64,000 nt of DNA from Longimicrobiales bacterium (GTDB lineage Bacteria > Gemmatimonadota > Gemmatimonadetes > Longimicrobiales > Gaopeijiaceae), in assembly GCA_965198065.1 (NCBI GenBank), contig CBDAON010000004.1:2016001-2080000 (forward strand), written 5' to 3'. Made by a program: the position numbers and the translations under genes. Below are positions 1 through 64,000 of this stretch, piece by piece; positions within the stretch are counted from its first letter, which is position 1, and the number at the start of each line of letters is the position of its first letter. The notes under the pieces were generated by a model. That model did not search any database. It saw only the letters and a list, made by a program, of their open reading frames with translations, and was not told where the DNA came from.

Positions 1-176
1 AGGGGGAGCGCGGTGATGCGGGCGGCGAGCTCCGGATCGCGGGTTACCTCCAGCAGGTCGCGATCTCGCTTGAGCTCACGGTAGCGCGGAAGGGAGCGCC
101 CCGCCTGCCGCATGAACCAGACGGGGGTACGATCCAGGGGCTCGCGCCGGAGCGCGCGGAGTAGGAGATCGTTCAA
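1..176 (-). CDS. hemE: Uroporphyrinogen decarboxylase, N-terminal part (runs off window start)
   Basis: Manual minus-strand translation from TTG at 176 gives NDLLLRALRREPLDRTPVWFMRQAGRSLPRYR, containing the HemE PVWxMRQAGR motif; absent from the ORF track because truncated. Confidence 0.9.
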   Translation of the reverse strand, partial: MNDLLLRALRREPLDRTPVWFMRQAGRSLPRYRELKRDRDLLEVTRDPELAARITALP

Positions 177-287
177 GCAGGCGTCGATCCCGAGAATCGG
201 CGGAGAGCCGCGGTGGATGGCATTGCCCTTGGCCGCCCTCGCGTCTCAATTGGTCCACGAGCCTCTCGACTCGAACCCGCATCCTAC

Positions 288-1271
288 GTGGAAACCAAAC
301 GACCCACCATCCCCGCGGCCGAGGAGATCCTGGGCGGATACTTCCCGGTTCTGGATCACGGATTCGTCTCCCTGGTGGATTACATGGGGTCCGACGAGGA
401 CGTCGAGCGGGCGGCGCGGGTGAGCTACGGGTACGGGACCCGGAAGCTTTCCCAGACCCGGGGGCTCGTTCGCTATCTCCGCCGGCATCGACACACAACG
501 CCGTCGGAGATGGTCGAGCTCAAGTTCCACTGCGCTATGCCGATGTTCGTGGCACGGCAGTGGATACGACATCGGTCGGCCTCCGTGAACGAGTACAGCG
601 CTAGGTACTCGCTCCTCCCGCTCCTCTTCTACAAGCCGGGCGCGGAGAGCTTCGCGCTCCAGAGCCGGTCGAACCGACAGGGTCGAGGAGAGCCAGCCCC
701 CAGGGAGCTGTGGAAGGCGGCGGTGGAGCGTTGGGAAAGGATCCGGTCTGAAGCGTCGGCGGGGTACGAGTGGCTCCTCGGTGAGGACGTCGCTCGGGAG
801 CTCGCCCGGATCGACCTCCCGCTCTCGACGTATACGCAGTGGTACTGGAAGATCGACCTCCACAACCTCTTCCACTTCCTCTCTCTCCGGGCGGACTCGC
901 GCGCTCAGTTGGAGATTCGCGAGTACGCACAGGTCATTGCGGGGATGCTGAAGCGTGTCGCCCCCCTCTCGTTCGAGGCATGGGTGGATTACGAGCTCGG
1001 GGGCGCTGCCATGAGCCACGGGGAGCTCGATGCGCTCCGTGGGCTGATCGAGCCGCGGGGGGAAGATGGGATCGCGGTGCGGAGCGGCGTCGCGGAGCTG
1101 GGGGCCGCGGCGCTCTCCGAGCTGGGTCTCTCGAAGCGGGAGGTCCGGGAGCTCCTGGAGAAGCTCGAGCCGCGCACGCTTCCTGACTTCGAGCTGGACC
1201 TCTCCCGGATGCGCGCCCCTGAGGCCGTCGCCACCGAGATGGAGCGAGCCGTGCCGGGCGTATTCGAGTGA
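288..1271 (+). CDS. thyX: FAD-dependent thymidylate synthase
   Basis: RHRSASVNEYSARY ThyX motif, ERAARVSY, ELARIDLP; likely GTG start at 288 within ORF 213..1271. Confidence 0.95.
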   Translation: METKRPTIPAAEEILGGYFPVLDHGFVSLVDYMGSDEDVERAARVSYGYGTRKLSQTRGLVRYLRRHRHTTPSEMVELKFHCAMPMFVARQWIRHRSASVNEYSARYSLLPLLFYKPGAESFALQSRSNRQGRGEPAPRELWKAAVERWERIRSEASAGYEWLLGEDVARELARIDLPLSTYTQWYWKIDLHNLFHFLSLRADSRAQLEIREYAQVIAGMLKRVAPLSFEAWVDYELGGAAMSHGELDALRGLIEPRGEDGIAVRSGVAELGAAALSELGLSKREVRELLEKLEPRTLPDFELDLSRMRAPEAVATEMERAVPGVFE

Positions 1272-2377
1272 CCAGGGACCGAGCAAAGAGCCAGCCCATG
1301 GAGGGGCGGGCCTCCGGTGGTGGCCGGGCAGAGGGTCGAGCCGGCCGGGCTGACGCCCCCCCGGGGACCGTCGGGAGGGCTGCCAGGGGGGCCGGAAAGG
1401 CCGATGGGTCCGGCGGCTCGGCGAAAGACGCGTTCCCGGGGGGCCCTCGGGTGGACGACCACGTCGGGAACACTCCGATGGTCCGCCTGATCCGGGTGGT
1501 CGAGCCGGACATGGCGGAGGTCTGGGTCAAGCTCGAGGGGATGAATCCCGCCGGCTCGATCAAGGACCGCCCCGCCAAAGCGATGATCGACGATGCGGAG
1601 AGACGAGGGGTCCTCCGGCCCGGCGGGACGATCGTCGAGCCGACGTCGGGAAACACGGGAATCGGACTCGCCCAGATTGCCGCGGCGCGCGGGTATCGGC
1701 TCGTTCTGTGCCTTCCCGCGCAGATGAGCGAGGAACGGAAGCTCACCCTCACGTCATTCGGCGCGGAGCTCGTGCTAACCGATCCGGAGCGACGCATGCT
1801 CGCCGCTATCGAGAAGGCCGAGGAGCTCGAGAAGGAGCTCGGCGCCTTCTACCCGAATCAGTTCGCGAATCCCGTCAACCCCCAGATCCACTACGACACG
1901 ACAGCGCCCGAGATCTGGCGTGATATGGAGGGACGGATCGACGCGTTCGTCTACGGCTCGGGCACGGGCGGCACGATCACGGGTGTGGGTCGCTACCTTA
2001 AGGAGCACGACCGGAACATCCACGTCGTGGCCGTCGAACCCTGGCGCTCGGCGGTCCTCTCCGGCAAGGAGCGCGGGCAGCATGAGTTCCAGGGCATGGG
2101 TCCGGGGTTCATCCCGGCGAACCTCGACCTCGGCGTCGTGGACGAGGTCCTCCCGCAGTGGGAGGAAGAGGCGTTTCCGTTGGCCCGCCGCCTGGTTCGA
2201 GAGGAAGGCCTGTTCCTCGGCATGAGCTCGGGAGCGATCGTGCTCGCCGCTTTACAGGTGGCGAGGCGGATGGGCCCGGGTCACCGGGTCGTCGCGATCT
2301 CTCCCGACTCCGGGGCCCGCTACCTGAGCACGTCGCTCTATTCGGCCCATCCCGAGGAGGCTGGGAGCGCGGAGTGA
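1268..2377 (+). CDS. cysK: Cysteine synthase (PLP-dependent); true start may be nearer 1451
   Basis: KLEGMNPAGSIKDR PLP-lysine motif, EPTSGNTGIG, GSGTGGT, QGMG. Confidence 0.9.
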   Translation: MTRDRAKSQPMEGRASGGGRAEGRAGRADAPPGTVGRAARGAGKADGSGGSAKDAFPGGPRVDDHVGNTPMVRLIRVVEPDMAEVWVKLEGMNPAGSIKDRPAKAMIDDAERRGVLRPGGTIVEPTSGNTGIGLAQIAAARGYRLVLCLPAQMSEERKLTLTSFGAELVLTDPERRMLAAIEKAEELEKELGAFYPNQFANPVNPQIHYDTTAPEIWRDMEGRIDAFVYGSGTGGTITGVGRYLKEHDRNIHVVAVEPWRSAVLSGKERGQHEFQGMGPGFIPANLDLGVVDEVLPQWEEEAFPLARRLVREEGLFLGMSSGAIVLAALQVARRMGPGHRVVAISPDSGARYLSTSLYSAHPEEAGSAE

Positions 2378-2500
2378 GCCGCTGGAATCGGCTCAGGTAC
2401 TCTCTCTATGCGTCCATTTACGACCGATCGTGGGCTTGGGGGGCTCTCGGCGGAGGGCGATCGATCTCATGGCCCTCGGACCGGGAGAACGCGTCCTCCG
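2374..2500 (+). pseudogene. N-terminal remnant of a class I SAM methyltransferase (PmtA-like)
   Basis: GTG overlaps the cysK stop; reads MSRWNRLRYSLYASIYDR then, in a shifted frame, GSRRRAIDLMALGPGERVL, breaking off before the glycine-rich motif I. Confidence 0.5.
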
Positions 2501-2547
2501 TGGCGTGAAACGTGAGGTCCTTGCATACGCTCTCGTAACTAGCGCCT

Positions 2548-2835
2548 TCAGGGGAGCGTCTCGCCCACCGCCACCACTGCGGTTTCGGGAACCAGGTGGA
2601 GGTCGTCCTCCACGAGGTGGGCGGCGTCGGACATTACGATCACTGCCGTTCCCGGCGGGAGCTCGCGACTGAGGCCAGGGACCGGGTGGTCCTCGGCGGG
2701 AGAGTGGATGGCCACCTGGCCGCGCCGGAGCGACCGGTCGGCGCACGTGCCCACGAGGCGGATGGTGGCCCACCCGGGTCGTGGAGTCCACACCATGTTC
2801 TTGGAGGAGTGTACCCGCGTCTCGTTCGGGTTCAT
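2548..2835 (-). CDS. Small protein, possibly GroES-like fold
   Basis: 95-aa ORF with GAGGT RBS, starting 31 nt after the upstream gene; strand pattern resembles Cpn10 (see findings). Confidence 0.5.
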   Translation of the reverse strand: MNPNETRVHSSKNMVWTPRPGWATIRLVGTCADRSLRRGQVAIHSPAEDHPVPGLSRELPPGTAVIVMSDAAHLVEDDLHLVPETAVVAVGETLP

Positions 2836-2866
2836 CGCGACCTCGACAATATGCGTGAGGGTTCGG

Positions 2867-3379
2867 TTACGTCAGCTTTACCTTTCCGTGAGCCAGGAGG
2901 TCCACGGCGGCACCCTGTGCCGCCGTGAGCTCGCGGGGTGCCCCCACCACCACTGCCCGGGATCTTTGATCCTCGGGAATGTGGAGGATGAGGGCGTCCG
3001 GCCCCCGGGGGGGCTCGTAAGGCGTCGCGCGACCGTCGGCGCTCAGGACCACCGCTTTCCCAGGGTGGAGCCGCTCGGCCAGGCGGCATCCGAACTCGAG
3101 CCAGGTGCCGATCGGGTCGGCTCCGGCCTCCGCGATCGGCTCGAGCACGAGGCTCCGGTACTCGCGAACGGCCTCTTCGTACCCTTCCTCGTCACGCTCC
3201 CTGAGCTGTCTCAGGAGCCCCCGATATCCCTCTCTCGGGTCGCGCGCGCTCATCCGCTCGAGAACTTCGGCCAGACGGCGATCGGCCGTCTCTTGGAGGT
3301 CGGAATCCATCGAACGAGGATGCTGTCGCGTCACCGCCTGGTCAACGCCGCCGCTCCGAGCCGAAGGCTCCGTATGCAC
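2867..3379 (-). CDS. Hypothetical protein (start probably at MDSDLQ)
   Basis: Protein-like composition (DPREGYRGLLRQLRE...WLEFGCRLAE); fills the gap divergent from the PRTase gene. Confidence 0.65.
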   Translation of the reverse strand: MHTEPSARSGGVDQAVTRQHPRSMDSDLQETADRRLAEVLERMSARDPREGYRGLLRQLRERDEEGYEEAVREYRSLVLEPIAEAGADPIGTWLEFGCRLAERLHPGKAVVLSADGRATPYEPPRGPDALILHIPEDQRSRAVVVGAPRELTAAQGAAVDLLAHGKVKLT

Positions 3380-3481
3380 GACTCCTTCCCGGGCGCGCCG
3401 TCAGGGGTGACATTCAGGGTCCCTTCAGGCGTTCCCAGACAACCGACCGGCCGGGATCGCGCCACTCCGCCGAGGCGACCT

Positions 3482-4027
3482 GTGGACACGACATTCGGTG
3501 AGTTCGCTCCGGATCCGCGCGTGCGGGCCGACGAATTCATGGACCTCACCTGGGAGATGTTCGGGGAGCTCTGTCGCGCTCTCGCCATGCGGGTGGGACA
3601 GTCGTACGCGCCGGAGGTCGTGATTGGCATTGCTCGGGACGGAGTTATCCCGGCCGCGGTGCTGGCGTCCATCCTACGCGCGGACTTCTACTCGATGAAG
3701 ATCTCGCGGTGGGACGGCCGCGAGCGCGTGCGGGAGCGACCCGCGGTCCTCTCCGCTGCGCCCCCACAGGTGAAGGGCCGGCGGGTCGTGCTCGTGGACG
3801 AGGTCACCACCTCGGGGGAGACGTTCCGACTCGGGCTCGCGGCCCTGAGGGATGCGGCGCCCGCCGACATTCGGACGGCCGCGGTGTTCGTGCGGCCGCG
3901 CGGATACACCCCCGACCACTTCGCGCTCGAGACCGACGCGACCGTCATCTTCCCGTGGGACCGCAAGGTCTTCGAGGACGGGAAGTGGGTCGTGAACCCC
4001 CGCTATTCGGACGTCCTCGACGAATAA
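3482..4027 (+). CDS. Type I phosphoribosyltransferase family protein
   Basis: VIGIARDG and PRPP-binding loop VVLVDEVTTSGET, C-terminal IFPW; 3' part of ORF 2708..4027. Confidence 0.85.
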   Translation: MDTTFGEFAPDPRVRADEFMDLTWEMFGELCRALAMRVGQSYAPEVVIGIARDGVIPAAVLASILRADFYSMKISRWDGRERVRERPAVLSAAPPQVKGRRVVLVDEVTTSGETFRLGLAALRDAAPADIRTAAVFVRPRGYTPDHFALETDATVIFPWDRKVFEDGKWVVNPRYSDVLDE

Positions 4028-4113
4028 CAAGGGTGACGGTCGAGACCGCCTGGACCGTCAGGGCGCGTGCCTGGAGCCGTGGTCGGGTGTCTGGAGCCCT
4101 CAGGCATGTGTGG

Positions 4114-5391
4114 TCACGCGAGCCGGTCCGCGGTGCGGCGTGCGCTCTCCAGGCGACCCGTGATGCCCGGACGGTCCGCGTAGGCGGCGCAGAGGTGGAT
4201 GCCCCGCGGTAGGACGAGGTCATCCATCGAGCGCCAGCTCCGGTCCCAGGCGGGCATGCGGGTGCGATGCACGAGAAGAGGCGTGGCCTCCGTCCCCGTG
4301 ATCCTCTGAAAGTCTGCCCGGGCGGTTTCCAGGATCTCGTCGTCGGACCGATCGCACACGGCTTCCCGTCCCATTCCGCCCAGAAAGGCCGTAAAGAGGC
4401 CCCTTCGATCGAAAAGCGCCTCGTGCGCGGTGACGCCCCGCGTCGCGTAGCCATCTTCCTCAGTGACCTTGAAGCCCGTGCCCATTTGCCGCAGCGCCCC
4501 TCTGTCGGAGGCCACCAGGGGCACCACGGCGAGCGGGTTGTAGCGGAGGGAAGCGAGCCGGCGCCCCGCGTCGCGGGATAGGGGCTCGATCAGAGGGGAG
4601 GCCTCGGGCGCGGGGAGCGTGAGGACGACCTCCTCGACGGGAACCCTATCGCCCACGCCGCCGTGGACGACCTCGAAGCCGCCTGCCCCCCGCGGTTCGA
4701 TCGCAGCAACGGGACGACCGAGGCGGACGTGCGCGCGGTGCACCTCGGCAAGCGCCCGAGGGAGGGCGCCCATGCCACCCGAGAACGAAACGACCGGGAG
4801 GCGCTCCCACTTGGCCGCGCGAAGGAGCGCGAGGAGGAGGCTCCGCCCGCCGCCCGCGCGCTCCAGGGCCGGCAGCAGCGTGTCCCTCGCCTCCATGCGG
4901 GCCGGATCCGATGCGTAGAGACCGCCGAGGAGAGGTGCCGCGAGCCGCTTGGAGACCTCGGCCCCGAGCTTCCGCTCGAGCGCCTCTGCCACCGACTCTT
5001 CCGGCCGGGGTGCCTCGCGGAACAGGTCCCCCAGCGCCCGGACCTTTCCGGCGGGGGAGATGAGCCGCGTCGCGACGGCCTGCCCGAGGCTGAGCGGCGC
5101 GGGCAGGAGACGCCCCTGATGAAGGACGGTAAACGGCTTCCCGGCGGGGGCACGCACCGTCGAGGGCCCCAGCCCGACTTCGTCCACGACCGCTCGGAGG
5201 CCCCCGGTGAGGCGCATGCGCTGAGGTCCGAGATCCGTCGTCACGGGTCCGAAGGGGCCCTCTACGACGGCGCTCCGCATGACGCCGCCCGGTGCGCTCA
5301 ACGCCTCGAAGAGGACGGCGTCCACGCCACGCTCCCTGAGGAAATGGAGGAGGAAGAGCCCGGAGATCCCGCCGCCCACGATCCCGATCAT
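4114..5391 (-). CDS. hemY: Protoporphyrinogen/coproporphyrinogen oxidase (HemY type)
   Basis: IVGGGISGL FAD motif, DLGPQ, PLLGGLYASDP, SFSGGMGALP. Confidence 0.8.
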   Translation of the reverse strand: MIGIVGGGISGLFLLHFLRERGVDAVLFEALSAPGGVMRSAVVEGPFGPVTTDLGPQRMRLTGGLRAVVDEVGLGPSTVRAPAGKPFTVLHQGRLLPAPLSLGQAVATRLISPAGKVRALGDLFREAPRPEESVAEALERKLGAEVSKRLAAPLLGGLYASDPARMEARDTLLPALERAGGGRSLLLALLRAAKWERLPVVSFSGGMGALPRALAEVHRAHVRLGRPVAAIEPRGAGGFEVVHGGVGDRVPVEEVVLTLPAPEASPLIEPLSRDAGRRLASLRYNPLAVVPLVASDRGALRQMGTGFKVTEEDGYATRGVTAHEALFDRRGLFTAFLGGMGREAVCDRSDDEILETARADFQRITGTEATPLLVHRTRMPAWDRSWRSMDDLVLPRGIHLCAAYADRPGITGRLESARRTADRLA

Positions 5392-5407
5392 TGGAGGTGC
5401 AGAGGGA

Positions 5408-6658
5408 TCAGCTCGCCTGCATGGAGTCCAGGAACTCCTGGTTCGTGGCGACCCGCGTCATGCGGTCCATGAGGAACTCGACGGCTTCGGCCGCGGGCAT
5501 ATCCGACAGAAAGTTCCGGAGCAGGTAGACGCGGTTCAGCTCCGTCTCGGTCAGGAGCAGCTCTTCCTTCCGAGTGCCCGAGCGGTTCAGGTCGATCGCG
5601 GGGAAGATCCTCTTGTCGGCGATGTGCCGGTCCAGGATGAGCTCCATGTTCCCGGTGCCCTTGAACTCCTCGAAGATGACCTCGTCCATGCGGCTTCCGG
5701 TCTCGACCAGTGCGGTCGCGATGATGGTGAGAGATCCCCCTCCGTCGATGTTCCGCGCGGCTCCGAAGAAGCGCTTCGGCTTGTGCAGCGCGTTGGCGTC
5801 CACGCCCCCGGAGAGGATCTTCCCCGAGTGCGGGACGGTCACGTTGTAGGCACGCGCGAGACGGGTGATCGAGTCCAGGAGGATCACGACGTCCGTGCCG
5901 TGCTCGACCAGGCGCCTGGCCTTCTCCAGGACCATCTCGGCGACCTGCGTGTGCCGCTCGGCCGGTTCGTCGAACGTGGACGAGATCACTTCCGCGTCCA
6001 CGTGCTCCTCCATGTCGGTGACCTCCTCGGGGCGCTCGTCGATCAGGAGCACGATGAGGAAGATGTCGGGGTGATTCCCGCGGACGGAATTCGCGACCTT
6101 TTGGAGGAGGACCGTCTTCCCCGCCTTCGGCGGTGAGACGATGAGACCGCGCTGCCCCTTCCCGATCGGCGCGATCAGGTCCATCACACGCATCGAGATG
6201 TCGCCGGCCTCGTTCTCGAGTCGGATCCGCTCCTCCGGATACCGGGGGCGCAGGTTGTCGAAGGCGATCCTGTGCTTGGCCTTCTCGGGGTCCCCCAGGT
6301 TCACCTGCTCGACCTTGAGGAGGGCGAGGTAGCGCTCCCCGTTCTTGGGGGGACGGACCTGCCCGAGGATCGTATCCCCGGTCCTCAAATCGAACCGTTT
6401 GATCTGGGAGGGCGAAACGTAGATGTCGTCCGGACCGTACAGGTAGTTCCAGTCGGGCGAGCGCAGGAATCCGTATCCTTCAGGCAGGACCTCGAGGACG
6501 CCCTCGCCCCTGAGCACGACATCGGTGTCGAGCAGGTTCTGCTCGATTCGGAAGATCAGGTCCTGCTTCCGAAGCCCCGAGTAGTTCTGGATGTTGAGCT
6601 CGGCGGCCAGGTCGTGCAGTTCCTGGACGTTTTTCTTCTTTAACTCGGCGATGTCCAC
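5408..6658 (-). CDS. rho: Transcription termination factor Rho
   Basis: [57 protein letters not shown]. Confidence 0.98.
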
Positions 6659-6854
6659 AGAGGTCTCCAGGTCGGATCGCTCCGAAGGGTTCTGTCCAGC
6701 GGGACTGTCAGGCCGTCGGCCCGTTGCTTGAGATTCGCGTTATGAACTTCGGCCGGAGGCCGGGAACACGGAGGGGCAGTAGCTCGGGAGGCGACTCGGA
6801 AGACGGAGCGCGGCTCGAACTGTCCCGTCGGGTTTCTTCTGAGGATGTTTGGTC

Positions 6855-6883
6855 ATAGTAACGACGGCGAAAAATGAGGTCAA
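6855..6883 (-). promoter_or_regulatory. Sigma70-type promoter for rho
   Basis: Minus strand TTGACC-17 nt-TACTAT about 200 nt upstream of the rho start. Confidence 0.7.
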
Positions 6884-6969
6884 GCCCTAGGCGGCCAGAG
6901 CCCGCCGCGCTGCTCGGGGCCGCTTCCGACCCGTGACTTGACAGTCTGGGAGCCCCCCGGGACATTCGC

Positions 6970-7398
6970 GTGAGATCCTTCGGGGGAAGATCCTCCGCCC
7001 GGCGTGTGGACCTCGACTCGGGAGTACGGGTGGCACGGCACAATCGCGAAGGGACCGGGGAGGACCAGCGTGGGTTCGAATACCGCATCAGCTACCAGCC
7101 CGACTGGCTTCGCCATGTCAAGGTCACCCGCGCTCTTCCCACCGGACGGCAATCGACCAAGACCCTGTTCCGAAACCCGACGCGGCACCGAGAGGACGCC
7201 CTAGGGAGCCGCGTCCGTACCCGGGTGGTGTGCGAGGAGCAGGGCGTGGACGTCGAGCTCGCTATACGCGGACCCGAGGAAGGGGTTCGTCGCGTCAGCA
7301 TCACCGTTGCCGTTCCGCGGTCGGGGGGAAAGGGGCAGGAGGAAGTCACCTTGACGCTCGAGGACGGGCTTCCTCCTCCACGAAGAAGGTCGCGCTAG
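6970..7398 (+). CDS. Hypothetical protein
   Basis: 142-aa ORF with beta-rich, protein-like sequence (FEYRISYQPDWLRHVKVTR) upstream of mlaE. Confidence 0.55.
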   Translation: MRSFGGRSSARRVDLDSGVRVARHNREGTGEDQRGFEYRISYQPDWLRHVKVTRALPTGRQSTKTLFRNPTRHREDALGSRVRTRVVCEEQGVDVELAIRGPEEGVRRVSITVAVPRSGGKGQEEVTLTLEDGLPPPRRRSR

Positions 7399-7470
7399 CG
7401 GGAATCGCCGGCGCTCCGGGCGCCCATCGCCATCGTAACGGGGCGCCGTCCCCGTGCAGAGCTTCCCCAC

Positions 7471-8253
7471 ATGAGCGAACGCTTCGTGGGACCTTTCACA
7501 ACCATCGGCCGCGGCGCGGTCGACCTGGCGAGCGGCATCGGTCGCTGGGGCGTCCTCGCGAGCCAGACCGTGCGGTCGCTTCGGCACGTGGACGTGTGGG
7601 CCCGCCTTCTTCTTGAGCAGCTCACGAGGATCGGTGTCGACTCCGTTCCCATCGCCCTATTTATCGCGATGTTCACGGGGATCGTCCTCGCGCTGCAGGC
7701 CTCGTATACGTTCACGGGGGCGGTCCCGATGTACTTCGTGGGTGTGCTCGTCGGAAAAACGATGATGCTCGAGCTGGGCCCCGTGCTCACGGGGCTCGCC
7801 CTCTCGGGCCGCGTGGGCGCCAACATCGCGGCCGAGATCGGAACCATGAGGGTCACCGAGCAGGTGGACGCGCTCGAAACGATGGCCTACCCGCCCATCG
7901 CGTACCTGGTCGCCCCACGTGTGCTGGCCGGTATCATCATGTTCCCCCTCGTCACCGTCTTCGCCGTCGCCATGGGGATCGCGTCCGGGTGGGCAACCTC
8001 CCTCCAACTCCTGGACATGAGCACGCCCGAGTTCTACCGGGGGCTCACGCTCTTCTTCGAGACGTTCGACGTGGCCTTCGCGTTGATCAAGGCCACGAGT
8101 TTCGGGCTCGTGGTGACTTCGATCGGTTGCTTCTTCGGGTTCCGGACGCAGGGCGGGGCGGCGGGAGTCGGACGGAGCACGACCCGCGCCGTGGTGGCCA
8201 GCTCGATGGTCATCCTCGTGCTCGATGCCTTCTGGGCCGTCGTCCTCCTGTGA
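7471..8253 (+). CDS. mlaE: MlaE-family ABC permease
   Basis: ELGPVLTGLALSGRVGANIAAEIGTMRVTEQVDALE, GGAAGVGRSTTRAVV. Confidence 0.95.
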   Translation: MSERFVGPFTTIGRGAVDLASGIGRWGVLASQTVRSLRHVDVWARLLLEQLTRIGVDSVPIALFIAMFTGIVLALQASYTFTGAVPMYFVGVLVGKTMMLELGPVLTGLALSGRVGANIAAEIGTMRVTEQVDALETMAYPPIAYLVAPRVLAGIIMFPLVTVFAVAMGIASGWATSLQLLDMSTPEFYRGLTLFFETFDVAFALIKATSFGLVVTSIGCFFGFRTQGGAAGVGRSTTRAVVASSMVILVLDAFWAVVLL

Positions 8254-8999
8254 GCATCGTGCTCAAGGACCTCGGGAAAGCCTTCGGATCCAACGAGGTG
8301 CTTCGGGGATTCACATTGGAAGTCCACGAGGGTGAGACGCTGGTGATCCTGGGAGCGTCGGGCTCTGGCAAGTCCGTCGCGCTCAAGCACATCGTGGGGC
8401 TCCTCTCCCCGGACCGTGGAGAAGTCTGGGTGGACGGGCGGAACCTAGCGACCATGGAACGCGAGGAGCTCTTCGAGCTGCGGAGAAGAATCGGGTACGT
8501 ATTCCAGTTTGCGGCGCTGTTCGATTCGATGACGCTAGCCGAGAACGTGGGAATGGGACTCCGGCGCGTGCGCGGGCTCACCGACGAGGAGATCGGCGAG
8601 CGCGTCCAGGAATGCCTCTCGCTCGTCGAGTTGGAGGGTCTCGGGGCGCGGTATCCCGCCGAGCTCTCGGGCGGACAGAAGAAGCGGGCGGGGATCGCGA
8701 GAGCGATCGCGACGCAACCCAAGTATCTTCTCTATGACGAGCCGACGACCGGACTCGACCCGCTGACGAAGGCGGTGATCGATCAGTTGATCCTTCGCAT
8801 GAAGGAAGAGCTCGGGGTGACGGGAGTGGTCATCACGCACGACATGACCAGCGCCTACCGCGTCGCCGATCGAATCGCGATGCTGTACGAGGGTCAGACG
8901 CGGTTCGTGGGAACGGCCGACGAGCTGAGGGCCGCCGGGGATCCAGTCGTGCGAGCGTTCGTGGAGGGGCGACCCGAGCTGATGGAGGAGCGGTCGTGA
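8250..8999 (+). CDS. mlaF: MlaF-family ABC ATP-binding protein
   Basis: GASGSGKS, FQFAALFDSMT, LSGGQKKR, YDEPTTGLDP; GTG overlaps the mlaE stop. Confidence 0.93.
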   Translation: MSIVLKDLGKAFGSNEVLRGFTLEVHEGETLVILGASGSGKSVALKHIVGLLSPDRGEVWVDGRNLATMEREELFELRRRIGYVFQFAALFDSMTLAENVGMGLRRVRGLTDEEIGERVQECLSLVELEGLGARYPAELSGGQKKRAGIARAIATQPKYLLYDEPTTGLDPLTKAVIDQLILRMKEELGVTGVVITHDMTSAYRVADRIAMLYEGQTRFVGTADELRAAGDPVVRAFVEGRPELMEERS

Positions 9000-9985
9000 G
9001 CCGAGGGCGCGAAGCACTGGTCGGTGTCGTGATCGTCGGGGCGATCGTCCTGACGGTCGCGGGCACGCTCTGGCTGGAGGGAACCTCCTTCGGCCGAGCG
9101 CAGCGGGACGTCGAGGCCGTGTTCGGGGAGGTCGGGCTCATCCGGCCCGGGAATGCCGTCAAGCTCCGGGGCGTCGAGGTGGGACGGGTCCGGGAGATCG
9201 CAGTGGATCCCGGCGGTCAGGCGGTGCGGCTCCGCTTCCGGATGGACGAGAGCCTGGCGTTGCCGGCGGACGCGGTGGTCATCCTGAGCCCGGAATCGAT
9301 GTTCGGGGATTGGCAGGCGGAGATCATGCCGCGGAGTCGCTATCCATCCGTCCAGTACGCGGAATCGTCGGAGTCCGGCGTCCTCCCCGGTTACGCGCTC
9401 CCGGACATCTCCGAGCTCACGCACATGGCGGACCAGATCGCGGAAAATCTGTCCGTGCTCACGGAGCGACTGGCGGTCGCGTTCTCCGACGAGACCGCAC
9501 GCAACATCGCCTCTCTCATCGACAACGTGGAGGGTGTGACGGAGCGCCTCTCCGACCTCGTCGCCCAGCAGGCGACCTCATTCACGAACGTGACGGACGG
9601 TGTCCAGCGGGCCGTGGACGGCATTGGCACGGCGGCCGACCAGGCGCGGTCCACGTTCGAACGAGTGGACCAGATCCTGGCGCGCGAGGAGGTGGCTTCG
9701 ACGCTTGAGGATCTGGCCGTGATCTCGGCCAACCTTCGCGACCTTTCGGGCGATCTCCAGGGCACCAACGTCGAGATCCGGCAGATGACGGCCCGCGCGG
9801 ACTCGGCCTTTGTCCGGGCGGATGCGATCATGAAGCGCATCACTCAGGGGGAGGGGATCCTCGGGCGCCTGCTCGAGGACGCCGAGATGGCGAACGAGCT
9901 CCAGACTGTCGTGACCGAGTTCACGGTGCTTCTCTCCGACATTCGGGAGAACCCGCGACGTTACCTGCGCCTCTCCATCTTCTGA
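8996..9985 (+). CDS. mlaD: MlaD/MCE-family protein with long helical C-terminus
   Basis: N-terminal TM segment, GNAVKLRGVEVGRV MCE motif, C-terminal DIRENPRRYL. Confidence 0.88.
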   Translation: MSRGREALVGVVIVGAIVLTVAGTLWLEGTSFGRAQRDVEAVFGEVGLIRPGNAVKLRGVEVGRVREIAVDPGGQAVRLRFRMDESLALPADAVVILSPESMFGDWQAEIMPRSRYPSVQYAESSESGVLPGYALPDISELTHMADQIAENLSVLTERLAVAFSDETARNIASLIDNVEGVTERLSDLVAQQATSFTNVTDGVQRAVDGIGTAADQARSTFERVDQILAREEVASTLEDLAVISANLRDLSGDLQGTNVEIRQMTARADSAFVRADAIMKRITQGEGILGRLLEDAEMANELQTVVTEFTVLLSDIRENPRRYLRLSIF

Positions 9986-9989
9986 CCCC

Positions 9990-10490
9990 GTGAGTCCGAG
10001 GAGGCCACCGAAGCCCGTTCGGGACTCGCTACCGGGCCCGGTCAGGGAGCCGGTCGTCGAGAGGAGCGCCGGCGGGGTTGTTATCCGCACGCTCGACGGG
10101 AGCGTGCACGTTCTCCTCATCCGGGATCCCTATCGGAAGTGGGGCCTACCGAAGGGTCACCTGGAGGACGGGGAGGGGGCGGCGGATGCGGCGCTCCGCG
10201 AGGTGCGGGAGGAGACCGGGCTCGAGGACCTGGAGCTGGGCGCCGATCTGGGCGAGATCGACTGGACCTTCCGTCGCCGAGGGAAGAGGGTCCGCAAGCA
10301 CTGCCGGTTCTTCCTGATGGCTTCGGCTAAGAGTGAAGTGCGCCCGGAGATCTCGGAGGGGATCACTGAGTGCCGGTGGCTCCCCGTGGAGGAAGCACTG
10401 AGGACCGTGGATTACGACAACGCTCGAAGCATCCTTGAGAAGGGGGTGGAACGGGTGGGGTCCTCGGGAGCCGACGGCCCTTCTCCCTAG
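9990..10490 (+). CDS. NUDIX hydrolase (Ap4A hydrolase-like)
   Basis: SAGGVV and Nudix box PKGHLEDGEGAADAALREVREETG. Confidence 0.9.
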   Translation: MSPRRPPKPVRDSLPGPVREPVVERSAGGVVIRTLDGSVHVLLIRDPYRKWGLPKGHLEDGEGAADAALREVREETGLEDLELGADLGEIDWTFRRRGKRVRKHCRFFLMASAKSEVRPEISEGITECRWLPVEEALRTVDYDNARSILEKGVERVGSSGADGPSP

Positions 10491-10553
10491 TAGGTCCTTG
10501 GGGTGGGCCCGCGCGGGGTACACGTTGGGCCGGCGCGGGTGTATCCTTACCCC

Positions 10554-10750
10554 GTGAGCGGCGAGTCCGGAGACCCGAAGGACACTACGATCTTGGGCGG
10601 GATCGCCGAGATCTGCGGGAGCGGAAAGGTCGAGCGACGGGCTTCGCCGGGGCCGCCGTCGCGGTGAACAACGCGGTGCACCGGGTCGACCCGAAGGCGT
10701 GGGTCAATCCGGGGCACTCCGCGAACATGAAGATCTTCTCGGACAAGTGA
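10554..10750 (+). pseudogene. Internally deleted ferredoxin-NADP reductase (YumC/TrxB-like) remnant
   Basis: N-terminal MSGESGDPKDTTILGG joined across a frameshift to [35 protein letters not shown], which resembles the YumC-type C-terminus. Confidence 0.6.
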
Positions 10751-10766
10751 CCGGGCGCGACCGACA

Positions 10767-11780
10767 GTGGAAACACCGATCGAGAACGTGGTGATCGTGG
10801 GATCCGGGCCCGCGGCTTGGACGGCGGCGACGTACGCAGCCCGGGCGCGGCTCGATCCCCTCGTGTTAGAGGGCGCCCCTTCTCGCGAGATGGTTCCCGG
10901 CGGACAGCTCATGTTCACGACCGAGGTCGAGAACTATCCCGGTTTCCCCGACGGCGTGGACGGGCAGTCGCTCATGCGATCCATGCGCGCCCAGGCCGAA
11001 CGCTTCGGGACGCGCACGATCACCGACGATATCGTGGAGCTGGACGCGAGTCGGCGTCCATTCGTGCTCCGCTCTGCGGAGGGCGAGGAAGTGCAGGCCC
11101 GGGCGGTCATCGTGGCGACGGGGGCCCGAGCAAACTGGCTGGGACTCGAAAACGAGCAGCGCCTCGCCCAGACGGGCGGTGGGGTATCGGCCTGCGCCGT
11201 CTGCGACGGCGCTCTGCCGGCGTTTCGGGATCAGGTGCTCGCCGTCGTGGGGGGCGGAGACAGCGCGATGGAGGAGGCCACCTACCTGGCGAAGTTCGCC
11301 AGGGAGGTGGTGGTTATCCATCGGCGCGATTCGTTACGGGCGTGCTCCATCATGGAGGAGCGGGTGCTCGGGAACGAGAAGATCCGGGTCGAGTGGGACA
11401 CGGTCGTGACGGACGTGCTGGGGGACGACTTCGTGACCGGCGTCCGGGTGAAGAACGTGAAGACCGGGGAGGAGCGGGTGCTCGAGGTCGGCGGCCTGTT
11501 CATGGCGATCGGGCACACGCCGAACACGGCCTTCTTGGACGGAGTGGTGAGGTTGGACGAGACGGGGTACGTCCTGACCGCCAAGCCGTGGCGCACCGAG
11601 ACGAGCGTCCCCGGGATCTTCGCGGCGGGCGACGTTATGGACTCGTTCTACCGGCAGGCGGTCACGGCCGCCGGGACCGGCTGCATGGCGGCGCTCGAGG
11701 CCGAGCGCTGGCTGGAGCACGGGGCGGGCGCTGAAGAGAGGAACGAGGCTCTTGCCGGTCGGGCCGTGGCAGGGTCCTGA
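10767..11780 (+). CDS. trxB: Thioredoxin-disulfide reductase
   Basis: [51 protein letters not shown]. Confidence 0.96.
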
Positions 11781-11832
11781 CGGGTCGCCGGGCCTCGGGG
11801 CCGTCGATCCCGAGGCGGTCGCAGGAAGTGGT

Positions 11833-12597
11833 TCAGCTTCCGAGCATTCGCCCGCCGTCTACCACGATCACCTCTCCGGTGATGAATGGCGACCGCTCGA
11901 GGAAGAGGATCGTGCGGACGACGTCGTCGGGAGATCCCAGCGTTCCCAGGGCGCTTCGCTCCCTGGACCCGCGATGCGCGTCCTCGTCGTAGCTCTCCGG
12001 AAGGAGGACCGCGCCAGGCGCGACCGCGTTCACGCGCACGGCGGGCGCGAGAGCCTGCGCCATGACCCGGGTGAGGTGGAGGAGCCCGGCCTTGGAGACC
12101 GCGTGATGCGGATTCTCCACCCACGGCTGGAATGCGGACAGGTCGATGAGGTTCACAACCCGTCCGTTCGCCTCGGTGAGCAGATCCGCCATAGCCTTGA
12201 CCATGAGGAACGGCCCCTTGAGGTTCACGGCCATTACCCGGTCCCACTCACGCTCCTGAACGTCCAATAAGGGGGCGCTCTGAAAGAGCGAGGCGTTGTT
12301 CACAAGCAGGTCGAGGCGTCCGAGCTCGTCGCGAAGACGCTGGGAGATGGCCTCGATATCCTCCGCGACGGCCACGTCGCCGCGTACCACGAGCGCCACA
12401 CGCCCGAGCTCCCGGACGCTATCGGCTACGGCCCGAGCCTCCGCGGCGGACGTGTGGTAGACGATCACCACGTCGTAGCCGGCCTCGGCGAGGCCTAGCG
12501 TGATGGCACGACCCACGCGGACGGCCCCGCCCGTGATGAGAGCGACCTTCTGCACCCGGTCGGTCCTCCAGTGCAATTGGGGGGGGCCACGACGCAT
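11833..12597 (-). CDS. SDR of pteridine reductase/FolM type (start probably near 12555)
   Basis: TGGAVRVG (PTR1/FolM-like Arg in the cofactor motif), LVNNASLF, LAPAVRVNAVAPG. Confidence 0.8.
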   Translation of the reverse strand: MRRGPPQLHWRTDRVQKVALITGGAVRVGRAITLGLAEAGYDVVIVYHTSAAEARAVADSVRELGRVALVVRGDVAVAEDIEAISQRLRDELGRLDLLVNNASLFQSAPLLDVQEREWDRVMAVNLKGPFLMVKAMADLLTEANGRVVNLIDLSAFQPWVENPHHAVSKAGLLHLTRVMAQALAPAVRVNAVAPGAVLLPESYDEDAHRGSRERSALGTLGSPDDVVRTILFLERSPFITGEVIVVDGGRMLGS

Positions 12598-12678
12598 TGA
12601 CGCCGCCCCGTGTCCCTCTTCCCGCGGCTCCGCGGGCCTTCAAGGTATCCGGCGGCCTGGACTCGAGGGAGGGCGCCC

Positions 12679-13404
12679 GTGAGCCGGCACGGTCCTTCGA
12701 TTGCCGTCATCACGGGAAGCACCCGAGGGATCGGACGGGCCATTGCGGAGACTCTCGTCCGGAGAGGGGATCGGGTCGTGGTGTCGGGGCGGAAGGCCAG
12801 GGACGCGGAGAGGGTGGCGAAGGAGCTCACGGCCGTGGGTGCGGGGGAGGCTGTAGGGATCGGCTGCGACGTTCGAAACGCCGTCCAGTGTCAGAAGCTC
12901 ATCGCCGGTGTGGTGGAGTGCTTCTCCGGACTGGACGTGCTCGTGAACAATGCCGGGCTCGGACGCTTCGCGAAGGTCCACGAGATGAAGCTCGAGGATT
13001 GGGACGCCCAGATCCGAACGAACCTGGACGGCGTCTTCCACTGCTCGAAGGCGGCCGTGCCCCATCTCATCGAGCGTGGGGGCGGGTGGATCGTGAACAT
13101 CGGGTCCCTCGCCGGGAGGAACGCCTTCTCGGGCGGGGCGGCTTACAACGCCAGCAAGTGGGGGCTTCTGGGCCTGTCGGAGGCCATGATGCTGGATCTC
13201 CGCCACGACGGGATCCGCGTGACGTGCGTCATGCCTGGGAGCGTGAGGACGGGGTTTTCCCCCGGGGGCGAGGACTCTTCGGACGCGTGGAAGCTCGCGC
13301 CCGAGGACGTCGCGCGGGTGGTCGTGGACCTCCTGGCCTTCCCTCCCCGAGCCCTTCCCAGCAAGATCGAGATCCGACCCAGTCGGCCTCCGCAGAGGAC
13401 CTAG
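12679..13404 (+). CDS. Short-chain dehydrogenase/reductase
   Basis: TGSTRGIG, NNAG, YNASK; GTG at 12679 within ORF 12610..13404. Confidence 0.88.
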   Translation: MSRHGPSIAVITGSTRGIGRAIAETLVRRGDRVVVSGRKARDAERVAKELTAVGAGEAVGIGCDVRNAVQCQKLIAGVVECFSGLDVLVNNAGLGRFAKVHEMKLEDWDAQIRTNLDGVFHCSKAAVPHLIERGGGWIVNIGSLAGRNAFSGGAAYNASKWGLLGLSEAMMLDLRHDGIRVTCVMPGSVRTGFSPGGEDSSDAWKLAPEDVARVVVDLLAFPPRALPSKIEIRPSRPPQRT

Positions 13405-13510
13405 TGGAGTGTAACCGGCCGTTCATCGGATGCGGGCCACTGGGGATGCAGAGCACCCCCGGGGGGATCGCTTGGCCGGGCCCGCCCATCCAACCACGGA
13501 GATCGAGCGG

Positions 13511-14914
13511 ATGATCGAGGAATTCCGGATCGAGAGGGACTCGCTGGGAGAGGTGAAGGTCCCTAAGCTGGCCCTCTACGGAGCGCAGACCCAGAGGGCC
13601 GTCGAGAACTTCCCGATCAGCGGCCGACGCTTCGGGCGCCGGATGATCGAGGCGCTCGGAATCGTGAAGCAGGCTGCCGCGCTCACGAACGCCGAGCTCG
13701 GGCTTCTAGACCGGGGCGTGGCGGACGTGATCGCCGAGGCTGCGGCGCAGGTCGCCCGCGGCGACTGGGACGACGAGTTTCCCGTCGACGTATACCAGAC
13801 GGGCTCTGGCACCTCGTCCAACATGAACGCGAACGAGGTGATGGCCCGGCTCGCCACGCAGGGGCTCGGCGTAGAGGTCCACCCGAACGATCACGTCAAC
13901 TTCGGGCAGTCGTCGAACGACGTGATCCCGACGGCGATCCACATAGCCGCTCGGCTCACCGTAGAACGGGACCTCCTCCCCGCCCTGGGGGAGCTGCACG
14001 ACGCGCTGGCGGAGAGGGCCGCCGAGCTCGATCACGTGGTCAAGTCGGGGCGCACGCATCTCATGGATGCCACGCCGGTCCGGCTCGGGCAGGAGTTCGG
14101 TGGTTATGCGGCCCAAGTCGCCCACGGGATGGGTCGCCTGCGGCTCGCGTCGGGCGAGTTGGGCGAGCTGGCGCTCGGAGGAACCGCCACCGGCACCGGG
14201 ATCAACACGCATCCCGACTTCGCTAGGGGGGCGATCCAGCTGATCTCGGAGCAGACGGGCCTCTCGTTCCGGGAGGCCGAGAACCACTTCGAGGCTCAGG
14301 GGGGACGCGACGCCCTCGTGCACGCCCACGGTGCGCTGAACACGGTGGCGGTGAGCCTCATGAAGATCGCGGACGACGTCCGCTGGCTCGCCTCCGGGCC
14401 GACCTCCGGGCTCTCGGAGATCTTCCTCCCCGCCGTGCAGCCCGGAAGCTCGATCATGCCCGGAAAGGTGAACCCCGTCCTCTCGGAGGCCCTCATGATG
14501 GTTGCGGCGCGGGTGGCCGGGAACCAAACGACACTCACAATCGCGGGGGGGCGCGGAAACTTCGAGCTGAACGTGATGATGCCGGTCATGATCCAGTCCT
14601 TCCTTGAGTCCGCGGAGCTACTCGCCAGGGCGGCGCGCGCGTTCACGGAAAAGTGCGTAAAGGGGATCCGGGCGAACGAGCCTCGGGCGCGTGAGCTCCT
14701 CGAGCGCAACCCAGCCATCGCGACGGCCCTGAATCTCCACATCGGCTACGACAAGGCCGCCGAGGTCGCTAAGCGGGCGGCTCAGGAGGGCCGTTCCGTC
14801 CGTGACATCGTGCTCGAGCTTGGGATCCTGGATCCGTCGCTCGTGGACGAGGCTCTGGACGTGCGAAGGATGACCGAGCCCGGCGTCGGGAACGGTGGTG
14901 GGGGTGGGAGCTGA
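13511..14914 (+). CDS. fumC: Class II fumarate hydratase
   Basis: [44 protein letters not shown]. Confidence 0.95.
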
Positions 14915-14940
14915 GCGCAGCTCCACCGGGGAGTCGGGCC

Positions 14941-15819
14941 ATGGCCGCGGAGGGCGGCGGTCCGGTCGGCAGCGACGAGCTGGGCGCGCACGTCTCGGTC
15001 GAGGGCGGGGTCTGGAACGCTCCGGAGCGCGCCCGGGCCATCGAGTCGGTGAACTTCCAGATGTTCACGAAGCAGCCGAACCGGTGGCAGGAGCCCGAGG
15101 TGTCGGAGGAGGAAGTCGAGCGTTTAGGGGAGGCCAGGCGGGAATGGGGAATCCGCACGGTCGCGTCCCACGACTCCTACCTGATCAACCTCGCGAGCCC
15201 GGACCCGAAGCTCTGGAAGCGGAGCGTGGGCGCGTTTCGACGCGAGCTCGTCCGGTGCGTGCAGCTCGGGGTGGACGTGCTCGTAACCCACCCCGGGAAC
15301 GCCACGGACGGGGACCTGCCGAGCGGCGTGGCCCGGAATGCGGAGGGCGTGGCCCGCTCGCTCGAGGAGGTCGAAGGCCCTACGCGCGTCCTCCTCGAGA
15401 TCACGGCGGGGTCCGGGACGTCGGTGGGCGGGAGCTTCGAGGCCCTGACGGAGATCATCGAGAGGATTTCCCCCGCCCAGCGGCATCGCCTGGGCATTTG
15501 CTTCGATACCTGCCACGCCTACTCGGCGGGGTACGATCTGGTCGGCGACTACGACGGCGTGTGGACGCGCTTTGGGGACGTCGTCGGGATGGAGCGCCTC
15601 GGCCTCTTCCACCTAAACGACTCGAAGCATCCCCTGGGCTCGCACAAGGACCGCCACGAGCACATCGGCGAGGGCACGCTCGGTGACGAGCCGTTCCGTG
15701 GGATCATGAACGACGCAAACTTCGACGGGATCACCAAGCTCCTCGAGACCCCGAAGGGTGACGATCCGGTCGTGACCGACCTCCGGAACCTGAACCGACT
15801 GAGGGGCTATCGGACGTAA
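14941..15819 (+). CDS. nfo: Endonuclease IV
   Basis: LGAHVS, HDSYLINLAS, CFDTCH, HLNDSK, DRHEHIGEG, LETPK. Confidence 0.95.
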   Translation: MAAEGGGPVGSDELGAHVSVEGGVWNAPERARAIESVNFQMFTKQPNRWQEPEVSEEEVERLGEARREWGIRTVASHDSYLINLASPDPKLWKRSVGAFRRELVRCVQLGVDVLVTHPGNATDGDLPSGVARNAEGVARSLEEVEGPTRVLLEITAGSGTSVGGSFEALTEIIERISPAQRHRLGICFDTCHAYSAGYDLVGDYDGVWTRFGDVVGMERLGLFHLNDSKHPLGSHKDRHEHIGEGTLGDEPFRGIMNDANFDGITKLLETPKGDDPVVTDLRNLNRLRGYRT

Positions 15820-15830
15820 TCCGATTTCGT

Positions 15831-15860
15831 TTGCGTCTGCGGCACGGGCGTTTCTATATT
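15831..15860 (+). promoter_or_regulatory. Sigma70-type promoter upstream of the pterin cluster leader
   Basis: TTGCGT-18 nt-TATATT, an AT-rich spot in a very GC-rich context. Confidence 0.55.
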
Positions 15861-15865
15861 GGCAG

Positions 15866-16066
15866 TCCGGTCGTGCCGGAGGCTCCAGGATTGAGCCAAC
15901 ACAAGAGAAGCCGGGACCGACTCCTGGGACGGACGTCCTGCCCCTGACGGGGACTTCGGAAGCTCCGGGGAAGTCACCAGAGAATTGCGACCCGGGCTTC
16001 GATCTCTTCCTCCGGTGCGCCCGTTTGGGGCCGACATCCCTCGGGGTGCCGGCCCTTCTTGTTGTG
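15866..16066 (+). ncRNA. Putative structured RNA or attenuator leader of unknown class
   Basis: Two small 5' hairpins, long-range complementarity between about 15897 and 16066, and a 3' terminator-like hairpin followed by a T-rich run. Confidence 0.4.
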
Positions 16067-16192
16067 TGCGCGGTGTCGTGCACGCGCCTGACGCGCGGTC
16101 GGCGGCGAGGCACGCGCCCCCCCCGGGGGGGATCCCACGGTCGGGACCGATCCTACCGGGCGGGGGTAGGGGACCGCTCGATCCGGAGAACC

Positions 16193-16609
16193 ATGCCACG
16201 CGTACGGGTGACCCGTCGACTCACGTTCTCGGCCGCGCACCGGCTGCACCGCGCCCACTGGAGCGAGGCCCGGAACCGGGAGGTGTTCGGGAACTGCTCC
16301 AACCCGAACTGGCACGGCCACAACTACGAGCTGGACGTGACGGTCGAAGGAGAGGTGGACGCGGAGACGGGGTACGTCTTCGACCTGAAGCGGCTGAAGG
16401 AGCTGGTGGAGAGCCGCATCGTCTCCGATCTGGACCACAGGAACCTGAACGTCGAGGTCCCGTGGATGGCTGGCGTGAACCCGTCCACGGAGAATCTGGT
16501 CGTGGCGATCTGGGAGCGGCTCGCGCCGGCGCTCCCAGCCGAGGTCAGCCTCAAGCGCCTCGTCCTCAGAGAGACCTCCAGCAACTCGGTGGAATATGAA
16601 GGCACGTGA
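16193..16609 (+). CDS. 6-pyruvoyl-tetrahydropterin synthase, type II (animal-like)
   Basis: [18 protein letters not shown] (C-x5-HGH), LDHRNLN, STENL. Confidence 0.88.
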
Positions 16610-17228
16610 AGACACGCTGAGCCTCGCCGTTCCGGAGCCGGAGACGCCCTTCCTGGCGGATGTCCCTTTGCCCCAGCTCGTGCGAGAGCTGATTCGACGC
16701 CTCGGCGACGACCCGTCGAGAGCCGGGCTGCTCCGCACGCCCGAGCGGGTGGCGGAGTCCCTCGCCTTCCTCACGCAGGGGTACGGCCTGTCTCCGCGGG
16801 AAATCGTGCAGGATGCTCTTTTCGAGGAGCACCACCACAACATGGTGATCGTGAAGGACATCGAGATGTACTCCCTCTGCGAGCATCATCTGCTGCCGTT
16901 CTTCGGGAAGGTGCACGTGGCGTATATCCCCGACGGCCGCATCCTGGGCCTGTCCAAGATCGCCCGGCTCGTGGAGGTATTCGCCCGTCGGCTGCAGGTG
17001 CAGGAGCGTCTCACCGAGCAGGTTGCCCAGAGCCTCTGGGAGGTGGTCGAGCCACTGGGTGTCGGCGTGGTGGTCGAGGCGTACCACCTCTGCATGATGA
17101 TGCGGGGCGTACAGAAGCAGAACTCCTACACGATCACGTCGGCCGTTCGGGGCGCGTTTCTGGAGGATGCGCGCACCCGCGACGAGTTCCTGAGGCTCTG
17201 TCAGAGCGAGCGCCGTCCTCTTGGTTAG
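16596..17228 (+). CDS. folE: GTP cyclohydrolase I
   Basis: [45 protein letters not shown]. Confidence 0.97.
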
Positions 17229-17235
17229 TGGCTCC

Positions 17236-17967
17236 ATGTCGGCTGATGCTCCCGCGCCACACGCCCCCGGGGCGCGGCGGGCGCTCGTCACCGGAGCGAC
17301 GGGCGGGATCGGAGGCGCGGTGGCCCGAGCCCTGGCTGGGCGCGGGTATCGGACTGGGTTGGTCGCGAGACGCGAGGGGCCGCTCCTGGCGCTTGCGGAG
17401 GAGCTCGGAGGGATTCCGATTCCGTGCGACGTCTCGGATCCGGATCAGGTCGCCGTTGCGGTTGGCCGGTTCGAGGAGGAGGCCGGCGGTCCCCCGGAGC
17501 TGGTCGTGAGCGCGGCGGGCGCGTTCTCGATCCAGGGCGTCCACGAGCTGACGCCCGTGGAGCTCCACCGGAACCTGTCGGTCAACCTGGAGGGAAGCAT
17601 CCTTTTCGCTCGCGCCGTCCTGCCGGCGATGAGGAAGGCACAGCGTGGAATCCTGATCCACGTCGGGTCGGTGGCGGGACGGCGGCCGTTCCCCGGGAAT
17701 GCGGCCTACGCTGCGTCGAAGCACGGGCTCCGCGGGTTCCACGAGGTCCTTCGGCTGGAGCTCACGGGGAGCGGAGTGCGGGTCACCCTCCTCGAGCCGG
17801 CGGCGACGGACACGCCGTTTTGGGATCCCATCGATCCGGACTCGGACGACGAGCTGCCGGGCCGGTCCCGGATGCTCCGGCCCGAGGACGTGGCGGACGC
17901 GGTACTCTTCGTGGCGGAGCGTCCGGACGGCGTTCAGATCTCCTACCTTTCGATCGAAAGGGTCTGA
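17236..17967 (+). CDS. NADP-type SDR (candidate sepiapterin-reductase-like)
   Basis: TGATGGIG, VARR, YAASK; lies between folE and queD. Confidence 0.8.
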   Translation: MSADAPAPHAPGARRALVTGATGGIGGAVARALAGRGYRTGLVARREGPLLALAEELGGIPIPCDVSDPDQVAVAVGRFEEEAGGPPELVVSAAGAFSIQGVHELTPVELHRNLSVNLEGSILFARAVLPAMRKAQRGILIHVGSVAGRRPFPGNAAYAASKHGLRGFHEVLRLELTGSGVRVTLLEPAATDTPFWDPIDPDSDDELPGRSRMLRPEDVADAVLFVAERPDGVQISYLSIERV

Positions 17968-17969
17968 CG

Positions 17970-18386
17970 ATGTACACGGTGAGCGTCCAGGCCCACTACG
18001 ACGCGGCGCACTTCCTCCGCAACTACGAGGGAAAGTGTGAGCGCCTCCACGGCCACCGGTACGTGGTCGAAGCGGCCGTCCGGACGCCCCGACTGAACAA
18101 ATCCGGCATCGCCATCGACTTCGTGGAGTTGAAGCGCCACCTGCGGGCTTTGGCGGAGGAGCTCGACCACCGGAACCTCAACGACCTCTCGCAGTTCGAG
18201 GGTCAGGAAACGAGCGCGGAGAATCAGGCCCGCTACTTCTTCGATGCCCTGAAGGCTCTCCTCCCCCCGGATCTGGCCGGCGGGCTAGCGTATACCCGGG
18301 TCTGGGAGACCCCCACCCAGTGGGCGCAGTACAGCCCGCTTCCAGCCTCGCCCTCTCCTGAAGGCGGCGCTTCGGGGCCGTCCTGA
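17970..18386 (+). CDS. queD: 6-carboxytetrahydropterin synthase (PTPS-I)
   Basis: YDAAHFLRNYEGKCERLHGHRY (C-x3-HGH), LDHRNLND, SAEN, VWET. Confidence 0.88.
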   Translation: MYTVSVQAHYDAAHFLRNYEGKCERLHGHRYVVEAAVRTPRLNKSGIAIDFVELKRHLRALAEELDHRNLNDLSQFEGQETSAENQARYFFDALKALLPPDLAGGLAYTRVWETPTQWAQYSPLPASPSPEGGASGPS

Positions 18387-18423
18387 GACGGCGGGGGCGG
18401 TCACGTGGAGCGACCCCTGGACC

Positions 18424-19053
18424 ATGCACCTCCTGGTCACGGACCGTCTGACCTGCGTTCGCTGCGGCCCCACGTTCGGACTGGTGCTCGTGGCGGACGA
18501 TCTCCGGGACCGTCGCCTGCTCGAGGGATTTCTCGGGTGCTCGAACTGCCGGGACCGGTACCCGGTCCAGGGTGGGTTCGGCGACCTCAGGCCCGCGCCC
18601 AGACGGGCCCTTGGGTCCGAGCCGCTCGAGAGCCCGCCGGATCCGGAAGGGGCGCTCAGGCTCGCGGCGCTCCTCGGGGTGAGAGAGGGGCCGGGTCTCC
18701 TCCTGCTTACCGGCTCTTCGGTACGGCAGGCCCTGGGCGTGGCGGAGCTGGTCGAGGGGATCGAGGTGGTGGCGGTGCACCCCGGCCTCTTCGGCGACGA
18801 AGAGATGCCCGGCGTGTCCCGGATTGTGTGCGGTAAGGGCCTGCCCTTCTTCTCGGGAAGCCTGCGGGGAGCGGTGGTGGAGGGCCCGTGGCCAGCCGAC
18901 GGCGTTCGAGAGGCGATCCGGGTTCTCGCTCCCGGAGCCCGCCTGGTCTGGCTGGATGCGCCGGCCGGCTCCATCGAGGGCCTGGAAGCGGCCGGGATCG
19001 AGCTCCTGATGGAAGCCGATTCCGTGCTGGTCGGGGCCCGGAAGTCGCCGTAA
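18424..19053 (+). CDS. Trm112-like zinc-ribbon fused to a degenerate methyltransferase-like domain
   Basis: LTCVRC...EGFLGCSNCRDRYPVQGG Trm112 pattern; LPFFSGSLRGAV and EAIRVLAPGARL resemble class I MTase motifs. Confidence 0.65.
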   Translation: MHLLVTDRLTCVRCGPTFGLVLVADDLRDRRLLEGFLGCSNCRDRYPVQGGFGDLRPAPRRALGSEPLESPPDPEGALRLAALLGVREGPGLLLLTGSSVRQALGVAELVEGIEVVAVHPGLFGDEEMPGVSRIVCGKGLPFFSGSLRGAVVEGPWPADGVREAIRVLAPGARLVWLDAPAGSIEGLEAAGIELLMEADSVLVGARKSP

Positions 19054-19166
19054 TCGCATCCCCTTCGACACGCCCCCCCCTTCGCCCGACCCCCCTGTAC
19101 TTATTCGGCGACCTGCTAGTACTTTCGACCACGCCGCGGAATCCTTCCCTCGCCGTCCGGAAATCC

Positions 19167-19604
19167 ATGGCCTGGTGGAAGAAGCTCCTTGGACGGGGCA
19201 ACGAATCCGAGAAGGTCGATTACTACGAAGAGGGCCTCGCCCTGATGAAAGAGGGGAGGTTCCACGACGCACTCACGTCCTTCCGACTCGCCCTGAAGGA
19301 GTCTCCCGGGGACGCTGTAGTGCTCCAGCAGATTGCGATCGCGTACACGAGGATCGGGATGACGGAAGAGGCCACGAAGACGTATCGCCATGTCCTCCAG
19401 AGGGATCCCGACGCGGCGGGGGCCCACTACGGGCTCGCCTACCTCCTGCTCCGGCGGGGTGAGGAGGGCGAGGCCGTCGAGCACTTGGAGGCCTTCCTGT
19501 CGAACCCGCCCAGGGGACCGGAGGCGGGGGAGCACGTCTCCCACGCGCGCGCGACCCTGACAGAGCTCCGAAGTGAGGCCGACCCCTACCCGCCCAAGCG
19601 ATGA
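19167..19604 (+). CDS. Tetratricopeptide repeat protein
   Basis: Three TPR-like helical repeats (YYEEGLAL..., VLQQIAIAY..., AHYGLAYL...). Confidence 0.85.
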   Translation: MAWWKKLLGRGNESEKVDYYEEGLALMKEGRFHDALTSFRLALKESPGDAVVLQQIAIAYTRIGMTEEATKTYRHVLQRDPDAAGAHYGLAYLLLRRGEEGEAVEHLEAFLSNPPRGPEAGEHVSHARATLTELRSEADPYPPKR

Positions 19605-20032
19605 TGCCCGGGGCGATGACGAGAGACACGCGGAGCGTGCGGGTGAGGTGGAGCGGCCACGGAGAGGTCTTCCAAGGGGTGAGGGGCGACGCGCTCCCGA
19701 TCATAATGGATGGTGATTCGGCCGAAGGACCTTCTCCGACCGAGACGCTCCTCATGAGCCTGGCGGCCTGCATGGCCATCGACGTGCAGGAGATTCTCGA
19801 GAAAGGCCGAGTGCCGATCTCCGACCTCGTGGTTGAGGTGGACGGAGATCGAGCGGCGGAGCCCCCTAGGCGATTCACGGCGCTCCGCATTTCCGTCCGG
19901 GTGTCGGGCCCCGACGAGGCGGATCGACCCAAGGTGGAGCGCGCCGCCCGGCTCTCTCACGAGAAGTACTGTAGCGTCTTCCACACGCTCCGGCGCGACT
20001 TGGACGTGCGGCTCACCATCTCTCTCGTCTGA
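19601..20032 (+). CDS. OsmC/YhfA family protein
   Basis: GPSPTETLLMSLAACMAID and LSHEKYCSV cysteine pair. Confidence 0.9.
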   Translation: MMPGAMTRDTRSVRVRWSGHGEVFQGVRGDALPIIMDGDSAEGPSPTETLLMSLAACMAIDVQEILEKGRVPISDLVVEVDGDRAAEPPRRFTALRISVRVSGPDEADRPKVERAARLSHEKYCSVFHTLRRDLDVRLTISLV

Positions 20033-20067
20033 GCCGGACCGCTCCGCCTCCGGACCGCAGCTTCGCG

Positions 20068-21957
20068 ATGATGGGTCCAGCGTTCGCCTCCACCCCCGGT
20101 GAGATCCCTCCCGGAACGATCGTCGAACTCCTGTTCGAGGCCGTGGACCGCTTCGGCGAGCGTCCGGCGCTCCGGGTGAGAACGGGTGCCAGGTGGGAGG
20201 AGATCTCGTACCGAGAGACGCTGGCCCGGGTGGCCGCGGTAGCGTCAGCTCTGAGGGACCTGGGCCTCGAGCGAGGGGCCCGGGCCGCGATCCTCTCGGC
20301 GAACCGCCCGGAGTGGGCGATCGCCGACTATGGGTGCCTTGCCTCCGGGGTCGTCGACATCCCGATCTACCCTTCCCTGACCGCGCCCCAGATCGCCTAC
20401 ATCCTCGGAAACTCGGGCGCGCGCCTCGTCTTCCTCTCTGATTCGCAGCAGCTCCAGAAGGTGGAGCAGATCGCGAAGGAGTGTCCGTCCGTCGAGTGGG
20501 TCGTCGTGTTCGACCCACCTGCGGACCTGGACGAACGGGGCCAGGGCGGGAGCGCGCGCCTCCTTTCCTGGGCGGACTTCGTGGCGCGCGGAAAGGGAGT
20601 CGAAGGGGGCGGTGACTCCAGTGATTTCCGAAAGGAAGCCCTCTCGGCCCGGCCGGACGAGACGGCGACCATCCTCTATACGTCGGGGACGACCGGCGAT
20701 CCGAAAGGGGTCGTTCTCTCGCACGACAACCTGCACTCGAACGTGCGCGCGACCCGGCTCGTCATACCTGTCGACGACACGGACTCCACCCTCTCCTTTT
20801 TGCCGCTCTCACATGTCTTCCAGCGGATGGCGGACTTCCTTCTGTTCAGCCGCGGGTGCCGGATCTCCTATGCGAGGTCGCTCGACACCGTCCCGGAGGA
20901 CCTGAGGGACGTACGGCCGACCGTGGTGGTCTCCGTTCCGCGCGTCTACGAGAAGGTCTACGCCAGGGTGATACATGCCACGGGGCTGAAGGGTGCGCTC
21001 GTTCGATGGGCCCGCAGGATCGGCGAGCGATGGGCCGACGCGCGGCTGTCCGGCCAGAAGCTTGGGACGCTCGCGGCGCTCCAGTATCGGATGGCCGATC
21101 GGCTCGTGTTCGCGAAGATCCGGCGGGGGCTAGGGGGTCGGATCCGTTTCTTCGTGAGCGGCGGGGCGCCGCTCTCTCCGGAGATCAACCGGTTCTTCTT
21201 CTCCGCGGGCATTATGATTCTCGAGGGATACGGGCTCACGGAGACGAGTCCGGTCACGAACGTGAACAGCCCGATCGACCTTCCCGCCAACGTCAGGATC
21301 GGTACGGTGGGCAAGCCCATCCCGGGAACCGAGATTCGGATCGCACCGGACGGGGAGATCCTGGTGCGCGGCCCCCAGGTGATGAAGGGATATCTCGAGA
21401 ACGCCGAGGCGACGAGGGAGGTCATGACGGAGGACGGCTTCTTCCGCACCGGAGACGTTGGGGAGCTCGACCGGGACGGGTTCCTCCGGATCACGGACCG
21501 GAAGAAGGACATCATCGTGACCGCCGGCGGAAAGAACGTCGCACCGCAGCCGCTCGAGAACCGCCTCAGAGCGAACCGATACGTGGATCAGGCCGTGCTC
21601 CTCGGAGATCGGAGGAAGTTCCTCTCGCTCCTGCTCGTCCCGGACTTCGATCACGTCGCCGAATGGGCACGGAGGCGGGGGGTCGCCCCCGGCGACGGGC
21701 GCGAACTTCTCTCCAACGGTGGGGTTCAGAAGTTCTTGGAGAGCGAGGTCGCGCGTGAGCTCGCGGGCGTGTCCCGCGTCGAGCTTCCGAAGAAGATCGT
21801 CCTCGTGGATGAGCCCTTCACGATCGAGAACGAGACGCTCACGCCAAGCCAGAAGGTGAAGCGCAAGGTCGTCGAGGCACGGTACCATGACGTGATCGAG
21901 GCGCTCTACGACGACTCGAACCGCGAGCGGTCCGTCTTCAGGGCCTGGGAGGTTTGA
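20068..21957 (+). CDS. Long-chain fatty acid-CoA ligase (AMP-forming)
   Basis: YTSGTTGDPKG, EGYGLTET, FRTGDVG, ITDRKKDIIVTAGGKNVAP. Confidence 0.92.
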   Translation: MMGPAFASTPGEIPPGTIVELLFEAVDRFGERPALRVRTGARWEEISYRETLARVAAVASALRDLGLERGARAAILSANRPEWAIADYGCLASGVVDIPIYPSLTAPQIAYILGNSGARLVFLSDSQQLQKVEQIAKECPSVEWVVVFDPPADLDERGQGGSARLLSWADFVARGKGVEGGGDSSDFRKEALSARPDETATILYTSGTTGDPKGVVLSHDNLHSNVRATRLVIPVDDTDSTLSFLPLSHVFQRMADFLLFSRGCRISYARSLDTVPEDLRDVRPTVVVSVPRVYEKVYARVIHATGLKGALVRWARRIGERWADARLSGQKLGTLAALQYRMADRLVFAKIRRGLGGRIRFFVSGGAPLSPEINRFFFSAGIMILEGYGLTETSPVTNVNSPIDLPANVRIGTVGKPIPGTEIRIAPDGEILVRGPQVMKGYLENAEATREVMTEDGFFRTGDVGELDRDGFLRITDRKKDIIVTAGGKNVAPQPLENRLRANRYVDQAVLLGDRRKFLSLLLVPDFDHVAEWARRRGVAPGDGRELLSNGGVQKFLESEVARELAGVSRVELPKKIVLVDEPFTIENETLTPSQKVKRKVVEARYHDVIEALYDDSNRERSVFRAWEV

Positions 21958-22334
21958 GTGTGCGCTCACTCGCCGGGGGGGCGGGAGCTCGAGTGACGGG
22001 TGCGTGCGTCGTGCTCGTGACCGCGCCGGACGAGGAGGTGGCGGCAAGGATCTGCCGGGGCCTCGTGGAAGAGGGGCTCGCGGCGTGCGGGACTATCGTG
22101 CCTCGCGTCCGCTCGGTTTACCGGTGGGAGGGTGAGGTTCACGACGAGAGCGAGGCCCTTATCGTGTTGAAGACGGACCGGGCGCGGGTGCCCGAGGTGG
22201 TGCGGCGGGTTCCGGACGTGCATCCGTACGAGATTCCCGAGGTACTCGTGCTCGCCGTGGAGGCGGGGCACGTACCGTACCTGGAGTGGGTGGCCCGCGA
22301 GACGACGGGGCGGACGGAGGGTCGGAGCGGATGA
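21954..22334 (+). CDS. cutA: Divalent-cation tolerance protein CutA
   Basis: LVEEGLAAC, SVYRWEG, HPYEIPEV, YLEWV. Confidence 0.9.
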   Translation: MSVRSLAGGAGARVTGACVVLVTAPDEEVAARICRGLVEEGLAACGTIVPRVRSVYRWEGEVHDESEALIVLKTDRARVPEVVRRVPDVHPYEIPEVLVLAVEAGHVPYLEWVARETTGRTEGRSG

Positions 22335-23212
22335 GTCGCAGGCGGGCGCGCGAGCGGAGAAGGCGGCAGGCCGAGCTCGCCCTCGAGATGGCGGGCCACG
22401 AGGCCACCCACGAGGCGGAAGTGAGCGCGCCGGCGGTCTTCGAGTTCGAGGACCGGGCCGAGGCGGGGGAAGCCCGAGTTGTAGCCTCGTCGAGCGATGC
22501 GGGTTCGCCCGTGGAAGGTTCGTCGGCCGACGAGCCGGTGGGTGCCTTGGGCGCGCCGCTCCCCGACGACGAGGCTTCGGCCCCCCACGGCGAGGCGCCG
22601 AGCAGTGAGGAGCTTCTCGACCAGGCGCGCGCCGCCGCCGGATCCGGAAGGAACGACGCGGCCGTCCGGCTCTACCGGAGGCTGGTGGCTATGGAGCCCC
22701 GGAACTCGACCGTCCGAACGGAGCTCGGCGCGCTCCTGGACCGGGTGGGGCTGCGCGACCTCGCGGTCGAGCACTATCACGCGGCCGTCGAGATCGATCC
22801 GAGTGATCCCGATGCCCTCGCCGGGCTCGGGGCCGCGCTCACGTCGGCTTCGCGTTTCGACGAGGCGGAGGCCCAACTCAGGCGGGCGCATCGCATGGAC
22901 CCGTCGCGAACGGACGTCCGAGCGAGCCTGGGGATCCTCCTCTTCCGCCGCGGCCTCTACCAGCAGGCCGAGTACGAGCTCGAGTGGGTGTGTGCCCAGG
23001 ACCCCGATCACGCCGCGGCGTACTTCTACCGGGGAGAGGCGTTGAACCGCCTCGGTCGAGTGGACGAGGCCCTGGAGGTGCTCGAGCGCGCCCGGGTCCT
23101 CTCGCCCGAGAGCGCCCGGATCTATTACCTCATGGGGATCCTGTACGACCGGAAGCACCTCCGCGAGCGGGCCGTCGCGATGTACCGCCGCGCGAGGGCG
23201 CTGTCTTCGTGA
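22331..23212 (+). CDS. Tetratricopeptide repeat protein with acidic low-complexity N-terminus
   Basis: About six TPR-like repeats, e.g. AYFYRGEALNRLGRVDEALEVLERA. Confidence 0.85.
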   Translation: MSRRRARERRRRQAELALEMAGHEATHEAEVSAPAVFEFEDRAEAGEARVVASSSDAGSPVEGSSADEPVGALGAPLPDDEASAPHGEAPSSEELLDQARAAAGSGRNDAAVRLYRRLVAMEPRNSTVRTELGALLDRVGLRDLAVEHYHAAVEIDPSDPDALAGLGAALTSASRFDEAEAQLRRAHRMDPSRTDVRASLGILLFRRGLYQQAEYELEWVCAQDPDHAAAYFYRGEALNRLGRVDEALEVLERARVLSPESARIYYLMGILYDRKHLRERAVAMYRRARALSS

Positions 23213-23228
23213 AGGAGCGTTCTTCTTA

Positions 23229-23798
23229 GTGATCCGGATCGCGCTGGCGGATCTGGTGAGCCTGGAGGCCGACGCGCTCATCCGCTCGGTGGGTACCGAC
23301 CTCGAGGCGTGCACACCGATCTGCGCCCGGGTCGGGTTCGAAGCCGGCGAGGAGTTGCTCGAACGCGTGCGGCGATCCGGCGAGGTGCCCGTCGGCGGCG
23401 CTATCGTGACTCCCGCCGGGCTGCTGAAGAACAGCTACCTCATCCACGTCGTGCTTCGTTCCGAGGAGGAGCCGATCTCGGAGGACAGCGTGTCGCGGGC
23501 GCTTCGCAACGGGCTCCGGCAGGCCGCCCAGTGGCAGGTGGCCTCGGTGGCGATGCCCCCGCTGGGGATTGGTGCAGGAAATCTGGACGCCGAGGTCTCC
23601 GCTCGCGTGATGTGCTCAGTGCTCCGCGACCACTCCGCGCGCTTCCCGTTCCCCGAGGAGGTCGTGATCGCCGTGGCCAACGCCTACGAGGGGGAGGCCT
23701 TTGCGGGTGAGATCGCCCGGAGCCCGCGCTCCGAGGAGCTTCGGAGCGCTCGCGAGGAGCCGTCCGTCCGGCAGGCGGACTCAAAGGAGCGGCGGTGA
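23229..23798 (+). CDS. Macro domain protein (degenerate)
   Basis: EVPVGGAIVTPAGLLKNSYLIHVV and SVAMPPLGIGAG match the macro fold. Confidence 0.8.
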   Translation: MIRIALADLVSLEADALIRSVGTDLEACTPICARVGFEAGEELLERVRRSGEVPVGGAIVTPAGLLKNSYLIHVVLRSEEEPISEDSVSRALRNGLRQAAQWQVASVAMPPLGIGAGNLDAEVSARVMCSVLRDHSARFPFPEEVVIAVANAYEGEAFAGEIARSPRSEELRSAREEPSVRQADSKERR

Positions 23799-25348
23799 GG
23801 ACGCGTAGCGTCGCCGCGTGGGGCATCCTCGCGATCTGGGTCGGTCTGCTCGGGTGGCATTTCCGGCGGGAGCACTTCCAGCCGGAGCTCGCCCGACTCA
23901 CCGAGGGCATGGCCACGCTCGACCCCGGCACGAACTTCTACGCCCTTCGCATGGGGAGGGAGGTCATCGGGATCTCGTCGTCCCGCCTGGACACGGTGCC
24001 GGAGGGATTTGTCCTCGAGGACGTAATGACCCTCGAGCTCCAGGCGATGGGCCAGCCGGGAGCCGCGGTCGCCCGGACAGAGGTGCTGCTTGGCCCCACG
24101 CTCGACATGACCGACTTCTCGTTCACGCTCGACTCCGAGGCGGGGACGTTTTCGGCCCAGGGCACGATCGAGGGGGACTCGATCATCCTGGTCGAGCTGG
24201 ACACAGGCGGAGGGGTCGAGGAGCTGAGCTTCCGGGTGCAGGAAGCGCCCCTCCTCACCGCTGCTCTCCCGATACGCCTGGCCAAGAGCGGGGAGTTGGC
24301 CGTCGGGAGAACGCTTCGTCTCCTGGTCTTCGACCCGTCGGCGGTGTCGCTCAGAACAGTTGAGATCGAAGTGCTTGAGCAGGGCCTCCTTACGGTTCCT
24401 GACTCGGCGGCGCTCGATCCGGGGACAGGTCGCTGGGTGGCGGTGACTGAGAGCCAGCTCCCAGCATGGAGGGTCCGGGAGAGCTTCGGGGGGATGAGTA
24501 TCGAGAGCTGGATCGACGAGGACGGCCGGGTGATCCAGTCGTCCTCCAACATGGGGTTCTCGATCGAGCGCACGGCGTACGAGCTCGCGCTCCAGGAGCA
24601 GGAAGATACGCGCCGCCTCGCCGGGGGCGGCGCGGTGGCGAGCGACGTCATTTTCTCGACGGCCATCGCCTCGAACCGGCTCATCACTGATCCGACGTCC
24701 GCGTCCGAGCTTCGCTTCGTGCTCTCGGGGATGGACCTCCAGGGCTTCCACCTGGACGGAGGTCGCCAGGAGCTCCGGGGCGATACGCTCATCGTTCGGC
24801 GCGAGGACTGGAACGTCGTGGCCGCCGACTACGGGCTGCCCTATCCGCGCATGGATCTGAGGGAGGCGCTCGAGCCGGAGCCCCTCATCCAGAGCGGAGA
24901 CCCACGGATCCAGGAAGTCGCGCGCTACATCGCCCGCACCGGGTTCCGGGGACAGGGGAATCCGAGAACTGTTGCGCGGCGTCTCACGGACGGGGTGTAC
25001 GAGCTCCTGGACAAGGAGGTCTCGTTCTCGATCCCGTCGGCGACCCAGGTGCTCCGAACGCTCGGCGGGGACTGCAACGAGCACACGGTCCTCTACGTAG
25101 CGCTCGCTCGGGCCGTGGGCCTTCCGGCCCGGGTGGCGGTGGGGCTCGTCTACCTGGAGGGAGCGTTCTACTACCACGCGTGGCCGGAAGTCTGGCTGGA
25201 CGAGTGGGTCGCCGTGGATCCGACCTTTGGACAGGTGCCGGCGGACGCCGCGCACCTGAGGTTCATCACCGGGGGCTTCGCTCAGCAACTCGAGGTGGCG
25301 CGGCTCATCGGGGCCCTGCGCATCGAGGTCCTCGATGCGGGAGCTTGA
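23795..25348 (+). CDS. Membrane-anchored transglutaminase-like domain protein
   Basis: N-terminal TM segment; GDCNEH, YHAWPEV, VDPT Cys-His-Asp triad. Confidence 0.88.
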   Translation: MRTRSVAAWGILAIWVGLLGWHFRREHFQPELARLTEGMATLDPGTNFYALRMGREVIGISSSRLDTVPEGFVLEDVMTLELQAMGQPGAAVARTEVLLGPTLDMTDFSFTLDSEAGTFSAQGTIEGDSIILVELDTGGGVEELSFRVQEAPLLTAALPIRLAKSGELAVGRTLRLLVFDPSAVSLRTVEIEVLEQGLLTVPDSAALDPGTGRWVAVTESQLPAWRVRESFGGMSIESWIDEDGRVIQSSSNMGFSIERTAYELALQEQEDTRRLAGGGAVASDVIFSTAIASNRLITDPTSASELRFVLSGMDLQGFHLDGGRQELRGDTLIVRREDWNVVAADYGLPYPRMDLREALEPEPLIQSGDPRIQEVARYIARTGFRGQGNPRTVARRLTDGVYELLDKEVSFSIPSATQVLRTLGGDCNEHTVLYVALARAVGLPARVAVGLVYLEGAFYYHAWPEVWLDEWVAVDPTFGQVPADAAHLRFITGGFAQQLEVARLIGALRIEVLDAGA

Positions 25349-26233
25349 GCGCCAAGATGAGCGCGAGACCGACCCCGCCGTAGCGCCTAACCGGCTCGAG
25401 AGCGGCGCGGTTCTCGGGCGTCCGGCTCGAGCCGACGGCGCGTCGCCTCCTCCCGCGGCGATCCTCGACATCCAAGGCCTCGTCAAACGGTACGGCAACT
25501 TCGCGGCGGTCAAGGGAATCGACCTGACCGTGCGGCCGGGGGAGATCTTCGGTTTCCTGGGACCGAACGGCGCCGGCAAGACCACGACGATCCGGATGGT
25601 GGCCGGCGTCCTCAAGCCGTCAGAGGGAACGATCCGCATCGGGGGCGAGGATCTCGCCCTGAGTCCCCAGCGGGTGAAACGGAGGATCGGGTACGTTCCC
25701 GATCGTCCCTTCCTGTATGAGAAGCTCTCAGGGGGGGAATTCCTCCGCTTCGTGGCCGGCCTCTGGGGATTGGACGGAAAGGGGGTGGAGGAGCGGGCCC
25801 GGGGCTTTCTCCGGCTGTTCTCCCTGGAGGACTGGGAGGACGAGCTCATCGAGAGCTACTCGCACGGCATGCGCCAGAAGCTCCTCATTTCCTCGGCCTT
25901 CCTTCATGATCCGGAGCTCTTCGTGGTTGACGAGCCCATGGTGGGGCTCGATCCCAAGTCGGCGCGGATCCTGAAGGACCTGCTCCGTACCTTCGTGGAC
26001 CGACGGGGCGCGGTGTTCCTCTCCACCCACACCCTCGAGGTCGCCGAGGCCGTCTGCGACCGGATCGCGATCATCTCGAACGGCGAGATCATCGCTCTCT
26101 GAGCACCATGGACGAGCTCCGCGCGCAGGCCGATGCGGGCGGAGCCCACTTGGAGGAAATCTTCCTCAAGGTGACCGGGGGGGACGAGGTCGGTGAGCTC
26201 GCGCGTAGTCTCCGGGGAGTCCTGAACGCGTGA
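25335..26233 (+). CDS. ABC transporter ATP-binding protein (frameshift near 26100)
   Basis: GPNGAGKTT, YSHGMRQK, DEPMVGLDP; C-terminus MDELRAQ...LEEIFLKVTG continues in another frame to TGA at 26233. Confidence 0.88.
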
Positions 26234-27938
26234 CCCCGCACTCGGCAGGCACCCTGTCCATGCTCCGCGTGAAGCTTGCGGGAAAGCTGAACCGTGCCCG
26301 CCAGGGAGAGCGGCCGCTGGGAAAGGCCCTGATCCTCGGGGGGGCCGCCCTCTTCTTCTGGATGCTGATCTTCGCGGCGATTTACCGGATGCTCATCTAC
26401 TTCCGGGCTGCGGAGGGGATCGGGGACCTGCTCGCCGCGAAGCTCCTGGGGATCGCGCTGCTCACGTTTCTCATGATCCTGCTCCTGTCGAACGTGATTG
26501 CCGCCCTCTCGACTTTCTTCCTGGCGAAGGACCTGGAGCTCCTGGTGGCGGCTCCCGTGGACCCGATTCACCTATATTGGGCCCGCCTCGTCGAGACCGG
26601 TGTGAACTCATCCTGGATGGTCGTCCTCATGGTGGTGCCCCTCTTCGCGGCGTACGGCGTCATGTATGGGGCGGGGTGGGCGTTCTATCTGCTCGGGGCC
26701 GTCGTGCTCCTGGCGCTCCTAGTGCTTCCCGTCGTGGTGGGAACGGGGGTGACCCTCCTGCTCGTGAACGTCTTCCCGGCGCGGCGCGCCCGGGACGCGC
26801 TCACGCTCGTCGGCCTGCTTGCCGCGGCCGGCGTCGTACTCGTGCTACGGCTCGTTCGCCCCGAACGTCTCATCCGCCCGGAGGAGTTCCGCAGCGTCGT
26901 GGACTTCATGGCCACCCTCAGGACCCCGACCTCCGTCTGGCTTCCGTCCGAATGGGGTGCGACCGCGCTCGTGGGGTGGCTGAACGGCGTGTTCGACCCG
27001 TTCTACCTGCTCCTTCTCTTGAGCACGGCCGCGGCGTTCCTCGTGTTCGGTGGGTGGCTTCACGCCCGCTACTACCACCAGGGGTTCTCGAGGGCGCAGG
27101 AAGGGGCGGAGCGAAGGGAGGGGCGGGTGCGCTTCCGCGGGTGGGACCGCTTGCTCTCCGGGATGGACGTGACCACCCGCGGATCTCCTTCGCCACCAGC
27201 TCGCGCGTCTTCTTCCGGGACGCCACCCAGTGGTCACAGCTCATTCTCCTGGGCGTTCTCGTGGCCGTGTACGTCTACAACAACATTCGGGTGCTCCCGG
27301 CGTCCACGAACGAGGGTATCTCGTTCTTTCTCGTGAACCTGATCGCGTTCCTGAACCTGGGCCTGGCGGGCTTCGTGGTGGCCTCGATCGCGGCGCGCTT
27401 CGTCTTCCCCGCCATGTCACTCGAGGGGCGGATGACCTGGCTGCTCCGTTCCTCTCCACTCGACTCCCGCCGACTGTTCTGGGTGAAGTACTGGGTCGGT
27501 ACCGTTCCCCTCCTGCTCGTTGCGCTGCCGCTCATCCTGATCACCAACCTTCTCCTGAACGTCTCGACGTTCCTCCTCGTGGTCTCGACCGTGACCATGA
27601 TAGGGGTGACTCTCGCGTGCGCCGCCCTCGCCCTGGCGTTCGGAGCTCTGTACCCGAATTACGAGACCGACAACCCCGCCGAGATTCCGACGTCCTTCGG
27701 GGGGCTCGTGTTCATGATGACCGCCGTCGTGTACCTGGCCGCCGTGATCGTGGCGGAGGCGTGGCCGATCTACCTGTTCCTCTTTGCCCGCTTCCAGGGC
27801 TTGCCGCCCGGAGAGGCTGGGCTCGGCCCGGTGATCGTCGGCTTTGGAGGGGCCGGCCTCCTCACCGTCGCCGCCATCGCGTTCTCGCTTCGAGCCGGCG
27901 TGGCCAGGATCCGCGACGGAGAGGTGATCGCGGGATAG
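26230..27938 (+). CDS. Multi-pass ABC transporter permease (frameshift near 27180)
   Basis: Two hydrophobic ORFs join: LSTFFLAKDLELL in the first half, FFRDATQWSQL and RFVFPAMSLEG in the second. Confidence 0.8.
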
Positions 27939-28029
27939 GGCGCTTGACGAACCGCCGACCTCGACACGACCAGATCCGGCCGGCATATTGCGGAAGGCCG
28001 CGGTCCTTCACCTGTCGATCGAGACGAGC

Positions 28030-28170
28030 ATGCTCCCGGGCGGATACGACTTCATCCATCTCGTCTTCTGGACCGTCGTTTCCCTGGTCGCTGTGGGGAC
28101 GAACCTGCTTCCCGTCGCCCTGAGCCTGGGGATCGGGATCCTGCTCCTGGAAACGATCAGGAACGGTTGA
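28030..28170 (+). CDS. Small hydrophobic protein (46 aa)
   Basis: ATG at 28030, hydrophobic throughout. Confidence 0.35.
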   Translation: MLPGGYDFIHLVFWTVVSLVAVGTNLLPVALSLGIGILLLETIRNG

Positions 28171-28188
28171 ATCGCGGCCGGTCGCCCC

Positions 28189-28425
28189 ATGACGTTTCTC
28201 GTCGGTCTCTCCTTCGTCATGGCTCTCCTCCTCGGGCTCTGGCTCGGGCGTGCCAGGCCCTACGACCAGTCGCCCGAGGAGATCGAACGCAGGCTCTCCG
28301 AGGTGGACGGTACGCACCGCAAGGTCAAACGGCACCTAATCTTCCTGGATTTGCTTCACCGAGTGAGTGAGAAGGCGTCGGATCGCCGATTCAGGGACCG
28401 GCGGCGCCCGTTCAAGTGGGGCTGA
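28189..28425 (+). CDS. Small single-TM protein
   Basis: N-terminal TM helix followed by a charged tail. Confidence 0.5.
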   Translation: MTFLVGLSFVMALLLGLWLGRARPYDQSPEEIERRLSEVDGTHRKVKRHLIFLDLLHRVSEKASDRRFRDRRRPFKWG

Positions 28426-28479
28426 GGGCCCGGCGGAACGCAGCTTCCGCCCCGGGGAGCCCGAGGCGCGGTACGCGCT

Positions 28480-30048
28480 TCAAGGAATGAGCGCCTCCAT
28501 CAGGACGAGCACCACCCCGATCGCTCCGCCCAGCACGTACCCCAGCCGGACGATGAGCCTCAGCTCCCTGTCGGTGACCCGACGCACGAGCTCCTCCATC
28601 TTGGCCGTCGGGTAGCCTCGCACCTTCTCCTCGACGCGGCGCCCGACGTCCAAAATCTGTACCACGTGGGCGCTCTGACCCTGGAGCCACCCCCAGAGGG
28701 GCTCGGACAGGGCGGCCTGAACCCGCCCCAGGGCCCCCTCCGGGAGCATGTCCGCGGGCCTTCCCACCGGCCGGTCGAGCACGCTCGCCACGGAGGTGCC
28801 CAGCACCTCCCGGTACGCTCGCCGCGCGGGCTCGCTCCGGGCCGCGAGGACGACGACCTCGGTGACACGGTCCGGCGACACCTCGTCCAATAGCTGGCCC
28901 CACGTGCCCTCGGCGGCCTTCCCCATTGCCTGCCCCAGCTTCTCGACGATGAACTCGCGCGTGGCCTGGTCCCGCGCCATCGTGACCACCCAACCGGCGA
29001 CCGTATCCCGCGCGCGAAGCACGCTCTCGTCCCCGTGCCGTCCCAGAACCGCCGTCACGGGTCGGTGAAGGAAATCGGTGACGGCCTCGTTCACCCGGCG
29101 GGCCGTCGCATCCTGCACCGCCGGATCCCGGAGCATAACCGAGAGATGCTCGGCCCCCTCCTCCTCGATCGTGGCGAGGACGCGGTCCAGCGCCTCCTCG
29201 GTGACGACGAGCCGGGCCACCACGCGCTGGTGGAAGCGAAGGTCACGGAGGAACCGTTGGAAGATCTCTTGCATGGCTCGCTGGAGGCGCTGCCGGGCGC
29301 CCGGATCCTCCAGGATGCCGCCTAGCCTCTGCACGGCGATTGGCAGGTAGTCAGACAGCGCCCGCTCGAGCGAGCCCGAGAGGCCCGCGGGCAGCACGTC
29401 GGCGAAGGTGCGGTCGTCTCGGAGAAAGCCGGCGAACACACGGTCGACGTACGCCTCGACTGCCTGCTCGAACCCCTCGCGCTCGACCGCATGTGCGATC
29501 CAGCGATCTACGAAGCCCGAAATGGCCTGGCTGTGGCTCTCGGTCAGGACCTCCGCGACGGGCCGGTCGGAGACGTGGGCCATCCATTCCCGGACGCGCG
29601 CGTTCACGGCCCGCTCGAGTCCGTCGGAGTCCACCCAGCGATCCAGCCGCTCGATCAGGTGCTCCCCGATCTCGTGGAGGAGGGCCTCGGCCTGGGCCAC
29701 GAGGTCCGGGCCCAGGATCTGCTTTAGGGGACCGCGCTCCCGCTCCAGGACCTCTCGGAGAAACGCCTCGAGGCGCTCGTCGAACGCCGATCGGAACTCC
29801 TGGTCGGAGAGGATTGTGGTCAGATCGTCCCGGGTCAGGAGCCGGTCCCCGACCGTTCGTCCCACGGCCGCCGCGAGCCGCTCCTGGTTCTTGGGGATGG
29901 CGCCGTGGAGGAACGCGAGCCGCAGCCGCCCGAGCCGCGGCGGCACGTACGGGTGAAAAAGCATCCACACGGCAACGGAATTCGTTAGCCCGCCAGCCAG
30001 GGCGCCGAACATGATCGTGACCAGCGCGCGGACGAGCTCGGGGTTCAC
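28480..30048 (-). CDS. DUF445 family protein
   Basis: GGLTNSVAVWMLFHPY, GAIPKNQERLA, ELRLIVRLGYVLGGAIG. Confidence 0.88.
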   Translation of the reverse strand: MNPELVRALVTIMFGALAGGLTNSVAVWMLFHPYVPPRLGRLRLAFLHGAIPKNQERLAAAVGRTVGDRLLTRDDLTTILSDQEFRSAFDERLEAFLREVLERERGPLKQILGPDLVAQAEALLHEIGEHLIERLDRWVDSDGLERAVNARVREWMAHVSDRPVAEVLTESHSQAISGFVDRWIAHAVEREGFEQAVEAYVDRVFAGFLRDDRTFADVLPAGLSGSLERALSDYLPIAVQRLGGILEDPGARQRLQRAMQEIFQRFLRDLRFHQRVVARLVVTEEALDRVLATIEEEGAEHLSVMLRDPAVQDATARRVNEAVTDFLHRPVTAVLGRHGDESVLRARDTVAGWVVTMARDQATREFIVEKLGQAMGKAAEGTWGQLLDEVSPDRVTEVVVLAARSEPARRAYREVLGTSVASVLDRPVGRPADMLPEGALGRVQAALSEPLWGWLQGQSAHVVQILDVGRRVEEKVRGYPTAKMEELVRRVTDRELRLIVRLGYVLGGAIGVVLVLMEALIP

Positions 30049-30052
30049 GCCG

Positions 30053-31045
30053 TCACCGCTGTACGTGCCGGACCACCCCGACCACGAAGGCCTCTCGCCC
30101 CTCCACGCGTAAGGTTCCCGACACCCCGAAGAGCCCCGACACGGGAAGGATCGGCCCGTCGCCTTCGCCTGCCGTGAGGTGGGAGCTCGACGAGACCAGC
30201 TCCCCGGCGAGGCTGCCCGCCGCCGAGATCGTCCAGCGCGCCGGGATGTTTCGCCGAGCCAGCTCGAAGGGCCTCATGTCCTCCCAGCGGACGGTCACGC
30301 TGGACCACATGCCCGGCTCGGACTCCGAGCGGCTCCACCCCCGGTACCGGGTCGGGATCCGAGCTTCGGGCGGAGAGGGGATCTCTTCGAGGAAGAGCTG
30401 GAGACGGTTCCCTTCCACGAGGAACATCCAGTCTCCCGGCGCCGACGCGGGCGCTTCCCAGCTCCGCGGAAGATCTAGGACATATCCCTCCACGGGCCCG
30501 GACGGGAAGACTGCTCTCGCCTGAAAGAGGCGGACCGGGTCTCCCGTGGGCCGCGTCCACTCGGTCAGGAACTCGACGAGCCGGGTCTCCAACTCCGCGG
30601 GGCCGTTCCTGAGCAGGAGTGCCTCGACCCGGTCCTCCTCCCCTACGATCAGGCGAACCGTTCCTTCCGGAAGAAGGCGCCAGGGCGTCCTGGACGTGGG
30701 TCCGAGCGTGCTCTCCTGTACGAGCGCTTCCCAAGTCTCACCCCGCTGGAGCCACACGGAGCGATCTCGCCGGACTCCTCCCACCTGAGCTCGCGACCGG
30801 AAGAACCACGGGATGGCGATGGCCGGATCGGACGAGACCGAGAGAAAGAGGAACTCGCGATCGAAGACGAGCTCCCGGGGGGCCGGCGTGGTCACGAGGG
30901 TGCCCGTGCCGGCTCCGGTGCCGCGAGCCCCCGGCCTCTCGGGCGGAGGATCGCGATCACATCCGCTCGCGGTGAGAAGGCCCGCTGCCGTCAGGAGGAT
31001 GGCGACGGGGAAGGGTGGGGTGGGCAGGCCGCCCGGGGGTTGCAC
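30053..31045 (-). CDS. Hypothetical lipoprotein
   Basis: Hydrophobic leader ending LTASGC, followed by a beta-rich body. Confidence 0.6.
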   Translation of the reverse strand: MQPPGGLPTPPFPVAILLTAAGLLTASGCDRDPPPERPGARGTGAGTGTLVTTPAPRELVFDREFLFLSVSSDPAIAIPWFFRSRAQVGGVRRDRSVWLQRGETWEALVQESTLGPTSRTPWRLLPEGTVRLIVGEEDRVEALLLRNGPAELETRLVEFLTEWTRPTGDPVRLFQARAVFPSGPVEGYVLDLPRSWEAPASAPGDWMFLVEGNRLQLFLEEIPSPPEARIPTRYRGWSRSESEPGMWSSVTVRWEDMRPFELARRNIPARWTISAAGSLAGELVSSSSHLTAGEGDGPILPVSGLFGVSGTLRVEGREAFVVGVVRHVQR

Positions 31046-31059
31046 GGTCGCCCGGCGCT

Positions 31060-31503
31060 TCAGCGGGAGTACTCGTGAGCCAGCGGCAGGCCGCCCTCGG
31101 GCGGTAGGATGGCGGCGGGGGGCGCGTTCAGGACCCGGTCCAGATTGCGAAGGAAGCGTCGGATCCGCCGGGCGTTCGCGCCCAGGTCGGAGCGGCCGTT
31201 CCGGGACCGCGACATCAGGTCCACCCGCGTCTGCGCGTCCGAGTCGAGCCAGACGCGGATCCGGACGTCATCCACGAACCCGAGGACGCGCGTCCGGACC
31301 TCCGCGCGTACGATGCCCCGCTGATCGTCCGCATCGATCAGGGTCCAGAGCGAGCCGCCGTTCACGATCAACCAGATCACCCGGTTCCAAACCTCGTCGA
31401 AGGGAATGGCGTACCGACGGCCGCGGAGCGTGGGGTCAGAGTGCTCGGGCCGCGTCATCTCCATCTTCTTGAGGAACGGCGAGAGAGGCCCGGAATCGCT
31501 CAC
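31060..31503 (-). CDS. DUF1499 domain protein
   Basis: VLGFVDDVRIRV, VDLMSRSRNGRSDLGANARRIRRF; GTG overlaps the SIMPL stop. Confidence 0.8.
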   Translation of the reverse strand: MSDSGPLSPFLKKMEMTRPEHSDPTLRGRRYAIPFDEVWNRVIWLIVNGGSLWTLIDADDQRGIVRAEVRTRVLGFVDDVRIRVWLDSDAQTRVDLMSRSRNGRSDLGANARRIRRFLRNLDRVLNAPPAAILPPEGGLPLAHEYSR

Positions 31504-32390
31504 GGATTCTCGTCCAACCGGAACCGGATCGTAACTCGAGCGGAGACCCGCTGGAGGCCAGGCTCGACCGGGGTGGGGACGGCCTGGGCGGCCGCGAGCT
31601 CCAGACCCCGGCCCATGGCCCCGTACGGCATGGGGGGCGGCACGTAGTCGGCTCCGCCCTGGACGTCGATCGGAGGCCCTAGCCGCATGCCTAGCGCCTC
31701 CGCGATCACGGCCGCCTCGGCGCGGGCCTTCCCGACAGCCAGGCGCATGGCCTCGTGCCGGTAGGGCTCGGGGTCCCGCAGCTCGAAGACGAGCCCCGAC
31801 ACGCGGTTCGCGCCGGCGCCCAGGGCCTCGTCGATGAGGGGGCCCAGACCCTCGACCTGATCCGCCGTGATGCGGACGGTGTTTCGGGCCGCGTAGCCCA
31901 CGATCCGCATCGTGCGATCGCCTGTCGCGGGCGCGTAACGCGGGTTCAGGGAGTAACCGGACGTCTCGAGCCGGAAGCCGGGAAGTCCCGTGCCGGCCGT
32001 CCGGAGGGCAGCGGATACGCTCTCCATGAGCTCGGCGTTGGCCTCTCCAGCCTCCCGGGCCGTCTCGCCCTCGGTTTCCACGGCAAAGGAGATGCGAGCC
32101 CGGTTGGGGACGGCCTCGACCTCGCCCACGCCCGTCACCGTGAGCGCGGGCCCCGGCTCCTGTAACGCAGACTGGATCGACGAAAAGGCCAGGTACGCAT
32201 CCTCCCAGGCTGCCCGCACAGACGGACCGGTCGTGGCCGGCGCCGGGACCGCAGGGGCCGGGTCCTGGGCGGCCTGCCGGGCCGCGCAGCCGATCGGGGC
32301 GAGGAGGCCTGCCAGCGCGACTGCCGCCGCGAAGCCCGGGGGGGGGGCGCCGGGACCGAATCGACCGGGCGATGGCATGGTTGGCTCCAT
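31500..32390 (-). CDS. SIMPL (DUF541) domain protein
   Basis: LTVTGVGEVEAVPNRA, LIDEALGAGANRVSGLVF, ARAEAAVIAEALG. Confidence 0.88.
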   Translation of the reverse strand: MEPTMPSPGRFGPGAPPPGFAAAVALAGLLAPIGCAARQAAQDPAPAVPAPATTGPSVRAAWEDAYLAFSSIQSALQEPGPALTVTGVGEVEAVPNRARISFAVETEGETAREAGEANAELMESVSAALRTAGTGLPGFRLETSGYSLNPRYAPATGDRTMRIVGYAARNTVRITADQVEGLGPLIDEALGAGANRVSGLVFELRDPEPYRHEAMRLAVGKARAEAAVIAEALGMRLGPPIDVQGGADYVPPPMPYGAMGRGLELAAAQAVPTPVEPGLQRVSARVTIRFRLDENP

Positions 32391-32601
32391 TGCGGTGGGA
32401 GGCGATAGAGATCGGCAACGGAAGTCGGGACCGATGCGTAATATAGCTGCGCCCGAGGTCGGGGGTTCCGTGCGGTTGATCCGCCCCTTTGGCTCCGGTA
32501 TCCTTCTCGGGCGCCTCCGCGCGGAGGGTGTCGGCGGCCCGACGGGCCGCTGCACGAGTGCGGGCCTTCCCTCGATCCCCTCGGCTCCCCGCGGGCCTTC
32601 G

Positions 32602-33603
32602 ATGAAAGCGATCATCCCCCTCGCGGGTAAGGGCACGCGGCTCCGTCCCCACACGCTCTCGATTCCGAAGTCCCTGGTAGCCGTCGGGGGCCGCCCCGTC
32701 ATGAGCTACGTCCTGGACGACCTGAGGGATCTCGGGATCGAGGAGGTCGTCTTTGTCGTGGGATATTTGCGGGAGGCGGTGGCGGAATACGTCTCGCGCG
32801 AGTATTCGGGCTTCACGGCGCACTACGTGGTTCAGGACATACAGGACGGCACGGCGGGGGCGGTCGGCCTCGCTGAGCCGTGGGCGGACGAAGATCTCCT
32901 CATCGTCTTTGTGGACACGCTCTTCGACGCCGATCTCTCGGTGATCCAGTCACTCCCCTCCGAGTGGGCGGGAATCGTCTGGGCTAAGGAAGTGGAGGAC
33001 TATCAGCGCTTTGGGGTCATCGTGACGGACGAGGACGGCGCGATGACCCGAATCGTCGAGAAGCCGAGGGAGCCCGTCTCGAGACTCGCGAACATCGGGC
33101 TGTACTACATCCGCGACTTCGCGCTCCTCTTCGAGGGCATCCACCACGTGCTCCGCTTGCCCCCGGGGCCCGCGGGCGAGTTCTACCTGACCGACGCGTT
33201 CCAGTACATGGTCGATCACGGGGCGAGGATTCGCACCGCGCCCGTGCGGGGATGGTACGACTGCGGCAACGTCGAGACCCTGATAGAGACGAACCGCCAC
33301 CTCCTAGAGACCTCGCGCGGTGGCGTGGACCCGAGGGCATCGCTCGAGCGATGCGAGGTCCGGGCGCCGGTTCGGGTCGAGGCCGAAGCCCGGCTCGTGA
33401 ACGTTGCCCTGGGGCCGAACGTAACGGTCGAGACGGGCGCGATCGTGGAGGACTCGAGCCTCGAGGACACAATCGTCTGTGAGCGCTCCGTCGTTCGGGG
33501 GTGCCACCTCCGCGGCTCGATCGTGGGGGGGGACTCCCACGTCCAGGGAGTGACCGGGCGGGTGAATCTGGGGCCGTATTCGGAGCTGGACTCGACGTCC
33601 TAA
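32602..33603 (+). CDS. Sugar-phosphate nucleotidyltransferase with C-terminal beta-helix
   Basis: IPLAGKGTRLRPHTLSIPK, IVEKP, GEFYLTDA, WYDCG. Confidence 0.9.
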   Translation: MKAIIPLAGKGTRLRPHTLSIPKSLVAVGGRPVMSYVLDDLRDLGIEEVVFVVGYLREAVAEYVSREYSGFTAHYVVQDIQDGTAGAVGLAEPWADEDLLIVFVDTLFDADLSVIQSLPSEWAGIVWAKEVEDYQRFGVIVTDEDGAMTRIVEKPREPVSRLANIGLYYIRDFALLFEGIHHVLRLPPGPAGEFYLTDAFQYMVDHGARIRTAPVRGWYDCGNVETLIETNRHLLETSRGGVDPRASLERCEVRAPVRVEAEARLVNVALGPNVTVETGAIVEDSSLEDTIVCERSVVRGCHLRGSIVGGDSHVQGVTGRVNLGPYSELDSTS

Positions 33604-33615
33604 GCCTGGGACGAA

Positions 33616-33919
33616 ATGGTTGAGGCGGGCCCCGAGGTCATGGTGGCTGTGACCGACACGGGAGTGGGCATCCCGTCGGCGGCACTCCCCAGGATCTTCG
33701 AGCGCTATTACCGGGCCGACTCCGTTGAGGGACCGAAAGGAAGGCGGGACCGGCCTCGGCCTCGCGATCGTCCGGCACCTCGTCCAGTCCATGAAGGGCG
33801 AGGTACGGGCGGAAAGCCAGCTCGGATCCGGAACCACGATCCACTTCAACCTGCCCCGGGTGGACGGCTCGGCGCCCGGGGCGCGATCAGGAACCCACGG
33901 GTCCTCGCTCGGTATTTAA
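33616..33919 (+). pseudogene. Orphan HATPase_c fragment of a PhoR-like histidine kinase
   Basis: VTDTGVGIP...[10 protein letters not shown], then in a shifted frame [14 protein letters not shown]...SQLGSGTT; no H-box or N-box upstream. Confidence 0.75.
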
Positions 33920-34016
33920 TCCCGCTCCGGGGGCGACGAGCGCCCCCCGTTTCGAGGCGCATCTCGGTGGGCCCGCCCACTTCGGGTCCTCCCACTTCCC
34001 TCCGCATCGGGCCGGC

Positions 34017-34490
34017 ATGGACAATCGACACGTCGTTTTCCAGATCACGAACGGAACGTTCCGCGTCGAGCTTTACGAGACCCGGGCTCCACGCACGACG
34101 GCGAACTTCGTCGAGCTAGTGACGAAGCGCTTCTACGATGGTGTGACCTTCCATCGGGTGATCGAGGGGTTCATGATCCAGGGCGGCTGCCCCGAGGGGA
34201 CGGGGCGCGGGGGTCCGGGCTACGCGATCCCAGACGAGTTCCACTCCGAGCTCAGGCACACGGGCGAGGGCGTTCTGTCGATGGCGAACTCAGGGCCCGA
34301 CACGGGCGGGTCCCAGTTCTTCATCACGCTCGCCCCCACACCCTGGCTCGATGATCGGCACGCCGTGTTCGGGCGGGTGGTCGAGGGGATGGACGTCGTG
34401 CGCGAGCTCGGAAAGACGGCCACGGACCGGTCGGACGCGCCGCTCCAGTCGGTGGTGATGGAGAAAGTGTCCATCGAGGAGGCCGAGTGA
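34017..34490 (+). CDS. Cyclophilin-type peptidyl-prolyl isomerase
   Basis: [37 protein letters not shown]. Confidence 0.95.
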
Positions 34491-34969
34491 AGGACGAAGC
34501 GGTCGTGCCGAGTGAGGGTCCCGAGCCGGCCGAAGACAGGAGGGCGCCGAATCCCTCGCCGGACGAGTGGAGGAATAGGCTCACCCCCGAGCAATACCGG
34601 GTGACGAGAGAGAGCGGTACCGAGCGCGCCTTCACGGGCGAGTATTGGGACTCTAAGGCGGCCGGCACGTACATGTGCGTCTGCTGCGGGGCGCCCCTCT
34701 TCGCGTCGGGCACCAAGTTCGACTCGGGCACGGGATGGCCCTCGTTCTGGGAGCCGATCGACGATGCGAACGTCCGGGAGGTCGAGGACCGCTCCCTGTT
34801 CATGCGGCGCACGGAGGTGGTGTGTGCATCCTGCGACGCCCACCTCGGTCACGTGTTCCCCGACGGCCCTCAGCCCGCGGGTCTACGCTACTGCATGAAC
34901 TCCGCGGCACTGCGCCTGGACCCGGCCCCGGAAGGGGAATCGATGAAGGACGAAGGAACAGATGGGTAA
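34487..34969 (+). CDS. msrB: Methionine-R-sulfoxide reductase
   Basis: [35 protein letters not shown]. Confidence 0.96.
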
Positions 34970-35136
34970 GCCACTCGCCTGGGCGGTCTCGGCCTTTTTT
35001 CGGTCGCGCTCCTTGCCGGGTGCTTTGGGAGAACGCCGCCCCCTCCTGGACCGGGATACGAGCGCGGCGGGCTTCCGGACTTGAGGGGGTCGCGGGTGAT
35101 GGTCCTGCCCCTTCAGATCCGGACGGGGGTGCACCC

Positions 35137-36495
35137 CATAAGCGCTAACTTGTTTGCATTGCCATGGTGTTGTATAGTGAGGGCATGAGCAGAACCGTGA
35201 CAGAGGCGCCGACAAGTGAGGACTGGGACCTGCTAGTATCGTTCTTCCCGAGCAACTGGCAGGAGCTGGCAGCGGAGACGGGAGCGCTGCGAGGGTTGCG
35301 CAAGGACAAGTCGCCGGAGAAGCTGCTGCGGACGCTGCTGATCCATCTCGGATGCGGGCATTCGCTGAGAGAAACGGTCGTGCGGGCTCGGCAGGCGAGC
35401 TTGGCGGATCTGTCGGACGTGGCGCTGCTGAAGCGGCTCCGGAAATCGCGGGACTGGCTGTATGCGTTGTGCGTGGAACTGTTCCGGGAGCACGGCATCG
35501 CGGTCTCGTCGGACGGGGGCTTCCAAGTGCGGGTCTTGGACGCCACGACCGTGCAGGAGCCGGGCCGGACCGGATCGTTGTGGAGGCTGCATTACAGCGT
35601 CAACCTGCCTTCGTTGGGCTGCGACTTCTTCAAGCTGACCGGGACGGAAGGGTCCGGGGCGGGCGAGTCGTTCAAACAGTTTCCGATCCGTCCGGGTGAC
35701 TACGTGCTGGCCGACCGGGCCTACTCGAACGCGGCCGGGATCCAGCATGTGGCGATGGCCGGCGGTCACGTAACGGTGCGGGTGAACACCGGGACGCTGC
35801 CGCTGGAGACCGCGGACGGTCAGCCGTTCGAGTTGCTGACAGCCGTGGAATCCCTCGAGCGGCCTGGACCGGTCGGCGCATGGGCGGTGCGCACGGCGGC
35901 CAAGGCCGGCCCCCCGGTCGCAGGCCGAATCTGCGCCGTGCGCAAGACCGACGAAGCGATCGCGGCCGCGCACGCCAAGATCCGCAAGACAGCCCAGCGC
36001 AAGCAAAGCCAGGTCCGGCCGCAAACCCTGCATTTTGCCCGCTACGTCATCGTCTTCACGACCTACCCCCCGGAGGAGTTCTCGCCAGCCGACGTTCTGG
36101 AATGGTACCGCCTACGCTGGCAGGTCGAGCTGGTCTTCAAGCGCTTCAAGTCCCTGGCCCGCCTCGGACATCTGCCGAAGTATGATGACGAAAGCGCGCA
36201 GGCCTGGCTGTACGGCAAACTGCTCGTGGCACTGCTGGTCGAGAAAGTCGTGCGCCACGCCGTGGCTATTTCCCCCTGGGGATACGACGTCGCGACAACG
36301 TCAGCCCCGCAGCCCTTGGCGTGACTTCAAGTTCGCACTCCACCAAGTCGCACGGGCCATCGAACCGGAGTTCTCTCTCGAAAAGATGATCCGCGAGTGG
36401 AGCAAGATCTCGGCTTCCCTGGCCGAACCTCCAAGGCAGAGACTCAACCAGGTGGACCGCCACTTCCCGATAAACTACACAAGTTAGCGCTTATG
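35137..36495 (+). mobile_element. IS4-family element, IS186/IS421-like
   Basis: Perfect 17-bp terminal IRs CATAAGCGCTAACTTGT; 11-bp target duplication GGGGTGCACCC at 35126-35136 and 36496-36506. Confidence 0.93.
35185..36324 (+). CDS. IS4-family transposase
   Basis: LSDVALLKRLR, LDATT, LADRAY, YRLRWQVELVFKRFKS (YREK motif). Confidence 0.93.
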   Translation: MSRTVTEAPTSEDWDLLVSFFPSNWQELAAETGALRGLRKDKSPEKLLRTLLIHLGCGHSLRETVVRARQASLADLSDVALLKRLRKSRDWLYALCVELFREHGIAVSSDGGFQVRVLDATTVQEPGRTGSLWRLHYSVNLPSLGCDFFKLTGTEGSGAGESFKQFPIRPGDYVLADRAYSNAAGIQHVAMAGGHVTVRVNTGTLPLETADGQPFELLTAVESLERPGPVGAWAVRTAAKAGPPVAGRICAVRKTDEAIAAAHAKIRKTAQRKQSQVRPQTLHFARYVIVFTTYPPEEFSPADVLEWYRLRWQVELVFKRFKSLARLGHLPKYDDESAQAWLYGKLLVALLVEKVVRHAVAISPWGYDVATTSAPQPLA

Positions 36496-36961
36496 GGGGT
36501 GCACCCCGACGTGGGGCGCGAGATCGAGTTCGCGTTAGGCCGGCCGGGTGGATCCGTGGAGTGGGTCGGTCCCGAGGCCCTCCGAGAGACGATCGCCCGG
36601 AGCCCAGGACTGGAGGTGCAGATCGACGAACTGCCGGTGGGCGTGTTTCTCGCCGGAGCAGTGGAGCGGATCGGCGACCCGCTGTTCAGTGCGCTCTACC
36701 GGCTAGGGGCCCTGACTGACACGCCCGTGGCGCTGCTTCCCGTGGAGGCCAGGGCGCTGGCGCGAGACGGCGAGGAGTCCGTCCAGATCTCGGCCGCCCT
36801 CGTAGACACCCGGACCGGCGTGGTCGTCTGGTTCGGGATCGTGGAGGGCCAGCGAGGCCCGCCGGGAGAACTTTCCCTGGCCGCGACCGCGGCGGATGCT
36901 CTCGCGAGAAGGGTGATGGTCCCCTGAGTCCCCCGAGCCCGCGGCTCGACGAGGGCTTCGC

Positions 36962-37980
36962 ATGGCCAGAACCGTCACGGTAATTCCCGGCGATGGGATT
37001 GGTCCTGAGGTCATGGCGGCCGCTCTCGTCGCCGTGAAGGAGGCGGGGGCGGAGCTGGAGCTCGACGAGTGCCTGGGCGGGATCGCGGCGGTCGAGGCGC
37101 TGAAGGACCCCTTACCGGCCCAGACCCTCGACTCGATCGGGCGCACCGCCGTTGCCCTCAAGGGTCCGCTCACGACCCCCTCGGGCTCGGGCTTCCGCTC
37201 CGTCAATGTCGCCATCCGGAAGGAGTTCGACCTCTACGCAAACGTGCGACCCGCGGTCACGCTGATACCGGGGCAGCGCTACGAGGCCATCGATCTTGTC
37301 CTGATCCGCGAGAACACAGAAGGCCTCTACGTTGGGGTGGAGCACTACATCGGACTCGAGGGCGACCCTAGGGCGGCGGCCGAGTCGGTCATGATCATCA
37401 CCCGATTCGGCTCGGAGCGGATCGTCCGGTACGCGTTCGAGTACGCGGTCCGAAACGCGCGGCGGAAGGTCACCCTCGCGCACAAGGCAAACATCCTCAA
37501 GTACACGCAGGGTCTCTTCTTGGACGTGGGCCGGCACATCGCGAGAGAGTACGAGGGGCAGGTCGAGTTCGAGCATCGGATCATCGACGCGACCGCCATA
37601 CAGCTGGTCCGAAACCCCTACGAGTTCGACGTGCTCGTGATGGAGAACATGTTCGGGGACATCCTGAGCGACTTGATGGCGGGCCTGGTTGGCGGCCTGG
37701 GGATGGCTCCGGCGGGGAACATCGGACAAGACGTGGCCATGTTCGAGGCCGTGCACGGCTCCGCCCCTGATCTCACGGGGCTGGGCGCGGCCAACCCTAC
37801 CGCGCTCATGCTGGCAGCCGCCATGATATGCTGGACCACGTCGATCAACCGGAACCGGCCGGTCGCATTCGCGAGGCCGTGGTCCGGACGCTCGCCGATC
37901 CCGAGCTGCGCACCCGGGACGTGGGGGGAACAGCGAGCACGAGCGAGTTCACGGCCGGGGTCGTGAGGAACCTGAAGTGA
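36962..37980 (+). CDS. Isocitrate/isopropylmalate dehydrogenase family protein (frameshift near 37825)
   Basis: [36 protein letters not shown]-terminus MLDHV...[13 protein letters not shown] ends at 37980 in another frame. Confidence 0.9.
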
Positions 37981-38045
37981 GGTTGACGCGCCCTGGCCTC
38001 CCGGTAATTTCCCTTCACTCCGAAAGCGCCGAAGCTTTCGGGTCC

Positions 38046-38118
38046 GCGCCGCTAGCTCAATTGGCAGAGCAACGGACTCTTAATCCGTAGGTTCTAGGTT
38101 CGATTCCTAGGCGGCGCA
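38046..38118 (+). tRNA. tRNA-Lys(CTT)
   Basis: Cloverleaf: acceptor GCGCCGC/GCGGCGC, anticodon arm ACGGA-CTCTTAA-TCCGT, T arm CTAGG-TTCGATT-CCTAG. Confidence 0.96.
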
Positions 38119-38601
38119 TTTAGCTGTACGCTTTAGGGGGCAAGGCATCGCGGCATCGTCCCTTCGACTAGGGTTTAGGTAGGGTCAGGCAATTGTGTGC
38201 GGCCAGTGTGCCTGGCTGGAGCGGGAATAGCTCGAGACTCCGCCCCCCGGGGCCCCAGCCACCTCCGGTCCCTTACGTCGCCCCCGGGATCACGGCGCAA
38301 CCTCTGGCTGGCCAGGAACGGCGGGGAGGAGCCCCGCGTAAGCCACTCGCTCTGCCCCGACGCTCCCGTTCGACGGCGATGGATGGTCCCATCCGGTACG
38401 GTTGAGATCCTTCGAGCGAATTCTCCCCTCGCGAGCGCAACGTTGGGGAACGTTTGTTGCTTGACGCGTCGGTGAATCTCGCCCAACGATGCGCGTGTGC
38501 GGGTACAGGCTCATGCGCGAATACGTGCGGGAATCGGTCCGTTATGGGAAAGCGTTGCGCGCTTCGATGAGTGAACTTCGCTGGACCTCTGGGTGCCGCC
38601 G

Positions 38602-38868
38602 ATGAAGCTGGCCGTATTCGATGTCGATGGAACGCTGATCCGGAAGAACACGGTGGAGGATGAGTGTTACCTGGCAGCGCTCGCCGCGGTGTTCGATTTC
38701 CAGAATGTTAGCCCGGACTGGGGCTCATATGCTCATGTCACGGACTCGGGCTTAGCGTTGGAGCTCTGTACGCGGCGCTTAGGACGTGCGCCGACGCCGG
38801 AGGAGAGCGCCGCATTCCGCGATACGTACACCAATCTGATTACGGAAGGGGATTACATCCAATCGTAA
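38602..38868 (+). pseudogene. HAD-family hydrolase, truncated by IS1595
   Basis: AVFDVDGTL motif I and HVTDSG; the frame runs into the IS end at 38848 and no C-terminal half is seen. Confidence 0.8.
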
Positions 38869-38882
38869 CCACGGCCCCGGTG

Positions 38883-39074
38883 CTACGGGGCCTGTTTCTT
38901 GTCCTGCTTCTGCACGAATTTCCACTCCCCGCGCTTCTTCGGCGGCGTCTTGATGAACGCCTTCATGATGTTCGCGGGCGTGTCAGGGATCGGCTCCGGT
39001 AGCGGGTACTTCACCGGACGGCCACGGGGCTGCTTCGTTCCGGTGGGCTTTGATGGCTTATCGTTGGGTGTCAT
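38883..39074 (-). CDS. Small basic protein inside IS1595
   Basis: 63 aa, GGAGG upstream, PRGRP and PEPIPDTPANI. Confidence 0.55.
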   Translation of the reverse strand: MTPNDKPSKPTGTKQPRGRPVKYPLPEPIPDTPANIMKAFIKTPPKKRGEWKFVQKQDKKQAP

Positions 39075-39118
39075 GGGTTTCTCATCGCCTCCGGTGACGG
39101 TCCATAAGAAGCCACGGA

Positions 39119-40273
39119 CTAAAGGTCGTTAGTGTTCTGGTATGTGACTCTGTAGATGGATTCACAGTAATACGTGATCCGAGTCGCGTCTGGCAGCCGC
39201 TGCAAAATCCCGAGACTTTCAAGTTTTTTCAAATCTGATCTCGCCGTCGGATAAGTCACGTTAAATGTTTCCTTCACTCTCACCACAGTCACGACTGGAT
39301 TCTCGAACAGACCATCGATGAGTGTTGAGAGCCGCACGCTTCCGCCTTTGAGACGCGACTGGAAGCCGCGATGAAGGTCGAGTAGCTTATCGCAACGGCG
39401 TTCGGTGTCATTGGCTTGTTCGATAGCTCCCTCTAAGCAGAATTTAACCCAACGATCCCAGTCTCCGTGCGTGCTAACCAAGAGCATTAAGTCCATGTAC
39501 TGCTTCTTGTAACGCTCGAAGTAGGCACTCATATAGAGCCACTGGCTTGACAAGCCGCACCATTCAGCGATGGTCAGCGCCAGCAGTAATCGACCGACAC
39601 GCCCGTTACCATCTTGGAACGGGTGAATCGTTTCAAACTGGTAGTGAGTTAGGAAGGCGCGTACGAGCGGGTCAAGGTCGCCTGGGGTGTTCATGAACAT
39701 TTCCAGGTCGTTCATGGCTGTTATGACGTTCTCTGGCGGCGGCGGAACAAACCTAGCCGGGTACCCAATCTGGTTTTGGATCGTCCGAAACTCTCCAGGC
39801 TGTTCTCCGTAGCCGCGGACACCATCCATCAGAACTTCGTGCAGATTTTGGATTAGGCGTTTCGACAGCGGGAGGCCGCTCTGCTGTCGGAGTTGCAACG
39901 CTCGGCCGTAGTTGAATACTTCTCGGTAAGGATTCAGCGGATCGCCCACAGATGCCGGGTATCTCGGGTCAGCCTGAAAGAGTGCCTGCTTCTGTGGGTC
40001 CGTGAACGTCCCTTCGAGTTGAGACGACCGTTGCGCTTCTAGATGCTGGATCGGACGAAGCAATATCTTAGGATTAGGCAAATGCTTTCCAACCCCATCC
40101 AAGCCAGCGATGCTTGCCCTAGCTTCTACTAGCGTCTGCCAGATGTCATTCGGAAGCTTCCAGGCCCGCGGAGGTAAAGAGTCCGGAATAAAAGCGTGAG
40201 AAACGTCCGTCGACGTATTCGACAGAGGCACCAAAAGACCGGGCTTGTCGTCTGTAAACTCTGATGGGTTCAA
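39119..40273 (-). CDS. Fic family protein (class II) with C-terminal HTH-like region
   Basis: HPFQDGNGRVGR Fic motif, N-terminal SSQLEG inhibitory motif, VTYPTARSDLKKL; lower GC than flanks. Confidence 0.92.
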   Translation of the reverse strand: MNPSEFTDDKPGLLVPLSNTSTDVSHAFIPDSLPPRAWKLPNDIWQTLVEARASIAGLDGVGKHLPNPKILLRPIQHLEAQRSSQLEGTFTDPQKQALFQADPRYPASVGDPLNPYREVFNYGRALQLRQQSGLPLSKRLIQNLHEVLMDGVRGYGEQPGEFRTIQNQIGYPARFVPPPPENVITAMNDLEMFMNTPGDLDPLVRAFLTHYQFETIHPFQDGNGRVGRLLLALTIAEWCGLSSQWLYMSAYFERYKKQYMDLMLLVSTHGDWDRWVKFCLEGAIEQANDTERRCDKLLDLHRGFQSRLKGGSVRLSTLIDGLFENPVVTVVRVKETFNVTYPTARSDLKKLESLGILQRLPDATRITYYCESIYRVTYQNTNDL

Positions 40274-40398
40274 TACTTACCACCCCCTACGACGAAAGGC
40301 TTTACTCTTAAGCCGAAAAAGTATAATCATCAACTCATTATTTTAATACTTTGCTTACTGTTAAAATTTGGGGTTTCGGACGGGGCTGGTCGAAATCC

Positions 40399-41340
40399 TC
40401 AATTCGCCACCAGGTCCCGGTAGCGTAGCCGCTTGCCCTCCAGCCCCCGGACGATAGCCCGCATCTGCTGGATGGTGTCGAGCGGTCGGATATTATGGCG
40501 GCCGGAGAACTCGTTGACGTAGCGCTGGAGGTGCTTCGGGGACATCTTGTGGTAGGTGCCGTGGTAGCCGCGCTTGAGCATCGACCAGAAGGACTCCACG
40601 CCGTTCGTGTGGGCCTGGCCGTTCACGTACTCTGACACCGAGTGTTTCACGGTCTCCCGATTGGCGAGGCCATCATACGCCCTCGCTTCGTCCGTGTACA
40701 CCCTGGCCCCATCCGCGACCTGGCCTCGCACGAAACCCTGGAGCGTCGGCCTGTCGGTAGCTTCGACCACGCGAGCAGCCACCCGATTCGTCTCCCGGTC
40801 CTTCGCACCGACGACGGCTGCCTTGCCCACCGGACCCCGGCCCAGGTTCGCCTTCTTGCCTGCGTGCTTGTTCTTCTCCAGCCCACCTACGTAGGTCTCA
40901 TCAATCTCCACCGGACCCTCGAACGGAGCCTGCTGCGTCTCCCACGTCTCCCGGAGCCGGTGTGCTAGGAACCACGCGGCCTTCTGCCCGATCTCTAGAT
41001 CCCGGTGCAGCTTCATGGAGGCTTGACCCTTCAGACCAGTCGCGAGCAGGTAGGAAGCGATCGCCCACACCTGATAGCCGAGATTGCTTCCGGCCATTGC
41101 GGTGCCCGTCTTCACGCTGAAGAACTTCCGGCAACCCTTCTCGCGGCAACGGTAAGGCTGGCTCGGATGCTTCGCGCCTACCTGTACGTTCTCGCCCCCA
41201 CAGTGCGGGCAAGCGGGCTTGCCGTCCCACCGGCACTGAGCGATCCACCGCTCAGCCGTCGCGTCGTCTGGGAACATTCGCATAACCTGAATGAGTGAAA
41301 GCCCCTTCCTAAAGTTCTTGCCGGGTCCTGACTTAGCCAT
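40399..41340 (-). CDS. IS1595-family transposase
   Basis: CPHC...CREKGC zinc ribbon, VEIDETYVGG, YTDE, HTNGVESFWS, YVNEF. Confidence 0.95.
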   Translation of the reverse strand: MAKSGPGKNFRKGLSLIQVMRMFPDDATAERWIAQCRWDGKPACPHCGGENVQVGAKHPSQPYRCREKGCRKFFSVKTGTAMAGSNLGYQVWAIASYLLATGLKGQASMKLHRDLEIGQKAAWFLAHRLRETWETQQAPFEGPVEIDETYVGGLEKNKHAGKKANLGRGPVGKAAVVGAKDRETNRVAARVVEATDRPTLQGFVRGQVADGARVYTDEARAYDGLANRETVKHSVSEYVNGQAHTNGVESFWSMLKRGYHGTYHKMSPKHLQRYVNEFSGRHNIRPLDTIQQMRAIVRGLEGKRLRYRDLVAN

Positions 41341-41352
41341 CGTTTCTCCTAG

Positions 41353-42574
<1,222 letters not shown>

Positions 42575-43113
42575 CAACTGGCTTGCACTCGCTCGTGTGT
42601 GCTCGCTCGCCCTTCGGTAATGCGCCGCTGGGCATCGCGGTTGCGCTCAGGAGGCTCGCTGCGAGCGCGGTTACTCCGGGTCCAAACGCGACTCTTCGCG
42701 AGGCCACCGAGCTACCAGTCCTTCCTTGCGCCAGCGGGTCTTAGGGAGACCAACCGCGGCGCAGGTCGATTCTCTTCAGATCTTCCGCTCCGAGCATCCC
42801 CTACCCTTCGCCTGGACGGTGACGCTGGCAACCTGAATGGAAGCGTAAAGCGTGAACGAGCCATATCCTTGTGCTTCTCCAGCGGGTGGGCCTCGGTCAG
42901 GAGCTGCCTCGCCTGCGTTGGCCCACGGCGAGGAGACTCGGGTCGCGGGTATCACTGCTGCTCAGGGAACCGTTCGATAACGGGCTATGAGGGCCACCTG
43001 CGCAGTCGGTGAGGCACCCGCCCCTCCGCGTCATCCCCGGCGCAAAGTGGGTCGTAAGTGCCTCGATCGGCGGGACACCAACGCCCTCGTGAAGGGAATC
43101 GAGCGGTCAAGGT

Positions 43114-44334
43114 TCAACCTCCCGGAGCAAGCCACCTGAACGCCTGTTCAACGACTTCCACGCCCTGATTCCACACCAATGTTTCCCACTCCTCCGAGTC
43201 CGGATGAAACGCACGTAGCATGCATGTCTTTATCTCTTCCGCCTTCGGATGGTCGGCGCCCCCATGGTGGTGGAGCCAGTTCTCGGCCCTTACCGCCTTG
43301 AATACGTCCATCACCGGTAGCGTACCGAACTCAAGACTCACTGCGGTGACCTCAACGTCGGGAAGCATGCTGGTGATCCCTAACTTGAGAGAGGCATCCA
43401 AGTGAGTGGATACGGACCCACCTGTGACAGTCGAACGCACCCGGTCGGCCCCCCATATCGCCACTGCACGCTGAACGTTGGGTGCGCTCATTGAGTCGTT
43501 CAAGATGATCTCCCCGCTACCGAACGCTCCCAGGCCCGTGTGGATATCGACCAAGACCACGCGTTCCACGTCGGACAGATACCGTTGTGCAATCGACCGG
43601 AGCGTAGAGTTGGACCACGTCTCCGAAGTGCCACCGTAGAACAGTCCGTCCGCGTGGGCGTATTGCCCCCCCTGTACTGCCGCCTGAGCGGCCGCAATAC
43701 CCGCGGTCAGGCGATACCACAGGAGTCGCGCCCACGAGCGTACTTCCGACCCGAACGAGATCGACATAGGTGCAATGACATCGGCGAGATTTTCGTAATC
43801 CGGGTTTTCTGGAGGAGGAATCGTATGGTCCCGGAAGTTCCGGTTAACATCAACGTTGTCTTCGTTGAAGCGTTTCAGGTGCGCCATGCCGTAGGGATTG
43901 ATCCCGTGGATCATCATGAGGCGAACGCCCGTCGGAAGCCGTGAGGTGATTCCTTCGCCAGGAAGACCAGTTTGAATACCTGATCCGGCAAAACCCTCAA
44001 CGCCGTGCGTCCCCGAGCTCAACACAAGGATCGATTTCGCGTCCTCGGGGCCAAAGAGGGCCACATCGGTGAAGAGCGATTCCCCCTGGGGCCCTACCTG
44101 TGGGTTCTGAAAACCCTCGACGATTCCGCCCGCATCCTGGGCCGCGTCAAGGAACCTCTGCCTCGCGACTTCGTAGCTGGATGAGAAATAATCTGCTGTT
44201 CGCACTTCGCTCGCTGCCATGCGTCGAGAGCTGCACTCCGGGCACGCACCATACGTGCCCAAGAAAGCGACGGTCGCGATAACTAAGACCGTGGCTAACC
44301 CCGCTGCTCCGCCAGCCAGGCTTCTTCTGTTCAT
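43114..44334 (-). CDS. M14-type metallopeptidase (DUF2817-like) with N-terminal signal/TM segment
   Basis: SGTHGVEG (HxxE), NEDNVDVNRNF, VDIHTGLG, LEFGT. Confidence 0.85.
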   Translation of the reverse strand: MNRRSLAGGAAGLATVLVIATVAFLGTYGACPECSSRRMAASEVRTADYFSSSYEVARQRFLDAAQDAGGIVEGFQNPQVGPQGESLFTDVALFGPEDAKSILVLSSGTHGVEGFAGSGIQTGLPGEGITSRLPTGVRLMMIHGINPYGMAHLKRFNEDNVDVNRNFRDHTIPPPENPDYENLADVIAPMSISFGSEVRSWARLLWYRLTAGIAAAQAAVQGGQYAHADGLFYGGTSETWSNSTLRSIAQRYLSDVERVVLVDIHTGLGAFGSGEIILNDSMSAPNVQRAVAIWGADRVRSTVTGGSVSTHLDASLKLGITSMLPDVEVTAVSLEFGTLPVMDVFKAVRAENWLHHHGGADHPKAEEIKTCMLRAFHPDSEEWETLVWNQGVEVVEQAFRWLAPGG

Positions 44335-44763
44335 GGTTGCTGCCCGCCTGAGTGGGATGCTACAGGAGACTGCGGCGCGGGATGCGGGTAGGCAACTTCG
44401 AGTGAGTCGGCCGGCAACCCCGCCCTAAGGCAGAAGCACCTCCCGGTTCAGCCACACGATGTTGTCCCAACTCAACACCTACTTCGAGGAGTTGCCGTTC
44501 CGGACAATCGGGCTTCCCCTGGAGTTCGAGGCGGGGCTCACGCCCTGAGGACGTGACTCTGGCGACCTCGGTCGCCAAGCGTCGCCGGAGGGAAGCCAGG
44601 CCAGGACGGCGGTGTGTGCCGAGAAGTGTGCCGACTTGGCGGAACGCGGTGACACAACAAGATGCGAGCCGACACGGGGCTGCACACGAAAATCCTTAAA
44701 GCAGAACAGCTATCGGCACTGACAGGACCGGAGAAGGATCCAGAGCCTCCGTCCCGAATCGAT

Positions 44764-44806
44764 CTCTTAATCCGTAGGTTCTAGGTTCGATTCCTAGGCG
44801 GCGCAT
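44764..44806 (+). repeat. attR: 3' half of tRNA-Lys
   Basis: CTCTTAATCCGTAGGTTCTAGGTTCGATTCCTAGGCGGCGCAT, identical to 38077-38119. Confidence 0.92.
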
Positions 44807-44861
44807 ACACATACGCCGGAACCTCCTCCCGATACCCTCCGGGGAGGCGGGAGAAAGGGCC

Positions 44862-46129
44862 TCAGCTCGGCGCCTGGACCACGGCCCCCAGGAAGAGAAC
44901 CGTTCCCGAGAAGCGCTCCCGGATCGCAAACAGGAAGGGTCGATCGACCGTGAAGGGCGGGGTGAACGAGGTCGTCCCTACCTCCACGCTCGTGGCTGCG
45001 GAGGCTCTCGTCCCGGCCTCGTCCACCTCGACGAACGTTTTTTGCTTCACGTTTGAGATGTGGATCTGGTTCTCGAGTGCGTCCGCGAACATCCGAGTGA
45101 AGTCGGCCTCGTTCGGGTCGAACGCCACGGCCATGCCGAGCGCCTTCAGCACGTCGTTCAGGCTCGACTCCCACTCCATGCGAAACCGCGGGATCCGAAT
45201 CTCGATGTCCCGGCTAGCGAACGACGATGTGAGCGCGCCCCACTCGGTCGCGTCCAGGTCGTCCACGAGATCGCCGACAGTGCGCCCCTGCCCGGGAAGG
45301 ACGATCGTCATCGAGAACGCCTCGCCCCCGTGGGCAGATCGATCGCCTCGTAGCCTGAGCCGGATGCGAACGATACGATGCCGTCCCTGGCCATCAGCCG
45401 GACCGTGCCCGTCGTGCCGTCCTGGTTGTGGAAGACGGCGTCCCGCGTCTCGTTCGGGTCGAACTCCCCCGTCCAGAGCCCCTCGAAATCGATGGCGTTG
45501 ATGAGGAAGGCAACCGTGAGAGGATCGATCGGGGGCACGACGATGTCCTCGATCCGGCCGTTCGTCGCCTCCCTCACCCAGTCGTTCATTACGTCGGCGG
45601 CCGTCGGGATCGAGAAGTCGAGCCCGGCCACCTGCGCGTCGAACACACCGGTAACTCTCTCCAGGTAATCGGCTTCGGGCGTCCAGCCGTGACGGTACCA
45701 CACCGAGTTTCCGATCTGGAACTTCACGTTGGGGTCGAGGCTCTGAAGCAGGTCGATGAGGCTTCGGTACGAGGCGTTGATGTCGTCTAGCTCCATCTCC
45801 TGGAAGCCCAGCGTCAGACGCATCGCGTCGAACGTCTCCTCGGCCGAACCGTTCAGAGCCATCCCGAGGGCCATGGAGGCGCTGAGAGGGGAGAGGAAGC
45901 TGTTCTCACTGGGATCGGAGGCGTGCACCTGCCGGAGAAGATCGAAGCCGAACTCGTTGCTTGCCCGGAGGATCTCAACCTCTGACGCCGTGAGCTCCCT
46001 TGGAAGCTCCGTGATGAGGGCGGCTTCGGGCGCGCTGTCGGGGCCGGTGGAGCTCGAGCAGCCCGTAAGTGCGATCGCGATCGCCGCGAGGCCGATCGGG
46101 AGAATCGAGGGCAGGGGCCGGTGCATCAT
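44862..46129 (-). CDS. Serpin family lipoprotein (frameshift near 45330)
   Basis: Lipobox LTGC, SPLSASMAL, NDWVREATNGRI, VDEAGTRASAAT hinge, FTVDRPFLFAIRE. Confidence 0.9.
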
Positions 46130-46210
46130 CTGTCCAGGAGTGGGGGCCGAAGGGTGTTCGGGGGAGGCGGCCCTGACGGGCCGCCGCTCTCGTCTCCTCC
46201 AGAGGAACGA

Positions 46211-48148
46211 TTAGCCGGGCGTCGGCGTGACAGGATGCCCAGCGAGCAGGCGGAGGCCATTCAGCACGACGAGGAGCGTCGAGCCCTCGTGTGCCACTAC
46301 GGCGACCGTGAGGGGGAGCCCGACCACGGACGCGGTGACGACGAGGAGCCCCATCCAGACGACGCTGAACCAGACGTTCTGGCGCACGATCCGGCGGGCG
46401 CGGCGCCCCAGCTCCACCAGGTACTCGATCTTCGGGAGATCGTCGCCCATGAGCACCACGTCCGCCGTCTCGATCGCCACGTCCGTCCCGGCGGCGCCCA
46501 TGGCCACGCCGACCGAAGCCTCGACCATGGCGGGCGCGTCGTTCACGCCGTCCCCTACCATCACCACGCCGCGGGCGTCACCCGAGATGGCGCGCAGCAC
46601 CTCGACCTTCTCGTGCGGAAGGAGCCCGGCGCGTACCTCGTCCGCCCCGAGCTCGGCCGCAATGGCGCGAACGGCGTCCGGGTGGTCGCCCGAGAGTATC
46701 AAGACGCGTCGGATCCCCTGGACGTCCTTCAAGCGGCGGATGGTCTCACGGGATCCCGGGCGGACCCGGTCGCCGAACGCCATAGCGCCCACGACCCGGT
46801 CGTCTACCCCGGTCAGTACCACCGTGCGGGACTGGCCGGCCTGCTCGATCGTCCATGCGTCGAGCGCTTCCGGCAGTCCCGCGCTCCGGCGCGCGGCCAA
46901 CGCGCGGTTCCCTACCCAGAGAAGCCGCCCGTTCTGCCGTCCCTCCACCCCTTCCCCCGGAAGGGCCCGGAACTCCTCCACGGGGGACGGCTCCCGGCCC
47001 CGCTCCCGAGCAGCGTACAGCACGGCGGTGGCAATGTGGTGTTCGGAGGCAGCCTCGACCGCTGCCGCGATGCTCAGGAGCTCGTCCTCGGAGATCCCTG
47101 CCGCCTTGAGCGCGAGGAGGCGAGGCTGACCCATGGTGAGGGTCCCCGTCTTGTCGAACGCTACGACATCCACGTCTCCGGTGCGGTCCAGGACCGCACC
47201 TCCCTTGAAGAGGATCCCGTTCCGGGCCCCGTTAGCGATGGCGGAGAGGACGCCGGCCGGAGTCGAGATGACGAGCGCGCACGGGCTCGCCACGACGAGA
47301 AGGGTCATGCCGCGGTAGACGGCCTCTCCCCAAGTGGCGCCGGCGAGCGCGACCCCTCCGAGGATCGTGAGCCCGCTCCCGACGAGGACGAGGATCGTGT
47401 ACGGGTGCGCGAACCGGTCGATGAACTCCTGGGCCGGCGCCCTTTTTTCCCTGGCCTCTTCGACCATGCGAACGATGCGGGCGAGCATCGTCTCGCTGGC
47501 CGGACGGGTCACAGTCACCGTGAGGACCCCCCCACCGTTGATCGAGCCGGCGAACACCTCGTCGCCGGTCCCCCGGGTCACTGGCTGGCCCTCGCCCGTG
47601 ATCGCGGACTGGTCCACGTCGCTCCTCCCCTTCGAGACCTGCCCGTCGGCGGCAATGCGCTCCCCGGGACGGACCAGGATGCGCTGGCCCGGCGCGAGGC
47701 TTGCCGCCGGAACCTGCCCCGCTTCGCGTCCCTCCGCGTCCAGGAGTGTCGCTTCCTCGGGATGGATCTTCATCAACTTTTCGATCGCCCTCCGGGTGCG
47801 TCCCATCGCGTACGCCTCGAGCGTGTTCGAGAGGGAGAACAGGAAGATGAGGATGACCCCCTCGAGTGGTTGGCCGACGGAGGCGGCTCCCAGGGCCGCC
47901 GCTCCCATGAGGAAGTCGATCGAGAGCCGCCCCTTCCGGAGCTCGGCGATCGTATCGGAAAGGATCGGCGCCCCACCGATCAGGTACGCGGCCGCGAGCG
48001 GGAGCCAGCGCCAGGGCGACGGATCCGTGGGCACCCACTCGAGCACGGCGCCCGCCGCCATGCCGATCGCCACGACGACCGTCACCTGGAGGTAGACGCG
48101 CGCCTCCGGTGTGAGGACGGATGTGATGGCAGCCGGGCGGGTGGTCAC
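46211..48148 (-). CDS. Heavy-metal P-type ATPase, P1B-4 type
   Basis: TGE, VASPCAL, DKTGT, GDGVND, HEGST; no N-terminal CxxC metal-binding domain; start approximate. Confidence 0.92.
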   Translation of the reverse strand: MTTRPAAITSVLTPEARVYLQVTVVVAIGMAAGAVLEWVPTDPSPWRWLPLAAAYLIGGAPILSDTIAELRKGRLSIDFLMGAAALGAASVGQPLEGVILIFLFSLSNTLEAYAMGRTRRAIEKLMKIHPEEATLLDAEGREAGQVPAASLAPGQRILVRPGERIAADGQVSKGRSDVDQSAITGEGQPVTRGTGDEVFAGSINGGGVLTVTVTRPASETMLARIVRMVEEAREKRAPAQEFIDRFAHPYTILVLVGSGLTILGGVALAGATWGEAVYRGMTLLVVASPCALVISTPAGVLSAIANGARNGILFKGGAVLDRTGDVDVVAFDKTGTLTMGQPRLLALKAAGISEDELLSIAAAVEAASEHHIATAVLYAARERGREPSPVEEFRALPGEGVEGRQNGRLLWVGNRALAARRSAGLPEALDAWTIEQAGQSRTVVLTGVDDRVVGAMAFGDRVRPGSRETIRRLKDVQGIRRVLILSGDHPDAVRAIAAELGADEVRAGLLPHEKVEVLRAISGDARGVVMVGDGVNDAPAMVEASVGVAMGAAGTDVAIETADVVLMGDDLPKIEYLVELGRRARRIVRQNVWFSVVWMGLLVVTASVVGLPLTVAVVAHEGSTLLVVLNGLRLLAGHPVTPTPG

Positions 48149-48286
48149 GGGTGGGGTACGACCCTGTTGGGGGGATGGGGGACGGCCCTCCGGGGCTCGT
48201 CCGGGTCGGGGTGCGTCACTAAGATGAGGGCCTCTCGCACCCCAAGGTAGGAGGAGGATACGTGGCTCCCGTTCGCCACGTCGGCC

Positions 48287-48946
48287 ATGTTCCGGTTCCT
48301 GAGGGATCTCGCCGAGAACAACAATCGCCCCTGGTTCCAGAAGAACAAGCATCGATACGAGAATGACGTGAAGGATCCGGCCCTACAGTTCATTGCCGAC
48401 TTCGCGCCCTACTTGGAGAAGATCAGCCCCCACTTCCGAGCCGATCCGAGATCGGTAGGCGGCTCTCTCTTCCGGATCTACCGAGACATCCGATTCTCGA
48501 AGGACAAAAGCCCGTTCAAGACCTCCCTGGGGATCCATTTCCGGCATCTCCACGCGAAGGACGTGCACGCGCCCGGCTTCTACCTGCACCTGGAGCCGCG
48601 CGAGATCTTCGCGGGAGTCGGCATCTGGCATCCGGATTCCAAGACCCTGAAGAAGATCCGAGACACCATCGTGGACGATCCGGCCGCTTGGAAGAAGGCA
48701 ATCAGCTTGAAGTCGTTCAGGAGCCGCTACGAGCTCGTGGGCGACTCACTGGCGCGGGCTCCGAGGGGGTACGACCCCGAGCATCCCATGGTGGAGGATC
48801 TCAAGCGGAAGGATTTCATCGGTCTGACGTACCTCTCCCAGAAGACCGTGACCGGGAGCGGATTCATGAGCGAGTTCGCGGCCCTGAGCCGCGCGGGGGC
48901 TCCGCTCCAGCGGTTTCTCTGCGCGGCCGTAGACGTACCGTATTGA
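48287..48946 (+). CDS. DUF2461 (TIGR02453) family protein
   Basis: FLRDLAENNNRPWF, FRIYRDIRFSKDKSPFK, PGFYLHL. Confidence 0.9.
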   Translation: MFRFLRDLAENNNRPWFQKNKHRYENDVKDPALQFIADFAPYLEKISPHFRADPRSVGGSLFRIYRDIRFSKDKSPFKTSLGIHFRHLHAKDVHAPGFYLHLEPREIFAGVGIWHPDSKTLKKIRDTIVDDPAAWKKAISLKSFRSRYELVGDSLARAPRGYDPEHPMVEDLKRKDFIGLTYLSQKTVTGSGFMSEFAALSRAGAPLQRFLCAAVDVPY

Positions 48947-48989
48947 GGGACCCGCTCCGCAAGCCGCCCCAGACGCTCCAGAACCCGCT

Positions 48990-50072
48990 TTAAAAGAGGT
49001 CGAGCTGCGGCTTCGCCGGAGCCGCAGCTCTCGGCGGCCGCCCCGGCCGCCGGAAGTGCTCCGTCGAAAGGGCGGGCACCCGCCTCGGGAACCCCGCCTT
49101 CTCGCGCGACACGTGGAAGAGGCTCCGGATCTGATCCGCGAACGGGCCTTCGCCCCGCATCCGCTTCCCGAACGCAGACTCGTTCAGCTTCCCGCCGCGG
49201 AGGTTCCTGAGACGTGACTTCACCTTCTCGGCCCGGTCCGGGCAGTGGTCGTCCATCCACGAAAGGAAGATCTGCCGCACTGCTCCGGGGAGCCGGAGGA
49301 TCATGTACCCCACTTCCGTGGCCCCAGCTTCCGCCGCGGCCTCGATGATCGCAGCCACTTCGTGATCGGTCAGGCCGGGAATCACCGGGGCCACGAACAC
49401 GGTGACCGGCACGCCGGCCGCGACCAGTGCCCGCACCGCCTCGAGCCGGTGCTCGGGCGGGGACGCGCGCGGTTCCATCGCTCGCTGGAGGGATCGGTCG
49501 AGCGTCGTAATCGAGATCGCGACGTGCGCCGCGTCGTAGCGGGCGAGCTCACCCAGGAGGTCCGCGTCCCGCTCGACGAGCCGGCTCTTCGTTACGACCG
49601 CGACCGGATGGCGAGCACGAACCAGCACCTCCATGCAGCCGCGGGTGATGCCCAGGCGTCGCTCGACGGGCTGATAGGGGTCCGTGACGCCGCTCATCGC
49701 AATGTGCTCGGGCTTCCAGCGGGGGCTCGCGAGCTCCCACTCCAGGAGCTCGGGCGCGTCGGGTTTCACGAAGATCTTGGACTCGAAGTCGAGGCCCGCG
49801 GAGAGGCCGAGGTACTCGTGGGTGGGGCGGGCGTAGCAGTAGCTGCACCCGTGCTCACATCCCCTGTAGGGGTTCAGGCTCCAGTCGAAGCCCACGTCCG
49901 GGCTAAGGTTCCTCGTCAGGACTGAGCGGGACGCGTCGCGGAAGTATTGGGTGCTTCTCGCGGCTGGGTCCTCGTCGTCCTTCGGCAGGGGCTCGATGTG
50001 GAGCCGCTCGAACCGATTAGCCGGATCCTCGTCGGTGCCGCGACCGCGCAGGACGGGGAAGGAGTGTTTCAT
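48990..50072 (-). CDS. PA0069-family radical SAM protein
   Basis: NPYRGCEHGCSYCYARPTH, GVTDPYQPVE, APVIPGLTDHE. Confidence 0.92.
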   Translation of the reverse strand: MKHSFPVLRGRGTDEDPANRFERLHIEPLPKDDEDPAARSTQYFRDASRSVLTRNLSPDVGFDWSLNPYRGCEHGCSYCYARPTHEYLGLSAGLDFESKIFVKPDAPELLEWELASPRWKPEHIAMSGVTDPYQPVERRLGITRGCMEVLVRARHPVAVVTKSRLVERDADLLGELARYDAAHVAISITTLDRSLQRAMEPRASPPEHRLEAVRALVAAGVPVTVFVAPVIPGLTDHEVAAIIEAAAEAGATEVGYMILRLPGAVRQIFLSWMDDHCPDRAEKVKSRLRNLRGGKLNESAFGKRMRGEGPFADQIRSLFHVSREKAGFPRRVPALSTEHFRRPGRPPRAAAPAKPQLDLF

Positions 50073-50224
50073 GACAGCACCTACCCGGGGTCCCAGCCGA
50101 AGTTTCGGGAAATGTTCGGTATCCCGAGTCGTCGAGGTCGTGCGGCCTTTGGTGCTCGGGGATGGCTGACTAGATCGTCTCGTCCACTTTGCCTAGACTT
50201 CCAAGCCCCGTTTAGGTTCTCTAC

Positions 50225-50747
<523 letters not shown>

Positions 50748-50804
50748 CTGTTGAGCCTCAGTTTCGAAAATAGTAACGGGATAACAGTAACAGGGCGCTC
50801 AGGT

Positions 50805-51926
50805 ATGCCGAAGCTCTACACAAAGGGTAAGTCCAGGTTTTATGCGGACTTAAGATATCTCGGCCTGGGTCAGCACGCCCTGAAGCCACCGGGGTCTTCC
50901 CGAGCCACACAAGACGAAGCCGAAGCCCTCGTTCTGATGGGTAAGTTGATCGAGCGTCTGAGGCGTGAAGGCGCGCCGGTCAACCGCCCAGGGGACACGC
51001 TTGGTGCGGCTGCTGACGCCTTCCTCCGGCTCAATCCCGGAGGTGTGACGGAGGGATGGCTGCGCGAGCACCGGCACAAGCTCGGTCGCGCTCGTCGGTG
51101 GTTTGGTGACCAGCGTCCGCTTGCGTCGATTAAGCCGAGAGACGTGCGCGCATGGTGGGAGCGTCTCGAGTCCTTGGGATTGGCTTCTGGTACCGTTCGG
51201 CACCATCTGAACGTGCTTTCTTCCCTGTATCGGTTCGCCATCGAGAATGAGATGGTCCCGCCGTCATACAACCCCGTCGCGATGCTCTACCGGAAGCCGT
51301 CTTCGTCAAACGGGCGCATTCAAACCAAGCGGGCGCAGTTCCTAGAGATCGACGAGGCCGCGCGTTTCCTAGACGCGGCCCGGACGCTGACGCGATCTAA
51401 GCGCAGGTGGCTCCTGGACGGCCTCCACGAGATCCTATCGACCTTCCTGTTGACGGGTGGGCGAAAAGCGGAGGTACTAGGGCTCGTGGTTGACGACGTG
51501 GATCTGGACGCAGGCATCGTCCGGTACCGTCCGAATGACTTCCGGCCACTCAAGACGCCTTGGGCGGAGCGCACCGTACCCCTTTGGCCGCAACTGCGGG
51601 AGATCCTGGTGCCGTGGCTCCAAGGTCGAGATCCGGACGAGTTGCTCTTCGAGGGTCCGGTTGGCGGGATGATTCACGACCTACGGAAGGCGCTCAAGGC
51701 TACTTCGGAAGCGTCGGGTATCGCGGTCACCGGCGTCACCATCTTTCGCCACACCTACGCCACGGCTCGGCTCCAGACGACCGACAACGGGAAGCAGATT
51801 TCACTCTGGACCGTCGCCAAGGAGCTGGGCCACAAAACCGTCTCACGGGTCGAAGACACATACGGCCATCCGAGCCACTACCGGCCTCGTGGTGAGGTCG
51901 TGGAGTATCAGCTCCGTACGACGTAA
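50805..51926 (+). CDS. Tyrosine recombinase/integrase
   Basis: LTGGRKAE, LKT, IFRHTYA, LGH, TYGH; adjacent to the tRNA 3' end. Confidence 0.9.
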   Translation: MPKLYTKGKSRFYADLRYLGLGQHALKPPGSSRATQDEAEALVLMGKLIERLRREGAPVNRPGDTLGAAADAFLRLNPGGVTEGWLREHRHKLGRARRWFGDQRPLASIKPRDVRAWWERLESLGLASGTVRHHLNVLSSLYRFAIENEMVPPSYNPVAMLYRKPSSSNGRIQTKRAQFLEIDEAARFLDAARTLTRSKRRWLLDGLHEILSTFLLTGGRKAEVLGLVVDDVDLDAGIVRYRPNDFRPLKTPWAERTVPLWPQLREILVPWLQGRDPDELLFEGPVGGMIHDLRKALKATSEASGIAVTGVTIFRHTYATARLQTTDNGKQISLWTVAKELGHKTVSRVEDTYGHPSHYRPRGEVVEYQLRTT

Positions 51927-52446
51927 GGCGGTCTGCCCGTCCCTTCCTGAACCGGCGAATTATTCAGTAACCCATTGCTACGCTTGTGGTTAGCCGCTCA
52001 CCGATACGCTATGGATCACTTCGGGTATACAAAACGAACGGGCGACCGCGGAAGGGATCGGTCACACCCGACGGAAGGCTGGGCGCCTACCTGGCCGGAG
52101 CGACGCAAGAACCAGAGACCAAGACTCCCCGAGGGAATGCTGCCGAGCCCCGATGAGAAGCTTGGCCGGTCATCGGGGGCGCTGGTAATGGCCGACCGGA
52201 TTCGCAGGTTACGGAAGTCGGCTACCGGGCTCACGGGACGATCGATCCCTACCTCCGCGTGATCTTCTGCCCGATGTACATCACGTATACCGGCTTCCCA
52301 TACTGAACGGGCCAAGCAAAGTGCATCCGCAACGTCATGGACCGGACCTTCCCGTGCCAGGAACATGGCAGGGCCTGGCCGGGTTCATCATCGAGGTGTT
52401 CTATGGCATTCGACGCTGGGCCAGACCGAGACAGTAGGGGATTTTC

Positions 52447-53749
52447 ATGATTACAGGCGCACTCCAAATCTAAAATCGACAGCATCTGGAATACGATGTG
52501 ATCTGGCGGCATCTCGAATCCGCTCTCGGTCATCGAGCAGCTCACCTACCTGCTCTTCATCAAGCGGCTCGACGAACTACATACGCTTAAGGAGCGCAAG
52601 GCCGCGCGCACCGGCACACCCATCGAGGAGCCGGTCTTCGGCGCCGACCAGGACAGGCTGCGCTGGTCGCGTTTCAAGGACGCCGCTCCCGAGCAGCTGT
52701 TCGAGACGGTGCGAGACGGGGTGTTCCCCTTTATCAAGTCGCTCGGGCAGAAGGGCGAGGCCAACGCCGGGGAGGGGGGCTCGACGTACAGCCACCACAT
52801 GAAGGATGCCCTCTTCATGATGCCCACGGCTCGTGTGCTGGCCAACGTGGTCGACCAACTCGACGGCATCGACATGGCCGACAGCGACACCAAGGGCGAC
52901 CTCTACGAGTACATGCTCAGCAAGATTGCCACCGCCGGACAGAACGGCCAGTTCCGCACGCCGCGCCACATCATCCGTCTGATGGTGGACATGACCGCCC
53001 CCACGCCCAAGGACGTGATCTGCGACCCGGCCTGCGGCACGGCGGGCTTCCTCGTTGCCGCGTTTGAGCACCTGGTGGCGCACCACAGCGACACCATCTA
53101 CAAGGACGCCGCGGCGCGCCACCGCTTTAGCGAGGGCACGTTCAACGGCTACGACTTCGACAACACCATGCTGCGCATCGGCAGCATGAACATGCTGCTG
53201 CACGGCGTGGAGAATCCAGACATCCGTTATAAGGACTCGCTGGCCCAGACCGACGACGATGACGCGGAGAAGTACTCCCTGGTCCTCGCCAATCCGCCAT
53301 TTGCGGGAAGCCTCGACTACGAGTCCACCGCCAAGGATCTGCAGCAGATCGTCAAGACGAAGAAGACAGAGTTGCTGTTCCTCGCCCTCTTCCTCCGCCT
53401 TATCCAGACAGGAGAACGCGCCGCCGTCATCGTGCCCGACGGCGTGCTCTTCGGATCGACCAAGGCGCACAGGACCCTGCGCACGATCTTGGTCGAGGAG
53501 CAGAAGCTCGACGCCATCGTCTCCATGCCCTCTGGCGTCTTCAAACCCTACGCCGGGGTCTCCACCGCCATCCTGCTCTTCACCAAGACCAACTCCGGCG
53601 GCACGGACCACGTCTGGTTCTACGACATGCAGGCGGACGGCTACTCGCTGGATGACAAGCGCACGCCGCAGCCGGAGAAGACCGTCCTTGCAAGTGTGGA
53701 TACTCTTGTTATTGGAACCTGGGCCATCGTTCCAGTCTGGAGGATGTAG
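52447..53749 (+). pseudogene. hsdM: Type I restriction-modification M subunit remnant
   Basis: GGISNPLSVIEQLTYLLF, GQFRTPRHII, DPACGTAGFL, NPPF; early frameshift, in-frame TGA near 52499, similarity appears to end near 53683. Confidence 0.88.
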
Positions 53750-54251
53750 TCTATTTCCCTCGGGAACTAGAGCAGGGTCACCGGGGAAATCACCGATATC
53801 ATTCACGAAACTCCTCTTCCTCTTCCTTGGTCTCCTCCGATTCCAATAGTGCCCGTAGCCAGGTTCGCGGCCCACAGGGAGGTGTTCATCACGCGGTTTC
53901 AGGATGGGCGCTAAACTACCGGCCACAGGAAATCGGGGGCGGAAACCCTGGAGCCGGGTAGTGGGGTGCGTTGTCCTCCGGGCTTCGATCACTGCCGAGC
54001 GTGGGAAATGGTCCTGCGCACTCCTCCTCAGTCCAGAGGTCGAACGATGCTGCCACATGACCCGTGCAGGACTTGTCCGACGACGGGGTGAACAAGATCT
54101 GGACCGTCCGAATAAGCGAGCGGCGGGCGACCGCCCTGTCGAGCCGCCGGCCGGCCCGGGGTCTTCGGCGTGGCTGGGGCCCACTAGGACAGCGAGGACG
54201 AGCGCATCGACAGACCTGTCCGTTGTGCCGGCTCCGCGCGCGCTGTGATGT

Positions 54252-54584
54252 TCAGGGTGCGAGGGGGTATCTGCGGGCGAAGGCCAGGGGGATGAGGGGA
54301 TCCGAACGCGCCGCCGGGATGATGGCGACGCGGTTCGGTTCGGGAACCCCCACGAGGCGGGCGAAATGCTCCCGCACGCAGTTGCTCTCCGCGAAGAAGT
54401 CAGGAGGATGGACGACCGTGGGCGTCCGCTTCTGTTGGATCCCGGCGATGCCGGCCGCTTCGACGACCTTTGGAAGGGGGCTGAAGTAGGCGCAGTTCAG
54501 GTAGTGGACGTCCTCGGGGAGGGTGAAGGCCTCCCGCTGGCAAGGCAGCACCTCTTCCTCCGCCATCACAGCCTGTCGGTTCAT
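54252..54584 (-). pseudogene. Class V aminotransferase N-terminal fragment
   Basis: QREAFTLPEDVHYLNCAYFSPLP...RVAIIPAA, then truncated. Confidence 0.7.
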
Positions 54585-54758
54585 CGTCCCTTTATCCACT
54601 ATTGTACCGTGCCGGGGTGAAGCGGGATGGGAGAGTCTTGCAGGTGATCGAGATCGATCTGCTGGACCATGTCGTGGACCGGTTCCAAGCTTATGCGCTC
54701 CTCGGTCAGAACGGTCAGAACGCCGGAGGAGCTTGCTTGGCCTAGGGTCCCTGAGTAG

Positions 54759-55135
54759 ATGTGGACTGGCCGCGCATCGGAGGAGATAACGTCCGGGCCC
54801 GTCGAAAGGTTCACACCCGGAGTCCCCGCTCTCCTCAATGGCGCTCGTGAACATCGGAGCCATGTGGTGCTGGACCTAGGCGCAGCCGCCGACTCCAATC
54901 TGCACGTGTACAGCCGTTTCGCCCGACGAGTTCGATTCGCGGACCTTCTCGGTAAAGGCAGGTCGCATGGGACCGCACGACCCAGCACCCTACCACCCTA
55001 GCCAGCGCATCCCTACGATCTGGCGTTCGCATGGAACATCCTGGACCGACTCTTCCCAGAGGAGCGCCCAGGCCTCATGCGGCGGTTGGCCGAGATCAGC
55101 GCTCCGAGCGCACGCCTCAAGGTCTTTGACGCTGC
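54759..55135 (+). pseudogene. Class I SAM methyltransferase-like remnant
   Basis: VVLDLGAA, then after a stop YDLAFAWNILDRL...LAEISAPSARL. Confidence 0.55.
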
Positions 55136-55140
55136 CGCCC

Positions 55141-55217
55141 TGACCTCCTTTCCCATGTCCCGACCCGTCCAGAATTCCAAATTTTGGACTCGGTCTCGTT
55201 CTTGGGGGTGAGGATCA
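55141..55217 (-). mobile_element. Isolated IS3-family left end
   Basis: Minus strand TGATCCTCACCCCCAAGAACGAGACCGAGTCC closely matches the IS3 left end at 63148. Confidence 0.7.
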
Positions 55218-56843
55218 TCGCCGTGACGTGATCGGGGTCGAATCGCCCGCTAACTGTTGCCCTGTGGCCTCGAGGAAACGACGTGCCTCCTGATACCCGT
55301 CGAACGACTCACGGCCGGCCCACACCTCGGTCAGCTGCCTATACGCGTTGGCGGCACCCGCGTGGTCACCGGTCTCGGCATACGCCCGTGCGAGGCCGAG
55401 CAGAGATCGCGGTCGGTTCGGCATCCGCAGGAGCGACGTCTCGAACTTCTCGATCGCGGCGGCGGGCCGGTCCAGATCGAGCAGGATCTCACCGTACAGC
55501 TCGTGCACGGGCTTCACCGGTGAGGCCGCGCCTCGCGGGTCGGCCCCAGCTTCGACGATCGCCTGCGCCTCGTCCATGAGGCCGATTGCCACGCTCACAT
55601 GTCCCATACCCGCATGGCGTAGCGCGCCGACCTGCTTTGCCATGATGTTGGCATTCGTGTCTCCGTCGGGCCCGTTGTCTGCCATCTCCACGAGCGCCGC
55701 CTCGGCTTGAGCCAGCGTTGCCTGATCACCCGTGTGGGCTGCGCTCATCCCGGTCGCGAGAAGCTCGTGCATCGATGACTCGTCCATGATCGGCCGAACC
55801 TCCCACTCCTCCGTTTCGACGATGTAACGGGCCTTCATCAGCGGGACCGTATTGGTAGCCCTAGCTTGGCCCGGCGCGCCCTGCGGGCCGCCCTCGAGGA
55901 AGCGGCCCTCGAAGGCCATACTCTCGAGCCGCTCGATCCACAATCTCGCCTTGGCGTAGTCCCCGAGCTGGAGGTCACCGTACTGACCCCAATCCAGGGG
56001 GTGGACTGCGTCTCCCATGGGGTCGTCCGGCCGCCACAGCTCTCGCGCGGCCGTGTAGGCGGACTCGTTGTTGCCCGAAACCCGATCCCACATGCCGTGT
56101 TGAATGAAGATGTGCGTCGGCATGTGCCTCGCGTGGGCCACCGCAGGAGCGATCTCGGAAAAACGGTACGCCGCCTCCAATGCGAGGGGAGCGACGATGG
56201 GATTGTCGAACGCGTGGATCGTATAGTGGGCGGCACCGGGATGGTCCGGATTGTGCTCGAATAGATTCAAAGCGATGGTGCCCGCCCGTATGTTGAGCCG
56301 CTGCGTCAAATCGCGCGTGGCGGTGGAGGCGCTCAACACCGATAGCGCGTAGAACGCCGCTACTTCGGTATCGTCGGCGTACTGCTCGTAAAGCCGGCTC
56401 ATCGCCTCCATGTAGGTGACCCTGCGGTCCACGTGATCCCCCTCTCCCCAAAGGATCTCGACCGCGCTCAGAAAGCCCTTTTCGCGCTCGGTGGGAGCTT
56501 TGGCCAGTCGCTCTGCCGGCGTCGATCCCAACCGCATGAGTGTCTGGTGCGGAAGGGTCGCGTCCATTTGTGAAGTTAGGGGGTGGTTGTATGCGAGCGA
56601 CTCTCCCCAGTACGCCATGGCGAAGTCCGGGTCGATCTCCTGAGCGGCATGGAACTCCTCGCGGGCCTGTATCCAACCGAAGCTGTGCAGAAAAGCTGCC
56701 CCGCGCAGGAAGTGGTTCTGCGCTTCGGGCGATGCCGACGTGGGAAATTCGAAAGAGCCCACGTTCTCGAACTGAGCCTGGGTGGGACTCGCGCTCAGAA
56801 CGAGCAGGATAGCGACGAGAAAAACGGCTGGTGCACGGATCAT
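55215..56843 (-). CDS. Secreted TPR-containing protein
   Basis: Signal peptide ending TQA, FLHSFGW, DPDFAMAYWG, HPGAAHYTIH, HARHMPTHIF. Confidence 0.85.
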   Translation of the reverse strand: MIRAPAVFLVAILLVLSASPTQAQFENVGSFEFPTSASPEAQNHFLRGAAFLHSFGWIQAREEFHAAQEIDPDFAMAYWGESLAYNHPLTSQMDATLPHQTLMRLGSTPAERLAKAPTEREKGFLSAVEILWGEGDHVDRRVTYMEAMSRLYEQYADDTEVAAFYALSVLSASTATRDLTQRLNIRAGTIALNLFEHNPDHPGAAHYTIHAFDNPIVAPLALEAAYRFSEIAPAVAHARHMPTHIFIQHGMWDRVSGNNESAYTAARELWRPDDPMGDAVHPLDWGQYGDLQLGDYAKARLWIERLESMAFEGRFLEGGPQGAPGQARATNTVPLMKARYIVETEEWEVRPIMDESSMHELLATGMSAAHTGDQATLAQAEAALVEMADNGPDGDTNANIMAKQVGALRHAGMGHVSVAIGLMDEAQAIVEAGADPRGAASPVKPVHELYGEILLDLDRPAAAIEKFETSLLRMPNRPRSLLGLARAYAETGDHAGAANAYRQLTEVWAGRESFDGYQEARRFLEATGQQLAGDSTPITSRR

Positions 56844-56966
56844 TGCTCTCTCCTCATCGAAACGGCCACAAACGGGCGCGGAGCCTCGGCGACGTGATGG
56901 TTGAAGAATAACGCCAAGGAAGCGAAAGGGGATTATACGCCTGACTTGACAGAAGGGTAGGTCAGG

Positions 56967-58160
56967 ATGGGAAGGAAGCGACACACTCCGGAGCAGATCA
57001 TCACTGCAGTGCGGGAGGCAGAGGTCGGTCTGGCCGGCGGCAAATCCGTGAAGCTGATCAGGGGGGAGCTCGGCATCACCGAGCAGACGTACTACCGGTG
57101 GAGGCGGGAGTACGGCGGGATGAAGGTGAGCCAGGCACGGCGCCTGAAGGAGCTCGAGCGCGAGAACGGGCGCCTGAAGCGAGCAGTGGCGGACTTGACA
57201 CTGGACAAGCTGATCGTGGAGGAAGCGGCCAAGGGAAACTTCTGAGCCCCGAGGGCCGACGACGTTGTGTGGTGCGTGTACGTCAGCAGCTCGGGGCGTC
57301 GGAGAGGAGAGCGTGCCGGGTGCTCGGGCAGCCACGCACGACCCAGCGCGGGGCGAGGAAAGTGGCGAGTGACGAGGGGGCGCTCCGAGGTGATATCGTG
57401 CGACTCGCGAGTCGATTCGGCCGCTACGGCTAGCGACGCGTCACGGACACGCTCCGCATCGAGGGCTGGGGGGTGAAGCACAAGCGGGTGGAGCGGATCT
57501 GGAGGCAGGAGGGGCTGAAGGTCCCGGAGCGGCAGCCGAAGCGAGGTCGGCTGTGGCTCAACGACGGATCGTGCATCCGGCTGAGGCCGGCTGTATCGGG
57601 GCCACGTCTGGTCGTACGACTTCGTGGCCTCGAGGACGCACGACGGGCGTGCGCTGAAGCTGCTGACAGTGCTGGACGAGCACACGAGGGAGTGCCTGGC
57701 GATCGTGGTGGCTCGCAAGATCCGCTCGCACGACGTGCTCGAGGTGCTGGACGATCTGTTCGTCCGACACGGGCCCTCCCGAGTATCTGAGGTCGGACAA
57801 CGGACCGGAGTTCACCGCGAAGCCCGTGCGGCGGTGGTTGGGGCGCGTGGGCGTCGAGACGCTCTTTATCGAGCCGGGCAGCCCGTGGGAGAACGGCTAC
57901 AACGAGAGCTTCAACGGCAAGCTCAGGGACGAGCTGTTGAACGGGGAGATCTTCTGCTCGTTGGCGGAGGCGGCCGTGCTGGTCGAGCAATGGAGGCGCG
58001 AGTACGATACCGTCCGACCCCACAGCGCCTGCGGCGGCTTTCCCCCGGCCCCTGAGGCGATTAAGCCGTCGCCCTGGTTCCTGAGGATGCCCGTCCTTCA
58101 CCGCCCTCCACAGGTGCTGGGACTAACATAGGTTGTGGTACCGCTCTTCGGGGCAGGTCA
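56967..58160 (+). mobile_element. IS3-family element, degenerate (orfA 56967-57245 intact; orfB with stop and frameshifts)
   Basis: GITEQTYYRWRREYGG, PGSPWENGYNESFNGKLRDE, in-frame TAG at 57431, right end GGGGCAGGTCA at 58160. Confidence 0.9.
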
Positions 58161-58259
58161 CTGGCGCGAGAGCTTGAGGATCGCGTCGAGAGAGCTAACA
58201 GCAGTTAGCGGCAAGTATTTCTGAAAACGGAGTCTGGTTCTCGGGGGCTTCGGCGAGCC

Positions 58260-58306
58260 GATTCCCGCTGTTGTTCCCGCTGTTCGGTGCCAGATTCCCG
58301 CTGTTG
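58260..58306 (+). repeat. Three direct copies of TTCCCGCTGTT
   Basis: Copies at 58262, 58274 and 58295. Confidence 0.8.
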
Positions 58307-58407
58307 AGACACGGCAGGCTGTCGTATTGGCTGACGGCAAGTGCGGCAGATCGTGCAGCCCTGGTTGAACTTGTGCGGTTTTTGCCGTAATTCGTGCCAC
58401 CGGCACT

Positions 58408-58526
58408 CCGCCGAGGCGGCCTATCGGCGCACGGACCTGTTCGAGCAGCGCCGTCGGCTCATGAACGATTGGGCGGCGTACCTGGACGACAAGAGTCGCG
58501 ACCCGGAGGCCGGACCGGTCCGTTGA
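58408..58526 (+). pseudogene. C-terminal remnant of a P4-type integrase
   Basis: AEAAYRRTDLFEQRRRLMNDWAAYLD. Confidence 0.75.
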
Positions 58527-58792
58527 TCTGCCGTCTTTGTCTCAACACGGAGCGACTGATATCCGCAGAGATCGATCGCCGGAGCGTCCCCGTGGAGCGA
58601 AGGAAGCGCGCGCAAACACTAGCGCCGGAGTCCAACTATGCGTGGTCCACTTGACGGGGAAAGCCTTCCGACCCAGGCCCCTGTCGCAAGCGAAGGGGTG
58701 GGAGGTTCGCTACGCTACGCAGTCGTCGGTGGCGGTCGCTCAAGCCGCGCGCCTGTTGCGCGCTGACGTTCGGGCGCGCAGGCCCGAACGAT

Positions 58793-59341
58793 CTACGACG
58801 TAGTCTCCGCCGGCGCCTGCTGCGCCATGCGCTCCTGCATCTGTCGGGTGAGATGCGGCACCAGACCGATCATGCGCTGAAGCAGCATGAGTTGACCGCG
58901 GTGGTGCATCTCGTGCTCCTTTGGCGACAAGAGCATCTCGAAACGCGTTTTGGTCGCCGGCTCCGCGCCGGGGGGCATCGCGACGGGTTCCGCAAGAAAC
59001 TCATCCGACAGGCCCTCGAGGAACGACGCGAAAGCCTCTCCCTGTGATTTGAGGTAGGCGATCGTTTCTGCTTTGGTCCGCGGCTTGGCCTCTTCCGCGC
59101 TGAACTTCTGGAACAGCTCCATGAAGTTCACGTCCTTGAGGTCGGTGACCTTGTTGCGCTGGATATAGTCCTGAAACCCGGTGCTCACCGCGATGTGGAC
59201 CAGGGTGGCACCGATGCTGCGCGTGTCGGGACTCGCCTGGAATCCGTACTTGTCCCCTGGAATGTCCTCGGCGGTCTGAATGGTGTTGCCGCGAACCTGG
59301 CGAAAGCTTCGTGCCAGGTCCTTGCCTCCATAGTGCGTCAT
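58793..59341 (-). CDS. DinB family protein
   Basis: RSIGATLVHI, HEMHHRGQL; GGAGG RBS; hairpin at 58767-58790 just downstream. Confidence 0.88.
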   Translation of the reverse strand: MTHYGGKDLARSFRQVRGNTIQTAEDIPGDKYGFQASPDTRSIGATLVHIAVSTGFQDYIQRNKVTDLKDVNFMELFQKFSAEEAKPRTKAETIAYLKSQGEAFASFLEGLSDEFLAEPVAMPPGAEPATKTRFEMLLSPKEHEMHHRGQLMLLQRMIGLVPHLTRQMQERMAQQAPAETTS

Positions 59342-59524
59342 TGCGATGTCTCCTCCAATTTCGATATCAAGATCTACTCAAGCTGGCTCGACAGCCAAGA
59401 TACTGGGCTCGAGCCAGCCGTGAACCCGCCATGCTGGGCATCAAAAACGGTCGTCGGCCTCAACTTGACAATACCCCGGAACTGTCTGTCAGCTCTGGCC
59501 GGCGAGCGGCTTGCCACCATTTCG

Positions 59525-59758
59525 CACTCCATGTATCGGCTGGAGCGAACCGGGCTCGCATGGATTTTGGATGCTCCGGACCCGAGTTCCTCCTTCCCGT
59601 CGCTCAAGCAGCATGAGATGAAGCAATTCGGAGAGTACCGCACTCAGCGCTACGCACTGCGCGTATTCGACCAACTAGAGCGTGGAGAGGTGCCGAATCT
59701 AATAGGTAGCCCGTCGGGCCGCACTCTCACCCGTCCGTTCGGTAGTGGGTCATTTTGA
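59525..59758 (+). pseudogene. C-terminal remnant of a large Eco57I-like (type IIG) methyltransferase-endonuclease
   Basis: MYRLERTGLAWILD...SFPSLKQHEMKQFGEYRTQRYAL resembles that family's C-terminus. Confidence 0.55.
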
Positions 59759-59809
59759 ATTCGCGGTCGTGCGGTACGCCCTTCGGGCCTAAAAGAAGGA
59801 CGAGAGCTC

Positions 59810-61167
59810 ATGGAACAGCCTGGCACGTCGCCGGGAGCGGTGAGCGGCGAACCGACCCTTCAGCGCACCATCGGGTTGTGGCAGATGACGCTCTACGGGG
59901 CGGGCAGCATGCTTGGTGCAGGGATCTACGGCTTGCTGGGACAAGTTGCTGCCGAGATGGGCTCCGCAATCTGGCTGGCCTTTGCGCTGTCCATGGTCGC
60001 GGCGGGGCTGACGGGGCTGTCCTATGCCTCGCTCGGATCGCGCTACCCGCGCGCAGGCGGTGCCGCTTTCATCACCCACCGGGCCTATCGCCGCACCCTG
60101 CTGACTCAATGTGGTAGGCCTCAGCGTGGCCTGCTCGGGCTTCACTTCGATCGCCGCCGGCGCACGCGTCGTGGGTGAGAATCTGCAGGCCCTGCCCGCT
60201 CTCCAGGGCCTGCCGACTGGCATGTTGGCGTTCATATATCTTGTCTTCGTGGGCGCCCTCGTGTACCGCGGTATCCGGGAATCCATGTGGGCCAATGTCG
60301 TCTTCACGTTGGTGGAGGCAGCGGGCCTGCTGTTCGTGATCGCGGTGTGCCTGCGTTTTTGGGGTTCGGCGAACCTGCTTGAGTTCCCATCCCTTCCGGA
60401 GACAGAGGCGGGCCTTCCCCTCGTATTCCTGGTGCAGGGAGTCGTGCTCACCTTCTACTCCTTCCTCGGATTTGAAGACGCGATCAACGTCGCCGAGGAA
60501 CTGAAGACCGAGCGGCATGTTGCGCTGCGGATTCGACGGTCAGCACCAGGGCCGACACCAGACCCTCATCTACATGGGCGTGGCGATCAGCGCAGCCTCG
60601 GTGGTGCCGTGGCAGGAATTGGCGGAGGCCAATGCGCCGCTGGTCGAAGTCGTGGCGCGCGCGGCACCCTGGTTCCCGGCCTGGATGTTCATTGCGATTA
60701 CCATCTTCGCGGTGGCGAATACCGGGCTGATCAACTATGTCACCGCATCACGCCTCCTGTATGGTATGGCGCGGGACGGCCAGCTGCCGCGAGTTCTCGG
60801 CAAGGTTCATCCGGCGCGCCGCACACCCCATGTGGCTGTGGCGCTCATCTTCGTGCTGATCGTGCTCCTGATCCTGTCGGGGGACATTTCGCAGCTGGCT
60901 TCGGCTACGGTGCTCCTCCTCCTCCTGGTGTTCTCGGTCGTAAACAGTGCGCTTGTCATCCTGAAGCTCAGACCTGATGAACCCGAGGGCGCCTTCGAGC
61001 TGCCGATCACCGTGCCCGCGCTCGGCGCGGTCGTCTGCTTCGCGATGTTCGCGGCCCGGGTCGGGGCTGGCGACTGGCGCGCGCCGGTGATCGCGGGCGT
61101 CCTGCTCGTGGGTGTCCTCGCGGTCCATCTCGTGCTCCGTCCACAGCTCTCCAAGAGTGGCGAATAG
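59810..61167 (+). CDS. APC family amino-acid permease (frameshifts near 60107 and 60530)
   Basis: GSMLGAGIY, SYASLGSRYPRAGG, FLGFEDAINVAEE, SRLLYGMARDG spread over three frames. Confidence 0.85.
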
Positions 61168-61655
61168 CGTGCGTGTTGGTAGTGCGATGAGGTGTTCGGC
61201 GGCGGTCGGACTCGTCCGAGGGACATTCTAGAGGTAGGGGGCCTGCTTCGTCTCAGGCCTCGATACCGCCGTATGCAAAGCGTGGCGCGGGCCGACCACG
61301 GCCCCTCGTTCCGCACACGCTGTCCTGCGAAGGGTTCGGCGCACGGCCGCACGGGCGGTCGGTTTAGCGGCTAGGCCGGCCCGGCCAGTGAACCCGAAGC
61401 CTCGGGTCCCACGGGTACCTCGATCTGGCGGTCGCCATCGCCGTCCGTGACGAGCCACCGCCCGGGAGCCCTGAGTCGTAGAGCGAACCGAGCTTCACCG
61501 ACCCGACTGCGCAGGGTCGTTGATTCGGCTCGTCCCTCGAATCCGAGGCCGGGACGCCGGCAAGGCGCGGGCGACAGGGCGAAGCGCCGCGGGAGGGGCC
61601 GAAGGTTGGCGAGCGGGGAGGGAGGGCGCCACTGCTGAGCTCTCGCTGGCCCGCC

Positions 61656-62219
61656 TTATCGGGGTCTTCTCGGAGATTCCCGCGGGAGCGCGCCGGGGAT
61701 CAGGCCCGCGGCCTGAAGTTCCTCGATGAAGCCGAACATCTCCCGCTCCTCGATCCGGTCGGGATAGAGGATCCCGTCGAGATGGTCGCATTCATGCTGG
61801 ATGATGCGCGCGTGAAACCCCTCCGCCTTTCCCTCGACCTCCCGGCCGTCGGCATCCAGCCCCCGGTAGTGGATCCGCTCGTATCGCGGAACCAGGCCGC
61901 GCATCCCCGGAAGGCTGAGACAACCCTCCCACTCTGAACGCACGGCTTGGCCCGCAGGCGCGATCTCGGGATTCATGAGGACGGTCCGGGGGACGGGAGC
62001 GGCGTCCGGATAGCGGGGGTTCTCGTCGACCCCGAAGACGATGATGCACAGCGGCACATCGATCTGAGGTGCGGCGAGCCCTACTCCGTCGCAGGCGTTC
62101 ATGGTCTCGAGCATATCCTCGACCAGGGCCGGGAGCGTGTCATCGTCGAGTCGCTCTACCTCGTTCGCCCTGCGCCTGAGCTGCGGATGGCCTATCCGCA
62201 GGACTTCGCGTAGCGCCAT
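61656..62219 (-). CDS. def: Peptide deformylase
   Basis: GVGLAAPQ, EGCLS, QHECDHLDG. Confidence 0.95.
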   Translation of the reverse strand: MALREVLRIGHPQLRRRANEVERLDDDTLPALVEDMLETMNACDGVGLAAPQIDVPLCIIVFGVDENPRYPDAAPVPRTVLMNPEIAPAGQAVRSEWEGCLSLPGMRGLVPRYERIHYRGLDADGREVEGKAEGFHARIIQHECDHLDGILYPDRIEEREMFGFIEELQAAGLIPGALPRESPRRPR

Positions 62220-62277
62220 GGACCGTACGCCTCCTGTGCCCCGCTAGGGTCGCGTGGATTCCCGTTCAGAAAAGCGT

Positions 62278-62472
62278 GAACTGCTGGGCCCGCTCCCGTA
62301 CCCAACCCTCCAGCTCCTCCCACGTCGGCCGGCTGGACTCACTCCCCACTCCCGCGATATATCCTCTCTCATGAGGCGTCGTTCCTTTCCCCGGGCACCA
62401 TCCCGGGATTCGCTGTGACGGTCAGCCGAAAGGTACGGCGCCTCTCTTTTTACACACCTTTTGATCCTACCT
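62278..62472 (-). mobile_element. IS256-like left-end remnant
   Basis: GGTAGGATCAAAAGGTGTGTAA end followed by RBS and a frameshifted N-terminus ...PTWEELEGWVRERAQQF; it interrupts IS3 orfB. Confidence 0.5.
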
Positions 62473-63148
62473 CTCAGCCACAGCCTTCCTCGTTTCGGCT
62501 GCTTGCTTGGCACCTTGAGCCCCTCCTGTCTCCAGATCCGCTCCACCCGCTTGTGGTTCACGGCCCAGCCCTCCGTCCTCAGCATCCCGGTCACCATCCG
62601 GTACCCGCAGCGCCCGAACCTGCGAGCCACCTTCACCACGTCCTCTCTCAGCGCCTCCTCATCTTCGCTTCGCTTCGGTATCCGACGCTGCGTCGAGCGT
62701 GCCTGGCCCAACACCCGGCACGCCTTGCGCTCACTCACCCCAAGCCGCTGGCGTACTTGCACCACGCAGCGTCTGCGCCGCTCGGGGCTTAGAAGTTTCC
62801 CTCGGAGGCTTCCTTCAAGATCAGCTTGTCCAGCGTCAGCTCTGCCACCGCCCGCTTCAGCTGTTGGTTCTCCTTCTCGAGCTCCTTGAGACGCTTCGCC
62901 TGGCTCAGCTTCATTCCCCCGTACTCCCGCCGCCATCGGTAGTACGTTTGCTCGCTCACCCCCAGGTCTCGCCACACCTCTTTGGTCGTATTGCCGTTCG
63001 CCAGGGCCACCTCCGCCTTGCGTAGCCGGTTGATGATCTGTGCCGGACTCAGCCTCTTTGGTGCGGCCATTGTGTGCCCTCCCCTTTCGTGTCTTGACCC
63101 CGTCCAGATTCTAAAACTGGACTCGGTCTCGTTTTAGGGGGGTAGATC
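62473..63148 (-). mobile_element. IS3-family element, left part (orfA 62789-63070, truncated orfB)
   Basis: Left end TGATCTACCCCC at 63148, GVSEQTYYRWRREYGG, VNHKRVERIWRQEGLKVP. Confidence 0.88.
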
Positions 63149-63207
63149 ATCCATGCGTCGCCCTCCATGACCTGACTCACTCTTGGTGCCACCCTCCTTG
63201 TTCGCCC

Positions 63208-63402
63208 GACGGTCACTCCTCTCTCGGCCAAGTCTCGCCGGTCAACTTCGAACGCCGCCATGCCCGGGAGGCCGCCGCGTGAGCGCCCCCTACGCCCGGT
63301 TCTTTACTCCCCCGCTTCGCGGGGGAAGCTTCCCTCTCCCTCGGGCGAGGGATGTAGTGAAAACCTCAGTGTTCACCCGTCCACTAAACCGGGACAGCTC
63401 CA
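63208..63402 (+). mobile_element. Right-end remnant of a different IS3-family element
   Basis: HSSLGQVSPVNFERRHAREAAA* followed by the end GTCCACTAAACCGGGACAGCTCCA. Confidence 0.6.
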
Positions 63403-63555
63403 TACCGTCCGACCCCACAGCGCCTGCGGCGGCTTTCCCCCGGCCCCTGAGGCGATTAAGCCGTCACCCTGGTTCCTGAGGATGCCCGTCCTTCACGGCC
63501 CTCCACAGGTGCTGGGACTAACATAGGATGTGGTACCGCTCTTGGGGGCAGGTCA
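63402..63555 (+). repeat. 154-bp near-identical copy of the IS3 right end at 58007-58160
   Basis: Same length and sequence apart from a few substitutions. Confidence 0.9.
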
Positions 63556-64000
63556 CCCGGGCCGAGTCGATATCTGCGGTGGTTGGGAAGGGAGCGGGGG
63601 GAGCTTCTCGACCCCTGCACCGGGCAGCCCTACTCGGGAGACCAGACGGCGAGCTCGTTTCCACTCGGATCAACGAAATGAAATCGGCGTCCACCCGGGA
63701 ACCCAAACGGCCCTTTCACTATGCTGGCGCCGGCCGAGCGTACCGAAGGCAGCGGCAAACATTCGCTCTTCCAGCCGCGACCCGGCTGCCCTCACTCAGT
63801 TGCCTGGGTCATCGGTCCTCCGGTATGTTGCCGATCCTCATCCGTAGGAATGGGTTCTGATGGCCGTGGTGGCGGCCGTTCACACTCCGAGTTCGAATTC
63901 ACGCCAGGGGAAACCGATGACGCTTCCACGCACGTCATTTCGCGACTTCTTTGCCGTCCCGCCGATCTGCTTGCTCGTGCTTTGCTTCGCAAGCGTCGAG

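Follow-up and report, generated by a model that had tools for sequence, protein, structure and literature searches.

6S RNA is a well-known RNA that resembles an open promoter and restrains RNA polymerase. It is usually about 180 to 200 nt long, is commonly found in the gene order zapA-6S-rny-ymdB, and in E. coli, where the order is zapA-ssrS-fau, its product RNA (pRNA) starts at U44. As described in PMC8876501, 6S RNA binds the housekeeping holoenzyme and serves as template for pRNA synthesis from its 5' bubble, and unwinding of helix P2 leads to release. The pRNA of B. subtilis 6S-1 begins with a G at C40. The same source describes, as release module, a bubble-collapse helix joining the distal 5' bubble to the 3' strand of P2 in B. 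subtilis and Aquifex and an extended 3' bubble hairpin in E. coli.

Here we describe an element in a 64,000-nt stretch of Longimicrobiales DNA (the window) that we consider, with a probability of roughly 0.93, to be a stand-alone, compact and divergent 6S RNA gene, most likely the organism's own. The observations behind this reading are the fold, its covariation, a phylum-wide and mostly single-copy distribution, homology to sequences that pass the Rfam model RF00013, and zapA/rny neighbours elsewhere. The RNA class and its mechanism are already well known; the standard database model misses this compact form.

The element occupies the gap at 15820-16192, which has nfo on one side and, beyond it, a PTPS/QueD-family gene, folE, an SDR gene and a second PTPS-family gene (Table 1). 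These belong to a pterin cluster that spans window positions 11833-19053 and contains a PTPS-family gene, folE, an SDR, the second PTPS-family gene (17970-18386), a pteridine-reductase-like SDR on the minus strand (11833-12597) and a gene with a Trm112-like match that is weak. Among named relatives, those closest to FolE are mostly from Longimicrobiales and other Gemmatimonadota; three close relatives (L144, L181, L203) come from records titled Gammaproteobacteria, Kuenenia and Thermoplasmata, which are probably misbinned contigs. Elsewhere in the window, RNase P RNA followed by a tRNA (50229-50698) and a further tRNA (38046-38118) are ordinary. In the genome at large, ARAGORN reported a second, permuted tmRNA with an odd tag (G000:C4:918986-919658) in addition to the normal tmRNA at 64817-65177, likely a false call.

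Table 1. Positions of the element, its parts and the adjoining genes in the window.
Feature	Position	Strand	Evidence or remark
-35-like hexamer, predicted promoter of the RNA gene	15831..15836	+	sequence; predicted start
-10-like hexamer TATATT	15855..15860	+	TANNNT in 79/96 loci vs 20.8 in shuffles
6S-type rod RNA, about 150 nt (about 195 nt including terminator)	15872..16019	+	consensus fold, covariation, models R1/R2, RNA contigs 15874-16029
Closing stem, 5' strand (partner 16009-16019)	15872..15882	+	compensatory change in 12/12 pairs, 93% of cells paired
Helix P2, 5' strand (partner 15995-16004), one bulged U	15889..15897	+	most conserved part
Central bubble, 5' side	15898..15914	+	A15899 and C15900 invariant in 52/52
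Apical stem with internal loops	15915..15975	+	helices 3-6, 91-98% paired
Central bubble, 3' side	15976..15994	+	unpaired in consensus; no hairpin here
Intrinsic-terminator-like hairpin and U-rich tail	16027..16063	+	predicted
Conserved two-part motif, 24 nt 5' of PTPS start	16143..16168	+	5/86 spacers vs 0.02 in shuffles
nfo, endonuclease IV, upstream neighbour	14941..15819	+	TIGR00587, 251 bits
PTPS/QueD-family gene, downstream neighbour	16193..16609	+	TIGR00039, 92.8 bits, under cut-off 125.5
folE, GTP cyclohydrolase I	16596..17228	+	TIGR00063, 249.7 bits

The original prediction had placed in this gap a promoter, two small hairpins, a rod of about 170 nt and a terminator. A string check on the window located every sequence it quoted: TTGCGT at 15831, followed by an 18-nt spacer and TATATT at 15855; the small hairpin arms at 15866/15876 and 15881/15893; the rod arms at 15897/16049, 15940/16020 and 15965/16006; the terminator arms at 16028/16043 and the tail at 16056. 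The prediction is confirmed in part; the conserved rod is different from the one drawn. Transcription is predicted to start near 15866-15869. At 66 of 96 homologous loci a -35/-10 pattern lies upstream, compared with 1.8 in shuffles; a promoter tool returned none at this locus, the promoter falling under its threshold. The terminator-like hairpin is strong (-22.6 kcal/mol), forming on folding with a probability of 1.0 in four transcripts ending at 16060-16064; a weak U tract (6 of 8) follows it. Closing stem and terminator both form (0.99-1.0) when the transcript begins at 15868 or stops at 16060-16064.

The 170-nt rod is indeed the minimum-energy fold of segments 15866-16070 and 15895-16068, but its z-scores (-1.18 and -1.32) are no better than chance. 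It is dominant (0.70) only with a start at 15866 and an end at 16070, and drops to 0.04-0.05 for starts at 15870 or 15872. It was rejected because it is not conserved among homologues. The rod that is conserved spans 15872-16019 and ends 5' of the terminator; in it, the strands of the two small 5' hairpins and of the long rod pair otherwise.

The conserved fold was derived from 52 distinct homologues picked by motif from 69 loci, with four duplicates and 13 loci lacking the motif omitted; eight of these 13 later matched model R1, built from relatives. The consensus is an unbranched rod made of a closing stem, helix P2, a central bubble and an apical stem. Altogether, 94% of the cells are paired and two-sided, compensatory changes occur at 26 of 39 pairs, counts that are inflated by kinship among the aligned sequences. 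None of 500 shuffles reached this fold support, and slid controls pair at 41-56%. In a wider set of 56 sequences, whose alignment was fitted to the model, 35 of the 39 pairs covary, and five of the 56 show an A-U to G-C change in P2. This helix and the bases after it are nearly invariant across the phylum. Thus, the covariation that the original prediction had proposed to look for in orthologous regions is seen, and it supports the arrangement of closing stem, central bubble and apical stem that characterizes the 6S class.

Against RF00013 (cut-off 46.4 bits) the sequence itself gives no match even at E≤10, whether the window, the gap or the genome is searched. In a scan against 4227 Rfam families, the gap was without match at curated cut-offs and had three chance matches at E≤10. 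By eye, the original prediction had matched no preQ1, THF or Moco consensus. Its homologues connect it to 6S RNA. When RF00013 was run blind on the 121 genomes of the order, it gave eight matches at E≤1, none over the cut-off, and seven of the eight fell on this element. When 16 of 40 fetched distant loci were scanned against all of Rfam, RF00013 hit the homologue in seven and missed the other nine; three of the seven, all from one family of another class, score over the cut-off (73.9, 67.8 and 59.6 bits). In the RF00013 alignments of homologues, P2 aligns to the consensus and the apical motifs, like the P2 motif, match it. A reciprocal model, R2, was built from nine zapA/rny-linked loci only; the reciprocal test is thus no more than partly independent, since these loci had first come from R1. 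R2 has its top match in the window at 15862-16026 (35.4 bits; next, 10.4), and in the whole genome it matches just this element and a second copy (35.4 and 44 bits). It also ranks E. coli ssrS first within a 3-kb locus, weakly (18.7 bits), and R1 finds nothing at ssrS in either the E. coli locus or the chromosome. Homology to accepted 6S RNAs is therefore carried by the three homologues over the cut-off, the R2 model and the seven blind matches. The rod is about 30 nt shorter than homologues of 183 nt, and the predicted primary transcript is about 195 nt.

Gene neighbours in other classes point the same way. At ten loci of other classes (Pfam scans covered 37 of 58 flanking ORFs), zapA lies upstream in five, rny downstream in seven, and one or both in eight; one locus of this class, L116, sits between zapA and ymdB. 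The zapA neighbourhood is absent at the locus studied here and present for the homologues of other classes; in this genome some 200 nt separate zapA from rny, and no match lies between them. The distribution makes it likely that, early in the class Gemmatimonadetes, the gene left a zapA-rny site for one in front of PTPS-folE.

Model R1 matches in 141 of 151 genomes of the phylum, with one copy in 134 and more than one in seven. A BLAST count of 115 of 201 genomes, which alone includes the unpublished genome G139, is too high because several weak matches cover the terminator only, and the R1 counts are used instead. As predicted from promoters (66/96), terminators (42/44) and single copies (134/141), the element has the character of a stand-alone gene present about once per genome, as expected of 6S RNA. 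Neither zapA nor rny adjoins the two weakest second copies, which score about 30 bits. In one genome (G051), two extra copies (L066:1480-1723 and L122:1916-2154) each have a tRNA-Met directly 3'. The second copy in the genome studied here (L101, G000:C4:1495322-1495484, minus strand) has its own -10 pattern and terminator-like hairpin and precedes a truncated PTPS gene and then an integrase-core transposase. Its identity is 88% with the L061 copy, from another genus, and 72% with the window copy, suggesting transfer or a chimeric assembly. Selenocysteine was considered for the TGA in this PTPS copy and rejected: similarity stops near residue 93, and the transposase gene follows.

RNA data give a weak hint that the element is expressed. 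In five metatranscriptome runs from five studies, one contig each lies on the rod (15874-16019, 15877-16013, 15883-16017, 15876-16014 and 15875-16029), covering 135-155 nt; three have adapter-like loose ends and none extends to 16065. The runs had been picked for containing this stretch, and such contigs cannot give ends, strand or level. All five share T15925C, by which a U-G pair in the apical stem becomes C-G; the contigs therefore come from a close relative, and the absence of nfo or PTPS coverage from that organism carries no evidential weight. A further run, of unrecorded kind, covers 14788-16333 with zero differences.

Within the central bubble, positions 15907-15914 can pair with 15992-16000 in 95% of cells; two-sided changes are absent, since the P2 strand is invariant. 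The predicted collapse helix is G+C-rich (about -11.7 kcal/mol). Other families have different 5' bubble sequences that likewise pair with the 3' P2 strand, and in two loci of another class a matched change is found on both sides. Taken singly, only 39 of 106 loci pass a shuffle test of the helix (p≤0.05), which makes this test no more than suggestive. A release element, be it a collapse helix or a 3' bubble hairpin, is predicted in most homologues; a preformed 3' bubble hairpin occurs in 0 of 41 members of the family of the window's copy. 6S RNA at rest requires an open bubble; for this sequence the folding model favours the collapsed bubble (P2, 0.18; collapse helix, 0.55). We predict that the pRNA starts opposite C15900, because this base is invariant and by analogy with the G start at C40 in B. 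subtilis and the U44 start in E. coli. In another family (f3), six loci (L014, L016, L019, L022, L067, L068) show a strong 3' bubble hairpin (-8 to -11 kcal/mol) and no collapse-helix motif, all but L068 also having the P2 A-U changed to G-C; other members carry the collapse helix or both modules. The release module may thus have been switched within this family.

Taken as a 6S RNA, the element would work as follows. Between the predicted promoter and terminator, the conserved rod, about 150 nt long and with a central bubble, would bind the housekeeping RNA polymerase as a mimic of the open promoter. Once nucleotides return, the bubble would serve the polymerase as template for a short product RNA, likely initiated with G opposite C15900 by analogy with B. 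subtilis 6S-1 as described in PMC8876501. This synthesis would unwind P2 and leave its 3' strand free to pair with 15907-15914, and the resulting bubble-collapse helix would release the enzyme.

The position of the gene raises the question of a role in cis, for which linkage is the best argument: PTPS or folE lies within 600 nt downstream at 86 of 97 loci of the class and at none of ten of other classes. The count is biased towards linkage, since roughly one locus in four had been fetched through PTPS. Exceptions include homologues 5' of rny, ymdB, tRNA-Met (two loci) and opposite-strand genes (L029, L115, L126). One explanation, compatible with a 6S RNA gene, is dual use, in which regulated read-through of the terminator would let the 6S promoter drive the pterin operon as well and selection would keep the linkage. 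In favour of it are the tightness of the linkage across the class, the weakness of the U tract here and its absence, by rule, from 8 of 52 homologues, and the presence of fau/ygfA, a folate gene, next to 6S in E. coli and in further groups (PMC9130861). However, no switch is conserved, the gene order may simply be inherited by kin that are not independent, and the pterin operon may have a promoter of its own. The two-part motif in front of PTPS, whose pattern was derived from the same five of 86 loci in which it was counted and which occurs once in this genome, is a possible candidate for such a promoter, perhaps one of an alternative sigma factor, or for a protein site. We therefore regard dual use as unlikely. 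Equally doubtful is the fuller proposal that the compact 6S gene moved before PTPS-folE and was kept there class-wide since pterin/folate gene expression depends on its promoter and leaky terminator as well; if true, it would tie the use of GTP by FolE to GTP-primed release of polymerase, and fau beside proteobacterial 6S would be an independent case of coupling.

It is very unlikely that the RNA, though derived from 6S, has changed its partner or function, binding for example core polymerase, as Ms1 does, or another sigma factor. The shortened closing stem, the bulge in P2, the lost RF00013 score and the collapsed bubble favoured in some sequences could be so explained. Yet the near invariance of P2 and the following bases throughout the phylum and the release elements predicted in most homologues argue against this, and a truncated B. 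subtilis 6S-1 still works in vitro, according to PMC8876501.

The first option of the original prediction was a new riboswitch or attenuator, considered here as a cis element sensing a pterin, folate or GTP-derived ligand and controlling read-through into PTPS-folE; its second, a stand-alone rod RNA such as 6S, is the one that fold, covariation and homology support. Besides the linkage, the riboswitch could claim that folE is often directly next where PTPS is absent, that the second copy in this genome likewise lies 5' of a PTPS gene, that an antiterminator-like fold is available to transcript 15866-16070 of this sequence, and that THF-II is a known folE riboswitch class (PMC6800512). Mutually exclusive terminator and antiterminator folds, the general mark of such a switch, are nevertheless not conserved. 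Among the 44 homologues with a U tract (the eight of 52 without one by rule being dropped), the long-range pairing, which requires U-tract bases, exceeds a probability of 0.3 in none (0.27 in this sequence); the terminator exceeds 0.7, independently of the rod, in 42. The proposed duplex gains no strength when both strands are taken from one locus rather than from two (own pairs -10.95, cross pairs -10.89 kcal/mol), and the rod closes before the terminator with no strand in common. Nor does the element always precede functionally related genes, given the copies 5' of tRNA-Met, rny and opposite-strand genes and the other-class loci away from PTPS/folE. With homologues that are RF00013 members and no match to an Rfam riboswitch, this option is extremely improbable.

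Recognition of the element as a 6S RNA gene removes a false riboswitch candidate and fills an annotation gap, RF00013 passing in 0 of 121 genomes of the order and the lineage model in 141 of 151 of the phylum. Our search found no literature linking 6S RNA with a Gemmatimonad; the main 6S surveys (Wehner 2014, Barrick 2005, Wassarman 2018) and their supplements lay outside it. The lineage also offers natural variants for the study of mechanism, namely a short closing stem and one family with either a collapse helix or a 3' bubble hairpin.

Compared with the THF-II (folE motif), preQ1, THF and Moco riboswitches, the element shares a site upstream of folE/PTPS-type genes and differs in size, in fold and in having neither an Rfam match nor a conserved expression platform. 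With the 6S RNAs of RF00013, E. coli ssrS among them, it shares a rod with a central bubble and one copy per genome, and its homologues add the P2 and apical motifs that align to the consensus and, in other classes, the zapA neighbour. The window RNA departs from RF00013 in escaping the model, in a rod of about 150 instead of about 183 nt and in the extra bulged U of P2; unlike ssrS, it lacks a 3' bubble hairpin and is followed by its own terminator hairpin and then by PTPS-folE in place of fau. Relative to B. subtilis 6S-1 and Aquifex aeolicus 6S, to which it is likened by description, its family is set apart by the missing preformed 3' bubble hairpin (0/41), and the element itself by the high G+C content of its predicted collapse helix. 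It has in common with them a distal 5' bubble that can pair with the 3' strand of P2 and, as predicted here and described for these RNAs in PMC8876501, a pRNA initiated with G opposite a C.
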